NCBI GenBank assembly: GCA_013151775.1
Contig: JAADHO010000298.1
Span: forward strand, 2,853-66,852
Source: Deltaproteobacteria bacterium
Lineage (GTDB): Bacteria; Myxococcota_A; Polyangia; Polyangiales; Houyiibacteriaceae
DNA: 64,000 bases
Direction of reading: 5' to 3'
Part shown: positions 1-64,000 of the stretch, piece after piece
How positions within the stretch are numbered: the stretch's first letter is position 1
How the letters are laid out: each line of letters begins with the position of its first letter
Made by a program: the position numbers and the translations under genes
The notes under the pieces: generated by a model
Seen by the model: the letters and a program-made list of their open reading frames with translations, nothing else
Databases searched by the model: none
What the model was told of the DNA's origin: nothing

Positions 1-1212
1 GTGGTCGTGCGCTGGGCTCCGCGCTGGGTCTTGCAGGCACGCGAGACGGAAGTGGGCGCGGTGCAGCGCTTCTGGCATCGGGTGGACGAGTTGCCCATGA
101 CGCTGCGGCTCTCCCTCGACGCCGACAGGCTGATGAAGGGACGAATCGGCGTTCACCTGGCCACCTGGGGGACCCTCGACCTGACCGTGGACACGGAGGG
201 CGGGATCGCCGCTGGAGACGTAGCCCTGGGGTACGTCGACGCGCGTCTGGGCAAGGCGAAGGTCTGGCTCGGCCGGCGCTTCATCACCTGGGGACCGCCC
301 GGTGGACTGCATCTGGACGGTGCCGGCGCCGACGTGGACATCTCTCACGGCTTCTCGGTCGAGGCGTTCGCGGGGCGGCCCGTGGTCTCTCGCATGCTCA
401 CGAGCACCGGCGCTTCGGGGAACCTCACGCAGCCGACGGGCGCCTACGGAGGGCGCGTGTCCTGGGTTCGAGCCGGCTTTGCCTCGGCGAGCGCCGCCTA
501 CGTGCAGCGCTGGTCCCATGGACTCGAGACGGACCGCGTGGTCGACGTGGACTTCTCCGCAAGGCCCTCGAACTGGGCCGACCTGAACGGCGGCGCCACC
601 TGGGATGTGCGCACGTCGCGCCCGACACAGGCGCAGATCGGAGTGGATCTGGTCGCCCATCGCGCCTTCCGCTTGCTGGTCCTCGGGAGCTACGTCGACC
701 CGCGCGCGCTGCTCCCCGATTGGTCGGTCCTGAAGGCCTTCTCCAGCATGCTCTACACAGAGGCGGCGCTCGGCGGCACCCTGCGTGTCAGCAACGGTGT
801 TCATCTGCGGGTCGAGGGCGCCTACCGGCGCAGCTGGCAACCCGATCGACAGGACGGAGAGACGCTCAACGGCTATCGCATCGACGCCTATGTTCGGGGT
901 GTGCCCTGGGGAGGGCGGCCGGGTTATCGCGTGATGGTTTCACGCCGTGACGATGGCGCCATGGGCTACACCCTGGTGCAGGCTGCGGTCGCCTTCGAGA
1001 CGACTCGAGATCTTCAGCTGGCGGTCGAGCTCTCGGCGGCCTTCGACGACGCGCTGGAACGCGAGGCCTACGTAGGGCGCTTGTCGGGAGAGTATCGCGT
1101 CGCCTCCGCGTGGACCGTCGGAGCGGCGCTGGACGTCTCCCGCACACCCACCGCGGACGCAGAGGTGCGTGGCTTGCTTCGGGCGGTTTATCGCCGGGGA
1201 GTGTCCCAATGA
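1..1212 (+). CDS. putative outer-membrane beta-barrel (porin-like) protein, possibly 5'-truncated by the window edge; first gene of the multiheme cytochrome operon
   Basis: The frame is open from base 1 (GTG) to a stop at 1210-1212. Composition is balanced, unlike the Arg/Pro-rich shadow frames. Many amphipathic strand-like segments are present (YTLVQAAVAFETTRDLQLAVELSAAF, AYVGRLSGEYRVASAWTVGAALDV). The stop overlaps the next start (ATGA at 1209-1212). The barrel/porin role is inferred from sequence pattern and context only. Confidence 0.45.
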   Translation: MVVRWAPRWVLQARETEVGAVQRFWHRVDELPMTLRLSLDADRLMKGRIGVHLATWGTLDLTVDTEGGIAAGDVALGYVDARLGKAKVWLGRRFITWGPPGGLHLDGAGADVDISHGFSVEAFAGRPVVSRMLTSTGASGNLTQPTGAYGGRVSWVRAGFASASAAYVQRWSHGLETDRVVDVDFSARPSNWADLNGGATWDVRTSRPTQAQIGVDLVAHRAFRLLVLGSYVDPRALLPDWSVLKAFSSMLYTEAALGGTLRVSNGVHLRVEGAYRRSWQPDRQDGETLNGYRIDAYVRGVPWGGRPGYRVMVSRRDDGAMGYTLVQAAVAFETTRDLQLAVELSAAFDDALEREAYVGRLSGEYRVASAWTVGAALDVSRTPTADAEVRGLLRAVYRRGVSQ

Positions 1213-2312
1213 TTCGCAGCCTGTTCTCGGAGGTCGCAGACCGCAGCGTCCCGTGGCTCTCGTCGGTGGTGCTGCTCGCAGGCCTGCTCTTCGGAGCGGG
1301 CGCGTGCTCCCATCAGGAGGGCCCGGCGCGCGATCACATCAAGTTCTCCCACGGCTCGCACATGGTCTTGGGCGCCTCGTGTCTCGTCTGCCACGGAGAG
1401 GCGGCCAGCCCCGACGCCGGCACGGGCGCCGTAGGGCGTCCCCTGATGCCCGCGGAGGACACCTGCAAGGGCTGCCACATGGAGGGCGAGCAGGCCGCGT
1501 GCACGTATTGCCACACGGATCCCGCCCACCCGAGCACCTACATGCCTTCCGATCGGGACACGCGCTGGCGCCACTCTACACACCAGGCTCCGCAGCGAGG
1601 TCAGTGCCAGCGCTGTCATCGCAGCGTCGGCTCGGAGGAGACGGTGGCCGGCTACAGGCCCGATGTGCCCGACATGGCCACCTGTCTAGGCTCGTGTCAT
1701 CAGCAGCAGGTGCGCTCCTTCGACTGTGCCTATTGTCATCGGGACCTCAGCCGCTTCCGCATGGACCAGGTGTCTAGCGTCGACCATGGATCGGGCTGGG
1801 TCAGGCGCCATGGGCGCCACGCCAGGCAGGACGCCAACCTGTGCACGCAATGCCACGAGCCCACCTTCTGTAGCGACTGCCATGAGGCGTCCGTGGGCGC
1901 ACCCCTCGAGCTGCGTGAGCCCATGCGTGTGTACCGTGACTTCGTCCATCGGGACGACTTCCTCTCGCGGCATCCCGAGGAGGCGCGCCTCGAGCGCGGC
2001 ATGTGCGCACGCTGCCACGGCGTGAGCTACTGTGACGACTGCCATCGGCAGCGCGGCATCGGTGGATCGGTCGCCCCGGGCAGCCCTCATCCCCCCGGCT
2101 GGCTCGACCCGACCTCCGCCAACGGGCACGCGCGCTCCGCCCGACGGGACATCACTCTCTGCGCCGCCTGTCACGAGTCGGACGCGGACACCCTGTGTGC
2201 GGCTTGCCATCGCGTCGGTGGCCCCGCCGGCATCAACCCACATCCACCTGGCTTCGCGGCCGGGCGAGATCCTCTGGCTCACGCCGTCTGTCGGGTCTGT
2301 CACCTACGATGA
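1209..2312 (+). CDS. dodecaheme c-type cytochrome, probable lipoprotein
   Basis: ATG at 1209 sits in an ATGA overlap with the upstream stop. The N-terminus MIRSLF..VVLLAGLLFGAGAC looks like a signal peptide with a lipobox-like Cys. There are 12 CxxCH motifs (CLVCH, CKGCH, CTYCH, CQRCH, CAYCH, CTQCH, CSDCH, CARCH, CDDCH, CAACH x2, CRVCH) plus one CxxxCH (CLGSCH). Motifs are tightly paired, e.g. CTQCHEPTFCSDCH. Confidence 0.9.
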   Translation: MIRSLFSEVADRSVPWLSSVVLLAGLLFGAGACSHQEGPARDHIKFSHGSHMVLGASCLVCHGEAASPDAGTGAVGRPLMPAEDTCKGCHMEGEQAACTYCHTDPAHPSTYMPSDRDTRWRHSTHQAPQRGQCQRCHRSVGSEETVAGYRPDVPDMATCLGSCHQQQVRSFDCAYCHRDLSRFRMDQVSSVDHGSGWVRRHGRHARQDANLCTQCHEPTFCSDCHEASVGAPLELREPMRVYRDFVHRDDFLSRHPEEARLERGMCARCHGVSYCDDCHRQRGIGGSVAPGSPHPPGWLDPTSANGHARSARRDITLCAACHESDADTLCAACHRVGGPAGINPHPPGFAAGRDPLAHAVCRVCHLR

Positions 2313-3511
2313 CCAAGGTCGGTTTCAGTCTCTTGCTCGCGGTCGCCCTGACTGCGCCGCTCTTGACCCGCCCGGCCCGGGCGGAGGAGACATGCATCCT
2401 CTGCCATCGACAGCTTCGTGAGGCTCGACTGCGTCGGCCCGCGGTCGAGTGGCCGACCAGCATCCACGCACAAGAGGAGGTCTCCTGCGTGCTCTGTCAC
2501 GGCGGCAACGGTGAGGACGAGACGGTCAGCGCTCATGATCCCGACAGTGGTTTCATCGGACGTCTCAGCCCCATGCAGCAGGCGGAGCGCTGCGGCGGCT
2601 GTCACGGATCCACCGAGGGCGATCACGCTCCGGACGAGGCTAGCGATGCCTGGGCGCAGTGGCGGCAGAGCGCCCACGGGCGAGCTGCGGAGGCGGGCTC
2701 CTTCGCGCCGGGCTGTGCTGACTGTCACGGCGCTCACGCGGTTCATGAGGTGACCGATCCGCGGGCGACGGTAAGTCGCGCCAACGTGGTCGAGACCTGC
2801 GCCTATTGCCACGCGGATCCCGGGCTGATGGCGGACACGACGCTGCCCGACGATCAGTACGACCAATACATCGAGAGCGTCCACGGCCGGAAGCTCGCCG
2901 AGGGAGACCCCGACGTGCCCACCTGCGCCGATTGTCACGACGCCCACGGCGCGCGTCACGGCACGGAGGCGGCGGCCACGGGCTGCAAGCATTGCCACGA
3001 AGAGATCGGCGCAGCCTTCGATCGGGGCCGACACCACGAGGTGTTCGCGAACTACGGCTTCGTGGATTGCGTCGAGTGCCACGGCAGTCACGAGGTGGCC
3101 GAGCCCGGCGCCTGGCTGATCGGCGGTGGCGCCCAAGCGGCGTGTCGACGCTGTCACGGGCGCGGTCAGGAGGTCTTCGACAAGGTGCGTAAGCTGGGCG
3201 TGGACGTGAACCGAGCCGAACAGGCGCTCGCTGCGGCGAGTGACGAGAAGCGCCAGGAGCTCGAGGAGACGCGCCGAGGCATGGTGTTGGCGCTGCACGC
3301 GCTCGACATCGACGGCGTGAGCGGCGCAGCGGATCGGATCGTGAGCAGCGTAGGTCCGGTCGACACGACAGACGCACAGGCAGCCCCGTCGAGCCATCAG
3401 CCCGCCCACGCTGGGCGCGCTTTCTGGAGTGCCGTGGTTCTGGGTGGGCTCTTCTTGCTGACGCTCCTGGGGGGCGTGCTCGTGGGGCGCGCGCGCAGGA
3501 GGCGCTCATGA
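2309..3511 (+). CDS. nonaheme c-type cytochrome with N-terminal signal peptide and C-terminal TM anchor
   Basis: ATG at 2309 sits in an ATGA overlap with the upstream stop. The signal peptide is MTKVGFSLLLAVALTAPLLTRPARA. There are 9 CxxCH motifs (CILCH, CVLCH, CGGCH, CADCH x2, CAYCH, CKHCH, CVECH, CRRCH). The C-terminus is a hydrophobic helix followed by a basic tail (AFWSAVVLGGLFLLTLLGGVLVGRARRRRS). Confidence 0.9.
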   Translation: MTKVGFSLLLAVALTAPLLTRPARAEETCILCHRQLREARLRRPAVEWPTSIHAQEEVSCVLCHGGNGEDETVSAHDPDSGFIGRLSPMQQAERCGGCHGSTEGDHAPDEASDAWAQWRQSAHGRAAEAGSFAPGCADCHGAHAVHEVTDPRATVSRANVVETCAYCHADPGLMADTTLPDDQYDQYIESVHGRKLAEGDPDVPTCADCHDAHGARHGTEAAATGCKHCHEEIGAAFDRGRHHEVFANYGFVDCVECHGSHEVAEPGAWLIGGGAQAACRRCHGRGQEVFDKVRKLGVDVNRAEQALAAASDEKRQELEETRRGMVLALHALDIDGVSGAADRIVSSVGPVDTTDAQAAPSSHQPAHAGRAFWSAVVLGGLFLLTLLGGVLVGRARRRRS

Positions 3512-5730
3512 GCCCGCGTCACAGAACGTCCGCGCTGAAGCTCGCAGCTTGGTTCTTCGTCTTGGGCGCCTCGGGTGCGGGCGCGCTCTTTGCAGGGCGT
3601 CTGGCAATTCGCGCCGAGGTTCACCATTCGAACGAGTTCTGCGTCGGTTGTCATTCGGCGGCCCCCGCCCATCTGGGAGACCACTCCGATATCGCCTGTG
3701 CGGAGTGCCACGCGATCCCGCAGGGTCAGGAGACCTGGCTCTGGTTCGCCGAAGTGCGTGGTAGCCAGGCTGCTCCGGAGCACGGTGCGGTCGAGGACGG
3801 CGGCTGCAAGAGCTGCCATCAGAGGGACGCAGACGCGTGGACAGACCTGAGCACCTCGAGCGGACACGCTACCCACGCAGACCTGGTCGCGTGTACGCGT
3901 TGTCACGACGGGTCGCTGCACGGCCAACAGGATCCGGACGAGGCCTGCACCTCCTGTCACGAGGCCCCGAACTCCGAGGAGCCCACTGCGGGCGTGGCCT
4001 GCACGACCTGCCACAACTTCGCCGCGGCGCCGTCATTCATCGCCCTCGGAGATCAAGAACGTCGCCGTCCCGACGCCGCCCCCGGAGACGAGCCCGTGGT
4101 CGACGCGTCCCGGCTTCACGGCACCGTGGAGTGCGGTCGTTGTCACGACCCGCATCGGCCCGATCCGACCGGCGAGGTCGCCGCGGACTGCGAGGGCTGT
4201 CACCGGGTGGACCTGCCGGAGCAGGTGGCGGGCGGACCTTCGGGACACCAGAACTGCCGCGGCTGTCACGACATCCATGGCCCGATGGCGCAGCCCGCCG
4301 TCGAGTGCATCCAATGTCACCGCATGCCCAACGGACGTAGCGGGACGCAATGGGAGATCTCCCCCACACCCGTGCCGGAGGTCGAGCGTGCACGTCTGCG
4401 CGCGTCGATCAGCCACGAGGCGCAATGCCAGCGCTGCCACAAGCCTCACACCTGGGTCGCGGACGCGACGCGTTGCGCGGAGTGCCACGAAGAGAAGGTG
4501 AACTCCATCGCGCAGATGCCGCCTGAGAGTCATGGCAACTGCCTGGGTTGTCATGACCCGCATCGGGCGCCGCCCACGACTAAGATCTGCGCGAACTGCC
4601 ACCAGGACAAGACGCGCGCAGTCCGCGCGGCGCGGCCCGCTCGGCACCGCGATTGCACCAGCTGTCACGATCCTCACCAGCGCAAGCCCGCGGCCAATCG
4701 CGTCTGTGGTTCCTGTCACGCCGCGCCCCACGGGCAGCTTCAGAATCAGCCCGCCCAGCACCGCAACTGCGTCTCGTGCCACAACCCGCACGGGAACCCG
4801 CTGCGCGGAGCTCAGAGCGCGTGTGCTCGATGCCATCGGGAGAAGAGCCAGGCGCTGGCCCGCGCCGGTCGGGCCGTGCCTCGGCAGCATCGCTGCGCCA
4901 ACTGTCACGTCCCGCACCAGTTCGCGCCCGCCACCAACGCCCTGCGGCGCTGCTCTTCCTGTCACGCACAGCCGAGCGCGGCCAGCGCCAATCACAGGGA
5001 CACCTGCACGAACTGCCATACGCCGCACCAGGCGCCCATGGGCAGGGCGGCCAACTGTGCGGGCTGTCATCAGGCTGTGCGTCCCGCGGTCCGCGGGCAT
5101 CAGCAGTGCAACCGCTGCCACCGGCCCCACCGCAAGGCGGAGGCGGCCCTGGGGCAGTGCCGCAGCTGCCACGCCTCCGAGGTGCGCGCGCTCGCGAGTT
5201 GGCCCTCGGGCTCACCCCACCGCGGTCAGTGTGCGCGTTGCCACACGCCCCACAACGAGGGGCGCATCGCGGCCTGCTCTAGCTGCCACCAGGATCACCA
5301 GAACCGCCGCCACATGGGGGTCCACCGCCAGTGCACGGGCTGCCACAAGCCGCACCGACCGCGCCCGGCGAACAGCGATTGGCAGAGCCGCTGCGGAGAC
5401 TGTCATCGGGCGCAGGCCGCCGGAGTCGCGCGCTCGAGTGGCACCCACACACGCTGCAAGAACTGCCATCAGGTGCCCGGGCCGCCCCTGCCGACCTGCG
5501 CAGGCTGCCACGAGAACCAGAGGAGTCGGCTGCTGCACTCCGTGCCTCAGCACGGCACCTGCAGCACCTGCCACGAAGACCACAGCAACGCACCGCCCAC
5601 CCGGCGGAACTGCACCCACTGTCATAGGGATCGTCAGAACCATTTCCCCGACGCCCAGACGTGTCAGAGCTGCCACCCCTTCCGGCCCGGCGCGCCCGTA
5701 CGCATGCGCGGCGGACGAGCCGGGCGCTGA
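3508..5730 (+). CDS. giant 33-heme c-type cytochrome with N-terminal TM helix and NapC/NirT-like first heme motif
   Basis: ATG at 3508 sits in an ATGA overlap with the upstream stop. The N-terminal TM is LKLAAWFFVLGASGAGALFAG, followed by HHSNEFCVGCHS. I counted 33 CxxCH motifs by hand. About ten have the form CxxCH-x-PH (CGRCHDPH, CQRCHKPH, CLGCHDPH, CTSCHDPH, CVSCHNPH, CANCHVPH, CTNCHTPH, CNRCHRPH, CARCHTPH, CTGCHKPH), arranged in roughly 35-40 aa diheme modules. Confidence 0.9.
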   Translation: MSPRHRTSALKLAAWFFVLGASGAGALFAGRLAIRAEVHHSNEFCVGCHSAAPAHLGDHSDIACAECHAIPQGQETWLWFAEVRGSQAAPEHGAVEDGGCKSCHQRDADAWTDLSTSSGHATHADLVACTRCHDGSLHGQQDPDEACTSCHEAPNSEEPTAGVACTTCHNFAAAPSFIALGDQERRRPDAAPGDEPVVDASRLHGTVECGRCHDPHRPDPTGEVAADCEGCHRVDLPEQVAGGPSGHQNCRGCHDIHGPMAQPAVECIQCHRMPNGRSGTQWEISPTPVPEVERARLRASISHEAQCQRCHKPHTWVADATRCAECHEEKVNSIAQMPPESHGNCLGCHDPHRAPPTTKICANCHQDKTRAVRAARPARHRDCTSCHDPHQRKPAANRVCGSCHAAPHGQLQNQPAQHRNCVSCHNPHGNPLRGAQSACARCHREKSQALARAGRAVPRQHRCANCHVPHQFAPATNALRRCSSCHAQPSAASANHRDTCTNCHTPHQAPMGRAANCAGCHQAVRPAVRGHQQCNRCHRPHRKAEAALGQCRSCHASEVRALASWPSGSPHRGQCARCHTPHNEGRIAACSSCHQDHQNRRHMGVHRQCTGCHKPHRPRPANSDWQSRCGDCHRAQAAGVARSSGTHTRCKNCHQVPGPPLPTCAGCHENQRSRLLHSVPQHGTCSTCHEDHSNAPPTRRNCTHCHRDRQNHFPDAQTCQSCHPFRPGAPVRMRGGRAGR

Positions 5731-5737
5731 GGAGGAC

Positions 5738-8017
5738 TCAGGCGGGGAGCTTCGCGGCCCGCAGACTGAGGACGGCGATGCCTCCCTCGGTGCGGATCCC
5801 GACGCGCAGGTGGTCGGCATCGTTGGCGGGCGTCCACAGGGCCTCGCCTCCCTCGCCATCGACGGCGCCTTCAGCCTCCCAGCGGGCGCTGAAGTTCGCG
5901 GACACGCCGCCGACGCGCACACGCACGGACTCGCCCTCGCGCTCGACGATCAGCCGCGGCCGGGGAGGCGCGTAGAGAGCGACGGCGCGGCTGCGCTCGG
6001 CGCCCACGGGGGAGGTGTCGCGCCACTGGTCGATCAGTCGGCGGACGGGCACATCCGGCGTCAAGGCGGCGCCCGCGTCTGAAGGTGCGGGATCCACGAC
6101 CATACCGGCGTCGGCGGGTGGCGGGTCGACGACGCTGGCGTCCATGCTGGCGTCGCTGCCTGCGTCCGTCACGCCTGCGTCGGGCGGCAGAGGATCGCTG
6201 ATGCCGACGTCCATCCCAGCGTCCGCCGGCGCCGGGTCGACCACGTTGACGTCCATGCCGGCGTCCATGGGCGGTGGGTCGACGACGGTGGCGTCCATGC
6301 CCGAGTCGGGTGGAGGCGGGTCGACCGAGGTGGGCCCGTTGCCGCACGCCGTGGCGGAGAGCGCTAGCGTCGCGCTCAAGGCCGCGCTCATGGTCATGCG
6401 CCCCACGCCCGCTGAGTTCTTCTTGGCCTCATCGGCGAGCCTCGGCGGGATCGCACGCGTCGTGGCCTCGACGTCGTCCATCTCTTCGTGCCACTCGGCG
6501 TCCGCGGCTGCGATGCGCATGCCGAGGTCCGCGGTCGCGCGTGCGACGCCGTCGCTGTCATCCACATCGAGCCTCTCGGCGAGCTCGATAGCCTGCTCGA
6601 GGAAGTCCGCTGTCTGCTCGGCGATGGCCCGGGAGAGGCCGCGCGCACGTCGCGTCACGTGGCGTACGCTGGGGTGCTCCGCGCCGAAGAAGTGCTCGAG
6701 CACCTTGGCCAGATAGCCCAAGCCCATGTAGCGGTTGCCCACACCGCCCGGAGCGAAGTTGCGCTCTCGGAAGGCCGCCGCGGAGATGCGAAAGAGCAGC
6801 TCCGAGCGAGGATCTTCGAGCCGATAGTCGTAGCCCAGGTAGCTGCCGCTGAGCGTGCCTCGCGCTTCGAGATCGCGCATCAGCGGCGTGCCATAGTAGG
6901 GCTCGGCGCGACAGAAGTTGAAGGGGTGGTCGAGGTGCTCGCGCACGAAGGCGACGTTCTCGCGCACGTCCTCGAGACGCGTGTCGGGCTCGAAGACCAG
7001 CAGGTTGTAGCAGGTGAAGATGCCCGCCTCGGCGCAGGCCGCGAGGGCGCGTCCCACGCTCTCCTGTTGGGTGCCGCGTCGCAGATGCTTGCCGCCCGCC
7101 TCGGAGGCGTTCTCCACGCCCACGTAGAGGCGGATCACGCCGAGGTCGGCCAAGGCGTGCGCCAACTCCACGGTCAGTGTGTCGGGGCGGCACTTGCCGA
7201 CGATGCCCAGCTCGCCCACGCCTCGTGCGTCGAGCTCGGCGCGGATCGCGCGCATGCGCTCGAGCGTCGCCTCGGGCTTCGGCAAGAGCAGGTTGTCGTC
7301 GTGGAAGCAGAAGATGCTCGGCCCCGCCTGCTTCCACAGCCCCGCGATCTCGTCTGCGATGTTCGCGGGGCTGCGCAGCCGGAAGCTCGCGCCGCCGGTC
7401 TGGGATCGTGCGTCGCGGTAGCCCGTGGTGATGGAGCAGTAGGCGCAGCGACCCCAGCAGCCGCGACCGGCCATGATCGGAATGAAGGGCACGCCGAGGT
7501 GGCGGGCGTGGGCCCGGTAGCGTTTGGGGAAGGGCAGGGCGTCGAGGTCGGTGGCGAGGGGGCGCAGCTCCGTGCGCATGGCGACGCCGTCGTCCGAGAG
7601 CAGAGCGAGACCCGCCACCTCACGCAGATCGCCGCCCGTGTTCAGTGCCTCGAGCAGCGCCGCGAAGCTCGCCTCCCCGTCGTGCAGGATCACGCTGTCC
7701 ACACCGTGGCTACGTTCGAGCACCTCGCGGTAGGCCAAGGACGGGAACTGCCCGCCGCTGCTGATGTGGCCCGTGTAGCCGGCTTCGCGCAGCATGCGCG
7801 CGAGCGAGAGGAAGTCGTGGGTGCGATGTTGAAACTGCATCGAGAGCCCCACTAACTCGGGGGAGTCGGCCGCTATCTGTCGGGCCAAGTCGGGTGCGCG
7901 CGCCCCGCTGTCGAAGGGATGGATGGAGACCTCGTGTCCCGCCCTCTCGGCGATGGCGGCGAGCATCCCCGCCCCCAGGTTCTCTTCCAGATCCGCACAG
8001 ATGAGCGCGATACGCAT
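5738..8017 (-). CDS. B12-binding-domain radical SAM protein continuing in frame into a lipoprotein-like C-terminal module
   Basis: ATG at 8017 is preceded by TAGGAGGTCAGCT (GGAGG Shine-Dalgarno). The N-terminus MRIALICADLEENLGAG..VGLSMQF resembles a B12-binding domain. The radical-SAM cluster motif is GRGCWGRCAYCS (CxxxCxxC). From an internal ATG at 6397 the same frame reads MTMSAALSATLALSATAC, then DPPPxDAGMD repeats, then a beta-rich domain. Confidence 0.8.
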   Translation of the reverse strand: MRIALICADLEENLGAGMLAAIAERAGHEVSIHPFDSGARAPDLARQIAADSPELVGLSMQFQHRTHDFLSLARMLREAGYTGHISSGGQFPSLAYREVLERSHGVDSVILHDGEASFAALLEALNTGGDLREVAGLALLSDDGVAMRTELRPLATDLDALPFPKRYRAHARHLGVPFIPIMAGRGCWGRCAYCSITTGYRDARSQTGGASFRLRSPANIADEIAGLWKQAGPSIFCFHDDNLLLPKPEATLERMRAIRAELDARGVGELGIVGKCRPDTLTVELAHALADLGVIRLYVGVENASEAGGKHLRRGTQQESVGRALAACAEAGIFTCYNLLVFEPDTRLEDVRENVAFVREHLDHPFNFCRAEPYYGTPLMRDLEARGTLSGSYLGYDYRLEDPRSELLFRISAAAFRERNFAPGGVGNRYMGLGYLAKVLEHFFGAEHPSVRHVTRRARGLSRAIAEQTADFLEQAIELAERLDVDDSDGVARATADLGMRIAAADAEWHEEMDDVEATTRAIPPRLADEAKKNSAGVGRMTMSAALSATLALSATACGNGPTSVDPPPPDSGMDATVVDPPPMDAGMDVNVVDPAPADAGMDVGISDPLPPDAGVTDAGSDASMDASVVDPPPADAGMVVDPAPSDAGAALTPDVPVRRLIDQWRDTSPVGAERSRAVALYAPPRPRLIVEREGESVRVRVGGVSANFSARWEAEGAVDGEGGEALWTPANDADHLRVGIRTEGGIAVLSLRAAKLPA
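6071..6325 (-). repeat. imperfect tandem coding repeats (about 30-40 nt units) encoding a (V)DPPPxDAGMD linker
   Basis: The peptide reads VDPPPPDSGMDATVVDPPPMDAGMDVNVVDPAPADAGMDVGISDPLPPDAGVTDAGSDASMDASVVDPPPADAGMVVDPAPSDAG. At DNA level, 'gtcgac(c/g)ac..gcgtccatgcc' units recur. Confidence 0.8.
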
Positions 8018-8146
8018 AGCTGACCTCCTAGTCGATGTGTCAAGCCTCAGCCGAAGGCATGTCGGGGTGTTGATTCTGCGCAATTGACAGATCGAGGCTA
8101 AGGTGCTGGCTCACACCATTCCCGCGCGGAGTGCCAGTCGCTGACG

Positions 8147-10228
8147 TCAGCCCAGAGTGCCGCAGCGGTTGCTGACGCAGGCGGCCGCCGCGTCGCAGCA
8201 GTCGCTGTCCGCTCGGCAGGCTTCGCCTTCTTCGGAGCAGCTCACGCGATCGGGCGGCACGCAGACCGGGCCCGCGCCCTCGTCACGGCAGAAGCCGCTG
8301 CAGCACTCGCCGCTGGTCGCGCATCCACGCGCGTCGGCGCGGCATGGTGCTTCCGTCCACTGGGCCGCCATGTTGTCCGTCGTGCGGTCTTGCTGAGGCA
8401 GCCAATAGGGCGCGAAGCTCGGGTCCGAGCCGGCGGTCGGCGAGTCGCTCACGGCCGCGACCCAGAGCTGCCGGCGACCCGAGCCGGCGGTGCCCGCGCG
8501 GGAGTTGCCGTAGTCGCGCGTGCTGAAGAAGGCGAGCCAGAAGTAGCCACCCTCGTCGAAGGGCGAGAAGGTCGGGTAGTAGCTCTGGGTGGCGCCCGCG
8601 TTGAGGCGCTCGAGCAGGTAGGTGGTGCTGCCATCGCGGCTGACCATCTTCAGGGTGGCGTCCCGGGCGATGGTGCGAGGCGTCGCGCCGGGGCCGCGGT
8701 CTTCACGCGCGCGGCTGTGTTCGCCGTGCTGGAACGCCAGGAAGGCCGAGTCTGGGGACCAGCTCGGGTGGGCCACGGCCAGGCCCGCGCCGGGGAAGAT
8801 CATGCTCGAGGGTCCGAAGGCGTCGGGGCCCGAGACGGGGATCAGGGAGAGGTCTGCCCGGGTGAAGTCCACGGCCCAGCTGCCGTTGGTGCCCGAGGCG
8901 TAGGCGACGGAGCTTCCGTCCGGAGACCAGGTGGGATGGGCCGCACCCGCCGTGGGCAGGCCCGCGCCTCCCGCCGACATGCGCGCGCCCGTGTCGCCGT
9001 CCATCAAGAAGAGCTCGTTGCCATAGCTCGCGACCAGCCGGGTCGTGTCTGGGCTGAAGGTCGCGCCCAGAAACTTCTGCACGCTCGGCGGCACCAAGGT
9101 GGGCGCCGGGTCCACGCTGAGGTCCGCCGTCAGGTCGAAGATCGCGCCATAGTCGCCTCCGTCCCACAGCTCCGCGGCCATCTTGCGCCCGTCGCGGCTG
9201 ATGGTGTGGCAGGCGACGCAGCGTCGTCCGTCGCTCGGTCGCGCAGGCGGCGTGGGCATGAAGTCTTCGCGACCGGTTCCATCGCCTCGGATGCGCTGGA
9301 TGCGGCCCTCGGAGAGATCCCAATAGTAGATGGCGCCGCGGATGGTGGCGTCGGCGAAGCGGAAGCTGCGCGGCGAGCCGGCGATCACCTCACCGCTGCT
9401 GGCCTCGAAGCGATCGACCGTGAGCGTGATGCTCGTCTCGGGTGCGGACTCGGCCAGGGCGCGCCAGGCGCTGGCCGGCACGGCGTAGTGGTCGTCGCCA
9501 TCCCAGGCGAGGTAGGCCGTGATGCGCACCGCGGGTAACACCATGCGCAGGCGGTAGAGATCGCCGCTGGCGCCTCCGTCCCACTGAATGTCGGCCGCCG
9601 CCACGTTGCCCGGAAAGACCGTGCCTTCGAGGGGATAGAGCAGGTCCACGCGTCGGCTGGCGTCGATCACGGGCGCTGGGCTGAAACGGTCTGCCGCGTC
9701 TGCGGGCGCGCCCGGCGCCAGGATGACCGCTTCGATCTCCACGTGCACGGTGGTCGTCGCGGTCATGCCCAGAGCCTCCACCGTGACCTCGACGTCGCCC
9801 GCCACGCTGCCCGCCGCCGTGAACACGCCGCTGGTGCTGTCGACGTCGCCCACCACGCTCGCCGGTGCGGACCAAAACCCCGTCGGGATGTTCTCGGTGC
9901 TGCCGTCGTCGAAGCTGGCCTCGATGTCGAGGTCGACGCTCGCGCTGGCGCCGTCCCGCGCCACCAGGCTGGGCGCGTCGGGCGTGATGGCGATGGAGAC
10001 GAGCGTGCGCCGACCGCCGTCTGGCAATGTGGCGTCGAAGCCGCCGCCGCTGTCGACTCCGGAGTCGCCTGGTGGTCGCGCCACGCAGGCGCCGTCGACG
10101 CAGGTCTCGGAGAGCGCACAGTCCGAGGGGATGCTGCAAGGTCTCGTAGGCGCCGGGTTGCTCGCAGAGCAGGCCCCGAGCAGTAAGGCGGCGAAGACCA
10201 TGGTAGAGTGAATAGACGTGCGCATCAT
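8147..10228 (-). CDS. lipoprotein with Ig-like (Big_2-like) region, TolB/PD40-type beta-propeller repeats, one CxxCH motif and a Cys-rich C-terminal module
   Basis: The start is taken at MMRTSIHSTMVFAALLLGAC (lipobox LLGAC; ATG at 10228). PD40-like repeats include HPTWSPDGSSVAYAS and HPSWSPDSAFLAFQ. A single heme-type motif is present (RRCVACHTISRDG). The C-terminus is knottin-like (CATSGECCSGFCRDEGAGPVCVPP, CRADSDCCDAAAACVSNRC). Confidence 0.7.
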   Translation of the reverse strand: MMRTSIHSTMVFAALLLGACSASNPAPTRPCSIPSDCALSETCVDGACVARPPGDSGVDSGGGFDATLPDGGRRTLVSIAITPDAPSLVARDGASASVDLDIEASFDDGSTENIPTGFWSAPASVVGDVDSTSGVFTAAGSVAGDVEVTVEALGMTATTTVHVEIEAVILAPGAPADAADRFSPAPVIDASRRVDLLYPLEGTVFPGNVAAADIQWDGGASGDLYRLRMVLPAVRITAYLAWDGDDHYAVPASAWRALAESAPETSITLTVDRFEASSGEVIAGSPRSFRFADATIRGAIYYWDLSEGRIQRIRGDGTGREDFMPTPPARPSDGRRCVACHTISRDGRKMAAELWDGGDYGAIFDLTADLSVDPAPTLVPPSVQKFLGATFSPDTTRLVASYGNELFLMDGDTGARMSAGGAGLPTAGAAHPTWSPDGSSVAYASGTNGSWAVDFTRADLSLIPVSGPDAFGPSSMIFPGAGLAVAHPSWSPDSAFLAFQHGEHSRAREDRGPGATPRTIARDATLKMVSRDGSTTYLLERLNAGATQSYYPTFSPFDEGGYFWLAFFSTRDYGNSRAGTAGSGRRQLWVAAVSDSPTAGSDPSFAPYWLPQQDRTTDNMAAQWTEAPCRADARGCATSGECCSGFCRDEGAGPVCVPPDRVSCSEEGEACRADSDCCDAAAACVSNRCGTLG

Positions 10229-10338
10229 CGCAGCAAGGTAGCAGCGTCTGCCGGCAATCCCCAGGTGCATCCGCGCCCCGGCCAGGCTTGCGCGCACGAG
10301 GTCGTGCACATGGCTCCGGTCGAACTCGGCGGGTCTGG

Positions 10339-11019
10339 TTAGAGGTAGGTGACGAATCCCAGGAAGGGAGTGAAGTACACCGACAGGCTGCTGAGATTCC
10401 TCACCAGGACCTCACCCCGGCCGCCGAGGTCCAAGGAGAATTGGGGAGTGATGTCAATCTCGAGACCAAGTGCGAAGTCGCCGCCAGCCAGGGCTCGGAA
10501 GCGAGTCCGGTCGCCCGTCGTCTCGCTGGGCAAGTTCAGCGAAATGCCGATTTCTCCGAACGGATGGAAGCGATTCTTCGGCAGCGCAGACACGCGGAAA
10601 ACGGCAGCCACAGACAGACCAAGGTAGCTGTAGTGGTCTGCCGTGAGCCAGCGCGCGCCCACCGATACACCGACGCCAACGCCCATGGAGTTCTCGTAGC
10701 CGAGCATCGCGCTGAGCGTGGTTCCGAGCGCTAGCGGGTCGGTGCCGAGGCTCGGACCGCCGCGGCCTCGCAAGAAAAACCAATCTTGGTCGGCCGTGTC
10801 TGCGACTGCGGTGTCGCCTTGTGTTGTCTGCGCCACGATCATCGCGTCCTGCACTGCTGGCTCGGGCGCGAGGGGCGAGACATTGGGTTGTGCCCCATCC
10901 GACACCACGCCCTGCCCTCCGACGGCCGGGCTGTAGGCGCGGGCTGTAGGCACGGCCCCAAGAACGATACACGCCGCAGCGGCGAAGGCCACGACTCCAA
11001 CACTAGTACGTTCTCTCAT
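10339..11019 (-). CDS. small outer-membrane beta-barrel family protein (OmpA-barrel/porin-like)
   Basis: ATG at 11019 is preceded by CCCAGGAGTGTTGT (AGGAG Shine-Dalgarno). The signal peptide is MRERTSVGVVAFAAAACIVLGAVPTARA. Alternating strands are present (GVGVGVSVGARWL, YLGLSVAAVFRV, FALGLEIDITPQFSLDLGG). The aromatic-rich C-terminus is FLGFVTYL. Confidence 0.6.
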   Translation of the reverse strand: MRERTSVGVVAFAAAACIVLGAVPTARAYSPAVGGQGVVSDGAQPNVSPLAPEPAVQDAMIVAQTTQGDTAVADTADQDWFFLRGRGGPSLGTDPLALGTTLSAMLGYENSMGVGVGVSVGARWLTADHYSYLGLSVAAVFRVSALPKNRFHPFGEIGISLNLPSETTGDRTRFRALAGGDFALGLEIDITPQFSLDLGGRGEVLVRNLSSLSVYFTPFLGFVTYL

Positions 11020-11385
11020 CACAACACTCCTGGGATTCAACTTCTTTTCGCAGTTGTTCGGCCGCACGTACACATTCAACGGCAGCATGGCGTGATCGGG
11101 GCGCACCGCGATGAAGGCGCGCGCCGCAGACAAGGGCTTCAGCTTCCCCTAGCTGGTCGACGCTACGCAAGAGATCCCGCGGGCCTATGACGCGGCCTGC
11201 GCAGCCGACATCTTCCTCTTGGATGCGGCTCGCCGGCTGGTCTACAACGGACGCTGGGCAGCACGCGCCACGATCTACGCCGCGCCATCGACGCGACCTT
11301 GTCCGGCGCCGAACTCGACTTCGACGTCGTGCCTTCCATGGGCTCTCCATGACGCTGGCGTTGGGAGCTGATACATAGCGGCGCG

Positions 11386-12852
11386 ATGTGTGGCTTCATC
11401 GGTCTTGTCAGCGCGGGCGTCCGGGATGTGGCGCCGTCGATCCATCTGGCGCTCTCCGCGCTGCAGCATCGCGGGCAGGACTCTGCCGGTATCGCGACGC
11501 TGAGCGAGCAGGGGTCGCGCTTCTCGTTTCGGCGTGGGCTCGGCGCGGTCGCCACGGCCTTGAGCGAGGCCGATGTGCGCGCGCTGCCGGGCGTGGTTGG
11601 TGTCGGTCACGTGCGCTACCCGACCATCGGGCGCGGGGTGCTCGAGGACGCTCAGCCCTTCTTCTATCGGCAGCCGGGCATCCTGATGGCCCACAACGGC
11701 AACATCACGAACTACGAGGAGCTGCGGCTCAGCCTGCTCGAGCGCTCGATCCACCTGATGAGCCACTGCGACGTGGAGCCCGCGCTCTGCGAGCTCGCGG
11801 ACGCCTTGATGCGCGCCCGGCCCGCACATCACACGACGGCGGATCTGCTCGAGGCGTTCCGCGAGCTTCAGCGGCGCGTGCGCGGCAGCTACTCGTTGGT
11901 GGCGGCGCTGCGCCTGGACGGTGAGGAGACTCTGGTGGTCTTCCGGGATCCCCACGGCCTGCGCCCGGCTGTGCTCGGCAGGCGGAGCGACGGCAGCTTC
12001 ATGGCGGCGAGTGAGTCCGTGGCCCTCGACGCGCTGGGCTTCTCGCGGCTCGACGATCCCGCCCCGGGGGAGGTGGTGATCCTGCGCGCCAATCGCGAGC
12101 CCGAGCGTCACGCCCTCGAGTCGCGCGAGCCTGCGCCCTGCGTCTTCGAGTACATCTACTTCGCGCGCCCCGACGCCGTGCTCGGAGGTCGCAGCGTGTA
12201 CGAGGTACGTCTGGCCCTCGGGCGTGAGCTGGCCAAGCGCTTGGCCGACAAGGGCGTCACGGCGGACGTGGTCTTCCCTGTGCCCGACACGGCGCGCCCG
12301 GCGGCCACGGCCGTCGCCGAGCAGCTCGGCCTGCCTCTGCGCGAAGGCTTCATCAAGAACCGCTACAGCGGCCGCACCTTCATCATGCCCGACGCGCTCA
12401 CACGCGAGACGGCGCTGCGCCTGAAGCTCAACCCGATCCCCGCGGAGATCAAGGATCGCCGCGTGCTCTTGGTCGACGACTCCATCGTGCGTGGAGCGAC
12501 GCTAGCGCGGGTGGTGGCGCTGCTGCGCGACACGGGCGCGCGCGAGGTGCACCTCGCCATCCACGCGCCGCCGGTGCGCAACCCCTGCTACTACGGCATC
12601 GACATGTCCACGGAGGAGGAGCTCTTCGCGCGCAAGCTCGATGTGGACACGGAGGACGTGGACGCCCTCGAGCGGGCGGGCGCCGAGGCTCTCGCTGTGG
12701 ACTCGCTGACGTGGCTGCCCGTCGCCGCCATGGACCGCGCCTTCCCCGGGCCGCGCTGCGCCGCCTGCTTCGATGGCCACTACCCCGAGCCCCTCGACGA
12801 CTCGCATCGCGACGCCATCACTCGCGACCGCCGCAGCCTCAGGTCGGTCTGA
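11386..12852 (+). CDS. purF: amidophosphoribosyltransferase
   Basis: The N-terminus MCGFIGL carries the Ntn catalytic Cys. HRGQDSAGIA is present. The PRPP-binding motif is VLLVDDSIVRGATL. Fe-S Cys motifs are NPCYYGID and CAACFDGHYP. Confidence 0.95.
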   Translation: MCGFIGLVSAGVRDVAPSIHLALSALQHRGQDSAGIATLSEQGSRFSFRRGLGAVATALSEADVRALPGVVGVGHVRYPTIGRGVLEDAQPFFYRQPGILMAHNGNITNYEELRLSLLERSIHLMSHCDVEPALCELADALMRARPAHHTTADLLEAFRELQRRVRGSYSLVAALRLDGEETLVVFRDPHGLRPAVLGRRSDGSFMAASESVALDALGFSRLDDPAPGEVVILRANREPERHALESREPAPCVFEYIYFARPDAVLGGRSVYEVRLALGRELAKRLADKGVTADVVFPVPDTARPAATAVAEQLGLPLREGFIKNRYSGRTFIMPDALTRETALRLKLNPIPAEIKDRRVLLVDDSIVRGATLARVVALLRDTGAREVHLAIHAPPVRNPCYYGIDMSTEEELFARKLDVDTEDVDALERAGAEALAVDSLTWLPVAAMDRAFPGPRCAACFDGHYPEPLDDSHRDAITRDRRSLRSV

Positions 12853-12866
12853 CTCTCGCCGCGCCT

Positions 12867-13244
12867 TCAGTCGCAGCGCCCGCCGTCGAAGGCCGTGACC
12901 TGCGCTCGCAGGGACTCTTGGTGCGCGAGCCAGGCGTCTCGAATCGAGCTCGGGACCCGGTGGTCCTCCAGAGTCTGGCGCAGGATCGTCAGCCGTCGGG
13001 CGAACTGACCGCCCATGATGCGGTGTCGGGCGTGGGCGTCGCGGATCGAGCGCCCGGCGTATTCGATCTCGGCGCCCAGGAACACGGCCGCGTGTTGATA
13101 CTCGAAGCGTTTCGTGCGCTCACGGTTGGCGCGAGCGAAGAAGAAGCCGATCATCGGATCGTCGAAGCAACGGTCCACGAAGTCGTCTACGAGGGCGCGC
13201 AAGGGCGCTTCGCCTCCCAGCTCGTCGAAGCGCGTCATGACCAC
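12867..13244 (-). CDS. truncated hemoglobin (group I-like globin)
   Basis: The pattern FDELGGEAPLRALVDDFVDRCFDDPMIGFFF...FLGAEIEYAGRSIRDAHARHRI matches the trHb layout (GG motif, FY/FV..D..L..F, proximal His region). The start is either GTG 13244 or ATG 13238. Confidence 0.7.
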   Translation of the reverse strand: MVMTRFDELGGEAPLRALVDDFVDRCFDDPMIGFFFARANRERTKRFEYQHAAVFLGAEIEYAGRSIRDAHARHRIMGGQFARRLTILRQTLEDHRVPSSIRDAWLAHQESLRAQVTAFDGGRCD

Positions 13245-13278
13245 ATCATGGGGTCGGTCAGCCGCTTCGCCAAGGGGG

Positions 13279-14151
13279 TCAATGCGCTCGAGGCGGATGG
13301 GGAAGACGCTTGATCTCCGCCGTCCGGAAGCGGCGTGCGGTCGGTCCGTAGAGCAGCAGGGCGAAGACGAGGGCGATGCCCCCAGCGCCCAGCAAGGGCA
13401 GGGTGACGGCGGCCGGCTGGGACTGGCTCATGCCAAAGCCGCCGGCGCCCATCAGCAGCAGGCCTGCCAGGCTCACCAGGCGCAGGATCGACAGCGCCAG
13501 ATCCCTCAGGCGCCCCACGATGGCCAGCAGCCCGACGAAGAGCGCGCAGCCGAGCAGCCCGAGGCCCACGGGCCCGAAGAGCGGGTCTACGTCCGTGCCG
13601 GCGAACCATGGCCGCATGCGTGCGGGCAGCCCCCGCTGATCGAGGGCGACGAGGCGCAAGGGGCTGATGGCGACCACGCCCCGACCCGGCAGCTCGAGCT
13701 CGAGCTCGATGCGGCGCAGCGTGTCTCCCTCACGGCCCGCGTAGGGGATGCGGAAGGGCCGACTCTCGAAGCTGCCCTCCAGAGCTGCGGTGGCGCCCGC
13801 GCCATCCGTCGCCACGCGGTAGCGATGGCCTTCGCCGTAGTCGAGCCACAGCACGAGCTGCGCCGCCGGAGAGATGTCGCGACCTCGCACGTTGCCTCGC
13901 AGCTCGACCACGGCGTGGGGGCAAGTGGGCACCTCGAGGGAGAGCAGGCGGCGAGGCCGATCTCGGCCGCCGCGCACGGCGAGCCACTCCACGTCCCCTT
14001 GTCGCCCCAGGCGACCACCGGCCGCGTGGGCCTCGTCCGCTGTGAACTCGTGGCTCAGCACCAGCATGTCCGCGTGCGCCCGAGCGGGCATCAGCAGTGA
14101 CGTCAGCAGGAGCGCGAACAAGGCCTGCGAGGTCTGCGGGCGAGAGGGCAT
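13279..14151 (-). CDS. hypothetical secreted/membrane protein (signal peptide plus C-terminal TM helices)
   Basis: ATG at 14151. The signal peptide is MPSRPQTSQALFALLLTSLLMPARAHA. C-terminal hydrophobic helices are present (LFGPVGLGLLGCALFVGLLAIVG, LVSLAGLLLMGAGGFG, LPLLGAGGIALVFALLLYG). I saw no recognisable catalytic motif. Confidence 0.6.
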   Translation of the reverse strand: MPSRPQTSQALFALLLTSLLMPARAHADMLVLSHEFTADEAHAAGGRLGRQGDVEWLAVRGGRDRPRRLLSLEVPTCPHAVVELRGNVRGRDISPAAQLVLWLDYGEGHRYRVATDGAGATAALEGSFESRPFRIPYAGREGDTLRRIELELELPGRGVVAISPLRLVALDQRGLPARMRPWFAGTDVDPLFGPVGLGLLGCALFVGLLAIVGRLRDLALSILRLVSLAGLLLMGAGGFGMSQSQPAAVTLPLLGAGGIALVFALLLYGPTARRFRTAEIKRLPHPPRAH

Positions 14152-14221
14152 GGCGGAATCCTATCAGCCCTGGGCCGGCCGGCTGATATGCTCCGGCCCT
14201 CTCAGGGAAAGCAGAGTGGCC

Positions 14222-15346
14222 ATGGTGTTGATGCCGGATCCAGAGCGCACGCGACGTCGAGTCGGGTTGGCCCTCTATCTCATCGGGCTCTCCTTCGGGG
14301 GGCTGCTGCTCTTCCTCACCTTCGTGGGAATCCCCGTGGCCACGGGGCAGTTCGGCATGCTCGGTCTGATGTGCATCGGCGCCGTGCTCGCGCTGCCTGC
14401 GGGCGCAGCCTACCTCACCATCCCGCGCTTGCTCGATCGCTACGATCCCGAGCCGTGGTACGCGCTGATCGCCTGCCTGGTCTGGGGCGGGATCGCCGCC
14501 ACGGGGTATTCGGCGGTGATCAACACCTTGGTCAGCAGTCTCATCGGAGGATCCACCGGAGAGCTCGTCGCCACGGTGGTGAGCGCGCCGATCGTCGAGG
14601 AGGGCTTCAAGGGGCTCGCCATCTTCGGCGTCGCGTACTTCCTGCGCCGCGAGTTCGACGGAGTAGTGGACGGAATCATCTACGCCACCTTCACCGCCAT
14701 CGGCTTCGCCGCCATCGAGAACGTCATCTACTACGCGCGCGCTGCGGGCCACGACGCTCTGGGCATGACCTTCGTCATCCGTGGCCTGATCGCTCCGTGG
14801 GGACACCCCGTCTACACCTCCATGACCGGCATCGGCTTCGGCGTCGCCCGCGAGACGCGCAGCAGCGTGCTGCGTTGGACGGCACCACTGCTCGGCTATT
14901 TCGGGGCCGTGGCGCTGCACGCGATCTGGAACGGCTCCGCCGCCATCTCCGACGGACTGGGCGAGGGCGGAGGCGCGTTCTTCGTCTGCATGCTGCCCGT
15001 CTGGCTGCTCTTCGTGTTGGTCTTCTTGGTGCTGGTGATCTTCCTCGTGCGTCGAAGGGGGCGGATCATCCGCGAATATCTCGCCGACGAGGTCGCCCTC
15101 GGAAACCTCACGACGGACGAGGTCGATCTGGTCTGCTCCGCCTTCGGGCTACTTCAAGCGCGCTCCCGCTACGGCAAGACGGGGGTGCTCTTCGTACGCG
15201 CCGCGGCTCGCTTGGCGCTCTCGAAATGGCACACGGTGCGGGCGCAGGACACGCAGAACAGCACCGTGAGCATGGGCTTCATCGTGCCTCTACGTCAGCG
15301 TCTCGCGGAGCTACGCGCGCAGATGCAGAGCGGAGCCAGGCGATGA
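14222..15346 (+). CDS. PrsW-family intramembrane metalloprotease
   Basis: The protein is polytopic, with PrsW hallmark motifs PIVEEGFKGLAIF (EExxK), FAAIENVIY and LHAIWNG. The start is taken at ATG 14222 (MVLMPDPER). ATG 14150 is an alternative but would overlap the divergent gene's start. Confidence 0.8.
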   Translation: MVLMPDPERTRRRVGLALYLIGLSFGGLLLFLTFVGIPVATGQFGMLGLMCIGAVLALPAGAAYLTIPRLLDRYDPEPWYALIACLVWGGIAATGYSAVINTLVSSLIGGSTGELVATVVSAPIVEEGFKGLAIFGVAYFLRREFDGVVDGIIYATFTAIGFAAIENVIYYARAAGHDALGMTFVIRGLIAPWGHPVYTSMTGIGFGVARETRSSVLRWTAPLLGYFGAVALHAIWNGSAAISDGLGEGGGAFFVCMLPVWLLFVLVFLVLVIFLVRRRGRIIREYLADEVALGNLTTDEVDLVCSAFGLLQARSRYGKTGVLFVRAAARLALSKWHTVRAQDTQNSTVSMGFIVPLRQRLAELRAQMQSGARR

Positions 15347-16602
15347 GGCTCTCTCTCTTCGTGGCGTGTGCGCCTGGGCTCGAGGGTTTGCTCCAGGGTG
15401 AGGTGCGGCGCGTGCTCGGCCCGAGGAAGAAGTGCGAGGTGGTCGCCGGTGGGGTGGAGCTCACGGGAGACGTCGCGGCAGTGATGCGCCTGAACCTCGA
15501 GCTGGCCCTCGCCTCGAGCGTGCGGGTGCGCATCGGCGAGGTGAAGGCCAAGCGCTTCGACGCCTTCGCGCGCAAGACGTCGCGTCTGCCCTTCGAGCGC
15601 TTCATCGATCCCGAGCGCGAGTACGAAGTGCGCGCCACCACCCGCCACTCTCGCCTGTACCACACGGGCGCCATCGCCGAGCGCGTGGCCTGGGCCGTCG
15701 CCACCCGGCTCGGTCGTCAGGCGCCGCCCGCGAACCCGGAGGCTGGCGCCGAGCAGGCCTCGCCCAGCGTGCTGCACGCCCGCTTCGTGGACGACGTCTG
15801 CACCCTCAGCGTCGACACCTCGGGCGCTCCCCTGCATCGCCGGGGCTATCGACTCGAGAGCGCGCGGGCGCCACTGCGTGAGGATCTAGCGCGCGCCCTG
15901 GTCGAGGTGAGCGGGTGGTCGCCCGGGGCCGCGCTGGTGGATCCACTATGTGGCGCCGGCACCCTGGTGATCGAGGCCGCTCTGCTGGCCCGCCGCCTGG
16001 CGCCGGGGCGTTCGCGCCGCTTCGCCTTCATGGACTCGCCGCTCTTTGATCCGGCGCTCTTCGCCGAGATCCAGGCCAAGCTCGCGGCTCGGGCGTCGCC
16101 CTGCCTGCCGGTCCGCCTCGTGGGCACGGATCGCGATCCCGGCGCCATCGAGGCGGCGCGGGCCAATGCCGAGCGGGCGGGGGTGGCGGACGACGTCTGC
16201 TTCGCCGAGGCGAGCCTCTCGGACGCCCCATCACACTGGCCGGCGCTGACACGGGAGTCGGCGCTGGTGGCGAACATGCCCTTCGGTCAGCGCGTGTCAC
16301 GCGGGCAGCCGCTCGGCGCCCTGCATCAGCGCCTCGGGGCCTTGGTGGCGGCGCTCCCCGAGCGTCCACGGGTCGCCCTGCTCGTGGCGGATCGCAAGCT
16401 CGCCTACCTCACGGGGCTGGACCTCCACCCGGCGTTTCACACCAAGCACGGAGGGCTCTCCGTACACGCCATGGTTGGCCACCAAACTAAAGCTCGAGCG
16501 CCGAGCGTCCGAGGGCAGGACGATGGCCCCTCGAGCGAGGCAGCGGAAGCGGGCGCGGCGCGCGCCGAAGGCCAAGGCGCGTCCGGCGGCGGCGGGCCCT
16601 GA
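15343..16602 (+). CDS. THUMP-domain class I SAM-dependent RNA (N6-adenine/guanine-type) methyltransferase
   Basis: ATG at 15343 sits in an ATGA overlap with the prsW-like stop. The THUMP-like N-terminus is MRLSLFVACAPGLEGLL..VRVRIGE. The SAM motif is DPLCGAGTLVIEAA and the catalytic motif is NMPFG (NPPY-type). The Gly/Ala-rich tail may be a run-on caused by stop-codon scarcity. Confidence 0.75.
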   Translation: MRLSLFVACAPGLEGLLQGEVRRVLGPRKKCEVVAGGVELTGDVAAVMRLNLELALASSVRVRIGEVKAKRFDAFARKTSRLPFERFIDPEREYEVRATTRHSRLYHTGAIAERVAWAVATRLGRQAPPANPEAGAEQASPSVLHARFVDDVCTLSVDTSGAPLHRRGYRLESARAPLREDLARALVEVSGWSPGAALVDPLCGAGTLVIEAALLARRLAPGRSRRFAFMDSPLFDPALFAEIQAKLAARASPCLPVRLVGTDRDPGAIEAARANAERAGVADDVCFAEASLSDAPSHWPALTRESALVANMPFGQRVSRGQPLGALHQRLGALVAALPERPRVALLVADRKLAYLTGLDLHPAFHTKHGGLSVHAMVGHQTKARAPSVRGQDDGPSSEAAEAGAARAEGQGASGGGGP

Positions 16603-18046
16603 GGTCGAGGTCCGTGCGCTGATGCGCAGGGCCGACCGCGATCTCGAGGCGGGAGACGCCAAGGCCGCCGCGCAGCGACTCACGCGCGCCATGACTCTCG
16701 ACCCCACGAACGCCGACGCGGCCCTCGCCCTGGCGCTGCTCTATCACCGTCGGGGCAACCACGACGCCGCTCTGAAGCCTCTGAACGAGGCTCTGCGCCG
16801 CGCGCCGGGCCGGCAGGATCTGAAGATCCAGCTCGCTCAGGTGTTGCTCGACGGAGGCCACCTGCCTCAAGCGGACAAGGCCTTCGAGTTGGTGCTCCGC
16901 GAGTCGCCCCATGAGCCCTTCAGCCGCTCCGGTCGCGCCACCATCGCCATGCGTCGCGGCCAGCCCGAGTGCGCCATGGAGCTGTTGCAAGACCTGGTCG
17001 AGGAGCGCCGCCCCCACGTGAACGCGGCCTCTACCTGGGGTCGCGCCGCGCTCTTGGTCGGGCGCGTGGATGAGGCGAGGGACGTGGTCGAGCGGGCGTT
17101 GGTGGGCGCGTCTGATCCCGCCGTGGCGATCCTGGGCCACCTCCTCGGTGATATCCTGGCGAGCCTCCGAGAGCATGCGGGGGCCTTTCGCGCTCACGCT
17201 CGGGCGAACGCGGCGACCCGCGTCGAGTACGACCCCAAGGCGCACACACGCGAGGTGGAGCAGCGGCTCGAGCTCGCGCGCTCGGGGGCCTGCGCCTCCC
17301 TGGCGCGGGCGAAGGTCGACGGCTCACGGGCGCTCTTGATCGTGGGGATGCCGCGCTCGGGGACCAGCCTCACGGAGCAGATCCTAGCTCGCCACAGCGC
17401 GGTCCACGCGGCCGGGGAGCGTGAGGACTTGCGGCTGTTGGAGAAGGCGCTGCGGGCTCAGCACCCCGGCACCCACATGCAGGCGATGACCGAGATGGAC
17501 GAGGCCTTCGCCACGCGCATGGGCCGCCACTATCTAGAGCGCGTGGGCCACGAGGCGCCCGCCGGCAGCGTGCTGGTCGACAAGATGCCGCAGAACTACC
17601 TGCAGCTGGCTCTCGCGGCCTGCGTCCTGCCCGGGGTCCGTGTCGTGCATTGCGTCCGTGACGCCCGCGAGACAGCGCTCTCGTGCTTCTTCCAATCCTT
17701 CGGCTCGCAGCAAGCCTTCAGCACGCGCCTCGACTGGCTCGGCCAGCGCATCGTAGAGCAGCGGCGGCTGATGGCGGAGCTGCCCGAGGCGCTGGAGTTG
17801 CCGCTGATGACCCTGCACTACGAGCGGCTGGTGCAGGCGCCGGAGCGGACGATCCGTGAGCTGCTCGAGTTCGCGCAGCTGCCCTTCGAGCAGGCCTGTC
17901 TCAGCCCGCACGAGAGCGAGCGCCTGGTCAACACAGCCTCCTGGGCACAGGTGAAGAAGCCGATTCACGCGGGCTCCCTGGGCCGCACGGCGCACTACAG
18001 CGAGCCGCTCGGACCCCTCGACGCCGTCCTCGGCGACGTGCGCTAG
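16523..18046 (+). CDS. TPR-repeat sulfotransferase family protein
   Basis: TPR-like N-terminal half (AAAQRLTRAMTLDPTNADAALALALLYHRRGNHDAALKPL). The PAPS 5'-PSB motif is LLIVGMPRSGTSLTEQIL. The start is ambiguous: ATG 16523 overlaps the upstream gene, and ATG 16622 is the alternative. Confidence 0.7.
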   Translation: MAPRARQRKRARRAPKAKARPAAAGPEVEVRALMRRADRDLEAGDAKAAAQRLTRAMTLDPTNADAALALALLYHRRGNHDAALKPLNEALRRAPGRQDLKIQLAQVLLDGGHLPQADKAFELVLRESPHEPFSRSGRATIAMRRGQPECAMELLQDLVEERRPHVNAASTWGRAALLVGRVDEARDVVERALVGASDPAVAILGHLLGDILASLREHAGAFRAHARANAATRVEYDPKAHTREVEQRLELARSGACASLARAKVDGSRALLIVGMPRSGTSLTEQILARHSAVHAAGEREDLRLLEKALRAQHPGTHMQAMTEMDEAFATRMGRHYLERVGHEAPAGSVLVDKMPQNYLQLALAACVLPGVRVVHCVRDARETALSCFFQSFGSQQAFSTRLDWLGQRIVEQRRLMAELPEALELPLMTLHYERLVQAPERTIRELLEFAQLPFEQACLSPHESERLVNTASWAQVKKPIHAGSLGRTAHYSEPLGPLDAVLGDVR

Positions 18047-18618
18047 CTGCAGGCGTCGAGCAGGCGCTCGGCGAGCTCGTACTCGGGGATGGCGCCGCGG
18101 CTCAGGGTGGTGGAGCCGACCCGCACGCAGGGCACCGACGTGACGCCTAGCGCCGGGCACTGATCCGCGCGCAGGATGTCGACGTCGAGCGCGGGTGATC
18201 CGCAGGCCATGCGCAGCGCCGCCGCGGAGACGCCGGGGCAGAAGGGACAGCTCGGGCCCACGAACACCTGTAGCGCGAGGCGCTCGGGCAGGCGCGCCAA
18301 GAGCGCGGGCGTCGCGGGCGTGTCCCAGGCGATCTCGCCGGTGGCCAAGCTGCGCAGGGTCTCCGCCAAGCTCTCCAAGAGGCGACCTTCGAGCTCTCCG
18401 AGGAAGCGGATGGAGCCATGGGCGTGGGAGCCCCGTAGCTCGAGCTGGGCGTGTGCGCTGGGAGCCTCGTCCCACTCGAGCTGCAGCCACGCCGCCGCCT
18501 CGGCGAAGTCCCTCAGCACGCTCTCTGCCGATCGCCCTCGGACGCTCAGACGCACAGGCGCGCCCGGGACACCGAGGTAGGCTCGGAGCCGGGTCAGCGC
18601 CTGCGGTCGCGAGCTCAC
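18043..18618 (-). CDS. thioredoxin-fold (glutaredoxin-like) protein with CPFC redox motif
   Basis: Only the 3' 576 nt of the 611-aa track ORF look coding. GTG at 18618 forms a GTGA overlap with the stop of the upstream gltS-like gene. The motif VFVGPSCPFCP is followed by a VTSVPCV cis-Pro-like region. Confidence 0.6.
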   Translation of the reverse strand: MSSRPQALTRLRAYLGVPGAPVRLSVRGRSAESVLRDFAEAAAWLQLEWDEAPSAHAQLELRGSHAHGSIRFLGELEGRLLESLAETLRSLATGEIAWDTPATPALLARLPERLALQVFVGPSCPFCPGVSAAALRMACGSPALDVDILRADQCPALGVTSVPCVRVGSTTLSRGAIPEYELAERLLDACS

Positions 18619-20240
18619 GTGTCGAGCTGCACGTAGGACGCGCGCTGTCTGCTGTCGAGCACCTCGAAGGAGTCGGGGCGTGCGGCGTGCCAGGCACGGG
18701 CGTAGGCCTCGGGGATGTCCGCTCCGAGCAGCGAGCCGGGCTCGATGTACTGGTAGATCTGATCGTAGTGGCGCACGTCCGTGGACGAGACGCGGCGCTG
18801 GATATGCCACGGCCTCAGGTCTCCCGGGCCGTCGAGGCCCGCCGCCGCGACCAGCTCGTTGAGGGCGCGAAGGGTGGCGTCGTGGTACTGCCGCACGCGC
18901 TCGGCCTTGTCGGGGATCACCAGGCCACTCACCAAGGAGGGCAGCTGCGTGGCGATGCCCACGGGGCAGTGGTTGGTGTTGCAGCGTCGGGCTTGGATGC
19001 AGCCGAGGGCGAACATCATGGAGCGCGCCGCCATGGTCGCGTCCGCGCCCACGGCGAGCTTGTGCGCGATGTCGAAGCCGCTCGCGACCTTCCCGCTCGC
19101 GAGCACGCGGATCTCCTCGCGCAGGCCCGCGCCCGTGAGCGCGTTGTGGACGAAGACCAGGCCCTCTACCAAGGGCGTGCCCACCACGTTGGAGAACTCG
19201 AGGGGCGCCGCGCCCGTGCCTCCCTCGCCACCGTCCACCGTGATGAAATCGGGGCGCACGCCGGTCTCGAGCATGGCCTTGACGATGGCGAAGAACTCTC
19301 GATGCTTGCCGATGCAGAGCTTGAAGCCGACCGGTTTCCCGCCCGATAGATCCCGAAGCGTAGTGATGAACTTCATCATCTCGAGCGGCGTCCCAAAGGA
19401 CGAGTGCGTGGGCGGTGAGAGCACGTCTTTTCCCAGCGGGACGTGACGAATCTTGGCGATCTCTGGCGTGACCTTGGCCGCCGGAAGGATGCCTCCGTGG
19501 CCCGGCTTGGCGCCTTGACTGACCTTGATCTCCACCATCTTGACGGCGTCTGTGGTCGCCTTCTGGGCGAAGCGCTCTTCGGAGAATCCGCCCTCGTCGT
19601 TGCGCGCGCCGAAGTAGCCCGTGCCGATCTGCCAGATCAGGTCTCCCCCCTGCTCGTGGTGCGGGCTGAGCCCGCCTTCGCCCGTATTGTGCGCGAAGTG
19701 GCCCTGCTTGGCGGCGCGGTTCAGGGCGATGATGGCGTGCCGGCTCAGGGAGCCGAAGCTCATGGCGGAGACGTTCAAGAGCGAGAGGTCGTAGGGCTGC
19801 TTGCAGTCCTTTCCGCCGACCATGATGCGAGGGAGCTCCTCCGGGTGCTCCTTGGCCGCGATGGAGTGGTTGATCCACTCGTATCCGACGTCGTAGACAT
19901 TGCGCTGCGTGCCGAAGGGCACGGTGTCGCGCACGCCCTTGGCACGCTGATAGATGAGTGAGCGTTTCTCGCGATTGAATGGCGTGCCGGATACGTCAGA
20001 CTCGACGAAATACTGGTTGATCTCTGGTCGAATCGACTCGAGGAGATAGCGCCCATGTCCCACGAGCGGGTAGTTGCGCCTCAGGGCGTGGCGGGTCTGG
20101 AGCATGTCGTAGAGGCCGAGCAGAATGGGCGGCCCGACGAGGACGAAGGCCCAGGCGGCGGGAGGCCAGACATAGGCCGCCGCGGAGATGCCCGCGATGA
20201 CGACGCCGGCGCCCAGCACGAAGATGTTTCTCGGTGTCAT
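18615..20240 (-). CDS. membrane-anchored FMN-binding glutamate synthase family protein (GltB central-domain-like)
   Basis: ATG at 20240. N-terminal TM helices are IFVLGAGVVIAGISAAAYVWPPAAWAFVLVGPPILLGL. Conserved GltS-domain blocks are present: NVSAMSFGSLS, VEIKVSQGAKPGHGGILP, ITVDGGEGGTGAAP and CNTNHCPVGIATQ. Confidence 0.85.
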   Translation of the reverse strand: MTPRNIFVLGAGVVIAGISAAAYVWPPAAWAFVLVGPPILLGLYDMLQTRHALRRNYPLVGHGRYLLESIRPEINQYFVESDVSGTPFNREKRSLIYQRAKGVRDTVPFGTQRNVYDVGYEWINHSIAAKEHPEELPRIMVGGKDCKQPYDLSLLNVSAMSFGSLSRHAIIALNRAAKQGHFAHNTGEGGLSPHHEQGGDLIWQIGTGYFGARNDEGGFSEERFAQKATTDAVKMVEIKVSQGAKPGHGGILPAAKVTPEIAKIRHVPLGKDVLSPPTHSSFGTPLEMMKFITTLRDLSGGKPVGFKLCIGKHREFFAIVKAMLETGVRPDFITVDGGEGGTGAAPLEFSNVVGTPLVEGLVFVHNALTGAGLREEIRVLASGKVASGFDIAHKLAVGADATMAARSMMFALGCIQARRCNTNHCPVGIATQLPSLVSGLVIPDKAERVRQYHDATLRALNELVAAAGLDGPGDLRPWHIQRRVSSTDVRHYDQIYQYIEPGSLLGADIPEAYARAWHAARPDSFEVLDSRQRASYVQLDT

Positions 20241-20283
20241 CGAATCTCCCAGTCTTGGTTCGTCACGCTATCCATCGGGAACC

Positions 20284-21489
20284 TCAGTCGTCGCTCCGTG
20301 TGATGGGAGCTTGGCCGGATTTGCGGTCGAGCCGCCGACGCACCCACCAGACGCCGAAGATGGCCACGACCGCGCCCAGGGTGAGCAGCAGACCTCCCAT
20401 CACCGGACGATGGGCGGTCCAGAGTCCACCCACGACCAGCACGCAGAGGGGCGTGGCCAGGGCGAGCGCGGGCACGATGGCGCCCGCTTCGAGCATGCGC
20501 CCGAGGCGCACGAAGCGCTCGCTGCCCATGGCGCGTCGCAGCAGCAGCCACAGCCCGAGCCAGATCAGCAGCCAGCTCAGGGCGCGCAGGGCCCACGTCA
20601 GCGGTGTGTTCACGCGTGTGATGTCGCTCGCGGCGTCGCCCGCCTCTTCGCGACCGAGGCTGAGGTGCGGCGCCAGCTCACGGCCGCTCGGGGCGGTCCA
20701 GGTCGTCAGCTCGCTCCCGCGTTGCGCGCCGACCACGGTGACGGTGGTGAAGGGCGTGCGCTGAAAGCGGACGCGTAGATCGCCCACGCGAGGCTGTGCC
20801 GGATCTTGGCCGACGTAGATCGAGTCGTCCCAGAGCTGTCCGCGCTTGCCCGCGAGCTCCACGGCGTTGGCGGCCGCGGCGTCGGGTGTGAGGCTCTCGA
20901 GGGTCTCGACCTGGGCGAGCAGGGAGGCGGGCACGGCGAAGGCGCCGACCACGGGGCGAGAGGCCTCGAAGGAGTCGTCCTCGGCCGGGAAGTCCGGATT
21001 CTCGTGGCCCTCCTCCTGCTCGAAGTCGCCCGAGTCGATGGGCGTGGCGGACCACACGCCCGAGTAGCGCGGCTCGCTGACGCGCCGCGTGCCGCCGTCC
21101 TCGCGGAGCTCACGCTCCACCCGCTCCTCACGCCATTGGTACATCTCCACGTGACGCAGAAGCCGCAGGGCGCTGACCGAGACCTGGAACACGGGATCGA
21201 CCAAGATCTCGCGCGTGGAGAGCTGCCCCGTGACGTGCACGAGGCGGCCTTCGGCGCTGGGATCGACCTGCTCCGCGGCCACGCTGACCACGGCCCGCCC
21301 GCTCTCGAGGGCGTCGTCGGCGCGGTTCAGGGCGAAGAGCTCGTCGCCCACGAGCAGGGCGAGACCTGCCACGACGAGCGCCACGGCCACGAGCGCCCGC
21401 CGGCTCTTGGGCGCGGCGGGGGAGGTGGCCGGCTTCTCGGAGTCATCCGACGTCGCGGGCTCAGCTTCGGATTCGGTTGTGTTCGTCAC
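20284..21489 (-). CDS. TMEM43 (DUF1625)-family membrane protein
   Basis: GTG at 21489 is the codon immediately after, and in the same frame as, the TAA of the upstream gene. The layout is TM1 (ALVAVALVVAGLALLVG), a large loop containing VEMYQWRE, and a C-terminal cluster of TM helices (WALRALSWLLIWLGLWLLL, IVPALALATPLCVLVVGGLW, GGLLLTLGAVVAIFGVWW). Confidence 0.65.
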   Translation of the reverse strand: MTNTTESEAEPATSDDSEKPATSPAAPKSRRALVAVALVVAGLALLVGDELFALNRADDALESGRAVVSVAAEQVDPSAEGRLVHVTGQLSTREILVDPVFQVSVSALRLLRHVEMYQWREERVERELREDGGTRRVSEPRYSGVWSATPIDSGDFEQEEGHENPDFPAEDDSFEASRPVVGAFAVPASLLAQVETLESLTPDAAAANAVELAGKRGQLWDDSIYVGQDPAQPRVGDLRVRFQRTPFTTVTVVGAQRGSELTTWTAPSGRELAPHLSLGREEAGDAASDITRVNTPLTWALRALSWLLIWLGLWLLLRRAMGSERFVRLGRMLEAGAIVPALALATPLCVLVVGGLWTAHRPVMGGLLLTLGAVVAIFGVWWVRRRLDRKSGQAPITRSDD

Positions 21490-22110
21490 TTAGAGCACTT
21501 CGTCGAGATGGTTGAGAAGTCGGTCGGCGGAAGGTGCCGCCGCGCGCACCTTGTTTGGATCGACGCGCGCGAGCAGCGCGAAGGAGTGCTTGCCTTTGCC
21601 GTAGGGCCCGCCCTGGGTGTTTCGCGTCGCCTGCTTCAACGCGTCGTAGACGCCTTGCTTCTGGACGCTTTCGAGCGAGGTGCCAGGGGGCAGCGCGCTG
21701 CGCTGGAAGCCCTGACCAAAGAACTCCTCGAGCGCGTGTGGATCCGCCAGGAACCAACTCTCCATGCACTCGATCATCAAGTGAAGCTGTTCGTCTGTCG
21801 CATTCCCCGGCTGTTGCCAGCCGTCTCCCTGTCGTTGTGCGACATGCTTCCAACTCGAGGTCTGTGACACCGGCGCCTCCGAGTCCACCAACAGCACGAC
21901 CGAGTCGCAGGGCTGTGCCTCTCTGAATGCGCTGCAGAACCTCTTGTACGCCTGTCCGCGCCCACCACAGGCGACGATACGAGGCATACGGCCCGTGAAA
22001 CTCCCCGTCTTCTCGAGGAACTTGCGGAAGCCTTTGCGGCATGCTGTCGCGAGCGCGTGATTGTTGTCGCCTCCGCCCTCGACGAAGAGCAGTCGCTTCC
22101 TGCTGGTCAC
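21490..22110 (-). CDS. DUF4276-like protein with Toprim-like acidic motifs
   Basis: The preferred start is GTG 22110, which forms a GTGA overlap with the ATPase stop and is preceded by GGGAGGG. The track's GTG 22143 is the alternative. The N-terminal strand is RKRLLFVEGGGDNN, followed by VVLLVDSEAP and ECMESWFLADP. Size is about 205 aa. The family call is from remembered motif pattern, not a search. Confidence 0.55.
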   Translation of the reverse strand: MTSRKRLLFVEGGGDNNHALATACRKGFRKFLEKTGSFTGRMPRIVACGGRGQAYKRFCSAFREAQPCDSVVLLVDSEAPVSQTSSWKHVAQRQGDGWQQPGNATDEQLHLMIECMESWFLADPHALEEFFGQGFQRSALPPGTSLESVQKQGVYDALKQATRNTQGGPYGKGKHSFALLARVDPNKVRAAAPSADRLLNHLDEVL

Positions 22111-23297
22111 CAGCGGGTCCCTCCCAGGCGTCCACTCATCCACAGGCTGCCCAGGCTGCCGTCGCCGCGCCAGCGCTCGACCTCATCCTGAGCGAGCCGA
22201 GTCAGCCGACTTCCTCCTTCGTGCTTCTCGCATACCAACACCGAGTTCGCGTAGTCTGTCATGGCGTCCACGAGCTGCGTCGAGTGCGTCGAGACCACCA
22301 GCTGGCAGCGCCCGCTGGCCTCCAACATGAGATCACGAAGCGCGGGCAGCACGTCGGGGTGCAGGCCGAGTTCAGGCTCCTCGATGGCCACCAAGGGCGG
22401 AGGCTTCGGATCAGTCAGGATCGCCGCCAAGCATAGGAAGCGCAGCGTGCCGTCCGAGAGGCGTCGCGCGGGCAGCATGCGCCCGCTCTCCTGAACGTAG
22501 AGTTGGAGCTGCCCCCCTTCAGGGGTGACTTCGATGTCTTCGAAACCGGCGCAGAAATCACCCATCAGTTCGATCAGGCGCTTCTTGACGGCCGGAGTCT
22601 TCTTGAGCACGGCTAGGCGCGCAGGAAGATTGCTGAAGTCCTCGAGCAGCCTGTCCGTGACCACGTCGGCATGGCAACTGCTGCGCACGGCGGAGCGCGG
22701 ACCGAAGGACCAGCTGCGGTAGATCGCCACTCGCTTCAGCTTGTCAGCCAGCTGCGTCAGCTCCGGGTAGCTGTCTGGATCGCGTCGCTGCGAGAGGATG
22801 GACTGCGTCGGGTCGAGGTCTTCCCGCTCGAGCTGGCGCCCCACCTTCCCATCGGCGACGTTGAGCATGGGGCGGCCCTGCTGATAGCCGAAATAGAAGT
22901 AGGGCTTCGTGTGGCCTTCGTCAGGACATTCGTTTTCGATTCGCTCGTCGAGCACGGTGAACTTATCGCCCTCGGCTCCGAAGGTCAGGCGATAGCGGAC
23001 GGCGGGCGTCGCGATCTGCCCCGCCGCGAAGACGGCCTCCAGGCTTGCTCGGTCCGCAGGTGACGTTCCCTTCCACAGCCAATCCTTGACGCCTCCGCCC
23101 TCGCGAATTGGCAGGGGCAGGTCTCTGGGCGCAGCTCGAAGCACCGAGAGCGCTTCCACGAAATTCGACTTGCCCGAGCCGTTGGGCCCGATCACGAGGT
23201 TGAGCGCGGACAGAACGATTGGGTCGGAGTCGGGCGCGAAGGAGAGAAAACCTCCTAGCGCGATGCTCTTCAGCAGCTTGGCCCCCTGTGCGCTCAT
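22107..23297 (-). CDS. AAA_21/ABC-type (SMC/OLD-like) ATPase
   Basis: ATG at 23297 is preceded by a GAGGAAG Shine-Dalgarno. Walker A is LVIGPNGSGKSNF, the ABC signature-like motif is RLSDGTLRFL, Walker B/D-loop is LVAIEEPELGLHPD, and the His-switch region is VVSTHS. Confidence 0.85.
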   Translation of the reverse strand: MSAQGAKLLKSIALGGFLSFAPDSDPIVLSALNLVIGPNGSGKSNFVEALSVLRAAPRDLPLPIREGGGVKDWLWKGTSPADRASLEAVFAAGQIATPAVRYRLTFGAEGDKFTVLDERIENECPDEGHTKPYFYFGYQQGRPMLNVADGKVGRQLEREDLDPTQSILSQRRDPDSYPELTQLADKLKRVAIYRSWSFGPRSAVRSSCHADVVTDRLLEDFSNLPARLAVLKKTPAVKKRLIELMGDFCAGFEDIEVTPEGGQLQLYVQESGRMLPARRLSDGTLRFLCLAAILTDPKPPPLVAIEEPELGLHPDVLPALRDLMLEASGRCQLVVSTHSTQLVDAMTDYANSVLVCEKHEGGSRLTRLAQDEVERWRGDGSLGSLWMSGRLGGTRW

Positions 23298-23511
23298 GTC
23301 TTCCTCTGCTGAAGTTCCTGCCTATAGCTCTTGTCGCCTGTTTCATCTGGGGCGTCAATCGAAGCGGGCACGTCGGGTACGCTCGAGGGAGGTCGAGCCC
23401 GGCGTTCGCTGCGCTGTCGCGTGTCTGAATCTGGCAGAGCGATCCCCGCTTGCGGCCGCGATCGAATCGAGGCTAGCCTTTTAGGCACCTTCCACACGGA
23501 GCTTCCCACCG

Positions 23512-24267
23512 ATGACTGCTCAGCGTTTCGTTCTCTCCTCCCGCGTCCGGGCCGTGGTCGCGCTCTCGGCGGCTCTCTCCCTCGGCGCCTGCGGTGGCGG
23601 TGGAGGGAGCACCACGGATGGGGGCGGCTCGCGCGACTCGGCCGCACGTCCCCCCGACTCGGGCGGCGGTCGTGACTCGGCGATCTCTCCGGGCGATGGT
23701 GGCGGCCGAGATTCGGCGACCCCGCCGGGAGACTCCGGCGGTGGCTGCGTGCCTACGGTCGAGATCTGCGGCGATCGCATCGATCAGAATTGCGACGGCC
23801 GCGACACGGGCTGCGGTGACGCGGACGGCGATCATTTCGACGCCTGCACGGTGGCCGATCAGATGTCCGGCGATCTCAGCGCCTGCGACTGCGACGACGA
23901 CCACGCTACGGCCTATCCGGGGCATCCCGAGGAGTGCGACGGCATCGACAACGACTGCAACGGACGCATCGACGAGGCCGCGGCCTGCTGCGCGGGCTGC
24001 GCGGGCATGGCCCTGCGCGGAGACATATGCGCCACAGACGGCTCCTGCGCGTGTTCGACCGCACCGGGCATGGGCGTGTGCGCAGTGGGCCAGACGTGTT
24101 GCTCGGGCGGCTGCACGGACATCACCACGGACATCACAAACTGCGGCTACTGCGGCACGGCCTGCACCACGAGCTCTGACACATGCAGCGGTGGCGAGTG
24201 TCGCTGTGGCACGGGCCCTGTGTGCAGCTACACCTACGCGTGCACGGGCGGCAGCTGCGGCACGTGA
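23512..24267 (+). CDS. Cys-rich lipoprotein with MopE-type 'putative metal-binding motif'
   Basis: The signal/lipobox is VVALSAALSLGAC. GGGRDSA-type repeats follow. Motifs are EICGDRIDQNCDGRDTGCGDADGD and EECDGIDNDCNGRIDE, with a Cys-rich tail (CCSGGCTDITTDITNCGYCGTAC). Confidence 0.75.
   Translation: MTAQRFVLSSRVRAVVALSAALSLGACGGGGGSTTDGGGSRDSAARPPDSGGGRDSAISPGDGGGRDSATPPGDSGGGCVPTVEICGDRIDQNCDGRDTGCGDADGDHFDACTVADQMSGDLSACDCDDDHATAYPGHPEECDGIDNDCNGRIDEAAACCAGCAGMALRGDICATDGSCACSTAPGMGVCAVGQTCCSGGCTDITTDITNCGYCGTACTTSSDTCSGGECRCGTGPVCSYTYACTGGSCGT
23617..23745 (+). repeat. about 3.4 tandem copies of a 36-39 nt coding repeat (DGGGSRDSAARPP / DSGGGRDSAISPG / DGGGRDSATPPG / DSGGG)
   Basis: Read directly from the translation and the DNA ('ggcgg..cg.gactcggc' recurs). 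Confidence 0.8.
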
Positions 24268-24312
24268 GCTCGGTGCGGGCGGCGCACCGAGCGCGTGCTA
24301 CAACGCGCCTCG

Positions 24313-26871
24313 ATGACCGACGAACGATACGATCCCGCCGAGGTCGAGCCGCGCTGGCAGGCCTACTGGCAAGAGCACGACACCTTCCGCACGGATGAAG
24401 AGAAGGAGCCGCGCTTCTACATCCTCGACATGTTTCCCTATCCCTCGGGGTCGGGTCTCCACGTCGGTCACCCGGAGGGCTACACGGCCACGGATATCGT
24501 CGCCCGCTATCACCGCGCGAAGGGCCACGGCGTGCTCCACCCCATGGGGTGGGACGCCTTCGGCCTGCCAGCGGAGCAGTACGCCATCAAGACGGGGACG
24601 CATCCGCGCGACACCACGCAGAAGAACATCGACACCTTCCGGCGTCAGCTCAAGATGCTGGGCTTCAGCTACGACTGGTCGCGCGAGGTCGACACCACGG
24701 ACCCGAGCTACGTGCGCTGGACGCAGTGGATCTTCCTGAAGCTCTTCGAGCGCGGCCTCGCCTACCAGAACGAGATCGCCGTCAACTGGTGCCCTGCGCT
24801 GGGCACGGTGCTGGCGAACGAGGAGGTCGTGGGCGGGCTCAGCGAGCGCGGACAGCACCCGGTCGTGCGCAAGCCCCTGCGGCAGTGGGTGCTGAAGATC
24901 ACGGAGTACTCGGATCGTCTGCTCGCGGGGCTCGAGGGCGTCGAGTGGCCCAAGAGCACGGAGACCATGCAGCGCGAGTGGATCGGTCGCTCCGAGGGCG
25001 CCGAGGTGCATTTCCCCTTGGTCGACGCCGAGGGTGAGCTGAGCGTCTTCACCACGCGCCCCGACACCCTCTTCGGCGCCACCTTCATGGTGGTCGCGCC
25101 CGAACACGAGAGCGTCGCCAAGATCACCACGGACGCGCAGCGCGAAGCGGTCACGGCCTACGTGGCCGAGGCGGCGAACAAGAGCGACCTCGACCGCAAG
25201 ACGGCCAAGCAGAAGACCGGCGTCTTCACGGGCGGCTACGCGACCAATCCCGTGAACGGCGCGAAGGTGCCGATCTGGATCGCAGACTACGTGCTGATGG
25301 GCTACGGCACGGGTGCCATCATGGCCGTGCCGGCCCACGACGAGCGCGACTTCGAATTCGCCAAGACCTTCGACATCCCCATCGTCGAGGTCGTGAGCAA
25401 GACGGGAAAGGCGAGCTCAGCGCCGCTCGAGTCCGCCATGGCCGGCGAGGGCGTGGCCGTGAATTCGGGCGCCTACGACGGCTTGAGCACCGCGGAGTTC
25501 AAGACGCGCATCATCGCCAACCTCGAGGCCAAGGGGCAGGGCAAGGGGCGCGTCGAGACCAAGCTGCGCGACTGGGTGTTCAGCCGTCAGCGCTATTGGG
25601 GCGAGCCCTTTCCCATCTACTTCCCCGTCGACACGGACGGCGACCCCCGCGCCGGCGCCGACTACGCCATTCGCTACGACGAGCCCATCGCCGTGCCCGA
25701 GAGCGAGCTGCCCGTGCGCCTGCCGGAGCTGGACGACTTCCGTCCGGGCGAGGATCCCGCGGGCGTGCTGGCGCGCGCCAAGGACTGGCGCTTCTTCCAG
25801 CAGGACGGGAAGTGGTTCGCCCGCGAGACCAACACCATGCCCCAATGGGCGGGCTCCTGTTGGTACTACCTGCGCTACCTCTCGCCGCACAATGACGAGG
25901 CCATCTTCGATGCGGAGCAGGCCGAGCGCTGGCTGCCCGTCTCCCTCTACGTGGGAGGCGCGGAGCACGCCGTCCTGCACCTGCTCTACGCGCGCTTCTG
26001 GCATATGGTGCTCTACGACGCGGGTGTGGTCTCCGTGCCGGAGCCCTTCGGCAAGCTGGTGCATCAGGGCATGATCCTGGGCGAGGTCGAGTACACGACG
26101 CAGGCGGGCGACAAGCTCGCTGCCGCGGACGTGAAGAAGAACGCCGACGGCAATTTCGTGCTCGAGGCAGACGGCTCGACCCCGGTGACGGCGCGCGCCT
26201 ACAAGATGAGCAAGTCGCGCGGCAACGTGCTGAACCCGGACGACGTGGTGGAGCGCTTCGGCGCCGACTCCATGCGCGTCTACGAGATGTTCATGGGGCC
26301 CCTCGAGGCGACCAAACCCTGGAGCACCTCGAGCATCGGCGGCGTGCGCCGCTTCCTCGACCGCGTCTACGCCAGCGTGCTGCGCGCGGAGCCGGTGGAG
26401 GCGGACGAGGCGCTCATGAAGCTCGCCCATCGCACCATCCAGAAGGTCACAGGCGACATCGAGGCCCTGCGCTTCAACACGGCCATCAGCGCGATGATGG
26501 TGCTGACCAACGCCCTCGTGCGCGCCGAGCACGTGCCCGCGGAGATCGCCTCCATGCTCGTGCGTCTGGTCCACCCCTTCGCGCCCCACCTGGCCGAGGA
26601 GTGCTGGCTGAAGCTCGGCCACGAGCCGAGCGTGCAGTTCGCCGACTGGCCCGAGTTCGACCCGGCGCTCTGCGTGGACGACGAGGTCGAGGTGCCCGTG
26701 CAGGTCAACGGCAAGCTGCGCGGCAAGCTGATGCTCGCGAAGGACGCCAGCGAAGAGACCGCTCTGAGCGCGGCGCGAGAGCTCGGCGGCGTAGCGAGGC
26801 AGCTCGAAGGCAAGACCCTACGCAAGGTGATCTGGGTGCCAGGTCGCATCCTGAACCTGATCGTAGGGTAG
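24313..26871 (+). CDS. leuS: leucine--tRNA ligase
   Basis: The start is MTDERYDPAEVEPRWQAYW. The HIGH motif is PYPSGSGLHVGH and the KMSKS motif is YKMSKSRGN, with length and order typical of bacterial LeuS. ATG 24313 is preferred over GTG 24295. Confidence 0.97.
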   Translation: MTDERYDPAEVEPRWQAYWQEHDTFRTDEEKEPRFYILDMFPYPSGSGLHVGHPEGYTATDIVARYHRAKGHGVLHPMGWDAFGLPAEQYAIKTGTHPRDTTQKNIDTFRRQLKMLGFSYDWSREVDTTDPSYVRWTQWIFLKLFERGLAYQNEIAVNWCPALGTVLANEEVVGGLSERGQHPVVRKPLRQWVLKITEYSDRLLAGLEGVEWPKSTETMQREWIGRSEGAEVHFPLVDAEGELSVFTTRPDTLFGATFMVVAPEHESVAKITTDAQREAVTAYVAEAANKSDLDRKTAKQKTGVFTGGYATNPVNGAKVPIWIADYVLMGYGTGAIMAVPAHDERDFEFAKTFDIPIVEVVSKTGKASSAPLESAMAGEGVAVNSGAYDGLSTAEFKTRIIANLEAKGQGKGRVETKLRDWVFSRQRYWGEPFPIYFPVDTDGDPRAGADYAIRYDEPIAVPESELPVRLPELDDFRPGEDPAGVLARAKDWRFFQQDGKWFARETNTMPQWAGSCWYYLRYLSPHNDEAIFDAEQAERWLPVSLYVGGAEHAVLHLLYARFWHMVLYDAGVVSVPEPFGKLVHQGMILGEVEYTTQAGDKLAAADVKKNADGNFVLEADGSTPVTARAYKMSKSRGNVLNPDDVVERFGADSMRVYEMFMGPLEATKPWSTSSIGGVRRFLDRVYASVLRAEPVEADEALMKLAHRTIQKVTGDIEALRFNTAISAMMVLTNALVRAEHVPAEIASMLVRLVHPFAPHLAEECWLKLGHEPSVQFADWPEFDPALCVDDEVEVPVQVNGKLRGKLMLAKDASEETALSAARELGGVARQLEGKTLRKVIWVPGRILNLIVG

Positions 26872-26999
26872 GGCGGCGCGCCATGGGAATCGGCTCCGCC
26901 CAGTCTTGGCCTGATGCCCACGCTGACGCAGCACATCGTGGGGCCCGTGCTTGCGCCCGCTGGCCGCGATCTGCCAGCGGGGCTACACTCGTACACCTC

Positions 27000-27233
27000 A
27001 TGGCTCCACTCAAGGCGCGCGTCTGTGACGGCAAGCTGGTTTTCGAGGATGCGTCCACGGATCTACCCGAGGGGGCCGTGGTTCGACTGCGCATCGTGGA
27101 AGCTCCAGACGCCATGGGCGACGAGGAGCGTGCGAGGCTTCACGAGGCGCTTCGGCGCAGCCTGGAACAAGCCAAGGCAGGCCAGCTCATCCACGCGGAT
27201 CAGGTGATTTCCCGGCTGCTCGCTAGGGAATGA
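27000..27233 (+). CDS. type II antitoxin (DUF104-like N-terminus plus ParD-like helical C-terminus)
   Basis: ATG at 27000, 77 aa. ARVCDGKLVFEDASTDLPEGAVVRLRIVE resembles the 'GvfkP..dLPEGt.V.v' antitoxin motif. The C-terminus is DEERARLHEALRRSLEQAKAGQLI. The stop overlaps the toxin start (ATGA at 27230). Confidence 0.65.
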   Translation: MAPLKARVCDGKLVFEDASTDLPEGAVVRLRIVEAPDAMGDEERARLHEALRRSLEQAKAGQLIHADQVISRLLARE

Positions 27234-27535
27234 GCGTCCGCTTCACGCCCGAAGCGCGGGACCAGGCCGAGGCGAGTGACATCTGGTGGAGGACTCATCG
27301 GGACGAGGCGCGCGACATGTTCGCGAGAGAGCTTCTCGCCGCCCAGGAACTGGTCGCGAGCACTCCGAGCCTTGGCACCTTCTACACCATGCTCGAAGAG
27401 ACTCCTGTGCGCCGACTCTTGATGCCCAAGACCAGACACCACATCTACTACACACTGCGTCGGGAGGCGGACGAGGACGAGGTCGTCATCCTCGCAGTGT
27501 GGGGGGCACCGAAGGCTGAAGGACCATTCCTCTAG
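27230..27535 (+). CDS. RelE/ParE-superfamily toxin (ParE-like)
   Basis: 101 aa. FTPEARDQAEASDIWW and the C-terminal HHIYYTLRREADEDEVVILAVWG are typical ParE/RelE layout. The gene is translationally coupled to the upstream small ORF. Confidence 0.7.
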   Translation: MSVRFTPEARDQAEASDIWWRTHRDEARDMFARELLAAQELVASTPSLGTFYTMLEETPVRRLLMPKTRHHIYYTLRREADEDEVVILAVWGAPKAEGPFL

Positions 27536-27600
27536 CGCGAACCTGCCAGATTGTCGTCGGGAAGGCCGCAGGGATGCACGGCCGCGGTTCGTGGCGCTGG

Positions 27601-28200
27601 CTACTTCAGCCTTGGCTGATAGGGGTCGAGGACTTCGCCTCGCGTTGGCTCGCGCCCATGTCGCGTCGGTGGGGCTGCCGCCGAGGCGCGCACCACGATC
27701 ACCTCGACCAAGGTGCCGCCATCAAAGCGCAGCGCGAGGGTGTAGGGGCGGGAGTGGGTGAGTCCCGAGAGCACGGCCCGCAGGCAGCGCGACACGGGGG
27801 TGTCGGCGGGCTGGCGTGCCGCTGAGGTCACGCGGTAGACCGGCCCGGAAGGGACCTCGAGAAAGCAGCGTCGAATCTTGCGCGCCTGTTCGCGCGCGGA
27901 GACCGTGAGGCGATGCTCGTCCGGCCGGAAGGCGCGCAGCCTCTCATTGGGATCGTCGTTGCCCCAGGGGTCGAACACCTCCGGCGCGACCCAATGGGGC
28001 ACGCCGTGTCGCAAGGGCACGAGCGCAAGCGCGGGCTCTGCGGCCGCTTGTGGTCGCGTCGTCTGAGAGGCGGGCTCCTCTGCTGGCGACGACTCCGCCC
28101 ACGGATCGAGCCGTTCCGCGCGCTGCGCGTGGGCCGTCGCGGTGACCGAGCACAGCAACAGGCCAAAGGATGTGAGGACGACGGCATACCGAGCGAGCAT
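27601..28200 (-). CDS. hypothetical secreted protein
   Basis: ATG at 28200. The signal peptide is MLARYAVVLTSFGLLLCSVTATAHA. Composition is non-shadow. No motif recognised. Confidence 0.55.
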   Translation of the reverse strand: MLARYAVVLTSFGLLLCSVTATAHAQRAERLDPWAESSPAEEPASQTTRPQAAAEPALALVPLRHGVPHWVAPEVFDPWGNDDPNERLRAFRPDEHRLTVSAREQARKIRRCFLEVPSGPVYRVTSAARQPADTPVSRCLRAVLSGLTHSRPYTLALRFDGGTLVEVIVVRASAAAPPTRHGREPTRGEVLDPYQPRLK

Positions 28201-28334
28201 CCTGCGAGTGTAGGGGCAAGGCCGCGGGGTCGCCAGGACGCCGCGCTCGGCCCCGCTCGGCCAGCGACCGACCGGATCTGACGAGCGTCGTACCTCGATT
28301 GCCGCGTGAACGCTGCCTTGCTAGCCTCCTGAAC

Positions 28335-29738
28335 GTGAATGGGGGAACACAAAGAGGGTGGCTCTCGAGGATCGGCTGGCTGTGCCTCGCTCTGACCTGC
28401 GGATGCGGACTCTTAGACTCGTGGCCCGACACGCCCCCCTACTGCTCGACCCATGCGGCGGCTCGGCGCGAGGCTGGCGAACCGGGACCGGGACCGGCGG
28501 AGCTCTGCCGGATCATCGGAGAGCGCCTCTGCGATCAGTGGGCGCGCTGCGGCTGTCAGGATGGCACCGGCGAGATCGTGAGCGAGGGCTGCGTCGCGAA
28601 CGTCGAGTCCGAGTGCGACGACTACTTGGCATCACCAGCGGTCCTCGCTGATCTCGACGCGGGCAGGATGGTGTGGTCCGGCGGCGCGGCCAACCGCTTT
28701 GTGGCCGCGCTGACTTCGGCCACAGCGAGCTGCGAGCCCGCGCACTTGGACGTGTCGAAGGTCACCATCGGGCGGCGACGCGACGGCGCGCGGTGCGACC
28801 CGGTCTCCCCGGTGCTCTCGGAGTGCCTTGATCGAAGCATGTGCCAATCTCTCTTCCGTGGGCCGCCAGGTTACTATTGTCACGCCAGCTCTTGGTCGGT
28901 GCCCTCACTGGTGCCGCTGGGCGAGCGCTGCCGCGGTAACTACGACTGCCAAGCCGACGCTCGCTGCGCACATGTGTGCAGTGCGGGTCCCGACGAAGGC
29001 GTGTGCGCGGAGCGCCTCGCGGTCGGGCAGGCGTGCAGCACGTTAGGCGACTGCCGAAGCGGCCTGTGCGAACCCGAGGTCGGGAGCGGACGCTACGACA
29101 GCGACCCGAGGGGCCGCTGCGTCGAGGCCGGCACGCGAGGACTGGGGGAGAGCTGCAGGATGGACACCGTCTGCGCCAGCGGACTCTGCGAGCGACACCA
29201 CGGCAGCTACGATTCGATCACGGGTGAGGTGATCACCGGCGCGTGCGCTCCGCTTCTGAGCATCGGCTCGGACTGCGACCGCAGCGCCCACTGTGAGAGT
29301 CACGCCTGTGCCGGCTTCCGCTTCGTGGAGCTGAATGAGTGCGAGGGCACAGGAGAGCCCTGCCGTGACACTCACGACTGCGCATGCGTGGGCGGACTGA
29401 TGCTTGGCACCTGCGTCGTGCCTGTCCGCAACGGGACGGCCTGTCGAGACTCCGCCGCGTGTGCGTCTGACTACTGTGATCCGCCGAGTGGCGTGTGCGC
29501 AGATCCAGCACCCGCACCGGCCGACCTCCACCAGCCCTGCGACGAGTCCCTCGGCTGCACGGAGGGGAGGTGCATCAGCGGTCGGTGCACGCTTGGCAAC
29601 GCCCCAGGCGAATCATGCTCCTGGCGGTTCTCGTGCGCCAGCGGGTCGTGCGTGGCGGGGCAGTGTCAGCCGACCGCGTGCGTCGCGTACCTCGCACAGA
29701 CCGCGGGGTGGTTTGGCTGGACGCTGAGACCTCATTGA
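28335..29738 (+). CDS. Cys-rich secreted/lipoprotein with repeated CxxxxxCxSGxC modules
   Basis: The probable start is GTG 28335 (VNGGTQRGWLSRIGWLCLALTCGCG); the track start is 28299. Repeats include CSTLGDCRSGLCEP, CRMDTVCASGLCER, CDRSAHCESHAC, CRDSAACASDYCDP, CDESLGCTEGRCISGRC and CSWRFSCASGSCVAGQC. Confidence 0.7.
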   Translation: MNGGTQRGWLSRIGWLCLALTCGCGLLDSWPDTPPYCSTHAAARREAGEPGPGPAELCRIIGERLCDQWARCGCQDGTGEIVSEGCVANVESECDDYLASPAVLADLDAGRMVWSGGAANRFVAALTSATASCEPAHLDVSKVTIGRRRDGARCDPVSPVLSECLDRSMCQSLFRGPPGYYCHASSWSVPSLVPLGERCRGNYDCQADARCAHVCSAGPDEGVCAERLAVGQACSTLGDCRSGLCEPEVGSGRYDSDPRGRCVEAGTRGLGESCRMDTVCASGLCERHHGSYDSITGEVITGACAPLLSIGSDCDRSAHCESHACAGFRFVELNECEGTGEPCRDTHDCACVGGLMLGTCVVPVRNGTACRDSAACASDYCDPPSGVCADPAPAPADLHQPCDESLGCTEGRCISGRCTLGNAPGESCSWRFSCASGSCVAGQCQPTACVAYLAQTAGWFGWTLRPH

Positions 29739-29779
29739 GTCGGCTGGGAAGCGGCGGACTCGCCGGCTCCGCGCCGAGC

Positions 29780-31450
29780 TCAGCGGCGGCTGCGGCGGCG
29801 TAGGCCGAAGAAGATGGCGAGGAAGGGCAGCCAGCTCAGGGCCATGCTGATGCGACTCGGTCGGCTCGCGCGCCCCGGCGCGGGCGAGGCGTCCACGGAG
29901 CAGGCGTAGTAGGTCGGAGGCGGCGCGCTGCTGTAGGCGCTGGCGATCTCGGCGCACTCGTCGCGGGTGTAGCCTGGCGCGCGGTAGAAGTCCGGCGCCG
30001 GGCTCGGCTCCCCCTCCAGGTACTCGTAGGTCTCCGAGAAGGTGCGCTGACCGCCCGCGGGGTAGGAGTTTCCGGGGCAGCAGGCCTGCGCGATGTAGAC
30101 CGTGCGGCGGCGCTCGATCTGCAGCGGGTCGACCTCCGTGTCGTCCGTGGGCACGAGGCGCGAGTCCTCCTTCACCTCGTCGACCCGGCGCGTCAGTCGG
30201 ATGCGCGTGACCCAGCCCTGCTCCAGGCCGAAGGCGCGCACGGCGGGGTCCTCGAAGCTCGCGGGAGACGCGATTTCCACCTCGCCGTCGCCGTCCTCCA
30301 CGGCCATGCGCGTGGGGGCGATCACGAAGGCGTCCGTCTCCACCACGCCACCGCTGGCGCTGTACTGAAGGCGATTCATCACGGGGATGTCGTCGCCGCG
30401 CCAGGTCACGACCAGAGGCGCCAGAGCCACGCGGTCGTTGCCGGGCAGCTCGGGAGCTTGCACGCGCACGGCCAGGAACCACGCGCCCTCCTTCACGTAG
30501 CTGGAGAAGGCGGCCACGTCCTCGTCGTCGTAGGAGAACTCGTTGATGTCGAGCCACTCCGTGAGGGCGTTCAGGTTCGAGGCGTTGAGCACCACGACCT
30601 CGTAGTTCTCGGTCGTGGTGATGCGGTCGACCGCGACGCTGCCGCTGCGCGTCTCCTCCGTCTCCGTGCCTCGCCGCTCGAGCCCGGGATCGTAGTAGGC
30701 GCTCCCCTCGTAGGCTCCGCAGCCCATCATGGCCATGGGCAGCCCGAGCACGGCGTCGAGGGCGTTGCTGGCGTAGTGCGGATCCGAGCATTGGTATCCG
30801 ATGCTGCCATCCTCCACGAAGTCCACCGTCTCCGTGACGTGGCCCTGCACGCTCGCCGCGGCCGCCACGAAGATGTCGTCCACTCCGACGTGCACGTCGG
30901 CGCGAGCGGGCAGGGGCATCACCAGGCCGCTGCGTCCGCCCATGGCGTAGAGGGCGGGTTGGATGACGGTGTGGACGAGGCCACCATAGATCGGATCGGG
31001 GGGCGCACCGTCAGGGCAGAGGGCAGGACCAGGCTCGAAGACGCCGCCATCGATCAGGCTGCGGTGTCCGCCCGCGGCGAAGGCGAGCTCCCTGGCGTCG
31101 AGGGCCTCGCCGACACCTTCCGGGGCGCCGACCTCGAGCTCGAAGGGGGGCTCGTAGCTCGGGCGCGTGCTGTCGTGGGCGTCCTCGACCGGCACCGCGT
31201 AGTCGTAGCCGGCGACCGGGCCGAGATCCAGGCCGCTTCCGAGCCCAGGCTGGTAGACCACGCTGCGGCAGCGGAACCCCACGAGTTGATTCGGCGCCAT
31301 CACGTAGAGGGCCTGTGTCGTCGAGTCGAAGACCACCTCGTGCTCTCCCGACTCCGTAGTCGGTCCGAGCACGCGGCAGACAGCGCGCGCCTTGGGCAGG
31401 GCGACGCCCAAGAGAGCCAATGCGATGGCGACCAACAGAAAACGATTCAC
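29780..31450 (-). CDS. hypothetical secreted protein with C-terminal TM/basic anchor (possibly DUF2330-like)
   Basis: GTG at 31450 is preceded by a strong AGGAGG Shine-Dalgarno. The signal peptide is MNRFLLVAIALALLGVALPKARA followed by VC. The C-terminus is LSWLPFLAIFFGLRRRSRR. The DUF2330 guess is low confidence. Confidence 0.6.
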   Translation of the reverse strand: MNRFLLVAIALALLGVALPKARAVCRVLGPTTESGEHEVVFDSTTQALYVMAPNQLVGFRCRSVVYQPGLGSGLDLGPVAGYDYAVPVEDAHDSTRPSYEPPFELEVGAPEGVGEALDARELAFAAGGHRSLIDGGVFEPGPALCPDGAPPDPIYGGLVHTVIQPALYAMGGRSGLVMPLPARADVHVGVDDIFVAAAASVQGHVTETVDFVEDGSIGYQCSDPHYASNALDAVLGLPMAMMGCGAYEGSAYYDPGLERRGTETEETRSGSVAVDRITTTENYEVVVLNASNLNALTEWLDINEFSYDDEDVAAFSSYVKEGAWFLAVRVQAPELPGNDRVALAPLVVTWRGDDIPVMNRLQYSASGGVVETDAFVIAPTRMAVEDGDGEVEIASPASFEDPAVRAFGLEQGWVTRIRLTRRVDEVKEDSRLVPTDDTEVDPLQIERRRTVYIAQACCPGNSYPAGGQRTFSETYEYLEGEPSPAPDFYRAPGYTRDECAEIASAYSSAPPPTYYACSVDASPAPGRASRPSRISMALSWLPFLAIFFGLRRRSRR

Positions 31451-31725
31451 GCTCCACCTCCTGTGAAAGACAAGTCGATGACCTGGCTATCGCAACGGCC
31501 GTGCCGGTGGAAAAGGCTCGGAAAGTGCCTAGAAGACGGCCTCGGTCGCGACACGCCTCGTGGCTGCGGCACGCTCTGGCACAGAGCGGCGCACAGGCCG
31601 CGAAGCTCGCGTCAGACCCGCTCGTGGTCAGGGAAGAAGCACGGGCCGCGCGCCGTAACTCTGTGCTGCTGCGGCCGGCGCAGTGTTGACGCCCATAGTC
31701 CCAGCAAGCAGGATCCTACGCCGAC

Positions 31726-32331
31726 ATGGCCAAACCAATCATCGTCAACTGGCAGGGCGCGACGTCCAGCTTTCAAATCGCCAAGCTCGATCGCAGCAAG
31801 CTCTATGGCAAGCGGCAGCGCTGGGTGCTCGATCCCGAGGGTGAGCGCTGCGAGCGCGCCGAGCTGATGCGCGACGGCTCGATGTTGATCCGCTCGGGCA
31901 TGACGGCGCAGGGCTACTTCGACGACGCCGGCGTCTGGATCCGCAACGACCAGCTCGTTGGCCTGAGTGCGGCGGGGGAGCCCGTCGAGAAGGTGCCCTC
32001 CACGCTGGGCGCGGAGCAGGCCCTCGAGGGGCCCATCGATCCCTCGGAGGCTCTGGATGTCACCGTGCGCTCGGTCTACATGCTCAGCCCCGAGGAGCTC
32101 GACGATGCGTTGAAGGAGCGCCTCTTGGCCGGCGATATCTTTCGCTGCTCTTTCAACTATCGCGCCGACTTCAACGCCGAGACGGCGATCCTCGTGGCCA
32201 ACGACGACGGCTTCTTCGCCCTGGTGGGCGATCCCCTCGAGACCGCCTGGTGCGAGCTCGCCGTCGAGGCCACCGAGAGCTTCGAAGAGCGCGCGGACGA
32301 CGACGACGACCTCGACTTCGAGATGTTCTAG
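31726..32331 (+). CDS. hypothetical protein with acidic C-terminus; first gene of the ligase operon
   Basis: ATG at 31726, 201 aa. Codon usage is clean. The tail is EERADDDDDLDFEMF. The stop TAG is followed directly by a GGAGG Shine-Dalgarno for the next gene. No motif recognised. Confidence 0.65.
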   Translation: MAKPIIVNWQGATSSFQIAKLDRSKLYGKRQRWVLDPEGERCERAELMRDGSMLIRSGMTAQGYFDDAGVWIRNDQLVGLSAAGEPVEKVPSTLGAEQALEGPIDPSEALDVTVRSVYMLSPEELDDALKERLLAGDIFRCSFNYRADFNAETAILVANDDGFFALVGDPLETAWCELAVEATESFEERADDDDDLDFEMF

Positions 32332-32340
32332 GAGGCAGCG

Positions 32341-33042
32341 ATGCGCAAGATTCACCTGATGAACGAGGCGTCCCGCGACGCCACCGTGGCCTTCGACGGC
32401 GTGCGCGCGCGCGCCAAGCCCGCCCTCGGGCTGCCCGGCGTGGAGCTCTCCTTTCGGCGCTATGTCGCCGCCACCGAGGCGGGGCGTCACGCCGGGCTCG
32501 CGGCCGCACATGGCGACTTGGCGCAGGCTCTGATCGACGGCGACCCCGAGATCGACAAGGAGGTCGTGGGCCGCTTCATCGACGAGACGGCCCCCGTCTA
32601 CCTCGCCGCCTCCGGTGAGGTGCTCCACGTCTCGCCGCGTTTGGTCGACGTGGTCTTCGGTCCCGACGGCGCGGAGCGTGAGCGCAAGGATGCCGTCAAC
32701 ACGCCGGGGAACGTCTCGGACGAGACGCCCGTGCGCTGGACGGGGCGCAAGCTCCCGCGCCGTGACGCCCTCCGCCGCTTCGCCTTCCGCCGCACGCTGG
32801 CGCTGAAACACCTCGACGGCCTCACCCATGATTTTCTCTTCGCCATGGCCGAGCAGCTCGCCAAAGAGGACGTGCTCGTGATGTTGGGCGGCGGCGCCAA
32901 GGGCAAAGAGCCGCTGATCTTTCAGGAGAACGGCACGCCCTACCGCGGCTTCCTCGAGGGTCGCGTCGATGGCGCTCGCTACAAGCTCCTGCTCCACCTC
33001 TCCAACCTCGAGATCCGCGTCCCTGACGCGGCGAAGGCCTGA
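32341..33042 (+). CDS. hypothetical protein; second gene of the ligase operon
   Basis: ATG at 32341 is preceded by taGGAGGcagcg. 233 aa. The stop TGA lies 1 nt before the ligase ATG. No motif recognised. Confidence 0.65.
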   Translation: MRKIHLMNEASRDATVAFDGVRARAKPALGLPGVELSFRRYVAATEAGRHAGLAAAHGDLAQALIDGDPEIDKEVVGRFIDETAPVYLAASGEVLHVSPRLVDVVFGPDGAERERKDAVNTPGNVSDETPVRWTGRKLPRRDALRRFAFRRTLALKHLDGLTHDFLFAMAEQLAKEDVLVMLGGGAKGKEPLIFQENGTPYRGFLEGRVDGARYKLLLHLSNLEIRVPDAAKA

Positions 33043-33043
33043 G

Positions 33044-34504
33044 ATGTCCAAGTTCTACTCCGAAGCGGACGCGCGAGACCTCGGCAAGGGCAAGCAGGCT
33101 CCCAATGGCAGCGTGACGGACGCGGAGCTCGCGGCGCGCCTGCGCGGTTACAAGCGCACGGTGGCGGGGCGCTACCGCGCACTCTTCGAGGCAGACTTCG
33201 AGCGCATCCCCGGTGGGCAGCTCTTGGTCAGCCCGAAGATCGACGGGGAGCTCTGGTTCCTCGTCTTCGACGGGGGCGAGGTCTTCTTGGCGTCGCCGAA
33301 GGGGCGAGTCGTCTTCGGTGACGTGCCCGTGCTCGCCGAAGCCAAGGCCGCGATGGCCCGCGCCCACGAGCGCACCATCGTCGCCGGCGAGCTCTTCGCG
33401 GCCCGCAAGTCGGGGCGCCCGCGTGTGGGGGATCTGGCCGCGGCCATGGGCGGCGAGGCCAAGGCCGAGGTCGCGCGCATGGCCTTCGCGCCTTTCGACC
33501 TGCTCGAGGGTGGGTTCGGAGAAGACGCCGAGCGCCCCGTGACCTACGCCGAGCGCTTGGCCTCGATTCAGAAGCTCTTCGAAGGCGGCAAGCGCGTGCG
33601 TACGGTGCGCACGGAAGAGGTCGAGGGGGGCGCCGCCGTGGCCTCGCTCTTCGAGGAGTGGGTCGCGGGAGGCAAGGGAGAGGGGCTCGTCGTGCGCACG
33701 GCGGACGACGCCTTCGTCTACAAGGTCAAGCCCACCATCGACGTCGACGCCGTGGTCGTCGGCTACACGGAGTCGAGCGAGGGCGACAACAAGGTCGGCT
33801 CCTTCCTGCTCGCCCTGATGCGCGAAGATGGTCAGCTGCAGCTGATCGGCTCCTGCGGCAACATGCCGACCCAGCAGCGCCTCGAGTTCATGCGTCAGGT
33901 GCGCGAGATGCACGTGGACTCGGGCTACCGCCACGCCAACAGCAAGGGCGCCCTCTACCGCTTCATCCGTCCCGAGATCATCCTCGAGGTGAGGCTCACG
34001 GACGTGCAGAGCGAGACCTCTGCGGGCGACCCCATCCGCCGCATGGTGCTCGACTATGTGGACGACGCCTACAAGCCCCTGCGTCAGCTGCCGGGCGTGA
34101 GCATCCTGCATCCCGTGTTCATGCGCGTGCGCGAAGACAAGAGCGTGAACCCGACGGATCTGCGCGTCGCGCAGGTGCTCGAGCGCTGCCTCGTCGACTC
34201 CCTCGACGAACACGCGGAGCCCTTGGACTTGCCGCCGAGCGAGCTGATCCGGCGCGAGGTCTACACCAAGACCACGAAGGGCGCGGTCGCCGTGCGCAAG
34301 CTCGTGCTGTGGAAGACGAACAAGCAGGACGTCGACCCGAGCTACCCTGCCTACGTCGTGCACTTCACGGACTACAGCGCGGGTCGCAAGGATCCCCTGA
34401 AGCGCGAGGTGCGCGTGGCGCCGAGTGAGGAGTTGGCCACGGGCATCGCCGAGGCAATGCTCGAGAAGAACATCAAGAAGGGCTGGGCGCTCGTCGAAGG
34501 CTGA
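33044..34504 (+). CDS. ATP-dependent DNA ligase (NTase + OB core) with WGR-like C-terminal extension
   Basis: Ligase motifs occur in canonical order: I SPKIDGE, III IVAGELF, IIIa FAPFDLL, IV GEGLVVR, V YKVKP, the OB region DAVVVGY..KVGSFLLAL, and VI HPVFMRVREDKS. The last ~110 aa (VAVRKLVLWKTNK..YVVHFTDYSAGRKDPLKREVRVAPSEELATGIAEAMLEKNIKKGW) resemble a WGR domain. Confidence 0.85.
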   Translation: MSKFYSEADARDLGKGKQAPNGSVTDAELAARLRGYKRTVAGRYRALFEADFERIPGGQLLVSPKIDGELWFLVFDGGEVFLASPKGRVVFGDVPVLAEAKAAMARAHERTIVAGELFAARKSGRPRVGDLAAAMGGEAKAEVARMAFAPFDLLEGGFGEDAERPVTYAERLASIQKLFEGGKRVRTVRTEEVEGGAAVASLFEEWVAGGKGEGLVVRTADDAFVYKVKPTIDVDAVVVGYTESSEGDNKVGSFLLALMREDGQLQLIGSCGNMPTQQRLEFMRQVREMHVDSGYRHANSKGALYRFIRPEIILEVRLTDVQSETSAGDPIRRMVLDYVDDAYKPLRQLPGVSILHPVFMRVREDKSVNPTDLRVAQVLERCLVDSLDEHAEPLDLPPSELIRREVYTKTTKGAVAVRKLVLWKTNKQDVDPSYPAYVVHFTDYSAGRKDPLKREVRVAPSEELATGIAEAMLEKNIKKGWALVEG

Positions 34505-34510
34505 GCGCGG

Positions 34511-35758
34511 TTACGGGATATCAGGATCCGAGTCCCAGCCGCGGAAGAGCTCGGGCAGGAAGCCAGCGTAGGGGTAGGGCGCTGGTGTCGGCGCGGGGCG
34601 TAGCCAAGGGAAGGGCTCCGGATCCACGCCCCAGCGGGCGTGGAAGACGTCTCGGAGCAGGCCCTCGGCGCGCTTCGCGTGAGGGGAGAAACCCCAGATG
34701 GCCTCTTGGGAGCAGTCGTCGAGATCCGCGTAGTAGCGCCAGACGAAGAAGCCCGCGAAGAAGCGCTCGGGCAAGAAGGCCTCGAAGAGGGCCGCCATGC
34801 CGCGCGCCTGCTCCTCTTCGTCGACGACCACGTCCTGCATGTCGTCGGGCCAGAGCCAAGGTTCGACCGCGGCGTCGGCGCGGGTCGTGTAGCCTACTTC
34901 GACGAAGAGCACGGGGCGCTCGAGCTCATGGGCCAACTCTCGCAGCGCGGGCACTCGGGAGCGTGCGCCCTCGACGTACTCCGCGTAGCTGGCGCCCTCG
35001 TGATCCGCGAGCGGGTAGAAGGCGTTGACGCCGATGAAGTCGAGCTGCTCCCAGAAGACCACGTCGTCGACCTCGTCCCAGTTGGCGCTGTAGGTGAGCA
35101 GACCGGGGTAGACGGCGCGGATGCTCTGGATGAGCTTTTCCCAGAAGGCGCCGAAGCGGTAGGAGAGGCTCTTCATCTCGACACCGATGGAGAAGGCGTC
35201 GGCGCCAGCGTCCGCGGCGTCTCGCGCCCAGGCGAGCACGAAGTCGGCGTAGCTCGCCTGATAGGCCTGCCAGCCCTCGGGGGAGCCCGGGTCGACGCGC
35301 CCGCGCCAGCCGCCGGTCTCGACCCAGAGGTGGGGGATCAAGAGCACACGCATGCCGCGCGCGTGGGCTTGGGCGATCATCTCACGCACGCCTTGTCGGT
35401 TGTCCGCGTAGGGCGCCTCGAAGTCCATCAACACGCGGGTGTCGTCCAGAGCCCAGAGGCGACCGAAGGGGGTGATGGAGATCCAGTTGACGCCCATGGC
35501 GGCGAGGTGGTCGAGCAGGCGTGCGCTGACCGGCGTGCCATAGCCGCGACCCGGCAGCTGCGACGATTCGATGGGCCCGATGGTCACGCCGCGGATGCCG
35601 CCCTGCGCCAGCTCGGCCCAGGCGTCCGCGCTGCGCAGCGTCTGGGCCGAGGCGCTCAGGGGCAGGGCGAGCCCGAAGACGAGGCTGGCCATCGCGAAGA
35701 GGGCGAGTCGCCCCCAGCCGCGGCCCGCGCAGCTTGCGCTTTGATCAAAGGAGACCAC
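34511..35758 (-). CDS. secreted TIM-barrel glycoside hydrolase-like protein (GH5/GH113-like)
   Basis: The signal peptide is ..GRLALFAMASLVFGLALPLSASA. The pattern VNWISITPF..HARGMRVLLIPHLW..FSIGVEMKS..TYSANWDE..GVNAFYP is typical of (beta/alpha)8 clan GH-A hydrolases (the E in GVEM is a candidate acid/base). The subfamily is not resolved. Confidence 0.6.
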   Translation of the reverse strand: MVSFDQSASCAGRGWGRLALFAMASLVFGLALPLSASAQTLRSADAWAELAQGGIRGVTIGPIESSQLPGRGYGTPVSARLLDHLAAMGVNWISITPFGRLWALDDTRVLMDFEAPYADNRQGVREMIAQAHARGMRVLLIPHLWVETGGWRGRVDPGSPEGWQAYQASYADFVLAWARDAADAGADAFSIGVEMKSLSYRFGAFWEKLIQSIRAVYPGLLTYSANWDEVDDVVFWEQLDFIGVNAFYPLADHEGASYAEYVEGARSRVPALRELAHELERPVLFVEVGYTTRADAAVEPWLWPDDMQDVVVDEEEQARGMAALFEAFLPERFFAGFFVWRYYADLDDCSQEAIWGFSPHAKRAEGLLRDVFHARWGVDPEPFPWLRPAPTPAPYPYAGFLPELFRGWDSDPDIP

Positions 35759-35856
35759 GATTGGGGACCTATCGGATCGCGCCCCCCTTCGTAAAGCCCC
35801 TGGGAAGCGCTAGTCTCCGCCGGCTTCCCCCGGCGCGTCCTCTTCCAGAGCATTCC

Positions 35857-38136
35857 ATGCATCGTCATTGCCGCCTTCTCTCCTTGGTGGGCCTCGGCCT
35901 GCTTCTGTCCCTACCTCTGTCCACGTCGGCGCAGCTGAGCCCCGGCGGTGCGGCGAGACCCGCTGGGCTCGAGGCCCTCGCGGGTCCCGATGCCCACTTT
36001 CTGCGCGACGACGCCGGTCATCTGCGCTCCGCCTATGGCATGCACCTCGCGGTCGTGGGCGACGACGCACCCAGCCGAGCGCGCAAGGCCCTCGAGCTCT
36101 ACGGCGCACGCTTCGGCGCCCTCGCAGACGCCCTCGCCCTCGGACGCGTGACCCAGACCTCGGGTCTCACCGTCGTGCGCTTTCATCGACAGCTCGACGG
36201 GCTCGCCGTGCAGGCTCGGGGCGCGGTCGTGCGCCTCTGGCCCGACGGCCAGGTCGAGTCGATCCAGGCTCGCTTCGGCACGGCCGCACGGGCGCTCCCC
36301 GACGCTCGCCTGAGCGTCGAGCAGGCCCAGTCCGTGGTGCGCAGCGATGGCCTGCGTTTCCGCGAGCTTCAGCTCCTCGGCGTGCGTCAGGCGGCGCTCG
36401 ACCTCGGGGATCGCGTGGCGCGGGTCTTCGTCATCGAGGCGCAGGACGGAGAGCGATCCTCGACCCGCGTGGAGGCCTACGTGGACGCCCACGACGGCAG
36501 CCTGCTGCTCGCGCGTCCGCTGGTGCAAGAGGCCCTCGGCCGCGTCTGGGATCCGAACCCTGTGGTCGCCGACGGGATGACCAGCGACGTGGAGCTTCAG
36601 GATCTGACCAGCGCGCGCTTCCTCACCGGGCGCTACGTGCGGGTGTCGAGCTGCTCCGCCACGGGCTCGAGCTGTTCGGCGGCGCAGCGCGCGATGGCCG
36701 ACTCGGACGGCAATTTCCTCTTCGATCCCGTTGACCCCTCGTTCGACGATCCCTTCGCCGAGGTGAACGTCTACTTCCATGTGGATCGCGTGGCGCGCTT
36801 CTTCCGCGATCGCCTGGGCTTCGGCTGGACCTGTTGCGGTGACACGGGCGTGATCGAGGCCATCGCCAACTACACGGAGACGCCGGGCCTCGCCTTCGAG
36901 AACGCCTTCTATTCCCCCGCCTCCTGCGGTCGCGGAGAGTGTCCCTTCCTCGCCATGGGTCAGGGGATGAAGGACTTCGGCTACGACGGCGATGTGATCT
37001 ACCACGAGTACACGCACGGGGTCGTGGACCTGGTCTCGAGCATCGTGGGCTTCGACATCGACCCGCGCCGCGGAGTTCACTACGAACCCGGCGCCATCAA
37101 CGAGGGCACGGCGGACTACTTCAGCGGCAGCGTCACGGGGGATCCCGAGATGGCCGAGTACTTCACCGGCCTCGGAGGCAGCTTCGGCGCCGAGGGCGCG
37201 CTGCGACGCCTCGACAACAGCATGAGCTGTCCCAACGATCTCTTCGGTGAGGTCCACGCGGATGGCAACATCTGGAGCGGCGCGACCTGGGACGTGCGCG
37301 GGATCGTGGGTCCCGACGAGGGCGACGCCATCGTCTTCGCGACGCTCGTGGACTTCCCCGACAACCCGGACCTCACCCGCGCGGGCGAGACCTTGCTCGC
37401 CACGGCGGCGGCGTTCGAGGGCATGGGCCGGATCGACGCAGGGCAGCTCTCGGCTATCCAAGCCGCCATCGAGACGCGAGGCTTGGTCGGCTGCGATCGG
37501 GAGGTGCCCCTCGACGATGGGGAGATCCACCGCGGCTACAGCGGCAACGATCAGATCACGGGCAGCTTGGGCGCGAACGTCGCGCCGCTCCACTACCGGA
37601 TCGACGTGCCGGCCGACGCCACGCGCTTGACGCTGAACATCCAGAAGCTCACCTTCGCCGGTCGCTACGGGCTGTATCTGCGCGTAGGGGAGCCCGCGCT
37701 CTTCCGCTCGACGCGCCGACCGCCGCTGGTCGCGGACGGAGAGTTTCCGAGCACCTCCGAGGTCGTGCTCGACGCCTCGAGCGAGCTGCCGCTGCCGCGC
37801 TGTCAGACCCTCTACATCGGGATCATCTCGGAGGATCTCACCGACGTGGGGCAGAGCATCTACCAGCTTCAGGCGACGCTCGAGCGCAGCGGGGACGCCT
37901 CGGCTACGTGCCCAGAGCCTTTGATGGACGCTGGCGTGGCGGACGCCGACGTAGCCCTCGACGCGGGGCTCGCGGAGGACGCCGGCTCGGATGCGGGAGC
38001 CGACGCTACGGCCAGCGTGGGCGGCGGCGGTGGCTGCGGATGTCGCGTCAGCGCGGCCTCCGGCGGGCGCCCTCTGCTCGGCCTCTTCGGAGCTCTGGCC
38101 CTCGCAGGTTTGCTCTGGCGCCGTAGGCGGGCGTGA
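35857..38136 (+). CDS. secreted zinc metalloprotease (HExxH, M36/M4-like) with propeptide-like N-terminal region and MYXO-CTERM sorting tail
   Basis: ATG at 35857. The signal peptide is MHRHCRLLSLVGLGLLLSLPLSTSA. The zinc motif is VIYHEYTHGVVD, with a downstream INEGTADYF (Glu ligand-like). The C-terminus is GGGGGCGCRVSAASGGRPLLGLFGALALAGLLWRRRRA. Confidence 0.8.
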   Translation: MHRHCRLLSLVGLGLLLSLPLSTSAQLSPGGAARPAGLEALAGPDAHFLRDDAGHLRSAYGMHLAVVGDDAPSRARKALELYGARFGALADALALGRVTQTSGLTVVRFHRQLDGLAVQARGAVVRLWPDGQVESIQARFGTAARALPDARLSVEQAQSVVRSDGLRFRELQLLGVRQAALDLGDRVARVFVIEAQDGERSSTRVEAYVDAHDGSLLLARPLVQEALGRVWDPNPVVADGMTSDVELQDLTSARFLTGRYVRVSSCSATGSSCSAAQRAMADSDGNFLFDPVDPSFDDPFAEVNVYFHVDRVARFFRDRLGFGWTCCGDTGVIEAIANYTETPGLAFENAFYSPASCGRGECPFLAMGQGMKDFGYDGDVIYHEYTHGVVDLVSSIVGFDIDPRRGVHYEPGAINEGTADYFSGSVTGDPEMAEYFTGLGGSFGAEGALRRLDNSMSCPNDLFGEVHADGNIWSGATWDVRGIVGPDEGDAIVFATLVDFPDNPDLTRAGETLLATAAAFEGMGRIDAGQLSAIQAAIETRGLVGCDREVPLDDGEIHRGYSGNDQITGSLGANVAPLHYRIDVPADATRLTLNIQKLTFAGRYGLYLRVGEPALFRSTRRPPLVADGEFPSTSEVVLDASSELPLPRCQTLYIGIISEDLTDVGQSIYQLQATLERSGDASATCPEPLMDAGVADADVALDAGLAEDAGSDAGADATASVGGGGGCGCRVSAASGGRPLLGLFGALALAGLLWRRRRA
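38020..38133 (+). other. MYXO-CTERM-type C-terminal sorting signal (GCGC + TM + Arg cluster)
   Basis: The motif GGGGGCGC-R..(hydrophobic helix)..RRRRA is read directly. It matches the described Myxococcales-specific C-terminal sorting domain. Confidence 0.8.
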
Positions 38137-38149
38137 ACGCGCGGGCGCG

Positions 38150-38494
38150 TCAGCGTGGTCGCAGATCCAGGTCGATGACGCGATCGCTGCCGTCGAAGTA
38201 GACGGTCACCTCCGCGGGGTTGTAGCCCTCGCGCTCGGCCCGCACCTGTCCGAAGGGCACGTCGGATAGCACGGACATGCGGTAGCGGCCGCCGCTGCCC
38301 GTGCGCGTGCGCGTAGACAAGCCCGTGTCCGAGGTGAAGGTCACGTCGGCGCCCGACAGGCCCTCTCTGGAGAACTCGTCACGCACGCGTCCCTCGAGCT
38401 CGAAGCCCATGGTCGGGCCGGGCGACGCGCAGGACGCCAGCACCACGCCGAGCAGGGTCAGGCCGCAGAAGCGCCCAACCGCACGGACGCGCAG
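38150..38494 (-). CDS. small lipoprotein with carboxypeptidase-regulatory-like (CarboxypepD_reg) beta-sandwich; start codon unresolved
   Basis: The track ORF starts at GTG 38446 (MVLASC..), but the in-frame upstream codons encode a textbook lipoprotein signal (RLRVRAVGRFCGLTLLGVVLASC). The only in-frame start-like codon there is CTG at 38494. The body GRVRDEFSREGLSGADVTFTSDTG..RTGSGGRYRM fits the CarboxypepD_reg pattern. Confidence 0.55.
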   Translation of the reverse strand: MRVRAVGRFCGLTLLGVVLASCASPGPTMGFELEGRVRDEFSREGLSGADVTFTSDTGLSTRTRTGSGGRYRMSVLSDVPFGQVRAEREGYNPAEVTVYFDGSDRVIDLDLRPR

Positions 38495-38531
38495 ACGTCG
38501 AAGCTCGCTGAGCCTCGACCGCCCGTGAGGC

Positions 38532-39125
38532 TCAGCCAGAACCGCCCCGCTTGAGCTCGGTCAGCACCAACTTGGCGATGGCCTTCAGCGTATCGAAGAC
38601 CCCGAGCCCCGTGAGCGCGACGGCCTCGAAGTCAGGCACGCCACCCGGATTCAAGAGCTGGCGCAGCTCCTCCACGGGTGCGATGGCGGGCATGTCGCGC
38701 TTGTTGTACTGCACGACGTAGGGGAGCTTATCCAGGCTGTAGCCCTGCTCCGCGAGGTTCGTGCGCAGGTTCTCGATGGACTCGATGTTGGCTTCCGTGC
38801 GGGCGATCTGGGAGTCCGCCACGAAGACCACGCCGTCGACCCCCTTGAGGATCAGCTTGCGGCTGGCGTCGTAGAAGACCTGCCCGGGCACGGTGTAGAG
38901 ATGGAAGCGGGTCTTGAAGCCACGGATCTCACCCAAGGCGAGGGGCAGAAAATCGAAGAAGAGGGTGCGCTCGGTCTCGGTCGCGAGGCTGATCATCTTG
39001 CCCTTCGCGTCCGGGTTCGTCTTGTTGTAGATGAACTGCAGGTTCGTGGTCTTGCCGCAGAGCCCCGGCCCATAGAACACGATCTTGCAGTTGATCTCGC
39101 GCGAGAGATAGTTGATGAACGACAT
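38532..39125 (-). CDS. mglA: gliding-motility Ras-like GTPase MglA
   Basis: [33 protein letters not shown].. carries the P-loop [18 protein letters not shown] and VQYNKRD are present. Near full-length resemblance to M. xanthus MglA. It sits directly downstream of mglB. Confidence 0.95.
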
Positions 39126-39133
39126 CTAGCGGC

Positions 39134-39616
39134 TCAATCGTTGAAGAGGTTGTCGATGTCGTCGTCCGTGATCTCGGCGAAGGGAGCCTCCCGCTCCGGA
39201 TCGTCCACCTTCGCGAGCAGCGCCTCGAAGATGCCGTTGAGCTGCTCGCTCGACTTCTTCACGCGCAACCGCACCAGCCCGAGGCTGGTCTTGTTGTCGA
39301 AGATCACCACGAGGATGACGCGGTTGCCAACCAACTGGATGTGGATGTTGGCTCGCTCACCTTCGTGGAACTGCGTGGTGAACTCATTCTCACGCAGCAA
39401 CTTCGCGATGCCTCCCGTGGCGGCGATGTTCCCGGCAGTCAGGGACGCGAGCGAAGTCGTGTCCACATCTGCGGTATCACCGGCCGACGCGATCAGCTGA
39501 CCATTTTTGTCGATGATGAAAACGACCTCGGCGTTTGCCTCACGAACCAAGCGATCGACGATCGCCTGGATCTGATTGAACTCCGCTTCGTACATCACCA
39601 TCTGCGGGTTCGCCAT
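39134..39616 (-). CDS. mglB: Roadblock/LC7-domain GTPase-activating protein MglB
   Basis: 160 aa. ATG 39616 is preceded by a GGAGGAG Shine-Dalgarno. The Roadblock/LC7 pattern is VVFIIDKNGQLIASAGD..SLASLTAGNIAATGGIAKLL. The tail is acidic. The mglBA gene order is conserved. Confidence 0.9.
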   Translation of the reverse strand: MANPQMVMYEAEFNQIQAIVDRLVREANAEVVFIIDKNGQLIASAGDTADVDTTSLASLTAGNIAATGGIAKLLRENEFTTQFHEGERANIHIQLVGNRVILVVIFDNKTSLGLVRLRVKKSSEQLNGIFEALLAKVDDPEREAPFAEITDDDIDNLFND

Positions 39617-39786
39617 GAACTCCTCCGACGGGTCCTCTCCCGGTCACCGGACCGGCCAGAACAACATTCCCGTAACTATCAGAGGCCATGGGGTGGGTAA
39701 AGGGTCTTGAGCAGCTCTCGCTGTCGATCGCGACTCGGCGACGTGGGCCCCGTGGCCAAGCCGCTCCCATGCACTAGGCTGCGGCT

Positions 39787-40150
39787 GTGCTCTTGCTGCC
39801 ACTGCGCCTCCTCGAGAATCTTTTTCGCATCCTGCTCGCACCCCTGTGGCTGCTGAGACGTCGCCTGATCCCTGGAGCCGCGCCGTGGGTGCGCCTGAGG
39901 CTCGAGGGTCGCTTGGCGCTGCTGCCTCCGGTCACCCCCTGGTGGCGCAGGTTCTTGCCCGACGGGGCGCGCAGATCGAGGGACTCTCTGGCGGGCATCG
40001 ACGCGCTGCTGCGGCGCCTCGGTCGCGATCCGCGCCGGCGCGGTCTGCTGCTCGAGATCCCGAGGCTACAGATCGGCTGGGGGCCGCTCGCCGGTCTACG
40101 CGCTCAGCTGATCGCGCTGCGAGGCTCGGGCAAGAAGGTCGTCGCCCACA
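39787..40150 (+). pseudogene. sppA: N-terminal fragment of signal peptide peptidase SppA, separated from the rest by a 1-nt frameshift
   Basis: The GTG 39787 frame encodes a TM-like N-terminus (MLLLPLRLLENLFRILLAPLWLL) and the S49 first-domain block LLLEIPRLQIGWGPLAGLRAQLIALRGSGKKVVAH. After about 40150 it degenerates into Arg/Gly-rich nonsense. Confidence 0.7.
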
Positions 40151-40162
40151 GAGGGTGGTGGA

Positions 40163-41464
40163 ATGCGCGCGCTCTACCTCGCGTCGGCCGCGGACCGGGT
40201 GATCACCAGCCCGCTCGCGAGCTTCGAGCTGGCGGGCATCGGCGCCACGACCCGCTACCTCGGCGCGGCCCTGGCCAAGCTCGGTCTGAAGGTAGAGCCC
40301 TTCGCCCAAGGGCGTTTCAAGACGGCCGTCGAGAGCCTGGCGAGCGGGCACATGAGCGAGCCTCAGCGGGAGCAGCTGGGGGCTCTGCTCGACGCCTTCG
40401 ATGTGGAGCTGCGGCGCGCCTTGGCCCAGCGGCCGGCCCTGGACGAAGAGGTGGTCGAGCGGCTCTTCGAGTCGGCATCGGCCGAAGAGGCGAAGGAGCG
40501 GCAGCTGGTCGATGCTGTGGCGTACGAGGACGAGCTCCCGCCGCTGCTCGACGCCGACCCCAAGCGTCCGAGCGTGAGCGCCTCCGCCTACCTCGAGAGC
40601 AGGCGCGCGCCGCTGCTCCGGCCGCTGCGCAGGCCCAAGCACCTGGCCGTCATCGAGATCCATGGTGCCATCACGCGCGGGGGCCGTGGGGCGAGCCAGC
40701 TCCGGCTGGTGCGCGAGCTGCGCGCGGCGCGGGCCGATCGTCGTGCGTTGGGCGTGATCCTCGACATCGACTCCCCGGGCGGATCAGCCCTCGCCAGCGA
40801 CTTGATTCATCGAGAGGTGCTGCGCCTGGCCGAGGAGAAGCCCGTGGTCGCCCTCTTTGGGGCCGTCGCTGCCAGCGGCGGCTACTACGTCGCGGCTCCG
40901 GCTCACGCCATCGTGGCGGCGCCCACTAGCATCACCGGCTCCATCGGCGTGATCGCCGCACGCCTCGACGCCAGCGCGCTGCTCGATCGCCTCGGCGTTC
41001 ACAGCGAGAGCCTGCTGCGCGCACCCCACGCCGATCTACTCGACCCCTCGCGCGAGTCGACGGACGCCGAGCGTGCGCTGATGGATCGGGAGCTAGCCGT
41101 CGCGTATCAGGGCTTCCTGAAGCGTGTGGCCCAAGGGCGCGGCCTGAGTGAGCAGCGCGTGCACGAGCTGGCGCAAGGTCGCGTGTGGTCCGGCGCCGAC
41201 GCCCACGAGCGCGGCTTGGTCGATCGGCTTGGCGGCCTCGCGGAGGTGCGCGCCGTGATCGCGGAGCGCCTGTCGATGCCCCTGGGGCGCGTCGAGCGCC
41301 TGGCCCTGCGTCGCGTCCGCGTGGGTCGCCGTCATCCTGCCCCGGCGCCGCCGCTCGAGGCGCTGTTGCGCGAGCTCTCGCCCGAGGCCGCCGACCTGTT
41401 GCGGCTCACGACCGGCTCGGAGCGCGTGCTGTACTACGATCCTCAGCTGCCGCGAATGCTCTGA
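40163..41464 (+). CDS. sppA: signal peptide peptidase SppA (S49 family), main body in the +1 frame
   Basis: Reading starts at (EGGG)MRALYLASAADRVITSPLASFELAGIG..GRFKTAVESLASGHMSEPQREQL. The second S49 domain is GVILDIDSPGGSALASD..VALFGAVAASGGYYVA..ITGSIGV..GRVWSGADAHERGLVDRLGG. Confidence 0.85.
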   Translation: MRALYLASAADRVITSPLASFELAGIGATTRYLGAALAKLGLKVEPFAQGRFKTAVESLASGHMSEPQREQLGALLDAFDVELRRALAQRPALDEEVVERLFESASAEEAKERQLVDAVAYEDELPPLLDADPKRPSVSASAYLESRRAPLLRPLRRPKHLAVIEIHGAITRGGRGASQLRLVRELRAARADRRALGVILDIDSPGGSALASDLIHREVLRLAEEKPVVALFGAVAASGGYYVAAPAHAIVAAPTSITGSIGVIAARLDASALLDRLGVHSESLLRAPHADLLDPSRESTDAERALMDRELAVAYQGFLKRVAQGRGLSEQRVHELAQGRVWSGADAHERGLVDRLGGLAEVRAVIAERLSMPLGRVERLALRRVRVGRRHPAPAPPLEALLRELSPEAADLLRLTTGSERVLYYDPQLPRML

Positions 41465-41591
41465 GCCCTGCGGGCTCCGTGGGCGGCGCCCCGGCGCTTC
41501 GCGCGCCCTTGTGCGGGAGGCGCTTTCGGGGCAAGCATGGCGAGATGGTGAGGGACGCTGAACGTTGGACGAGTTCAGGCCGGAGGGGGCG

Positions 41592-43208
41592 ATGACCTCG
41601 CCTTGGCGCAGGCTGGGCGCGTGGGTGGGGCGGCACATCGACCCTGATATGCCTCGACTCAGCGTCGTGCTCTGGCTGACGTCGGTCGCGCTCTGCGTCG
41701 TGGCGCTGCTTCCCGCCTTGGCCACCGCTCGCGCCTTCTTGGAGCTCGCGAGCACGCGCTTGTTGGAGTCCTACCCCATCCAATGGCTCGAGCCCCTCTT
41801 CTACCGATTCGCGCTGCGCTCGTTCAACGGTCTGCCGATCTACGGTCCGCCGACCACGGAGTACGTCGCGCCGATCTACGGTCCCGCCTTCGCCACCTTC
41901 GCCGGCGGCCTCTTTCGAGTCTTTGGTCCCGGCTTCGTGGCCATGAGGCTGATGTCCTTCGCGGGCTTCACGGCGCTATGCGTCGGCGCTGGCGTGTGGG
42001 TCCGCCGGGCATCCGGCAGCTGGCTGTGGTCCTGGGTGCCCGGGCTGCTGCTGATCATGCTGAACCATCCGATCAACAATTGGTTTCTCGTCACCAATGT
42101 CGACGTGATCTATTTCGCCTTCATCGTCGCGGCGCTTGCTCTCATCGACAGCTCGAAGTGGTCGACGTCGGTCGTCTCCGCGGTGGCGCTGTGCTTGGTG
42201 TTGGCGTGCCTGTTCAAGCAGAACGGCCTGGTGTTCGGCGTCGCCGTGTGTGCATACGCGCTCTTCCGCGATCGCCGCGCAGCGTGGAGGATCGTCTGGA
42301 TCGGAGCGGCTGTCCTGCTGCCGATCGCGATCGTGTTGCATCTGAGGTCCGAGGGTTGGTTCTGGATATCGACCGCCGCCATTCCCCTGGAGTCGATCAA
42401 GGATCCACGCGCCGACCATTGGAAAACGCTGATGAAGTTGTCAGAGTTGGCCACGTGGGCCTTCGCCCTCTCGCTGACGGCGCTGGTCGTGTTGGACAGA
42501 AAGCGTGGGAAGTGGGTCCTGTGGGTGCTGCTGCAGGGCGCCGCCGCCTGGGTCGCCTATCGCGCGTTCGCCAAGTCGGGCGGCGGTGAGAACAGCCTGC
42601 TGCCGGTGCTCTTCCTGGGGATCGTGCTGCCCTTCGTCGCCTTGGCGAAGCTGCGCAGTCGACTGAGCTGGATCTGGACACGGCAGCTGCTCGACGTGCT
42701 CACGCTCGCGGGCGTGGCCTTCGTGCTCATGCATCAGCCGCCGCCTCCCGCGGTGGCCAAGGCGCAGGCCGTGAGCATGCCCTCCTACGTCGCCTTCGAT
42801 CGCAAGATCGCTCAGGTGGTCGCGTCGGTGGACGGAGAGGTCTTCGTGGGTGCACGACCGAGCATCCTCTACGCCGCGGGGCGTCCGCAGAACTTTCATC
42901 AGACCACGCTCTACGAAGGGACGCATCGCACGTCGAGGTACGATCTGACGCAGGTGCTCGAGGAGGACTTGGCCGCGCACCGGTGGGAGAAGATGGTGCT
43001 CTGGGACTACCGCGAGCGAGCGTTCAATCAGCTCGTGGCGACGTACTACCGTCGCGCGCGGAGCCTCGGACGCGATCCGTTGATCGGCCTGGGCGTGGCC
43101 GTCTGGGTGCCGCGGAGCGATCCGTCGCCCGAGCCGCAGCCCGCGCCGTCGGCCGAGCCGCAGCCCGCACCGTCGACGCTTGCCGTGCCTCCCGTATTCC
43201 TTCGCTGA
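41592..43208 (+). CDS. polytopic membrane protein of GT-C/ArnT-like architecture with Pro-rich C-terminal tail
   Basis: ATG 41592 is preceded by GGAGGGGG; the track start is TTG 41565. More than 10 hydrophobic helices span the first ~380 aa, followed by a soluble domain. The tail is PSPEPQPAPSAEPQPAPS. The glycosyltransferase role is inferred from architecture only. Confidence 0.5.
   Translation: MTSPWRRLGAWVGRHIDPDMPRLSVVLWLTSVALCVVALLPALATARAFLELASTRLLESYPIQWLEPLFYRFALRSFNGLPIYGPPTTEYVAPIYGPAFATFAGGLFRVFGPGFVAMRLMSFAGFTALCVGAGVWVRRASGSWLWSWVPGLLLIMLNHPINNWFLVTNVDVIYFAFIVAALALIDSSKWSTSVVSAVALCLVLACLFKQNGLVFGVAVCAYALFRDRRAAWRIVWIGAAVLLPIAIVLHLRSEGWFWISTAAIPLESIKDPRADHWKTLMKLSELATWAFALSLTALVVLDRKRGKWVLWVLLQGAAAWVAYRAFAKSGGGENSLLPVLFLGIVLPFVALAKLRSRLSWIWTRQLLDVLTLAGVAFVLMHQPPPPAVAKAQAVSMPSYVAFDRKIAQVVASVDGEVFVGARPSILYAAGRPQNFHQTTLYEGTHRTSRYDLTQVLEEDLAAHRWEKMVLWDYRERAFNQLVATYYRRARSLGRDPLIGLGVAVWVPRSDPSPEPQPAPSAEPQPAPSTLAVPPVFLR
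43131..43178 (+). repeat. two tandem 24-nt copies (gagccgcagcccgcRccgtcgRcS) encoding EPQPAPSA/EPQPAPST
   Basis: Direct reading of the sequence. There are 3 mismatches between the copies. Confidence 0.85.
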
Positions 43209-43229
43209 GTGCGCTGCTGCTGAGCAGGC

Positions 43230-45680
<2,451 letters not shown>

Positions 45681-45791
45681 CTATGGATTTCGGTCCAAGG
45701 CAGAACATAGTCATGGGCTCTTGGGGGCGCAAGACGCGCATGCGTCTGGGAGGGAAGTGCGCGTGAAGTGCGCTAGCGCGGGATCGGGCGC

Positions 45792-46535
45792 TCAGGAGAT
45801 ATGGCACTCCACAGCCAGGCCGCGGTCTCGCACCAACACGCCGAGGCCTTCCCTGTCGAATTGTCGGCCCTGAACGAGGGGCCCGCAGAGGATGCCGTAG
45901 CTCGGGTCTCTGGAGGACACGAAGAAGGACATGTCGTGCTCGTCGTTCAGCCACTCGTCGAGCTCTTCGGCGGCGTCGGCGCGATTCAGGTCTGGACTCT
46001 GGTCGACCCAGTCCGCGATCGCGGCGGCGAGGGGGGCAGCGCCGGCGAGCGTCACCTTCCACTCGCCTCCGCGCCAGTGGGCCTCGCCCCAGCTGCCCGC
46101 TCGCAGGCTCGCCCGCCCGGAGCCCAGCTCGTCGTCGGTGCTCAGGAAGACGAACACGGGCTCCCCGGCCGCCACGTCCGAGGGCACGAATGGAAACGCG
46201 TCGTGGACCCGGGCGAAGAGCGTCGGGTGAGCTCGCTGCAAGCTGGCCAGCCGGGTCGGCGCCGTGAGCACGTCCTCCATCGAGACCGTGACCGCCGCGG
46301 GATCCCCAGAGACCGAGGCGATGGGCAGGCCGATGTAGAAATACTCGCAACCGAAGAGGGCCGGGCTGTCGTCCGGCCCCAACACGGGCACATCCGCGAA
46401 GAGCCGCAGGCCGCCCTCGGTGAGCGTCTCCAGGCGGGCGTCGAGTTCACACATTTGCCGCATCGTGATGTTGTCGGAAACGCGAAATCCATGGGCGCAG
46501 TAGAGGCCGGCGAGCGGAACATCAGTCGGTAGCAT
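45792..46535 (-). CDS. hypothetical cytoplasmic protein, co-transcribed partner of the giant LRR protein
   Basis: ATG 46535 is preceded by a GAGGA Shine-Dalgarno in the 21-nt gap after the LRR gene stop. 247 aa. No signal peptide and no motif recognised. Confidence 0.6.
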   Translation of the reverse strand: MLPTDVPLAGLYCAHGFRVSDNITMRQMCELDARLETLTEGGLRLFADVPVLGPDDSPALFGCEYFYIGLPIASVSGDPAAVTVSMEDVLTAPTRLASLQRAHPTLFARVHDAFPFVPSDVAAGEPVFVFLSTDDELGSGRASLRAGSWGEAHWRGGEWKVTLAGAAPLAAAIADWVDQSPDLNRADAAEELDEWLNDEHDMSFFVSSRDPSYGILCGPLVQGRQFDREGLGVLVRDRGLAVECHIS

Positions 46536-46556
46536 TTTGGAAAGTCCTCGACGCTC

Positions 46557-49500
46557 TCAGCGCCAAAGTCGCCGGTTGCCCGGCGGTCGTTCGATCTCGG
46601 TGGAACTGGCAGTGAATGACTCGAGCCGCTTGAGCGTGGCCTTGCCCATGTCCTCGTTCTGAGCCGCGAGCAGCTCCAAGCCGCTCAGGTAGGGGCTCTC
46701 GACGATCGCCCGGACGGCCTTGTCGGTGAGGGCGTTGCCACCGAGCAGCAGACGCCTCAAGCTCGCTGAGTTCGGACTCTTAGCGAGCTCGATCACACCT
46801 TTGTCGTCGATCTCGCTGGCGGTGAGATCGAGGGAGGTAAGCTGACTCAGCAGGGGACTCTTGGCGAGCGTGCTGAGATCCCTCGCCGTGTTACTCGCCC
46901 AGCGAAGCGACCTGAGCGAGCTCAGCCCCGTCCCCTCACATAGCGCCGCCAAGGCGTCTGACTCGAGATGATGCCCCGAGAGGTCCAAGGAGATCATCGC
47001 GCCGAGGTGCGGGCTGTTGGCGAGCGTGGCCACTCCGCGAGCCGTGATCGTCTCGCCTCGTCCGTGCCAGATCGCCTCGAGGTGCAGGTATGCGACGCAG
47101 GAGAAGAGCGGATTCTGCGCGATGGCCTCGACCACGCTGTCATCGAGGTGCACCCGGGACAACTCCAACACCAGGTGCTCGAGGCTCGGATTGGGGAGCT
47201 CGCAGATCGCCGAGAAGCGCTCCGCCCGGCGACGGATGATCGCGTGAACGCTCGGCAGCTCGAGCGAGGTCCCGAGGATCGAGAAGGAGCGCAGCGGCTC
47301 CTCCAACAAGGCCTCCAGGCTGGCTGTCTTGTGGTTGGAGAGATCCAAGGAGCGAAGCTTCGTGAGCGACGCGAGGGCTGAGACGTCGGCGGCGTTGTTT
47401 CCTCCGATGTCGAGGGTGACGAGTTCGGTGGCTCGAGCGAGTGGGCCGTCGTCGTGGATGAAGCACCCAGCCAGCGTCAACTCTCTGAGCCGCTTCGCCA
47501 CCGGCTTGTCCATCAGGGCCGTGAGGCCCGCGTCGCCCAGCCCCGTGCCGCTCAGGTCGAGCGACGTGAGCGAATCGAGCTTGGCGCCAGCGAGCACTTC
47601 CGCGCTGTCCGAGAGGGGGGTGTGGGCGAGGCCGAGTGACGTCAGTCGGCTCAGATCGAGGCGGAGCAGCGCTCTGCCGCCGTCGTCGGACAGGCTCTTG
47701 GCCAGCTCGAGGGACGTGAGCCGCTCCAGCAAGGGCCCGGCCTCCTGAACACCGTCGAGCCCCCCGTTGTCCGACAGGTCCAGCCTGCGAAGAGCCTGCA
47801 GATGCGGACTGGCGACCAGCGCGGCCAGCCCCTCGGCTTTCACGCCATTTCGATGCAGGCCGAGCTCGAGCAAGCCCGACACGCGGGCGCTCTGGGCGAG
47901 GGTCGCCACGCCCGCGGAGTCGAGAGCGTTGAACCTGAGATCGAGCGTCGTCAGCTGGCCGACCAGAGGTCCGCTCAGCAGCGCGTCGACCTCGGCGGAC
48001 TCGATCGATTGCCAGGCCAGATCGAGGGAGGTCAGATTCGGCAGCTTCGCCTGGCTGAGGGCCCGCCAGCCGACCTGCGTGATCGGCGTCTTGCCGCCCG
48101 CAAAGTCATAGAATCCTTTGAACCCAACCCCCAAGATGCCAAGGCTCGTGAGCTTCGTCAGGTGCTCGCTCGCCGAGAGCTCGACGAGTCCGTCATCGTC
48201 GAGTCCGTTGCCGGCGATGACGAGTGAGCTGAGCTCCGTGCAGGCGTCCCAGAGGCCCTGGGTGTGGAGCCGCTCGAGGTCGCCGTCGAAGATCGCCGAA
48301 CGCACCAGACGCCACGCAGGACGTTCGATGATCGCCTGGACCTCTTCCGGGCCGACCGCCTCGACCTTCCTCGAAGCGTCGGGCCACTCCGCGAGCTTCT
48401 CTTCGACCTCATCGAGGAGCACGTCTCCGGCGGGGACGTGCTCGAGGACATCCCAGAGCTGTCGAAAGTTCGTGGCAGAGGGTGACGCTGCGAGCTTCGA
48501 GCAGGCCTCTGCGACGTCGTCGCGAACGCTTGTCCAGAGCGCCTCGGCGAGTGGGCCATCCGCGAGCGCGCGGCGGCAGCGCAGGCGCGCAGCCAGCGAG
48601 AGTTTGGTCAGCCCTGCGAGGTCTTGGAGGGCCGGGTTGTCGCCTAGCATCAAGGTCTGCAGCCGCGGGAGCCCATCGAGCGTGGTCAGGGCGTGACATC
48701 CCCTGAGGTCGAGTGAGCTCAGCCTGAGCGCCGCGAGGCCGGAGAGATCCGTGACGGCGCTGCCCCTCAGGCTCAGCCGCGTCAGGCTCGTGAGCCTGGC
48801 GATGTCGTCCGTCCCGGTGAGCGCCGCCCCCTCGAGGGACAGGCGCTGGAGCGCCTTGGGGAGCGTGGAGACATCCTTCAGCGCCTCGCAGCCCGTGAGC
48901 TCGAGCTGATAGAGCTGGGTGAGCTCGCCCAGAGGCGCGAGGTCCGCCAGCTGCGCGCAGTCGTCGAGCCGGATCCGGGCCGGACCGGCCTCGAAATCCC
49001 AAAACCTGCGCCCAAAACGCTCCAGCCGCTCGACCGGGGAGATCCTTCGCTCCACCAGCGGGGTCAGATCCGTGACCGTCTCCGTCCGATGGAGGTCGAT
49101 ATGGGTCAGGGCGAGGTCTCGGAGGGCGTCGAGATCGCCGAGCTCCGTGTCGAGCTTCCGAAGGCCGTCGAGCTTCCCTTGGTGCGAGAGCAGGCGCAGC
49201 GCGACCCAGCTCCGATGGGGCGCCTTCACGGCCTTCGCGAGCGCTTCGCCCACGTCGAGCTTGCCCTGCTCGCTACAGCTCGTGCCCCGCAGCAGCTCGG
49301 AGATCAGCAGTGGCCTCTCGAGCTCGATCAGCTGTTGGCAGCCGCGCTTGACCGCCTCCATGTCGTCGCTCGCCAGGGCGTCGCGGGCGGCGACCCGCGT
49401 GGCGCTCTCGTCTTCCGTCAACGCGGGGGTGTTGTCGAGGAGGGCGCCCATCGACGTCTTTCGGCGCGCGTGTGTGCGGGGCATCTCCTCGCGCGGCAAG

Positions 49501-50948
49501 GAGAGCGCCAGAGGCAGCGAGCGCACACCGGATCGGCTGAGTATCAGCAGGCGATCTCCCTCGGGGTCGATCAAGAAGCGGTCGGAATCTCGCAGCAGGA
49601 AGAGGCCTCCGGGGATCCGCGCGAGGGGTCGCCAGGCTCCTTCCACGACGGCGCAGATCCAGTCGGACTCGACCCCCTCTACGTTCGCGGAGCCGACCGC
49701 GAGGAGTAGATTTCGCGTGGGCTCCCAGGCGAGAAAGAAGGCCTTGAAGGCGGAGTCGTACACCACGCGAACCCACGCCTCGTCCGTCAGCCTCCACAGC
49801 GCCGTGTCGGAGCTGGCGTACAGGCCGGAGGGGGTCGACACCATGGAGCCGAAGCGGCCCGAGGGCCCCTTGCCCGCGAGCTTGCTCCAGGCACCGTCCC
49901 ACACCCACGTTTCCTTCTTGGTGCAGACGAAGACGCGCCCCTCGTGGACCTGCATGGGCCAGCCGAACTCACCGCGGGGCCCGCCCATGTTGCCGTACCG
50001 TTTCGCGTCCGGCGGGCCGCCGTCGGCGACCTTCGACCACTCGGAGTCGGGTTCGGTGCGCCAGAGCGCCCCGTCTTGGGAGAGGGCGAAGAGGCTCTGA
50101 CCGTCGAGGGCGAGGGCTTGGCTGGATCCGGGAAGGTGGCCTGCCCCGAGCCGCTCCGTCCAACCTTCGGCCAGCGTGCGCACCTCGCCCGTGCGGTTGA
50201 AAAGCACCGCCGCGCGTCCGTCGAGGATGCCAGGGGTGATGGAGTCGATGTCGATGAAGAGCGGATCTTGGATGGGAACGAAGTCTTCGCCAGGCTCTCG
50301 CACGAAGGTGACTTGATTCTCGCGGGAGAACCAACGGCCATCCGGATCCGCGGCCAACGTCGGCCTGCCCAGTTGGCTCTGAAATCGGCCCGCCAGCGGC
50401 GGAAGAGAGCCCTCCAAGGGGACCCACGTCTCCCCCTCCAGGACATGGGGCGTGGACCCCGTCGCGATCAGCCGTCGCGTGTCGGCGTCCCAGAAAGCCC
50501 CGGACACCGTGGGGCTGTCGAAGCTCGTCCAGCCGCCCTCCGTGTCGTATGTCAGCGTCAGGTAGGGCTTGTTTCGCCCGCGGCTCAGGCCGATCACGAA
50601 CTTCTTCTGCGCTTCGTCGAAGGACGCGAAGCGCATCGCGAAGTGGTCGCACTCTCGGCGCTCCAACTCTTGCAACGTGCTGGCATCGAACACGAGCAAC
50701 ATCTTGGCCGCGGAGACGAACAACAGCGTGCGACCCATCCCGTGAGCCAAGAGCGGCACCGCCCCTCGCAGCGTCAGCGCGCCTTCGGGACGCCACGCAT
50801 CCGCGTCCCAGCGCCAGGTTTGCACGAGCGAGCAGGACTCGATGTCTGTGCGTGTGGCCAGGAGCATCGTGCCGAGCTCCGGCGAGAAGGAGAGAGCACC
50901 CCCGGAGGGCGGTACGACGACGCAGTGGTCCCAGGAAAAATGAGTCAT
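46557..50948 (-). CDS. 1463-aa cytoplasmic protein: N-terminal beta-propeller-like region, internalin-type LRRs and RNI-type (ribonuclease-inhibitor-like) LRRs
   Basis: ATG at 50948, no signal peptide. The first ~480 aa are rich in W/G strand repeats (ALWRTEPDSEWSKVADGG, TWVWDGAWSKLAGKG, ALWRLTDEAWVRV). The 22-aa LRRs include LTSLTRLSLRGSAVTDLSGLAALRLSSLDLRGC. The 28-aa LRRs include LTSLDLSGTGLGDAGLTALM and LRRLDLSDNGGLDG. Confidence 0.8.
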   Translation of the reverse strand: MTHFSWDHCVVVPPSGGALSFSPELGTMLLATRTDIESCSLVQTWRWDADAWRPEGALTLRGAVPLLAHGMGRTLLFVSAAKMLLVFDASTLQELERRECDHFAMRFASFDEAQKKFVIGLSRGRNKPYLTLTYDTEGGWTSFDSPTVSGAFWDADTRRLIATGSTPHVLEGETWVPLEGSLPPLAGRFQSQLGRPTLAADPDGRWFSRENQVTFVREPGEDFVPIQDPLFIDIDSITPGILDGRAAVLFNRTGEVRTLAEGWTERLGAGHLPGSSQALALDGQSLFALSQDGALWRTEPDSEWSKVADGGPPDAKRYGNMGGPRGEFGWPMQVHEGRVFVCTKKETWVWDGAWSKLAGKGPSGRFGSMVSTPSGLYASSDTALWRLTDEAWVRVVYDSAFKAFFLAWEPTRNLLLAVGSANVEGVESDWICAVVEGAWRPLARIPGGLFLLRDSDRFLIDPEGDRLLILSRSGVRSLPLALSLPREEMPRTHARRKTSMGALLDNTPALTEDESATRVAARDALASDDMEAVKRGCQQLIELERPLLISELLRGTSCSEQGKLDVGEALAKAVKAPHRSWVALRLLSHQGKLDGLRKLDTELGDLDALRDLALTHIDLHRTETVTDLTPLVERRISPVERLERFGRRFWDFEAGPARIRLDDCAQLADLAPLGELTQLYQLELTGCEALKDVSTLPKALQRLSLEGAALTGTDDIARLTSLTRLSLRGSAVTDLSGLAALRLSSLDLRGCHALTTLDGLPRLQTLMLGDNPALQDLAGLTKLSLAARLRCRRALADGPLAEALWTSVRDDVAEACSKLAASPSATNFRQLWDVLEHVPAGDVLLDEVEEKLAEWPDASRKVEAVGPEEVQAIIERPAWRLVRSAIFDGDLERLHTQGLWDACTELSSLVIAGNGLDDDGLVELSASEHLTKLTSLGILGVGFKGFYDFAGGKTPITQVGWRALSQAKLPNLTSLDLAWQSIESAEVDALLSGPLVGQLTTLDLRFNALDSAGVATLAQSARVSGLLELGLHRNGVKAEGLAALVASPHLQALRRLDLSDNGGLDGVQEAGPLLERLTSLELAKSLSDDGGRALLRLDLSRLTSLGLAHTPLSDSAEVLAGAKLDSLTSLDLSGTGLGDAGLTALMDKPVAKRLRELTLAGCFIHDDGPLARATELVTLDIGGNNAADVSALASLTKLRSLDLSNHKTASLEALLEEPLRSFSILGTSLELPSVHAIIRRRAERFSAICELPNPSLEHLVLELSRVHLDDSVVEAIAQNPLFSCVAYLHLEAIWHGRGETITARGVATLANSPHLGAMISLDLSGHHLESDALAALCEGTGLSSLRSLRWASNTARDLSTLAKSPLLSQLTSLDLTASEIDDKGVIELAKSPNSASLRRLLLGGNALTDKAVRAIVESPYLSGLELLAAQNEDMGKATLKRLESFTASSTEIERPPGNRRLWR

Positions 50949-51035
50949 GAGTGCCGAGTCTGTACGTGAGGAGAGCTACGGAATCAAGCGTCCCTCGGGC
51001 GCGCCAAGACGGACTCGAGGGGCGTCGGGGCACGG

Positions 51036-52850
51036 ATGAATCGAAGCGCGAATGCGCTTCGAGACGTTGTCCCCCTGAGCGCGCGCCCCCATACTCCGCG
51101 CGTGATCGGCAAGGACGAGACTTCGGCGCAGACTAGCTGGCGCAAGCGTGGGCCCGATCTGCTCTTCTGGGCGCTCTTCGCCTGTTTGTCGCTGCTGAAC
51201 CTCTGGCCCTTTTGGGTCATGCACTGGCTCGCGGGCACGGACACGGGCGGTCACATCGAGCTGATGGACATCGCCGGGCGCCTGCACGACGCTCACACGG
51301 CCTACGGCGAGACCTACTACCTCAGCAGCTGGATGGCGCCCAACACCCTGGGCGTGCGCCTCTCCCAGGCGCTGCATCCCTGGGTCTCCAGCATGACCTT
51401 GGCGAGGCTGATGCTGAGCTTCTACGTCGTGGGCGTACCCCTCGGCTGTCTGGCCATGGTCCGCGCCTTCGACCGCAGCCGCTGGCTGGTGCTGCTCAGC
51501 TTCCCGCTGGTCTTCAACTTCACCCTGGCCATGGGCTTCTTCAACTACGTGGTGGCGGCTCCGCTGCTGTTCTTCGTGGTGGCGCTGACCCGCCGCTTCG
51601 CCGAGCGTGGGGGCTGGCGGCGGGGCGCTGGCGTGGTCGCGCTGCTGTGGCTGACCTTCTTCACCCACGCCTTGATGTTCATGGTCGCGCTCGGCATGTG
51701 CGCCTTCGTGCTCCTGGTGTCTGCGCGCCCGCGTCGCCGGCTGCTGCAGGGCGTGGGTCTGCTCTCCCTGGGCACGACCTTCTGCGTCGTGTGGCTGGTG
51801 ATGAAGATCGGCTGGCTCGGCTCCGAGGCCGGGCTGATGCACCACGCCACACCGGGCACGACCTGGCCCAACCCCGAACACCTGCTGACGAAGCTCCCGG
51901 GCAGGCTGGTGGATTTCGTACGCGGACCCACGGACGACGCGCTCTTCTTGGGGCTGGTCGCTGTCTGGGCGCTGCTCCTGCGCGCCTCTCCTCCACGCCC
52001 CGAGGACGCCGAGCCGGCGCCCTTGGGCTTTCGCCTGCGTCTCGGGCGCGACGCCCTGCCGTGGATGGCGTTCCTGGTCTGGGTCGCCTTCTTCACGCTG
52101 CCCTCCCACGTGATGGGCATCTCCCTGGTCTCCGAACGCTTCGGCTCCTTGGCGCTGCTGCTCGCGTTACTCACTCCCCGGGTGCGCCTCGACGGCTACT
52201 GGACGCGCGGGCTCTTGGCGGCGGGCGTCGTCCTCTCCATGGCCTGGGTGGGCGTAGTGGACCACGCCCTCATCCACTTCGACGCCTACACGGCGCAGCC
52301 CTTGGCGCGGGAGCTGGGCAAGCTGCCCGAGGGCAGCTCCATCGGTTACGCCTTGGCCAACGACCTGCCCACGCGACTCGCCCAGCCCCAGACGCGCCAC
52401 CTGGTGAAGGAGATCCACACCGTGCTCAACGGCGGCGTCACGGACGACAGCTTCGCCTGGCGCTCCACGTCTCCCGTGCAGTACCGCTCGGGGCGCGCGC
52501 CGCCTCGGCCCTTTGGTCGCTTCTGGACACGCAAGACGCAGTTCCGACGCTACGACTTCATCGTCTACAGTGGCCGCGTCCCGCCGCCGCACAACAGCCT
52601 GCGGGGCTTCGTCCGCGAGCGTTGGCATAGCGGACCGTGGTGGCTCTACGAGGTGCTGCACCCCGAGCCGCCCAGCGCTGTTCGTCGTCCGGCCGACGCT
52701 GGCCATCAGGGTCAGGCCGTGCCGGCGCCAGCGCTCGACTCGCCCGTCCGCGCGCTGCGCTTTCGCCTGGGCCAGAGCCCCACCACCAACATGGCCAACA
52801 GGCCGCAGCCGAGCAGCCACGACGCGGGCACCAGCTCCATGGGGCGGTAG
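51036..52850 (+). CDS. polytopic membrane protein (GT-C/YfhO-like architecture), function unknown
   Basis: ATG at 51036. About 10 TM helices, then a soluble C-terminal domain ending ..HSGPWWLYEVL. The last ~60 codons overlap the convergent gene and look like run-on sequence. Confidence 0.55.
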   Translation: MNRSANALRDVVPLSARPHTPRVIGKDETSAQTSWRKRGPDLLFWALFACLSLLNLWPFWVMHWLAGTDTGGHIELMDIAGRLHDAHTAYGETYYLSSWMAPNTLGVRLSQALHPWVSSMTLARLMLSFYVVGVPLGCLAMVRAFDRSRWLVLLSFPLVFNFTLAMGFFNYVVAAPLLFFVVALTRRFAERGGWRRGAGVVALLWLTFFTHALMFMVALGMCAFVLLVSARPRRRLLQGVGLLSLGTTFCVVWLVMKIGWLGSEAGLMHHATPGTTWPNPEHLLTKLPGRLVDFVRGPTDDALFLGLVAVWALLLRASPPRPEDAEPAPLGFRLRLGRDALPWMAFLVWVAFFTLPSHVMGISLVSERFGSLALLLALLTPRVRLDGYWTRGLLAAGVVLSMAWVGVVDHALIHFDAYTAQPLARELGKLPEGSSIGYALANDLPTRLAQPQTRHLVKEIHTVLNGGVTDDSFAWRSTSPVQYRSGRAPPRPFGRFWTRKTQFRRYDFIVYSGRVPPPHNSLRGFVRERWHSGPWWLYEVLHPEPPSAVRRPADAGHQGQAVPAPALDSPVRALRFRLGQSPTTNMANRPQPSSHDAGTSSMGR

Positions 52851-54445
52851 CGCAGGCGAAGCTCGTGCGAGCCCTCGGGCACGCGGCGCACGCTGAGCAA
52901 CCCGCGCGGTCCGGGCGCGACCTCTCCGATGTTCGTCTGCCAGCCCGGCGCCCAAGTCTGATCGAAGGTGACCTCGCCCGGTCGCCGGAGCTCGACCTGG
53001 GCCGTCAGCGTGGAGCTCGTGAGCTCGCTCGAGCGCACGCGTCCGTGCCGTGCGCGCGCCAGGTTGGGGCCTACCCACAGGCCTCGCGCTGTGTGGTAGC
53101 CCTCCATGCCCGTGTAGCAGCCGGCGTTGCCGAGGTTCTTCGCAGGGAAGCTCTGCCACTCGCCGTAGCGGGAGGCCGGCACGACCCGATAGCTCGCGCT
53201 CTCGTCGATCTCCGGTAGGGGCGCGCCGCGCCAGCGATCGATCTGCGCGGCGTTGCCCACGTAGAGCTGGGCGGCCACCAGCCCGAGGGTCAGCAGCCCG
53301 AGGGGCGTCGCCGTGCGCCTCAGCCAGCCGGGTCGCCGCGCCAGCCCGCGCATGACGCGATCGAGCGCCAGGCCCGCTGCCAGCGCGAGATAGAGCGAGC
53401 CGAGCACGACGAAGCGCGAGGGCACGCGCAGCGAATCCCAGACCGGCAGGTGATGCAGCAGCGTCCAGGGATAGAGCGCGCCGCCGGCCCCGAGGGTGAA
53501 CCCGAGGAAGAGCGCGCAGCCCGCCAAGATGCGTCCGCGATTCGCCGCGTCCCGGCCTCGAGGCACGAAGCAGATCAGCAGGCCCAGCGCCGCCAGGCCA
53601 AAGGCCAGGGCGCCGATGTAGGTGCCGTACTCTCCCCAGACGAAGGTGTGCCCGAAGCGATACTCGTGGCTCGCGTCCACGAACATGGCCAAGAGTTCGC
53701 GTAAGGAGAGGGCGTCGTCTCCCGGCGTGGGCCTGGGGTATTGCTGCATGGTGTGCAGGATGGGCAGCAGCCGAAAGCCTCCGGCGAGCAGCGTCAGGCC
53801 GCCCGACAGAGCGCCCGCGCGCAGCACCCGCCAGATGCGTGTGCGCAGCCGCGCGCCGTCGACCGAGGAGAGCAGGGCGACGCAGGCCTCGAAGACCAGC
53901 AGCAAGACGAAGAGCGGGAAGGGGTAGACGCCGCCCTCGAGCAGGGTGAGCAGCATCAAGCCCGCGAGCAGCGCGCTGGCTCGCCAGCTCAGCAGCGAGG
54001 CGCGGAAGGCGAGCACGATCAGCGGGGCGAGGTAGAAGGGCGCGAAGGCGGCGTGTCCTCCCGACAGGTGCCAGGCGAAGAAGCCCGAGCCCGCCCACAC
54101 CAGGGCGCTCAGGCTCGCCGGGATGCGCTCGAGCCGAAACTCGCGCCGCGCGAGCAGGTAGGCGCCCCCGAAACCTGCGGCGGCGTGCAAGATCACGAAG
54201 AGCTTCAGGCCGACGGTCGTGCCGAAGGGCAAGAGCGCGACATACAGCGGCGAGTAGATCTGCGCCTGGGGATCACCAAAGAGAAAGACTCCGCCACAAT
54301 GCCACGGATCCCATAGGGGAAACTCGCCGTAGCGCAGGAGCGCGACACGCGCGGCTTCCCACTGGTGATGGAAGACGCGCCAATCCCCATATCCAGTCTC
54401 GTGAAGATGCCACAGCGCCGGGCTCCAATAGGCGAAGGCGGCCAC
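52712..54445 (-). CDS. polytopic membrane protein (YfhO/GT-C-like) with C-terminal beta-rich periplasmic domain and terminal TM; start unresolved
   Basis: The sequence reads WRVFHHQWEAARVALLRYGEFPLWDPWHCGGVFLFGDPQAQIYSPLY.. followed by many TM helices. GTG 54445 is the first canonical start after the upstream stop, but it cuts into the first hydrophobic helix (RTRPYWVLGALVAAFAYW). Alternatives are CTG 54499 (CTGA overlap) or ATG 54664. Confidence 0.55.
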   Translation of the reverse strand: MAAFAYWSPALWHLHETGYGDWRVFHHQWEAARVALLRYGEFPLWDPWHCGGVFLFGDPQAQIYSPLYVALLPFGTTVGLKLFVILHAAAGFGGAYLLARREFRLERIPASLSALVWAGSGFFAWHLSGGHAAFAPFYLAPLIVLAFRASLLSWRASALLAGLMLLTLLEGGVYPFPLFVLLLVFEACVALLSSVDGARLRTRIWRVLRAGALSGGLTLLAGGFRLLPILHTMQQYPRPTPGDDALSLRELLAMFVDASHEYRFGHTFVWGEYGTYIGALAFGLAALGLLICFVPRGRDAANRGRILAGCALFLGFTLGAGGALYPWTLLHHLPVWDSLRVPSRFVVLGSLYLALAAGLALDRVMRGLARRPGWLRRTATPLGLLTLGLVAAQLYVGNAAQIDRWRGAPLPEIDESASYRVVPASRYGEWQSFPAKNLGNAGCYTGMEGYHTARGLWVGPNLARARHGRVRSSELTSSTLTAQVELRRPGEVTFDQTWAPGWQTNIGEVAPGPRGLLSVRRVPEGSHELRLRYRPMELVPASWLLGCGLLAMLVVGLWPRRKRSARTGESSAGAGTA

Positions 54446-54495
54446 CAGCGCCCCCAGGACCCAGTACGGACGCGTCCGGCTCTTGCCCGGCGGAT

Positions 54496-57162
54496 TCAGC
54501 GGATGTCCACTTCGTCGAGGGGGATCTCCGTGCGCCCGTCCGCGAAGGCCAGAGGCCGGCGTCCGTTGAGCACGCGCAGGTGAAGGCGCAGGTGCACGGG
54601 GTGTCGCAGGTTGGGCGGCATCACCAGCTCGACCGTGTCCCGCAGGATCTCCCCCGCCTTCCATTGGTTCGTGCGGTAGCGCCCGTTCATGGGCGCGTGG
54701 AAGGCCTCGAAATGTCGTGGCACGGCGTAGCCAGGCGGCCCGAGGATCTTCACGTGGAAGACCAGATCGTCCGTGGTCTCCTCGTCGACTCGATAGTAGA
54801 AGGTCAGGGCGATGCGCTGCCCCATGCGGTAGCGCGTGCGCGGCTGATCGAAGCCCAGCAGAGTGAAATGCCCCGGCAGGCGCAGGTCGAGCCGATGCCC
54901 CATATGCTCCGGCGGAGCCGCGAGTCGCGCCTCGCTGATGACGCGATCCGTGCGGTTCTCCGGGCGGCTCGATTGACCGACCCATGCGCGCAAGAGCCCG
55001 AGCAGCTCCCGCGAATCATCTAGGTCATCGCCCGATAGATCGTGACGCTCCCCTGGATCATCGCGCAGATTGAAGAGCTGTGAGCTGTTGTCGTTGACCC
55101 ACCAGATGAGTTTCATGCCCTCGCGTCGAATGGTCTTCTGATCATAGGTGTAGAGTCCGTCGGGCATCAGCTCCGCGAAGAGCATGCGATCGGAGGGCAG
55201 GTGCCCCTCTCCGTCGAGCAAGGGCAGCAGGCTCCGGGAGGGCGTCTGGTGGGGCATGCGCTCGTTGGCGAGGTTGAGCAGCGTGGGCATGAGATCGAAG
55301 AGGCCCACGGGTTCGCTGACGTGGCGTGGCTCGACCCCCGGGACGCGGATGGCCAAGGTCGCGCGCAGCTCTTCGTCGTAGAGCGCGTTGGCGTGGAACT
55401 GCTCGCCGTGCTCGCCGAAGGCCTCTCCGTGATCCGAGGCCAGGACGACGATGGTGTTGTCGTCGAGCCCTTGATCTTCGAGGGCGGCCAAGAGGCGCTG
55501 CACCTCCGTGTCGACGTAGCTTATCTCCGTGTCGTAGGCGGCCATGGAGCCGGGTCCGAAGCGCGAGGGGCGATGGTCACGCAGATAGGGCTGATGCACG
55601 GTGAAGTAGTGGACCCACAGGAAGAAGGGGTGGTGGGCGGCCTTCAGCGTGGTCAGCTCGGAGATGGCGTGGTCCGAGACCCAGGGGCGTGGCGGGTGAT
55701 AGGCAGGGGCGAGTTGCTTGCGGGCGAAGCCCTGGAAGAAGCCCTGCACGCGCTCGAAGTAGCTCGTGCCCATGACCACGGAGGTGCGGTAGCCGGCCCG
55801 CATGAGGCTCTCCGCGAGCGTCTGGTTGGAGGCCTCGAGGGTGGGCCAGAGGTACTCGGGGCCGAAGGCGATCTGGGAGGGGTAGCGGCCCGTGAAGACG
55901 GAGGGGATCGAGAGCATGGAGCGCGTCGACTGGGCCAGGGCCTGATCGAAGACCACGGCGCCGTCGAGGAAGTCGTCGAGGTGGGGTGAGGTGGGGCGCG
56001 CGTAGCCGTTGTGGCTCAGGTGATCCGGGCGCAGGGCGTCCACGCTGATCAGGACGATGTTGGGCTGGGCGGGCAGCCCCTCGGGTCGCTCCCCGTAGGC
56101 GCCGTCGTTGAGGTCCTCCACCTCGGGCGAGCCATCTCCATCGAAGCAGTCCGCGTCCACGCCGTCGCCCGGTTCGTCCGCGGCGCCCGGATGGATGTCG
56201 GCGTTCGAGTCGTCGCAGTCGTCGCCTCCGAAGGCGAAGGAGAAGCCGTCGCCGTCGCGATCCGTCAGCGTCCGGTAGCCCCGCACCAGCCTCAGGCCGA
56301 GCCCCGAGCGTCGCTCCAGCAGCGTGCGCACGCCGTGGCTCGAGCCGTAGGTCGCGCCGGCGAAGAGCAGCATCAGCAGCCCGAAGACTCCCAGCAGCCC
56401 GAGGGCCAGGCGCGGACGCCCCCACGCCACGCGCCCGTGGCGGGTCCACAGGCTGAGCAGGAAGAAGAAGAGCGCGGCGCCGAGGCCCAGGCCGAAGTGA
56501 AACGGACCGACGATGCTCACCAGCGCGGGTAGGCGATGAATCACCTTGGCGACCACCGCGCTCAGCGTGCCCGCCATCAACACCAGGGCGGCGCCCACGC
56601 AGGCGAAGGGGCCCAGCAGGCGCGCGAGCGGGCGCAGTGCCAGGGAGAGCGCGGCGATCACGAGCGCGCTGATCGCCACCACGCCCAGGGCGGACGCGGC
56701 CATGGCGGCGGCGGCCAGGGAGGCGTCGTGGTAGTGGGTGGCGAAGTGCTTGGCCAAGCGCCACAGGCAGACGAAGGCCAGCGCGAGCCCCGCGCCGGTC
56801 GCCAGGGTGGTGGCGAAGCCCCGCCGGCTGGTGCGGAAGAGGGCGCGTCGCGAGCCCAGGGCCGCCAGGGGCGCGAGCCAGGGTGTGCGCCGGATGACGA
56901 CGCCGATGCTTGCTAGGCCCAGCCCCAAGAGCAGCGCGAAGGGCAGCAGCAGGGCGACTAGATAGAGCAGCGCCATGGGCGCGTCCCCCATGCCCGTGAC
57001 GCCCGCGTGCGCCTTGACCTGACCGTGGATCAGATCCGCGACGCCATAGGCGACCAGGGTCCAGATGGCCGCCGTGGACAGGGACCAGGCGCTGGCCGTC
57101 CAGCTGCGCGAGGGCCTCGCCCCGGGGGTGTCCCTGTGTGCGCTCGAGGATCGACTCAGCAT
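54496..57162 (-). CDS. membrane-anchored sulfatase-superfamily (alkaline-phosphatase-like) hydrolase/transferase with embedded MopE-type metal-binding motif
   Basis: ATG at 57162. The N-terminal ~280 aa are polytopic. Next comes DRDGDGFSFAFGGDDCDDSNADIHPGAADEPGDGVDADC. The sulfatase domain follows: PNIVLISVDALRPDHLSHNGYARPTSPHLD, SIPSVFTGRYP, VLASDHGEAFGEHG. Confidence 0.8.
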   Translation of the reverse strand: MLSRSSSAHRDTPGARPSRSWTASAWSLSTAAIWTLVAYGVADLIHGQVKAHAGVTGMGDAPMALLYLVALLLPFALLLGLGLASIGVVIRRTPWLAPLAALGSRRALFRTSRRGFATTLATGAGLALAFVCLWRLAKHFATHYHDASLAAAAMAASALGVVAISALVIAALSLALRPLARLLGPFACVGAALVLMAGTLSAVVAKVIHRLPALVSIVGPFHFGLGLGAALFFFLLSLWTRHGRVAWGRPRLALGLLGVFGLLMLLFAGATYGSSHGVRTLLERRSGLGLRLVRGYRTLTDRDGDGFSFAFGGDDCDDSNADIHPGAADEPGDGVDADCFDGDGSPEVEDLNDGAYGERPEGLPAQPNIVLISVDALRPDHLSHNGYARPTSPHLDDFLDGAVVFDQALAQSTRSMLSIPSVFTGRYPSQIAFGPEYLWPTLEASNQTLAESLMRAGYRTSVVMGTSYFERVQGFFQGFARKQLAPAYHPPRPWVSDHAISELTTLKAAHHPFFLWVHYFTVHQPYLRDHRPSRFGPGSMAAYDTEISYVDTEVQRLLAALEDQGLDDNTIVVLASDHGEAFGEHGEQFHANALYDEELRATLAIRVPGVEPRHVSEPVGLFDLMPTLLNLANERMPHQTPSRSLLPLLDGEGHLPSDRMLFAELMPDGLYTYDQKTIRREGMKLIWWVNDNSSQLFNLRDDPGERHDLSGDDLDDSRELLGLLRAWVGQSSRPENRTDRVISEARLAAPPEHMGHRLDLRLPGHFTLLGFDQPRTRYRMGQRIALTFYYRVDEETTDDLVFHVKILGPPGYAVPRHFEAFHAPMNGRYRTNQWKAGEILRDTVELVMPPNLRHPVHLRLHLRVLNGRRPLAFADGRTEIPLDEVDIR

Positions 57163-57166
57163 GCCC

Positions 57167-57925
57167 TCATCCGTCGGCTGAGCTCCGGCCGCACACGGCC
57201 CACCAGCTGAGCCCAGGCGCCTCCAGGGGGCTGCGTGAGAGCAGCCCGCTGAGCCGGGTGTCGAGGGTCAGGGCCGTGTCGACCAGGCGTGAGATCAGTG
57301 GACCCGCGCGCCAGCCAAGATCGTGCGCCCGTCCCTTGCGACCCGTCAGCCGCTCCACGCCGACCTGCAGCGCCCGGGGCGCCAGCAGCGAGTGGAACAA
57401 GCCCCCCGAGGCCAGCGGCACCAGACCCGACTGCGTCAGGACCCGCTTGGCGTCCGCGGGCGTGTAGCGGCGATGGTGGGCGAGGGAGCGATCGTGCGAG
57501 GAGAAGAGCATGGGCCAGGCGGGGATGCTGAACACCAGCCGGCCCTCGGGCGCCAGCCGAGGCATGAGCTCGCGCATGAAGTCCAAGTCGTCAGGCACGT
57601 GCTCGAGCACGTCGAGCAGCAAGATGGTGTCGAACGGCCCCTCGGGGAGATCCCGGCAGAACTGGATGGACGCGGAGGTCTGGGCCGCCAGGCTCGCGAG
57701 ATCCTGATCGGTGTAGAGCAGGTCCTGGCACACCACCTCGGCCGAGGCATGCTCCTGCACCAGGCGATTGGCCAGGTAGGCGTCCCCCGCGCCCACGTCG
57801 AGCACGCGTCCGGGCGACGCCGGCAGCCGGTCCAAGAAGAAGCGAGCGCGCGCCACCTCCCAGGGGTGACGTCTCAGTGTGGTCTCGGGGCGCTCTGCGA
57901 GGTCCATCGTCGGGCTGCTTACCAC
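57167..57925 (-). CDS. class I SAM-dependent methyltransferase
   Basis: Motif I is RVLDVGAGDAYLAN. The post-I/II region is FDTILLLDVLEHVPDD, followed by LAPEGRLVFSIP. The stop lies 4 nt before the sulfatase start. Confidence 0.8.
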   Translation of the reverse strand: MVSSPTMDLAERPETTLRRHPWEVARARFFLDRLPASPGRVLDVGAGDAYLANRLVQEHASAEVVCQDLLYTDQDLASLAAQTSASIQFCRDLPEGPFDTILLLDVLEHVPDDLDFMRELMPRLAPEGRLVFSIPAWPMLFSSHDRSLAHHRRYTPADAKRVLTQSGLVPLASGGLFHSLLAPRALQVGVERLTGRKGRAHDLGWRAGPLISRLVDTALTLDTRLSGLLSRSPLEAPGLSWWAVCGRSSADG

Positions 57926-57940
57926 GCCCTCGGGAGGCCG

Positions 57941-59707
57941 TCAGCGCCTCGTCGTGCCGACGCCCCGGGCGGCGGCGTCTGCGAGTCGGTCTCGACCTTC
58001 CTCACGGTAGAGCTCGGAGAGGCGCAGCCTGTCGGACGCAGGCGACGCCGGACCCAAGGCCAGGATGTGGTCCCGAAGGCGCGTGGCCCGATCGTGACCT
58101 TCTGGCGACCAGTGTTCGCACACGAAGGCCACCATCCGCCGCGCTCCGGGATCCGACTCGGCCGAGAGCATACGCGGGATGATCACGTGGGGCGCCAGCA
58201 AGAGCGCCGCCACCAGCGCGGGAGCCAGTAGTCGCGGCAGAGGCCGAGCCGATCCCGTCTTCTGCAGGCCCGCCCACAGCAGCGCCCCGAGCAGCAGCAG
58301 CGCCACGGGCAGCATGGACAGGCTGCCGAAGACCCCGAGCAGGCCACCGGCGTTGGTGGGCGCGTAGTCGTGGGCGATCAAGACGCTGAAGAGCTGAGTC
58401 AGAGGCCAGTCGAATTCATCCGGCAGATGTGGATAGTAGGCCGACGGGATGCCCGCGCTCAGCATGCAGGCGGCCAGCCCGCCGAGGGCGAGCGCGGAGG
58501 CCAAGAGCGGGCGGCGTCTGTGAAGCGCCGTCAGAGTCACCAGGCTCGCCCAGGCCAGGAAGGGGATCAGCGCCACCAGGTAGCGCGGCCCGATGGACCA
58601 GCCGGCGTGCCAGATGTTCATGAAGCAGATGAAGATGTAGAGCAGCAAGCTCGCCCCGAAGAGGCAGAGGGCACCCGCGCGCGTGTCCCGGCGGCGCAGC
58701 AGGAGCCAGACGCCCGGGAGGCCCAGGATCAGCAGCGGGCTGGTGGCGAAGAGGCCGAGGCGCTCGTCGAAGAGCAGCCGCAGGGCGCCCATGAAGTGGA
58801 AGGTCTGGGCGCCATAGAAGCCCACGGCGTGGCCGGCGCGGAAGGCGGCGTTCTCCACGAAGTGATGACCAGGCGTCAGCGGGTTGCCGAAGGCGTGGGA
58901 CTGGAAGTGCATGACCGCCAGCACCGGCACCAGGGCGCCGAGCACGAAGCCCAGGATCCGCAGGCGGGGCCGCAGGGCGAAGAGCGAGAAGAGGCAGAGG
59001 CCGGCCGTGATGAAGAAGCAGGGGTACTCCAGCGCGCTGGTCGCAGTGGCCAAGGCTCCCGCTAACCCGGCGCTCCACCAGCCCAAGCTGCCCCCGCGTC
59101 GCGCTCGGTCGAGGATCATGAAGCTGCCCATGGCGGCGGCCGCGCTGGTGCTGTGGCTGGCGAAGAGATAGGCGTAGCCCCAGACCACGGAGCCGAGGCC
59201 GACGACCAAGAACACGCTGTCGCGCAGCAGTGGGCTCGGGGTGAATTCTCCGAGCCAGCGGTAGAAGAAGAAGAGGAAGAGCAGCAGCGGCAGGATCGAG
59301 CCCGTGACGCGCACGGTCCACAGGGCCTCCGTGCGGTCGAAGTCGTCGCCCGGGTGCAGCCAGCGGTAGAGGGCGTAGCCGGGCACGCCCATGAGGCTCG
59401 TGCCGGGACCCTTCACCGAGTAGTAGTGGCGCTCCACGCCCGGGGCGGGCCGTCGCGTCTCACAAGGGGTGAGCGCGCCATCCTCGCCCCGGTCGACGCA
59501 GGCCGCGTCGTTGGTCCAGCCCCAGCGCGCTCGGGGGCCGTCGATGGCGTAGGTGCCGTCGTCCACCAGAGCCGCCGTCATGTAGAAGCGGACGTTCTCG
59601 TTGGGGTTGTTGAGGGCCGCGTAGTAGGGGAAGACGTAGAGGTAGGCGAAGGCGCAGAGCGCGACCGCGAACAGGCTTCGTCGAATGCTGGGCCGCGCGC
59701 CGTTCAT
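57941..59707 (-). CDS. polytopic GT-C-like (ArnT/PMT-like) membrane glycosyltransferase candidate
   Basis: ATG 59707 (MNGARPSIRRSLFAVALCAFAYLYVFPYY). The first periplasmic loop carries YYSVKGPGTSLMGVPGY. About 12 TM helices follow, then a C-terminal soluble TPR-like tail. The role is inferred from architecture and the neighbouring GT2. Confidence 0.55.
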   Translation of the reverse strand: MNGARPSIRRSLFAVALCAFAYLYVFPYYAALNNPNENVRFYMTAALVDDGTYAIDGPRARWGWTNDAACVDRGEDGALTPCETRRPAPGVERHYYSVKGPGTSLMGVPGYALYRWLHPGDDFDRTEALWTVRVTGSILPLLLFLFFFYRWLGEFTPSPLLRDSVFLVVGLGSVVWGYAYLFASHSTSAAAAMGSFMILDRARRGGSLGWWSAGLAGALATATSALEYPCFFITAGLCLFSLFALRPRLRILGFVLGALVPVLAVMHFQSHAFGNPLTPGHHFVENAAFRAGHAVGFYGAQTFHFMGALRLLFDERLGLFATSPLLILGLPGVWLLLRRRDTRAGALCLFGASLLLYIFICFMNIWHAGWSIGPRYLVALIPFLAWASLVTLTALHRRRPLLASALALGGLAACMLSAGIPSAYYPHLPDEFDWPLTQLFSVLIAHDYAPTNAGGLLGVFGSLSMLPVALLLLGALLWAGLQKTGSARPLPRLLAPALVAALLLAPHVIIPRMLSAESDPGARRMVAFVCEHWSPEGHDRATRLRDHILALGPASPASDRLRLSELYREEGRDRLADAAARGVGTTRR

Positions 59708-59840
59708 GCGACGAGGCTCTAGCATGCCCAGCCTTTGGGGCACACGTCGTTGCGGCCCGTGGAGCGTCGGGATACAAGGCGGACGTGCCGCATCCTCAAC
59801 CCGCATCGGGAGTGACGACACGCTCGAGGGGCGGGTCCGC

Positions 59841-60650
59841 GTGAGCATCAAGCTTCTGCTCCCAACCTACCGAGCGCGTGAGCGCTACATCCGGCGCGCC
59901 CTCGACCAGCTCTCGCCCGGCGGACGCGTGGGCCGCATGCTGCACGTGGGCTCCGGCGAGGGCGAGGTCGATCACTGGCTCGCCCCGGTGGCGGATCAGA
60001 TCGACTCCATCGACATCAACCACGGCGACGTGGCGGTGGCCCACGCCTCCGCCGCCGCCCTGAGCAACGTGCGTTACTCCGTGCAGGATGGCGAGCGCAT
60101 GGCCTTCGCGGACGCGAGCTTCGATCTCGCCGTCTGCCTCGAGGTGATCGAGCACGCGGCGCACCCCGGCGCGCTGCTGCGAGACATCGGTCGAGTGCTG
60201 CGCCCGGGTGGGCATCTGCTGCTCACCTGCCCCCACGCCGACTTCCCCTTCACCTACGATCCGTTGAACCGCGTGCTCCGGCGTTGGGGCCTGCGCCTGC
60301 CCTTGGGCGCCTATGGCTACGGCCACCATTGGTTGGCCAGCGAGGCGGAGGTGTCCGGCTGGGCGCGCGAGGCCGGGTTCGAGGTGGTCGCCTTCACGCC
60401 CCTCTCGCATCACCTCGTGGGCCTCGCCGAGTGCTATCTGCCGGGCCTGGCACAGCGGCTCTTGAAGCGGAACTCGGCCAACACGGGCGCCGACGAGTTT
60501 CCGGCGCGCGGGCCCGTGCGTGCGCGTCCCAGCCCCAGCGGCGAGCCCGCTCTGGTGCGGCTGACGGATCTGCTGATCGCGCTGGATCAGCGCCTGGCGT
60601 CTTCGGACAGCTCCTCCATTGGCCTGGCGTGGACCTTTCGCCGACGCTGA
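59841..60650 (+). CDS. class I SAM-dependent methyltransferase (Methyltransf_11-like)
   Basis: GTG at 59841. Motif I is RMLHVGSGEGEVD. FDLAVCLEVIEHAAHP and LRPGGHLLLTCP are present. Confidence 0.8.
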   Translation: MSIKLLLPTYRARERYIRRALDQLSPGGRVGRMLHVGSGEGEVDHWLAPVADQIDSIDINHGDVAVAHASAAALSNVRYSVQDGERMAFADASFDLAVCLEVIEHAAHPGALLRDIGRVLRPGGHLLLTCPHADFPFTYDPLNRVLRRWGLRLPLGAYGYGHHWLASEAEVSGWAREAGFEVVAFTPLSHHLVGLAECYLPGLAQRLLKRNSANTGADEFPARGPVRARPSPSGEPALVRLTDLLIALDQRLASSDSSSIGLAWTFRRR

Positions 60651-60708
60651 AGTGCAGGGACGCGCAGCTTCGCTTGCTGCGGTCTCGCGCCGCCACTAGA
60701 ACGCCCCG

Positions 60709-61473
60709 GTGCTGAGGCCGCCGACATCTCCGCTCCGGCTCTCCATCGTGCTGCCTTGTTATGACGAGGCCGCCAACGTGCGCGCCGTGGTCGAGGACGC
60801 GCTGCGCGTGGGCCGCGCCGTGACCGAGGCGCTCGAGGTGATCGTGGTGGACGATGGCAGTCGCGACGAGACCGCCGGCATCGTCGAGCAGCTCGCGCGC
60901 CGGGAGCCCGAGCTGCGCCTACTTCGCCACCCGCTCAACCAAGGCTATGGCGCCGCCCTGCGCAGTGGTTTCCTGGCCGCGCGCATGCCCTGGGTCTTCT
61001 ACACGGACGGCGACGCCCAGTTCGATCTCGACGATCTACCCGGCATCTTGCCCTTGCTCGAGAGCCACGACATCGTCTCCTGCTATCGCGTGGCGCGGCG
61101 CGACGGGCCGCTGCGCTTCGTCCTAGGGCGCGCCTTCACCTTCGCCTGCGACGCGCTGCTCGGGCTCGATCTGGTGGACGTGAACTGCGCCTTCAAGATC
61201 TACCCACGCGCGCTCTTCGACGCCTTCGAGATCCAGAGCCAGGGCGCGCTGGTCGACGCCGAGGTGTTGGCGGCGGCGCGTGGGCTGGGGCTGCGTGTGG
61301 CGCAGGTGGGTGTGCCCCATCGCCCACGACGCGCGGGCAGGCAGACGGGCGCGAGCCCCAAGGTGGTGGCGCGGGCCGCGCTCGAGCTCTCACGTCTATG
61401 TCTTCGGCGGCTCTCGCCCACGCACCCGCTGCTGACCACTGCGGTCACCGAGACTCCGGCAGAGGCTCAGTAG
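60709..61473 (+). CDS. family-2 glycosyltransferase (polyprenyl-phosphate sugar synthase, DPM1/ArnC-like)
   Basis: GTG at 60709. LSIVLPCYDEAANV, VIVVDDGSRDET, NQGYGAALRSG and YTDGDAQFD (DxD) are present. Confidence 0.85.
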   Translation: MLRPPTSPLRLSIVLPCYDEAANVRAVVEDALRVGRAVTEALEVIVVDDGSRDETAGIVEQLARREPELRLLRHPLNQGYGAALRSGFLAARMPWVFYTDGDAQFDLDDLPGILPLLESHDIVSCYRVARRDGPLRFVLGRAFTFACDALLGLDLVDVNCAFKIYPRALFDAFEIQSQGALVDAEVLAAARGLGLRVAQVGVPHRPRRAGRQTGASPKVVARAALELSRLCLRRLSPTHPLLTTAVTETPAEAQ

Positions 61474-62369
61474 CAGACGCGGTTGCGGCCGCTGTCTTTG
61501 GCTTCGTAGAGCTTGTCGTCGGCGAGCTTGATCAGCTCCTCGCCGGTGGTCATGCCCTCTTGCCAGGTCGCCACTCCCAGGCTGATGGTGATGTCCATGA
61601 CCGTGTTCTCGAACTCGAAGCGCGAGTCGTCGATCAAGGCGTTCATCTTGCGCGCCAGGCCCACCGCGCCCTCGAGCCCGACCTCCGGCAGGATGATGGC
61701 GAACTCCTCGCCTCCCGTGCGTGCGACCACGTCGTCGCGGCGCACGCGCGTGCGCACCAGCGTGCCCAAGCGCCTCAGCACGGCGTCGCCCGCGAGGTGG
61801 CCGTGGGTGTCGTTCACGCGCTTGAAGTGGTCGATGTCGAAGAGGATCAGCGAGAAGGAGCGACCGTAGCGCGCGCAACGCGAGACCTCGCGCTCGAGCA
61901 TCTCGTCGAAGTAGCGCTTGTTGTGGATCTGCGTGAGGCCGTCCACCGTCATCAGCCGGTAGATCTCCTCGTGGTACTGGGCCTCGACGTTGCCGCCCGT
62001 GATGTACTTGAGGATGGTGCGGCCGACCTTGATCTGGTCGCCATCTCGGAGCTCGATCTCTTCGCAGGGCTCGTCGTTGACGTAGGTGCCGTTGGTGGAG
62101 CCGAGATCGCGCACGCGATGACGCTTGCCCCTGAAGGTGATCTGACAGTGATTGCGCGAGACGCTCTCCTGGTCCACCTGCATATCCGCTTGGGAAGAGC
62201 GCCCGATGATGGCGCGCGACGTGCCTAGAGGGACGCGCCGACCGATGTCGTCTCCGTAGATCACGATGAGGCAAGCGTCGCTTCCATCCGCACCCCCGCG
62301 CTCCGGTGGCGGCCCGATGACCGTCACGACCGTGCGGTTCGGATTCGTCGTCCGATCCTCGTCGTCCAT
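61467..62369 (-). CDS. FHA-domain diguanylate cyclase (GGEEF) with I-site
   Basis: ATG 62369 is preceded by a GGGGAG Shine-Dalgarno. The FHA domain reads IGRSSQADMQVDQESVSRNHCQITF..LGSTNGTYVND. The GGDEF domain reads LILFDIDHFKRVNDTHGHLAGD..RRDDVVARTGGEEFAIIL, with RxxD exactly 5 residues before GGEEF. Confidence 0.9.
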   Translation of the reverse strand: MDDEDRTTNPNRTVVTVIGPPPERGGADGSDACLIVIYGDDIGRRVPLGTSRAIIGRSSQADMQVDQESVSRNHCQITFRGKRHRVRDLGSTNGTYVNDEPCEEIELRDGDQIKVGRTILKYITGGNVEAQYHEEIYRLMTVDGLTQIHNKRYFDEMLEREVSRCARYGRSFSLILFDIDHFKRVNDTHGHLAGDAVLRRLGTLVRTRVRRDDVVARTGGEEFAIILPEVGLEGAVGLARKMNALIDDSRFEFENTVMDITISLGVATWQEGMTTGEELIKLADDKLYEAKDSGRNRVCY

Positions 62370-62424
62370 CTCCCCATGGTACCGACTGGGGCGCCGCTGC
62401 CAAGCAGATCTCCTGCTGATGTGT

Positions 62425-63822
62425 TCAGCCGAGGCTGTGACGCTTGGATCGGGCGGCCTCGAGATCGCGCACGCGCGCCGCCGCCTCGGCGTAGCCTGCG
62501 CGACCCAAGAGACCATAGGCGAGCTCTTTGCCGCCCTCCACGCCAGGTTGATCGAAGGCGTTCACCCCGTAGAGCTCGCCGGCGATGGCCGTGGCCGCTT
62601 GGTAGAGGAAGAAGAGCGCGCCGAGCCCGTGGGCGTCGAGGCGTGGCAGGCCGATGGTGAGGTTCGGGCGCCCGCCCTCGGCCAGCGCCAAGGCCGTACC
62701 ACGGCGCTCGAAGTCGAGCAGCTGCGCCAGGCTGTGGCCGCCGAGGTAGGCGTAGTCGCCGTCTTCGTGCGGGATGGTCAGATCGTGGGCCAGCTCCGCC
62801 ACGCGCACGAAGGTCACGAGCTTGTCCCGCGGTCCCTCCACGAAGAGCTGCCCCTGGGCGTGCTGATCGGTCGCGCCCACGGCGGGCAGGGGCGTGGGCC
62901 CGCTCTCCACGATGCGTCCGCGCCGGTCGAGGCGCTTGCCCAGGCTCTCGGCCCAGAGCTGCACATACCAGGCGGCGAAGGGCCGCAGCGCGTCGGCGTA
63001 GGGCATCAGCACGTGGATCCCGTGGCCGCGCAGTCGCTGGTGCAGCACGTGGAGCGTGGCCAGCAGCCCCGCGGGGTTGTCGCGCAGAGTCGGCACGCGG
63101 CAGGCCTCGGCCATGGCCGCAGCGCCATCGAGTAGCCCCGAGGCGTCCAGCCCCAGGAGCCGCGCAGGCAACAGCCCCACGGGCGTGAACACGCTGAAGC
63201 GCCCACCGACGTTGGACGGAATCGAGAAGGCCTCGAGCCCCTCCGCCTCGGCCAGATCGTGCAGGCTTCCTCCCTCGGGATCGGTGATCACCACCAGGTG
63301 TTCGCTCGCCTTCTCCGCCAGCCCTTGGGCCAGCCACTGTCGGGCGACCAAGAGCGCCGCCGCGGTCTCCACGGTGCCGCCCGACTTGCTCACGGCCACG
63401 ACCAGGGTCGCGCGCGGCTCGAGGCAGCCCAGGAGCGCGGCGAGTCGCCCCGGATCGGAGTTGTCGGGCAGGTGCAGGCGCCGGCGCTCGGGCTGAGTGA
63501 AGGCGAGCTCCGTGGAGGCACCGAGCCCCTCCACCAAAGCCTTGGCGCCCAGGGAGGAGCCGCCGATGCCCAGCATCAAGACGTCCGTGATGCCCTCGGG
63601 CAAGCTCCCGACGTAGGCGTCGATGGCCTGCAGCGCGGCGCGCTCCTTGGGCAGTGTGAAGAACCCCAGCCTGCCCGCGTCGACCTCGCCGAGCAGGCGC
63701 GCGAGGCCGCGCTCGAAGGCCGGCGCCTCGGCGTCGAGCTCGGCGTCCGTGAGTCCGCCGCGGTCGCCGACGCCGTCGGACATGCAGAGGCTATAGTCGA
63801 TGCTCAGGGGAGAGGTGTTCAT
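62425..63822 (-). CDS. pgi: glucose-6-phosphate isomerase
   Basis: ATG at 63822. LMLGIGGSSLGAKAL, VVAVSKSGGTVET and SNVGGRFSVFTPVG (PGI signature) are present. GATDQHAQGQL is also present. Confidence 0.9.
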   Translation of the reverse strand: MNTSPLSIDYSLCMSDGVGDRGGLTDAELDAEAPAFERGLARLLGEVDAGRLGFFTLPKERAALQAIDAYVGSLPEGITDVLMLGIGGSSLGAKALVEGLGASTELAFTQPERRRLHLPDNSDPGRLAALLGCLEPRATLVVAVSKSGGTVETAAALLVARQWLAQGLAEKASEHLVVITDPEGGSLHDLAEAEGLEAFSIPSNVGGRFSVFTPVGLLPARLLGLDASGLLDGAAAMAEACRVPTLRDNPAGLLATLHVLHQRLRGHGIHVLMPYADALRPFAAWYVQLWAESLGKRLDRRGRIVESGPTPLPAVGATDQHAQGQLFVEGPRDKLVTFVRVAELAHDLTIPHEDGDYAYLGGHSLAQLLDFERRGTALALAEGGRPNLTIGLPRLDAHGLGALFFLYQAATAIAGELYGVNAFDQPGVEGGKELAYGLLGRAGYAEAAARVRDLEAARSKRHSLG

Positions 63823-63922
63823 GCCATGAGTCCTAACGCTCTCGGGGCTCGCCGTGAAGTCCGGCATCGCAGTCCGCGCCATTTTGTTGCCCCTCGCGCG
63901 AGAGGCGCCCTAGGTTCGAAGC

Positions 63923-64000
63923 ATGCGCAAGCGTTCTCGCACTCTGGCCCTCGGGGCCGTGTCCGTGCTCGCCCTGGCTGCGGCCTTCGCGTTCTTCGCG
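63923..64000 (+). CDS. 5' end of a signal-peptide/TM protein, cut by the window edge
   Basis: ATG at 63923. MRKRSRTLALGAVSVLALAAAFAFFA has a basic n-region followed by a hydrophobic core. Only 26 codons are visible. Confidence 0.35.
   Translation, partial: MRKRSRTLALGAVSVLALAAAFAFFA

Follow-up and report, generated by a model that had tools for sequence, protein, structure and literature searches.

Introduction

Bacterial NHEJ has been surveyed by way of Ku and LigD profiles, run with hmmsearch at E ≤ 1e-4, and the pairing of Ku with a ligase-only LigD is recognised in such work as ‘nonconventional NHEJ’ (PMC7719229). A second group close to the locus described here, the NT-OB_2-WGR ATP-dependent ligases of delta-proteobacteria and Planctomycetia, is given as uncharacterised in the portion of Williamson & Leiros (2020; PMC7470946) available to us, and that portion makes no mention of Ku-like or third partners for these enzymes.

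Here, we describe three adjacent genes (A, B and C; hereafter the triad) within the window, i.e. the whole 64,000-nucleotide stretch of DNA that was analysed. In common with bacterial Ku + LigD NHEJ, a protein of predicted Ku fold (B) is encoded beside an ATP-dependent ligase (C), B + C form the minimal unit, and the curated model nearest to C is that of an NHEJ ligase domain. Unlike those systems, B is missed by Ku profiles, whilst C falls far below the LigD cut-offs, is without polymerase (POL) and phosphoesterase (PE) domains and carries a WGR-like C-terminal domain; there is also a third conserved gene, A. With the NT-OB_2-WGR ligases, as far as the available portion of PMC7470946 describes them, the triad shares similar taxa and the joining of a WGR(-like) domain to a minimal catalytic core; those enzymes, however, have a Pfam-annotated WGR and an OB domain of OB_2 type, whereas the triad ligase has PF04679, and Pfam searches give no WGR in the window ligase or its tail, nor do precomputed annotations in any listed homologue. 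Our search of the literature found no account of the A-B-C triad.

Results

Organisation of the locus

Genes A (201 aa), B (233 aa) and C (486 aa) are tightly linked on the + strand, between positions 31726 and 34504, with the following principal features:

31686..31714, + strand, candidate sigma70-type promoter TTGACG-N17-CAGGAT (sequence reading; -35 and -10 kept in the nearest relatives)
31726..32331, + strand, gene A, 201-aa acidic accessory protein (conserved upstream of B-C; charge computed)
32330..32335, + strand, Shine-Dalgarno AGGAGG of gene B (sequence reading; overlaps the gene A stop codon)
32341..33042, + strand, gene B, 233-aa protein of predicted Ku fold, presumed DNA-end-binding ring subunit (AlphaFold and Foldseek)
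33044..34504, + strand, gene C, 486-aa ATP-dependent DNA ligase with C-terminal extension (Pfam, motifs)

The preliminary description had read these genes as an operon, and its spacers, Shine-Dalgarno sequence and stop and start positions all hold on the sequence: the TAG of gene A (32329-32331) overlaps AGGAGG, gene B begins at ATG 32341, and TGA-g-ATG at 33040-33046 joins B to C, placing the ligase start at 33044. Likewise, no Shine-Dalgarno sequence is to be read ahead of the gene A ATG at 31726, just as had been claimed. The candidate promoter comprises a -35 element (TTGACG, 31686-31691), a 17-nt spacer and a -10 element (CAGGAT, 31709-31714), and the start site deduced from it would leave a leader of ~5 nt. 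A generic promoter scan did not call this arrangement. The suggestion of a near-leaderless promoter is nevertheless plausible, as the closest relatives (L001, L004, L005 and L011) have TTGACG-N17-(G/C)A(C/G)GAT equally far from the ATG, and the arrangement is roughly kept in L003 and L006 also. The idea of SOS control through a LexA box upstream of A was considered and rejected: no palindrome is common to the loci, and only promoter-like hexamers are shared, within the nearest clade.

Conservation and distribution

The linkage of the three genes is far beyond chance. In 57 of the 64 informative loci (those with enough upstream DNA), A, B and C stand next to one another in collinear order, and B lies directly upstream of the ligase in all but one (63/64); the preliminary description had made its proposal depend on co-conservation of the upstream genes with the ligase, and this is what the counts bear out. 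The spacer between A and B has a median of ~14 nt and, for 49 of 54 loci, falls between 2 and 30 nt. Four loci (L040, L042, L044 and L048) have B-C without A, and show the minimal pair to be a Ku-like protein plus a ligase, as in two-component bacterial NHEJ. Comparison of neighbourhoods found no conserved fourth gene beside the triad.

Carriers belong to the Myxococcota, Acidobacteriota, Burkholderiales, Actinomycetota, Planctomycetota and Nitrospinota, representing at least five phyla. Within Myxococcota the family is broadly kept, with identities (50-70%) suggestive of vertical descent, and its patchy spread over distant phyla suggests horizontal transfer.

The ligase and its C-terminal domain

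The catalytic core of C (NTase + OB) occupies residues ~50-370, and is matched above cut-offs by the Pfam families DNA_ligase_A_M (PF01068) and DNA_ligase_A_C (PF04679). Within gene C we locate:

33236..33250, + strand, motif I KIDGE, with the predicted adenylation lysine K65 (alignment; presumed catalytic)
33680-33697, + strand, motif IV EGLVVR (sequence reading, alignment)
33719-33733, + strand, motif V YKVKP (sequence reading, alignment)
34124-34144, + strand, motif VI RVREDKS (sequence reading, alignment)
34241..34495, + strand, WGR-like domain, residues 400-484 (AlphaFold and Foldseek)

Motifs III and IIIa are also present, and key motif residues, S63, P64, K65, D67 and G68 among them, are invariant in an alignment of 14 sequences. 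With all six motifs in place, the full ATP-dependent ligase proposed at the outset is upheld, and C has the ligase domain with nucleotidyltransferase motifs I-VI that is looked for in a LigD. Among NCBIfam models, C comes closest to the NHEJ ligase domain TIGR02779, on which it scores 60 bits (cut-off 228); on TIGR02776 it scores 48 bits (cut-off 373), and so stays short of the curated thresholds for LigD and NHEJ ligases; Pfam and NCBIfam detect no primase-polymerase or phosphoesterase domain in A, B or C. Searched against the PDB, the C profile retrieves archaeal and eukaryotic ATP ligases, and all of these relatives are DNA ligases. A weak, sub-threshold match to RNA_ligase (PF09414; E 4e-4, 20.9 bits where 27 are required) was also recorded for C. 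In one lineage (P0116 / L053) a TIR domain is inserted into the ligase.

The remainder of C is a strongly conserved tail of ~110 aa (residues 375-486), with many invariant Arg/Lys residues, in which a ~25-residue linker (from 34166) precedes a domain laid out as four strands, a helix and one strand. In a Foldseek search of the PDB with the AlphaFold model of the tail (pLDDT 89.7), ranks 1-5, 8 and 14 are WGR domains of PARP3 and PARP2, with probabilities of 0.96-1.0, TM-scores of ~0.5 and modest E-values (0.03-0.4), whilst every non-WGR match has a probability of ≤0.6. PARP1/2/3 WGR domains (PDB 2eoc, 6f5f, 6f1k and 6x0l) are thus the best, and the sole confident, structural matches, and the likeness takes in a sheet followed by a helix that ends in a (K)KGW / (G)NAW-type turn. 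On sequence, however, Pfam gives the isolated tail no match at E ≤ 10, WGR (PF05406) included, and hhalign against the WGR domains of PARP1-3 returns P = 0.09, a value reached by 9 of 100 shuffles. The WGR-like tail of the preliminary description, for which resemblance to WGR had been set as a test, therefore stands as a predicted fold, confidently matched by PARP2/3 WGR alone, but not as a sequence relationship; in addition, it is fused to a ligase and not, as in the PARPs, to an ADP-ribosyltransferase. The eponymous W-G-R motif is probably absent: the topologically equivalent strand, placed by eye, is HFTDYSAGRK, putting T-D-Y-S-x-G-R-K in its place. Taken with the invariant Arg/Lys residues, the fold suggests that the tail may bind DNA breaks, or their 5'-phosphates.

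Gene B encodes a protein of predicted Ku fold

The AlphaFold model of B has a mean pLDDT of 77.8, mostly exceeding 90 in residues 1-20 and 121-220, with a low-confidence region (residues ~30-110) as would be expected of arms that fold on dimerisation. Foldseek against the PDB gave 51 matches at E ≤ 1e-3, the top 50 of which are all Ku, including Ku80 and M. tuberculosis Ku (E ~1e-5, probability 1.0); these alignments span 230-250 columns, i.e. the whole length of B, with TM-scores of only 0.41-0.48. In BFVD, the single confident match is a mycobacteriophage Ku. The confident matches from two independent structure libraries (PDB and BFVD) being, in effect, Ku alone, we place good confidence in the prediction that B adopts the Ku core fold, a beta-barrel with bridge/pillar arms, of which the arm region (30-110) is the part modelled with low confidence. 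The model is of a monomer, and weak in that same region; a closed ring is proposed from the fold. Genomic pairing with an ATP-dependent DNA ligase, another mark of Ku, holds for B in the 63 of 64 loci noted above. Contrary to the preliminary description, which had placed the ligase outside any Ku/LigD context, B is predicted to have a Ku fold, which makes the triad a divergent, NHEJ-type pairing of Ku and ligase rather than something categorically new.

B is, nonetheless, a presumed Ku component that has diverged beyond sequence recognition. Pfam gives it no Ku (PF02735) match at E ≤ 1; hhalign against a 51-sequence Ku profile is not significant (P = 0.33); and a Ku HMM scores ≤2.3 bits across 97 B homologues, no better than shuffled sequences. 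Gene B has no match in Pfam, NCBIfam, PADLOC or PHROGs, and its profile finds nothing among PDB sequences. HMM-versus-sequence scores between families are at noise level, though their registers are consistent.

Gene A encodes an acidic protein with a conserved C-terminal tip

The product of gene A has a computed pI of 4.2 and belongs to a family of 799 representatives at 50% identity. Its C-terminus reads ...ERADDDDDLDFEMF, and contains one further feature:

32296..32328, + strand, acidic C-terminal tip of A, DDDDDLDFEMF (near-invariant; putative docking role)

In 54 loci from several phyla, A ends in ...DD(D/E)LDFEMF with hardly any variation, and we infer that the tip is a docking peptide. 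The SSB C-terminal tip is DFDDDIPF and a clamp-binding motif is QADMF, both of which A resembles in having an acidic run with a hydrophobic/aromatic ending, and the eukaryotic Ku accessory factors XLF, PAXX and APLF dock through C-terminal peptides. LDFEMF is acidic, unlike the known Ku-binding motifs, and, unlike SSB, A has no OB fold or SSB homology detectable by Pfam or by PDB profile searches.

Gene A has no match in Pfam, NCBIfam, PADLOC or PHROGs; Pfam on 111 diverse homologues gives scattered noise only, with no Ku, and A profiles against PDB sequences yield short, noise-level matches to small SH3-like barrels (head-closure protein, KOW/uL24, Sso7d). Longer proteins of the A family hold no Pfam domain that would signify an informative fusion, bar one probable gene-call merge. 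In profile-profile comparisons, A is weakly and collinearly similar to Ku along 124 columns (P 0.026; 6 of 150 shuffles do as well) and, weakly again, to B (1 of 150 shuffles does as well); P lies between 0.02 and 0.09 across these comparisons.

Discussion

Synthesising the gene order, the ligase motifs and the predicted folds, we consider it probable, on balance, that the triad is a compact chromosomal end-joining or break-sealing module of the bacterial NHEJ type, whose Ku component has escaped sequence recognition. We propose a model for how it might act. B would dimerise into a Ku-like ring threaded on a DNA end, and would then recruit or position ligase C, whose gene nearly always adjoins its own. 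C has a complete adenylyltransferase + OB core; the N-terminal DNA-binding domain found in larger ligases is missing, as are the polymerase and phosphoesterase domains of LigD. By analogy with PARP2/3, the WGR-like domain may grip the 5'-phosphorylated terminus and help to bridge ends, such that the ligase could seal clean or compatible breaks; the presumed substrate is a double-strand break rather than a nick. A would serve as an acidic accessory, its LDFEMF peptide most likely docking on B, C or a hub of the host such as SSB or the sliding clamp, and so assembling or regulating the complex; it may be a second, shorter Ku-like subunit. Several points count against the end-joining reading: the failure of Ku profiles on B, the low TM-scores and the monomeric, partly weak model of B, and the modest E-values of the WGR matches, with a W-G-R motif that does not seem to be kept. 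In addition, no polymerase, nuclease or phosphoesterase is linked to the triad, which leaves the processing of dirty ends unexplained, and A is strongly acidic, its PDB profile matches being at noise level.

We also speculate, whilst thinking it rather unlikely, that both A and B are diverged paralogues of Ku, together forming a heterodimeric ring like that of Ku70/Ku80, with the acidic peptide of A recruiting or gating the WGR-ligase. The triad is like the eukaryotic system in that B's top structural matches include Ku80, and in having a third protein, a possible second Ku-like paralogue, with an invariant, docking-like C-terminal peptide; the heterodimer idea draws on the weak statistics, given above, that link A to Ku and to B.

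Of the rival explanations, the one that fares best, although we judge it unlikely, is that the module seals nicks or single-strand breaks, in the manner of LigC-like base-excision or ribonucleotide repair, and not double-strand breaks, with the WGR-like domain as a nick sensor and B as a DNA-binding cofactor instead of a ring threaded on an end. WGR domains of PARP1-3 recognise nicks as well as ends (as PDB titles indicate, e.g. a nucleosome with a single-strand break), C is without end-processing domains, and the arms of B that would form the ring are not confidently modelled; set against this, free duplex ends are what the Ku fold is adapted to, and B matches that fold along its whole length, whilst the obligate pairing of B with C mirrors that of Ku with LigD.

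It is more doubtful still that end binding and ligation serve immunity or conflict here (against phages or plasmids, or in protecting host DNA from nucleases), as an anti-phage or counter-defence role put forward in the preliminary description would have it. The triad is a self-contained cassette found in variable genomic contexts and, together with its patchy distribution over distant phyla and the TIR insertion in one ligase lineage, this might be taken to favour such a role. PADLOC-DB 2.0, however, gives no defence-system match to A, B or C at E ≤ 1; the neighbours are ordinary chromosomal genes, of housekeeping or envelope type, and not defence islands; base composition is host-like, with no anomaly; no members were found for C in plasmid and phage collections, or for C and B in viral-contig collections; and the broad retention in Myxococcota looks vertical. 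On these grounds the suggestion is not supported.

Lastly, repair of RNA, or the sealing or protection of other ends (whether on structured RNA or on the replication intermediates of some particular element), is very improbable: RNA binding has been proposed for WGR domains, Ku can bind hairpins of RNA and C has its sub-threshold RNA_ligase match, but the OB domain is of DNA-ligase type (PF04679, above cut-off), the PDB relatives of C are all DNA ligases, and no kinase-phosphatase, Hen1 or RtcB is linked.

Through the predicted fold of B, the triad shows that a protein can be of Ku fold and yet lie beyond the reach of sequence searches. As B escapes Ku profiles, profile-based surveys of NHEJ could miss the triad in carrier lineages, possibly affecting many Myxococcota and some Acidobacteriota, Burkholderiales and Actinomycetota. 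The triad would pair its Ku-fold protein with a ligase that has a WGR-like break sensor in place of polymerase and nuclease domains, two modules otherwise known to meet only in eukaryotic break repair, and would add to the Ku-ligase pair a third, acidic partner with a putative peptide-docking tail. Should the A/B heterodimer prove true, the triad would amount to a prokaryotic end-joining machine of three proteins, combining a Ku ring with a PARP-type break sensor and invisible to all sequence-based NHEJ surveys; it would follow that bacterial NHEJ is commoner and more diverse than has been assumed, and that Ku and WGR were partners before eukaryotes arose.

As a compact tool for end joining, the minimal pair of Ku-like protein and ligase could also be of use. 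The end-joining idea is directly testable, since two of the carriers are in culture, Paraliomyxa miuraensis SMH-27-4 (L037) and Limnohabitans sp. 2KL-1 (L055).

Operon structure and conservation

The three genes A, B and C (the 'triad', C being the ATP-dependent ligase) lie downstream of a candidate promoter, and the genes that flank them (Cys-rich, DUF2330 and GH113) show no link to DNA metabolism.

Features of the triad region
28299-29738, +, Cys-rich protein, no Pfam match
29780-31450, -, DUF2330 protein
31686-31714, candidate promoter: TTGACG (31686-31691) and CAGGAT (31709-31714), 17 nt between
31726-32331, +, gene A, 201 aa
32341-33042, +, gene B, 233 aa
33044-34504, +, gene C (ligase), 486 aa
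34511-35758, -, GH113 glycoside hydrolase

AGGAGG overlaps the TAG stop of A, with the ATG of B 9 nt on, and the TGA of B is separated by one base from the ligase ATG at 33044; on these junctions and on the promoter hexamers, our reading of the sequence agrees with the preliminary description. CAGGAT ends 11 nt before ATG 31726 of A, which has no preceding Shine-Dalgarno sequence. A generic promoter scan did not call the 31686-31714 element; TTGACG-N17-(G/C)A(C/G)GAT is, however, found at a matching distance (11-13 nt) from the A start codon at four related loci (L001, L004, L005 and L011), and variants of it are seen at L003 and L006. Because the hexamers are kept at equal distance from the ATG in the nearest relatives, this pattern supports a real sigma70-type promoter with a very short leader in that clade, as had been suggested, and implies near-leaderless translation of A there; at distant loci, GGAGG stands ahead of the A start codon instead.

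Scanning one genome per species gave 70 loci with a relative of the ligase, at which A and B were located by tblastn and ORF extraction.

Arrangement of the triad at 70 loci
57 loci: A-B-C collinear and adjacent
6 loci: contig too short to tell
4 loci (L040, L042, L044, L048): B-C, A not nearby
2 loci (L021, L056): A moved off by a few kb
1 locus (L068): apparent deletion relic

The upstream genes are co-conserved with the ligase, a point that the preliminary description had left to be checked: of the 64 informative loci, 63 have B next to it and 57 also have A, collinear with both, and the A-B spacer is 2-30 nt in 49 of the 54 loci measured. Among the carriers are Myxococcota (Nannocystales, Polyangiales and others), Thermoanaerobaculia/Acidobacteriota, Burkholderiales (including an isolate, Limnohabitans sp. 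2KL-1) and Actinomycetota, along with one Planctomycetaceae and one Nitrospinaceae MAG. All-against-all clustering of neighbouring ORFs at triad loci revealed no further gene that is conserved; a dehydrogenase, at 11 loci, comes next in frequency and reflects lineage synteny. Each family comprises ~1,000 90%-identity clusters in a large protein collection, all named 'hypothetical protein' or, for C, 'ATP-dependent DNA ligase'.

At L068, a 181-aa ORF (5800-6345) joins residues 1-81 of A to residues 340-484 of the ligase, without B, and resembles a remnant of the triad after deletion; the start of the next ORF (6326-8182) resembles the NAD-dependent ligase LigA.

Gene B has a predicted Ku fold

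An AlphaFold2 model of B, built with 97 sequences, has a mean pLDDT of 77.8, with 10-residue blocks over residues 1-20 and 121-220 mostly above 90; residues ~30-110 are of low confidence, as would be expected of arms that become ordered only on dimerisation or DNA binding. Foldseek against the PDB returned 51 matches at E<=1e-3, of which the top 50 are all Ku (E ~1e-5, prob 1.00, 230-250 aligned columns, TM 0.41-0.48), covering human Ku80 from numerous NHEJ complexes as well as the Ku of Mycobacterium tuberculosis (9i91, 9ig8, 8v53), and the sole confident match in an independent viral library is 'Ku protein [Mycobacterium phage Dylan]'. This overturns the earlier statement that the ligase lies outside any Ku/LigD context. 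No canonical Ku was found in the 64-kb window.

At the level of sequence, B does not match Pfam Ku, hhalign against a 51-sequence Ku profile (49 Ku sequences of metagenomic and viral origin together with the verified Ku of M. tuberculosis and B. subtilis) gives P = 0.33, and B homologues score no higher than noise with the Ku HMM. Locally, the best registers do pair equivalent elements (FAFRRT..helix..VLVML of B with FDRSYFL..helix..MAIVH of Ku), and by eye the C-terminal HLSNLE(L/I)(K/R) is like YADEVR of Ku. Since Foldseek gives Ku while Pfam, hhalign and HMM do not, B is, on its model, a Ku-fold protein that fails the Ku family sequence test.

The ligase and its WGR-like tail

C is a complete ATP-dependent ligase, as first described: it matches Pfam DNA_ligase_A_M and DNA_ligase_A_C, both above cut-off, and in a 14-sequence alignment no key residue varies in motifs I, III, IIIa, IV, V and VI. 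Residues 1-50 (window 33044-33193), N-terminal to motif I, are basic (pI 9.9) and highly conserved (invariant G14, G16, G22, Y36, K37, R38 and Y44), with no counterpart in Pfam ligase models; they might provide an additional contact with DNA or a site for partner binding. One homologue, P0116 (L053:4912-6786, Planctomycetaceae MAG), carries a ~140-aa TIR insertion (PF13676, PF08937) between motifs I and III and a Lys-rich C-terminal extension, possibly the sign of a variant linked to NAD or to conflict.

The tail (the last ~110 residues) is among the best conserved parts of C in the same alignment. Its AlphaFold2 model (residues 364-486, 60 aligned sequences; mean pLDDT 89.7) has four strands, a helix and a short strand, and in Foldseek against the PDB ranks 1-5, 8 and 14 go to WGR domains (PARP3, 2eoc; PARP2, 6f5f, 6f1k, 9zq9, 9zqb, 6usj, 6x0l; prob 0.96-1.00, TM ~0.5, E 0.03-0.4), with no unrelated match above prob 0.6. 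The proposed likeness to WGR thus holds for the fold, PARP2/3 being the best matches, but not for the sequence: Pfam finds nothing in the tail, even when it is searched by itself at E<=10, and hhalign against verified PARP1-3 WGR sequences is not significant (P = 0.09; 9 of 100 column shuffles score as high), while reproducing the originally proposed register, EVRVAPSEELATGIAEAMLEKNIKKGW against 27 protein letters. Placed by topology, the strand equivalent to the W-G-R signature reads HFTDYSAGRK, so that the signature does not seem to be kept; for both reasons we call the tail a predicted WGR-like fold and not a member of Pfam WGR.

As a precedent, a review (PMC7470946) describes an uncharacterised ATP-ligase cluster from delta-proteobacteria and Planctomycetia in which an OB_2 domain is combined with a WGR annotation; the C family has a PF04679 OB domain instead, and C itself and its listed homologues carry no WGR annotation.

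Gene A

A is acidic (pI 4.2; core alone 4.4) and ends in a near-invariant ...DD(D/E)LDFEMF in 54 loci. SSB recruits partners through acidic-aromatic tips, which, together with clamp-binding motifs, this peptide presumably resembles. An exhaustive profile search extended the family to 799 representatives at E<=1e-3, among which no informative domain fusions were found, and against PDB sequences A has noise-level matches to small SH3-like barrels only.

A profile of 111 diverse members is collinear with Ku along 124 columns (positions 13-146 of A and 8-145 of Ku), pairing SSFQIAKLDRSKLYG with SIAFGLVNVPVKVYS and VRSVYMLSPEE with FDRSYFLEPDS. Statistically the match is weak (P = 0.026; 6 of 150 column shuffles score as high; 20.9 against the Ku profile, 17.9 for unrelated control profiles). 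Against the B profile, 1 of 150 shuffles scores as high as A. A may represent a second Ku-like paralogue.

Two divergent A-like proteins, P0486 and P0503, have a ~100-aa helical N-terminal domain that by eye is like the SAM-like core-binding (DNA-binding) domain of integrases, with no Pfam match.

A possible end-joining module

We consider it probable that the triad is a non-canonical NHEJ-type module, a reading based on conservation, motifs and predicted folds, from which we infer all binding, bridging and contacts. B would form a Ku-like ring that binds DNA ends, to be sealed by the adjacent ligase C, whose WGR-like domain would stand in for a DNA-binding domain and, by analogy with PARP2/3, recognise and bridge 5'-phosphorylated termini; acidic A might assemble or regulate the complex via its C-terminal peptide. 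Since polymerase and phosphoesterase domains are absent, either the substrates would be clean ends or unlinked enzymes would have to assist.

The pairing of Ku and ligase is of a known kind, and NHEJ in which LigD consists of the ligase only has been recognised beside Ku as a 'nonconventional' class (PMC7719229); new are a predicted Ku-fold protein (B) not detectable by sequence, the WGR-like tail in the C family, and the linked third protein, A. The triad is not described in the literature searched.

Alternative roles and genomic context

A role in nick sealing is unlikely. A defence role is somewhat less likely still: A, B and C match no PADLOC defence model, ligase relatives are absent from 72,556 plasmids and 50,697 phages (save two unrelated weak ligase matches), and neither the ligase nor B has relatives in 2.9 million viral contigs. 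The neighbours argue the same way, being DUF2330, GH113 and CarboxypepD_reg proteins in the window and ordinary metabolic and regulatory genes in another lineage. Taken together, these results point to chromosomal repair more than to a phage-borne or defence role, although a conflict role is possible, given the cross-phylum distribution and the one TIR-inserted ligase. RNA repair we regard as very improbable. The window (protein P0001) derives from a Deltaproteobacteria/Myxococcota MAG; G+C content of the triad region is host-like, and the 64-kb window holds no tRNA and no Rfam match.

A DNA-methyltransferase-like ORF (SPPY motif) lies directly 3' of the ligase at L040:8147-10249 and also occurs at L024, L026, L042, L044 and L047 (Polyangiales/Sandaracinus-like), including loci without A nearby. 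ADP-ribosylglycohydrolase (L157:3355-4224) and Macro-domain (L157:17226-17744) genes, of interest for the WGR/PARP theme, lie <10 kb from the triad in a single Myxococcota lineage.
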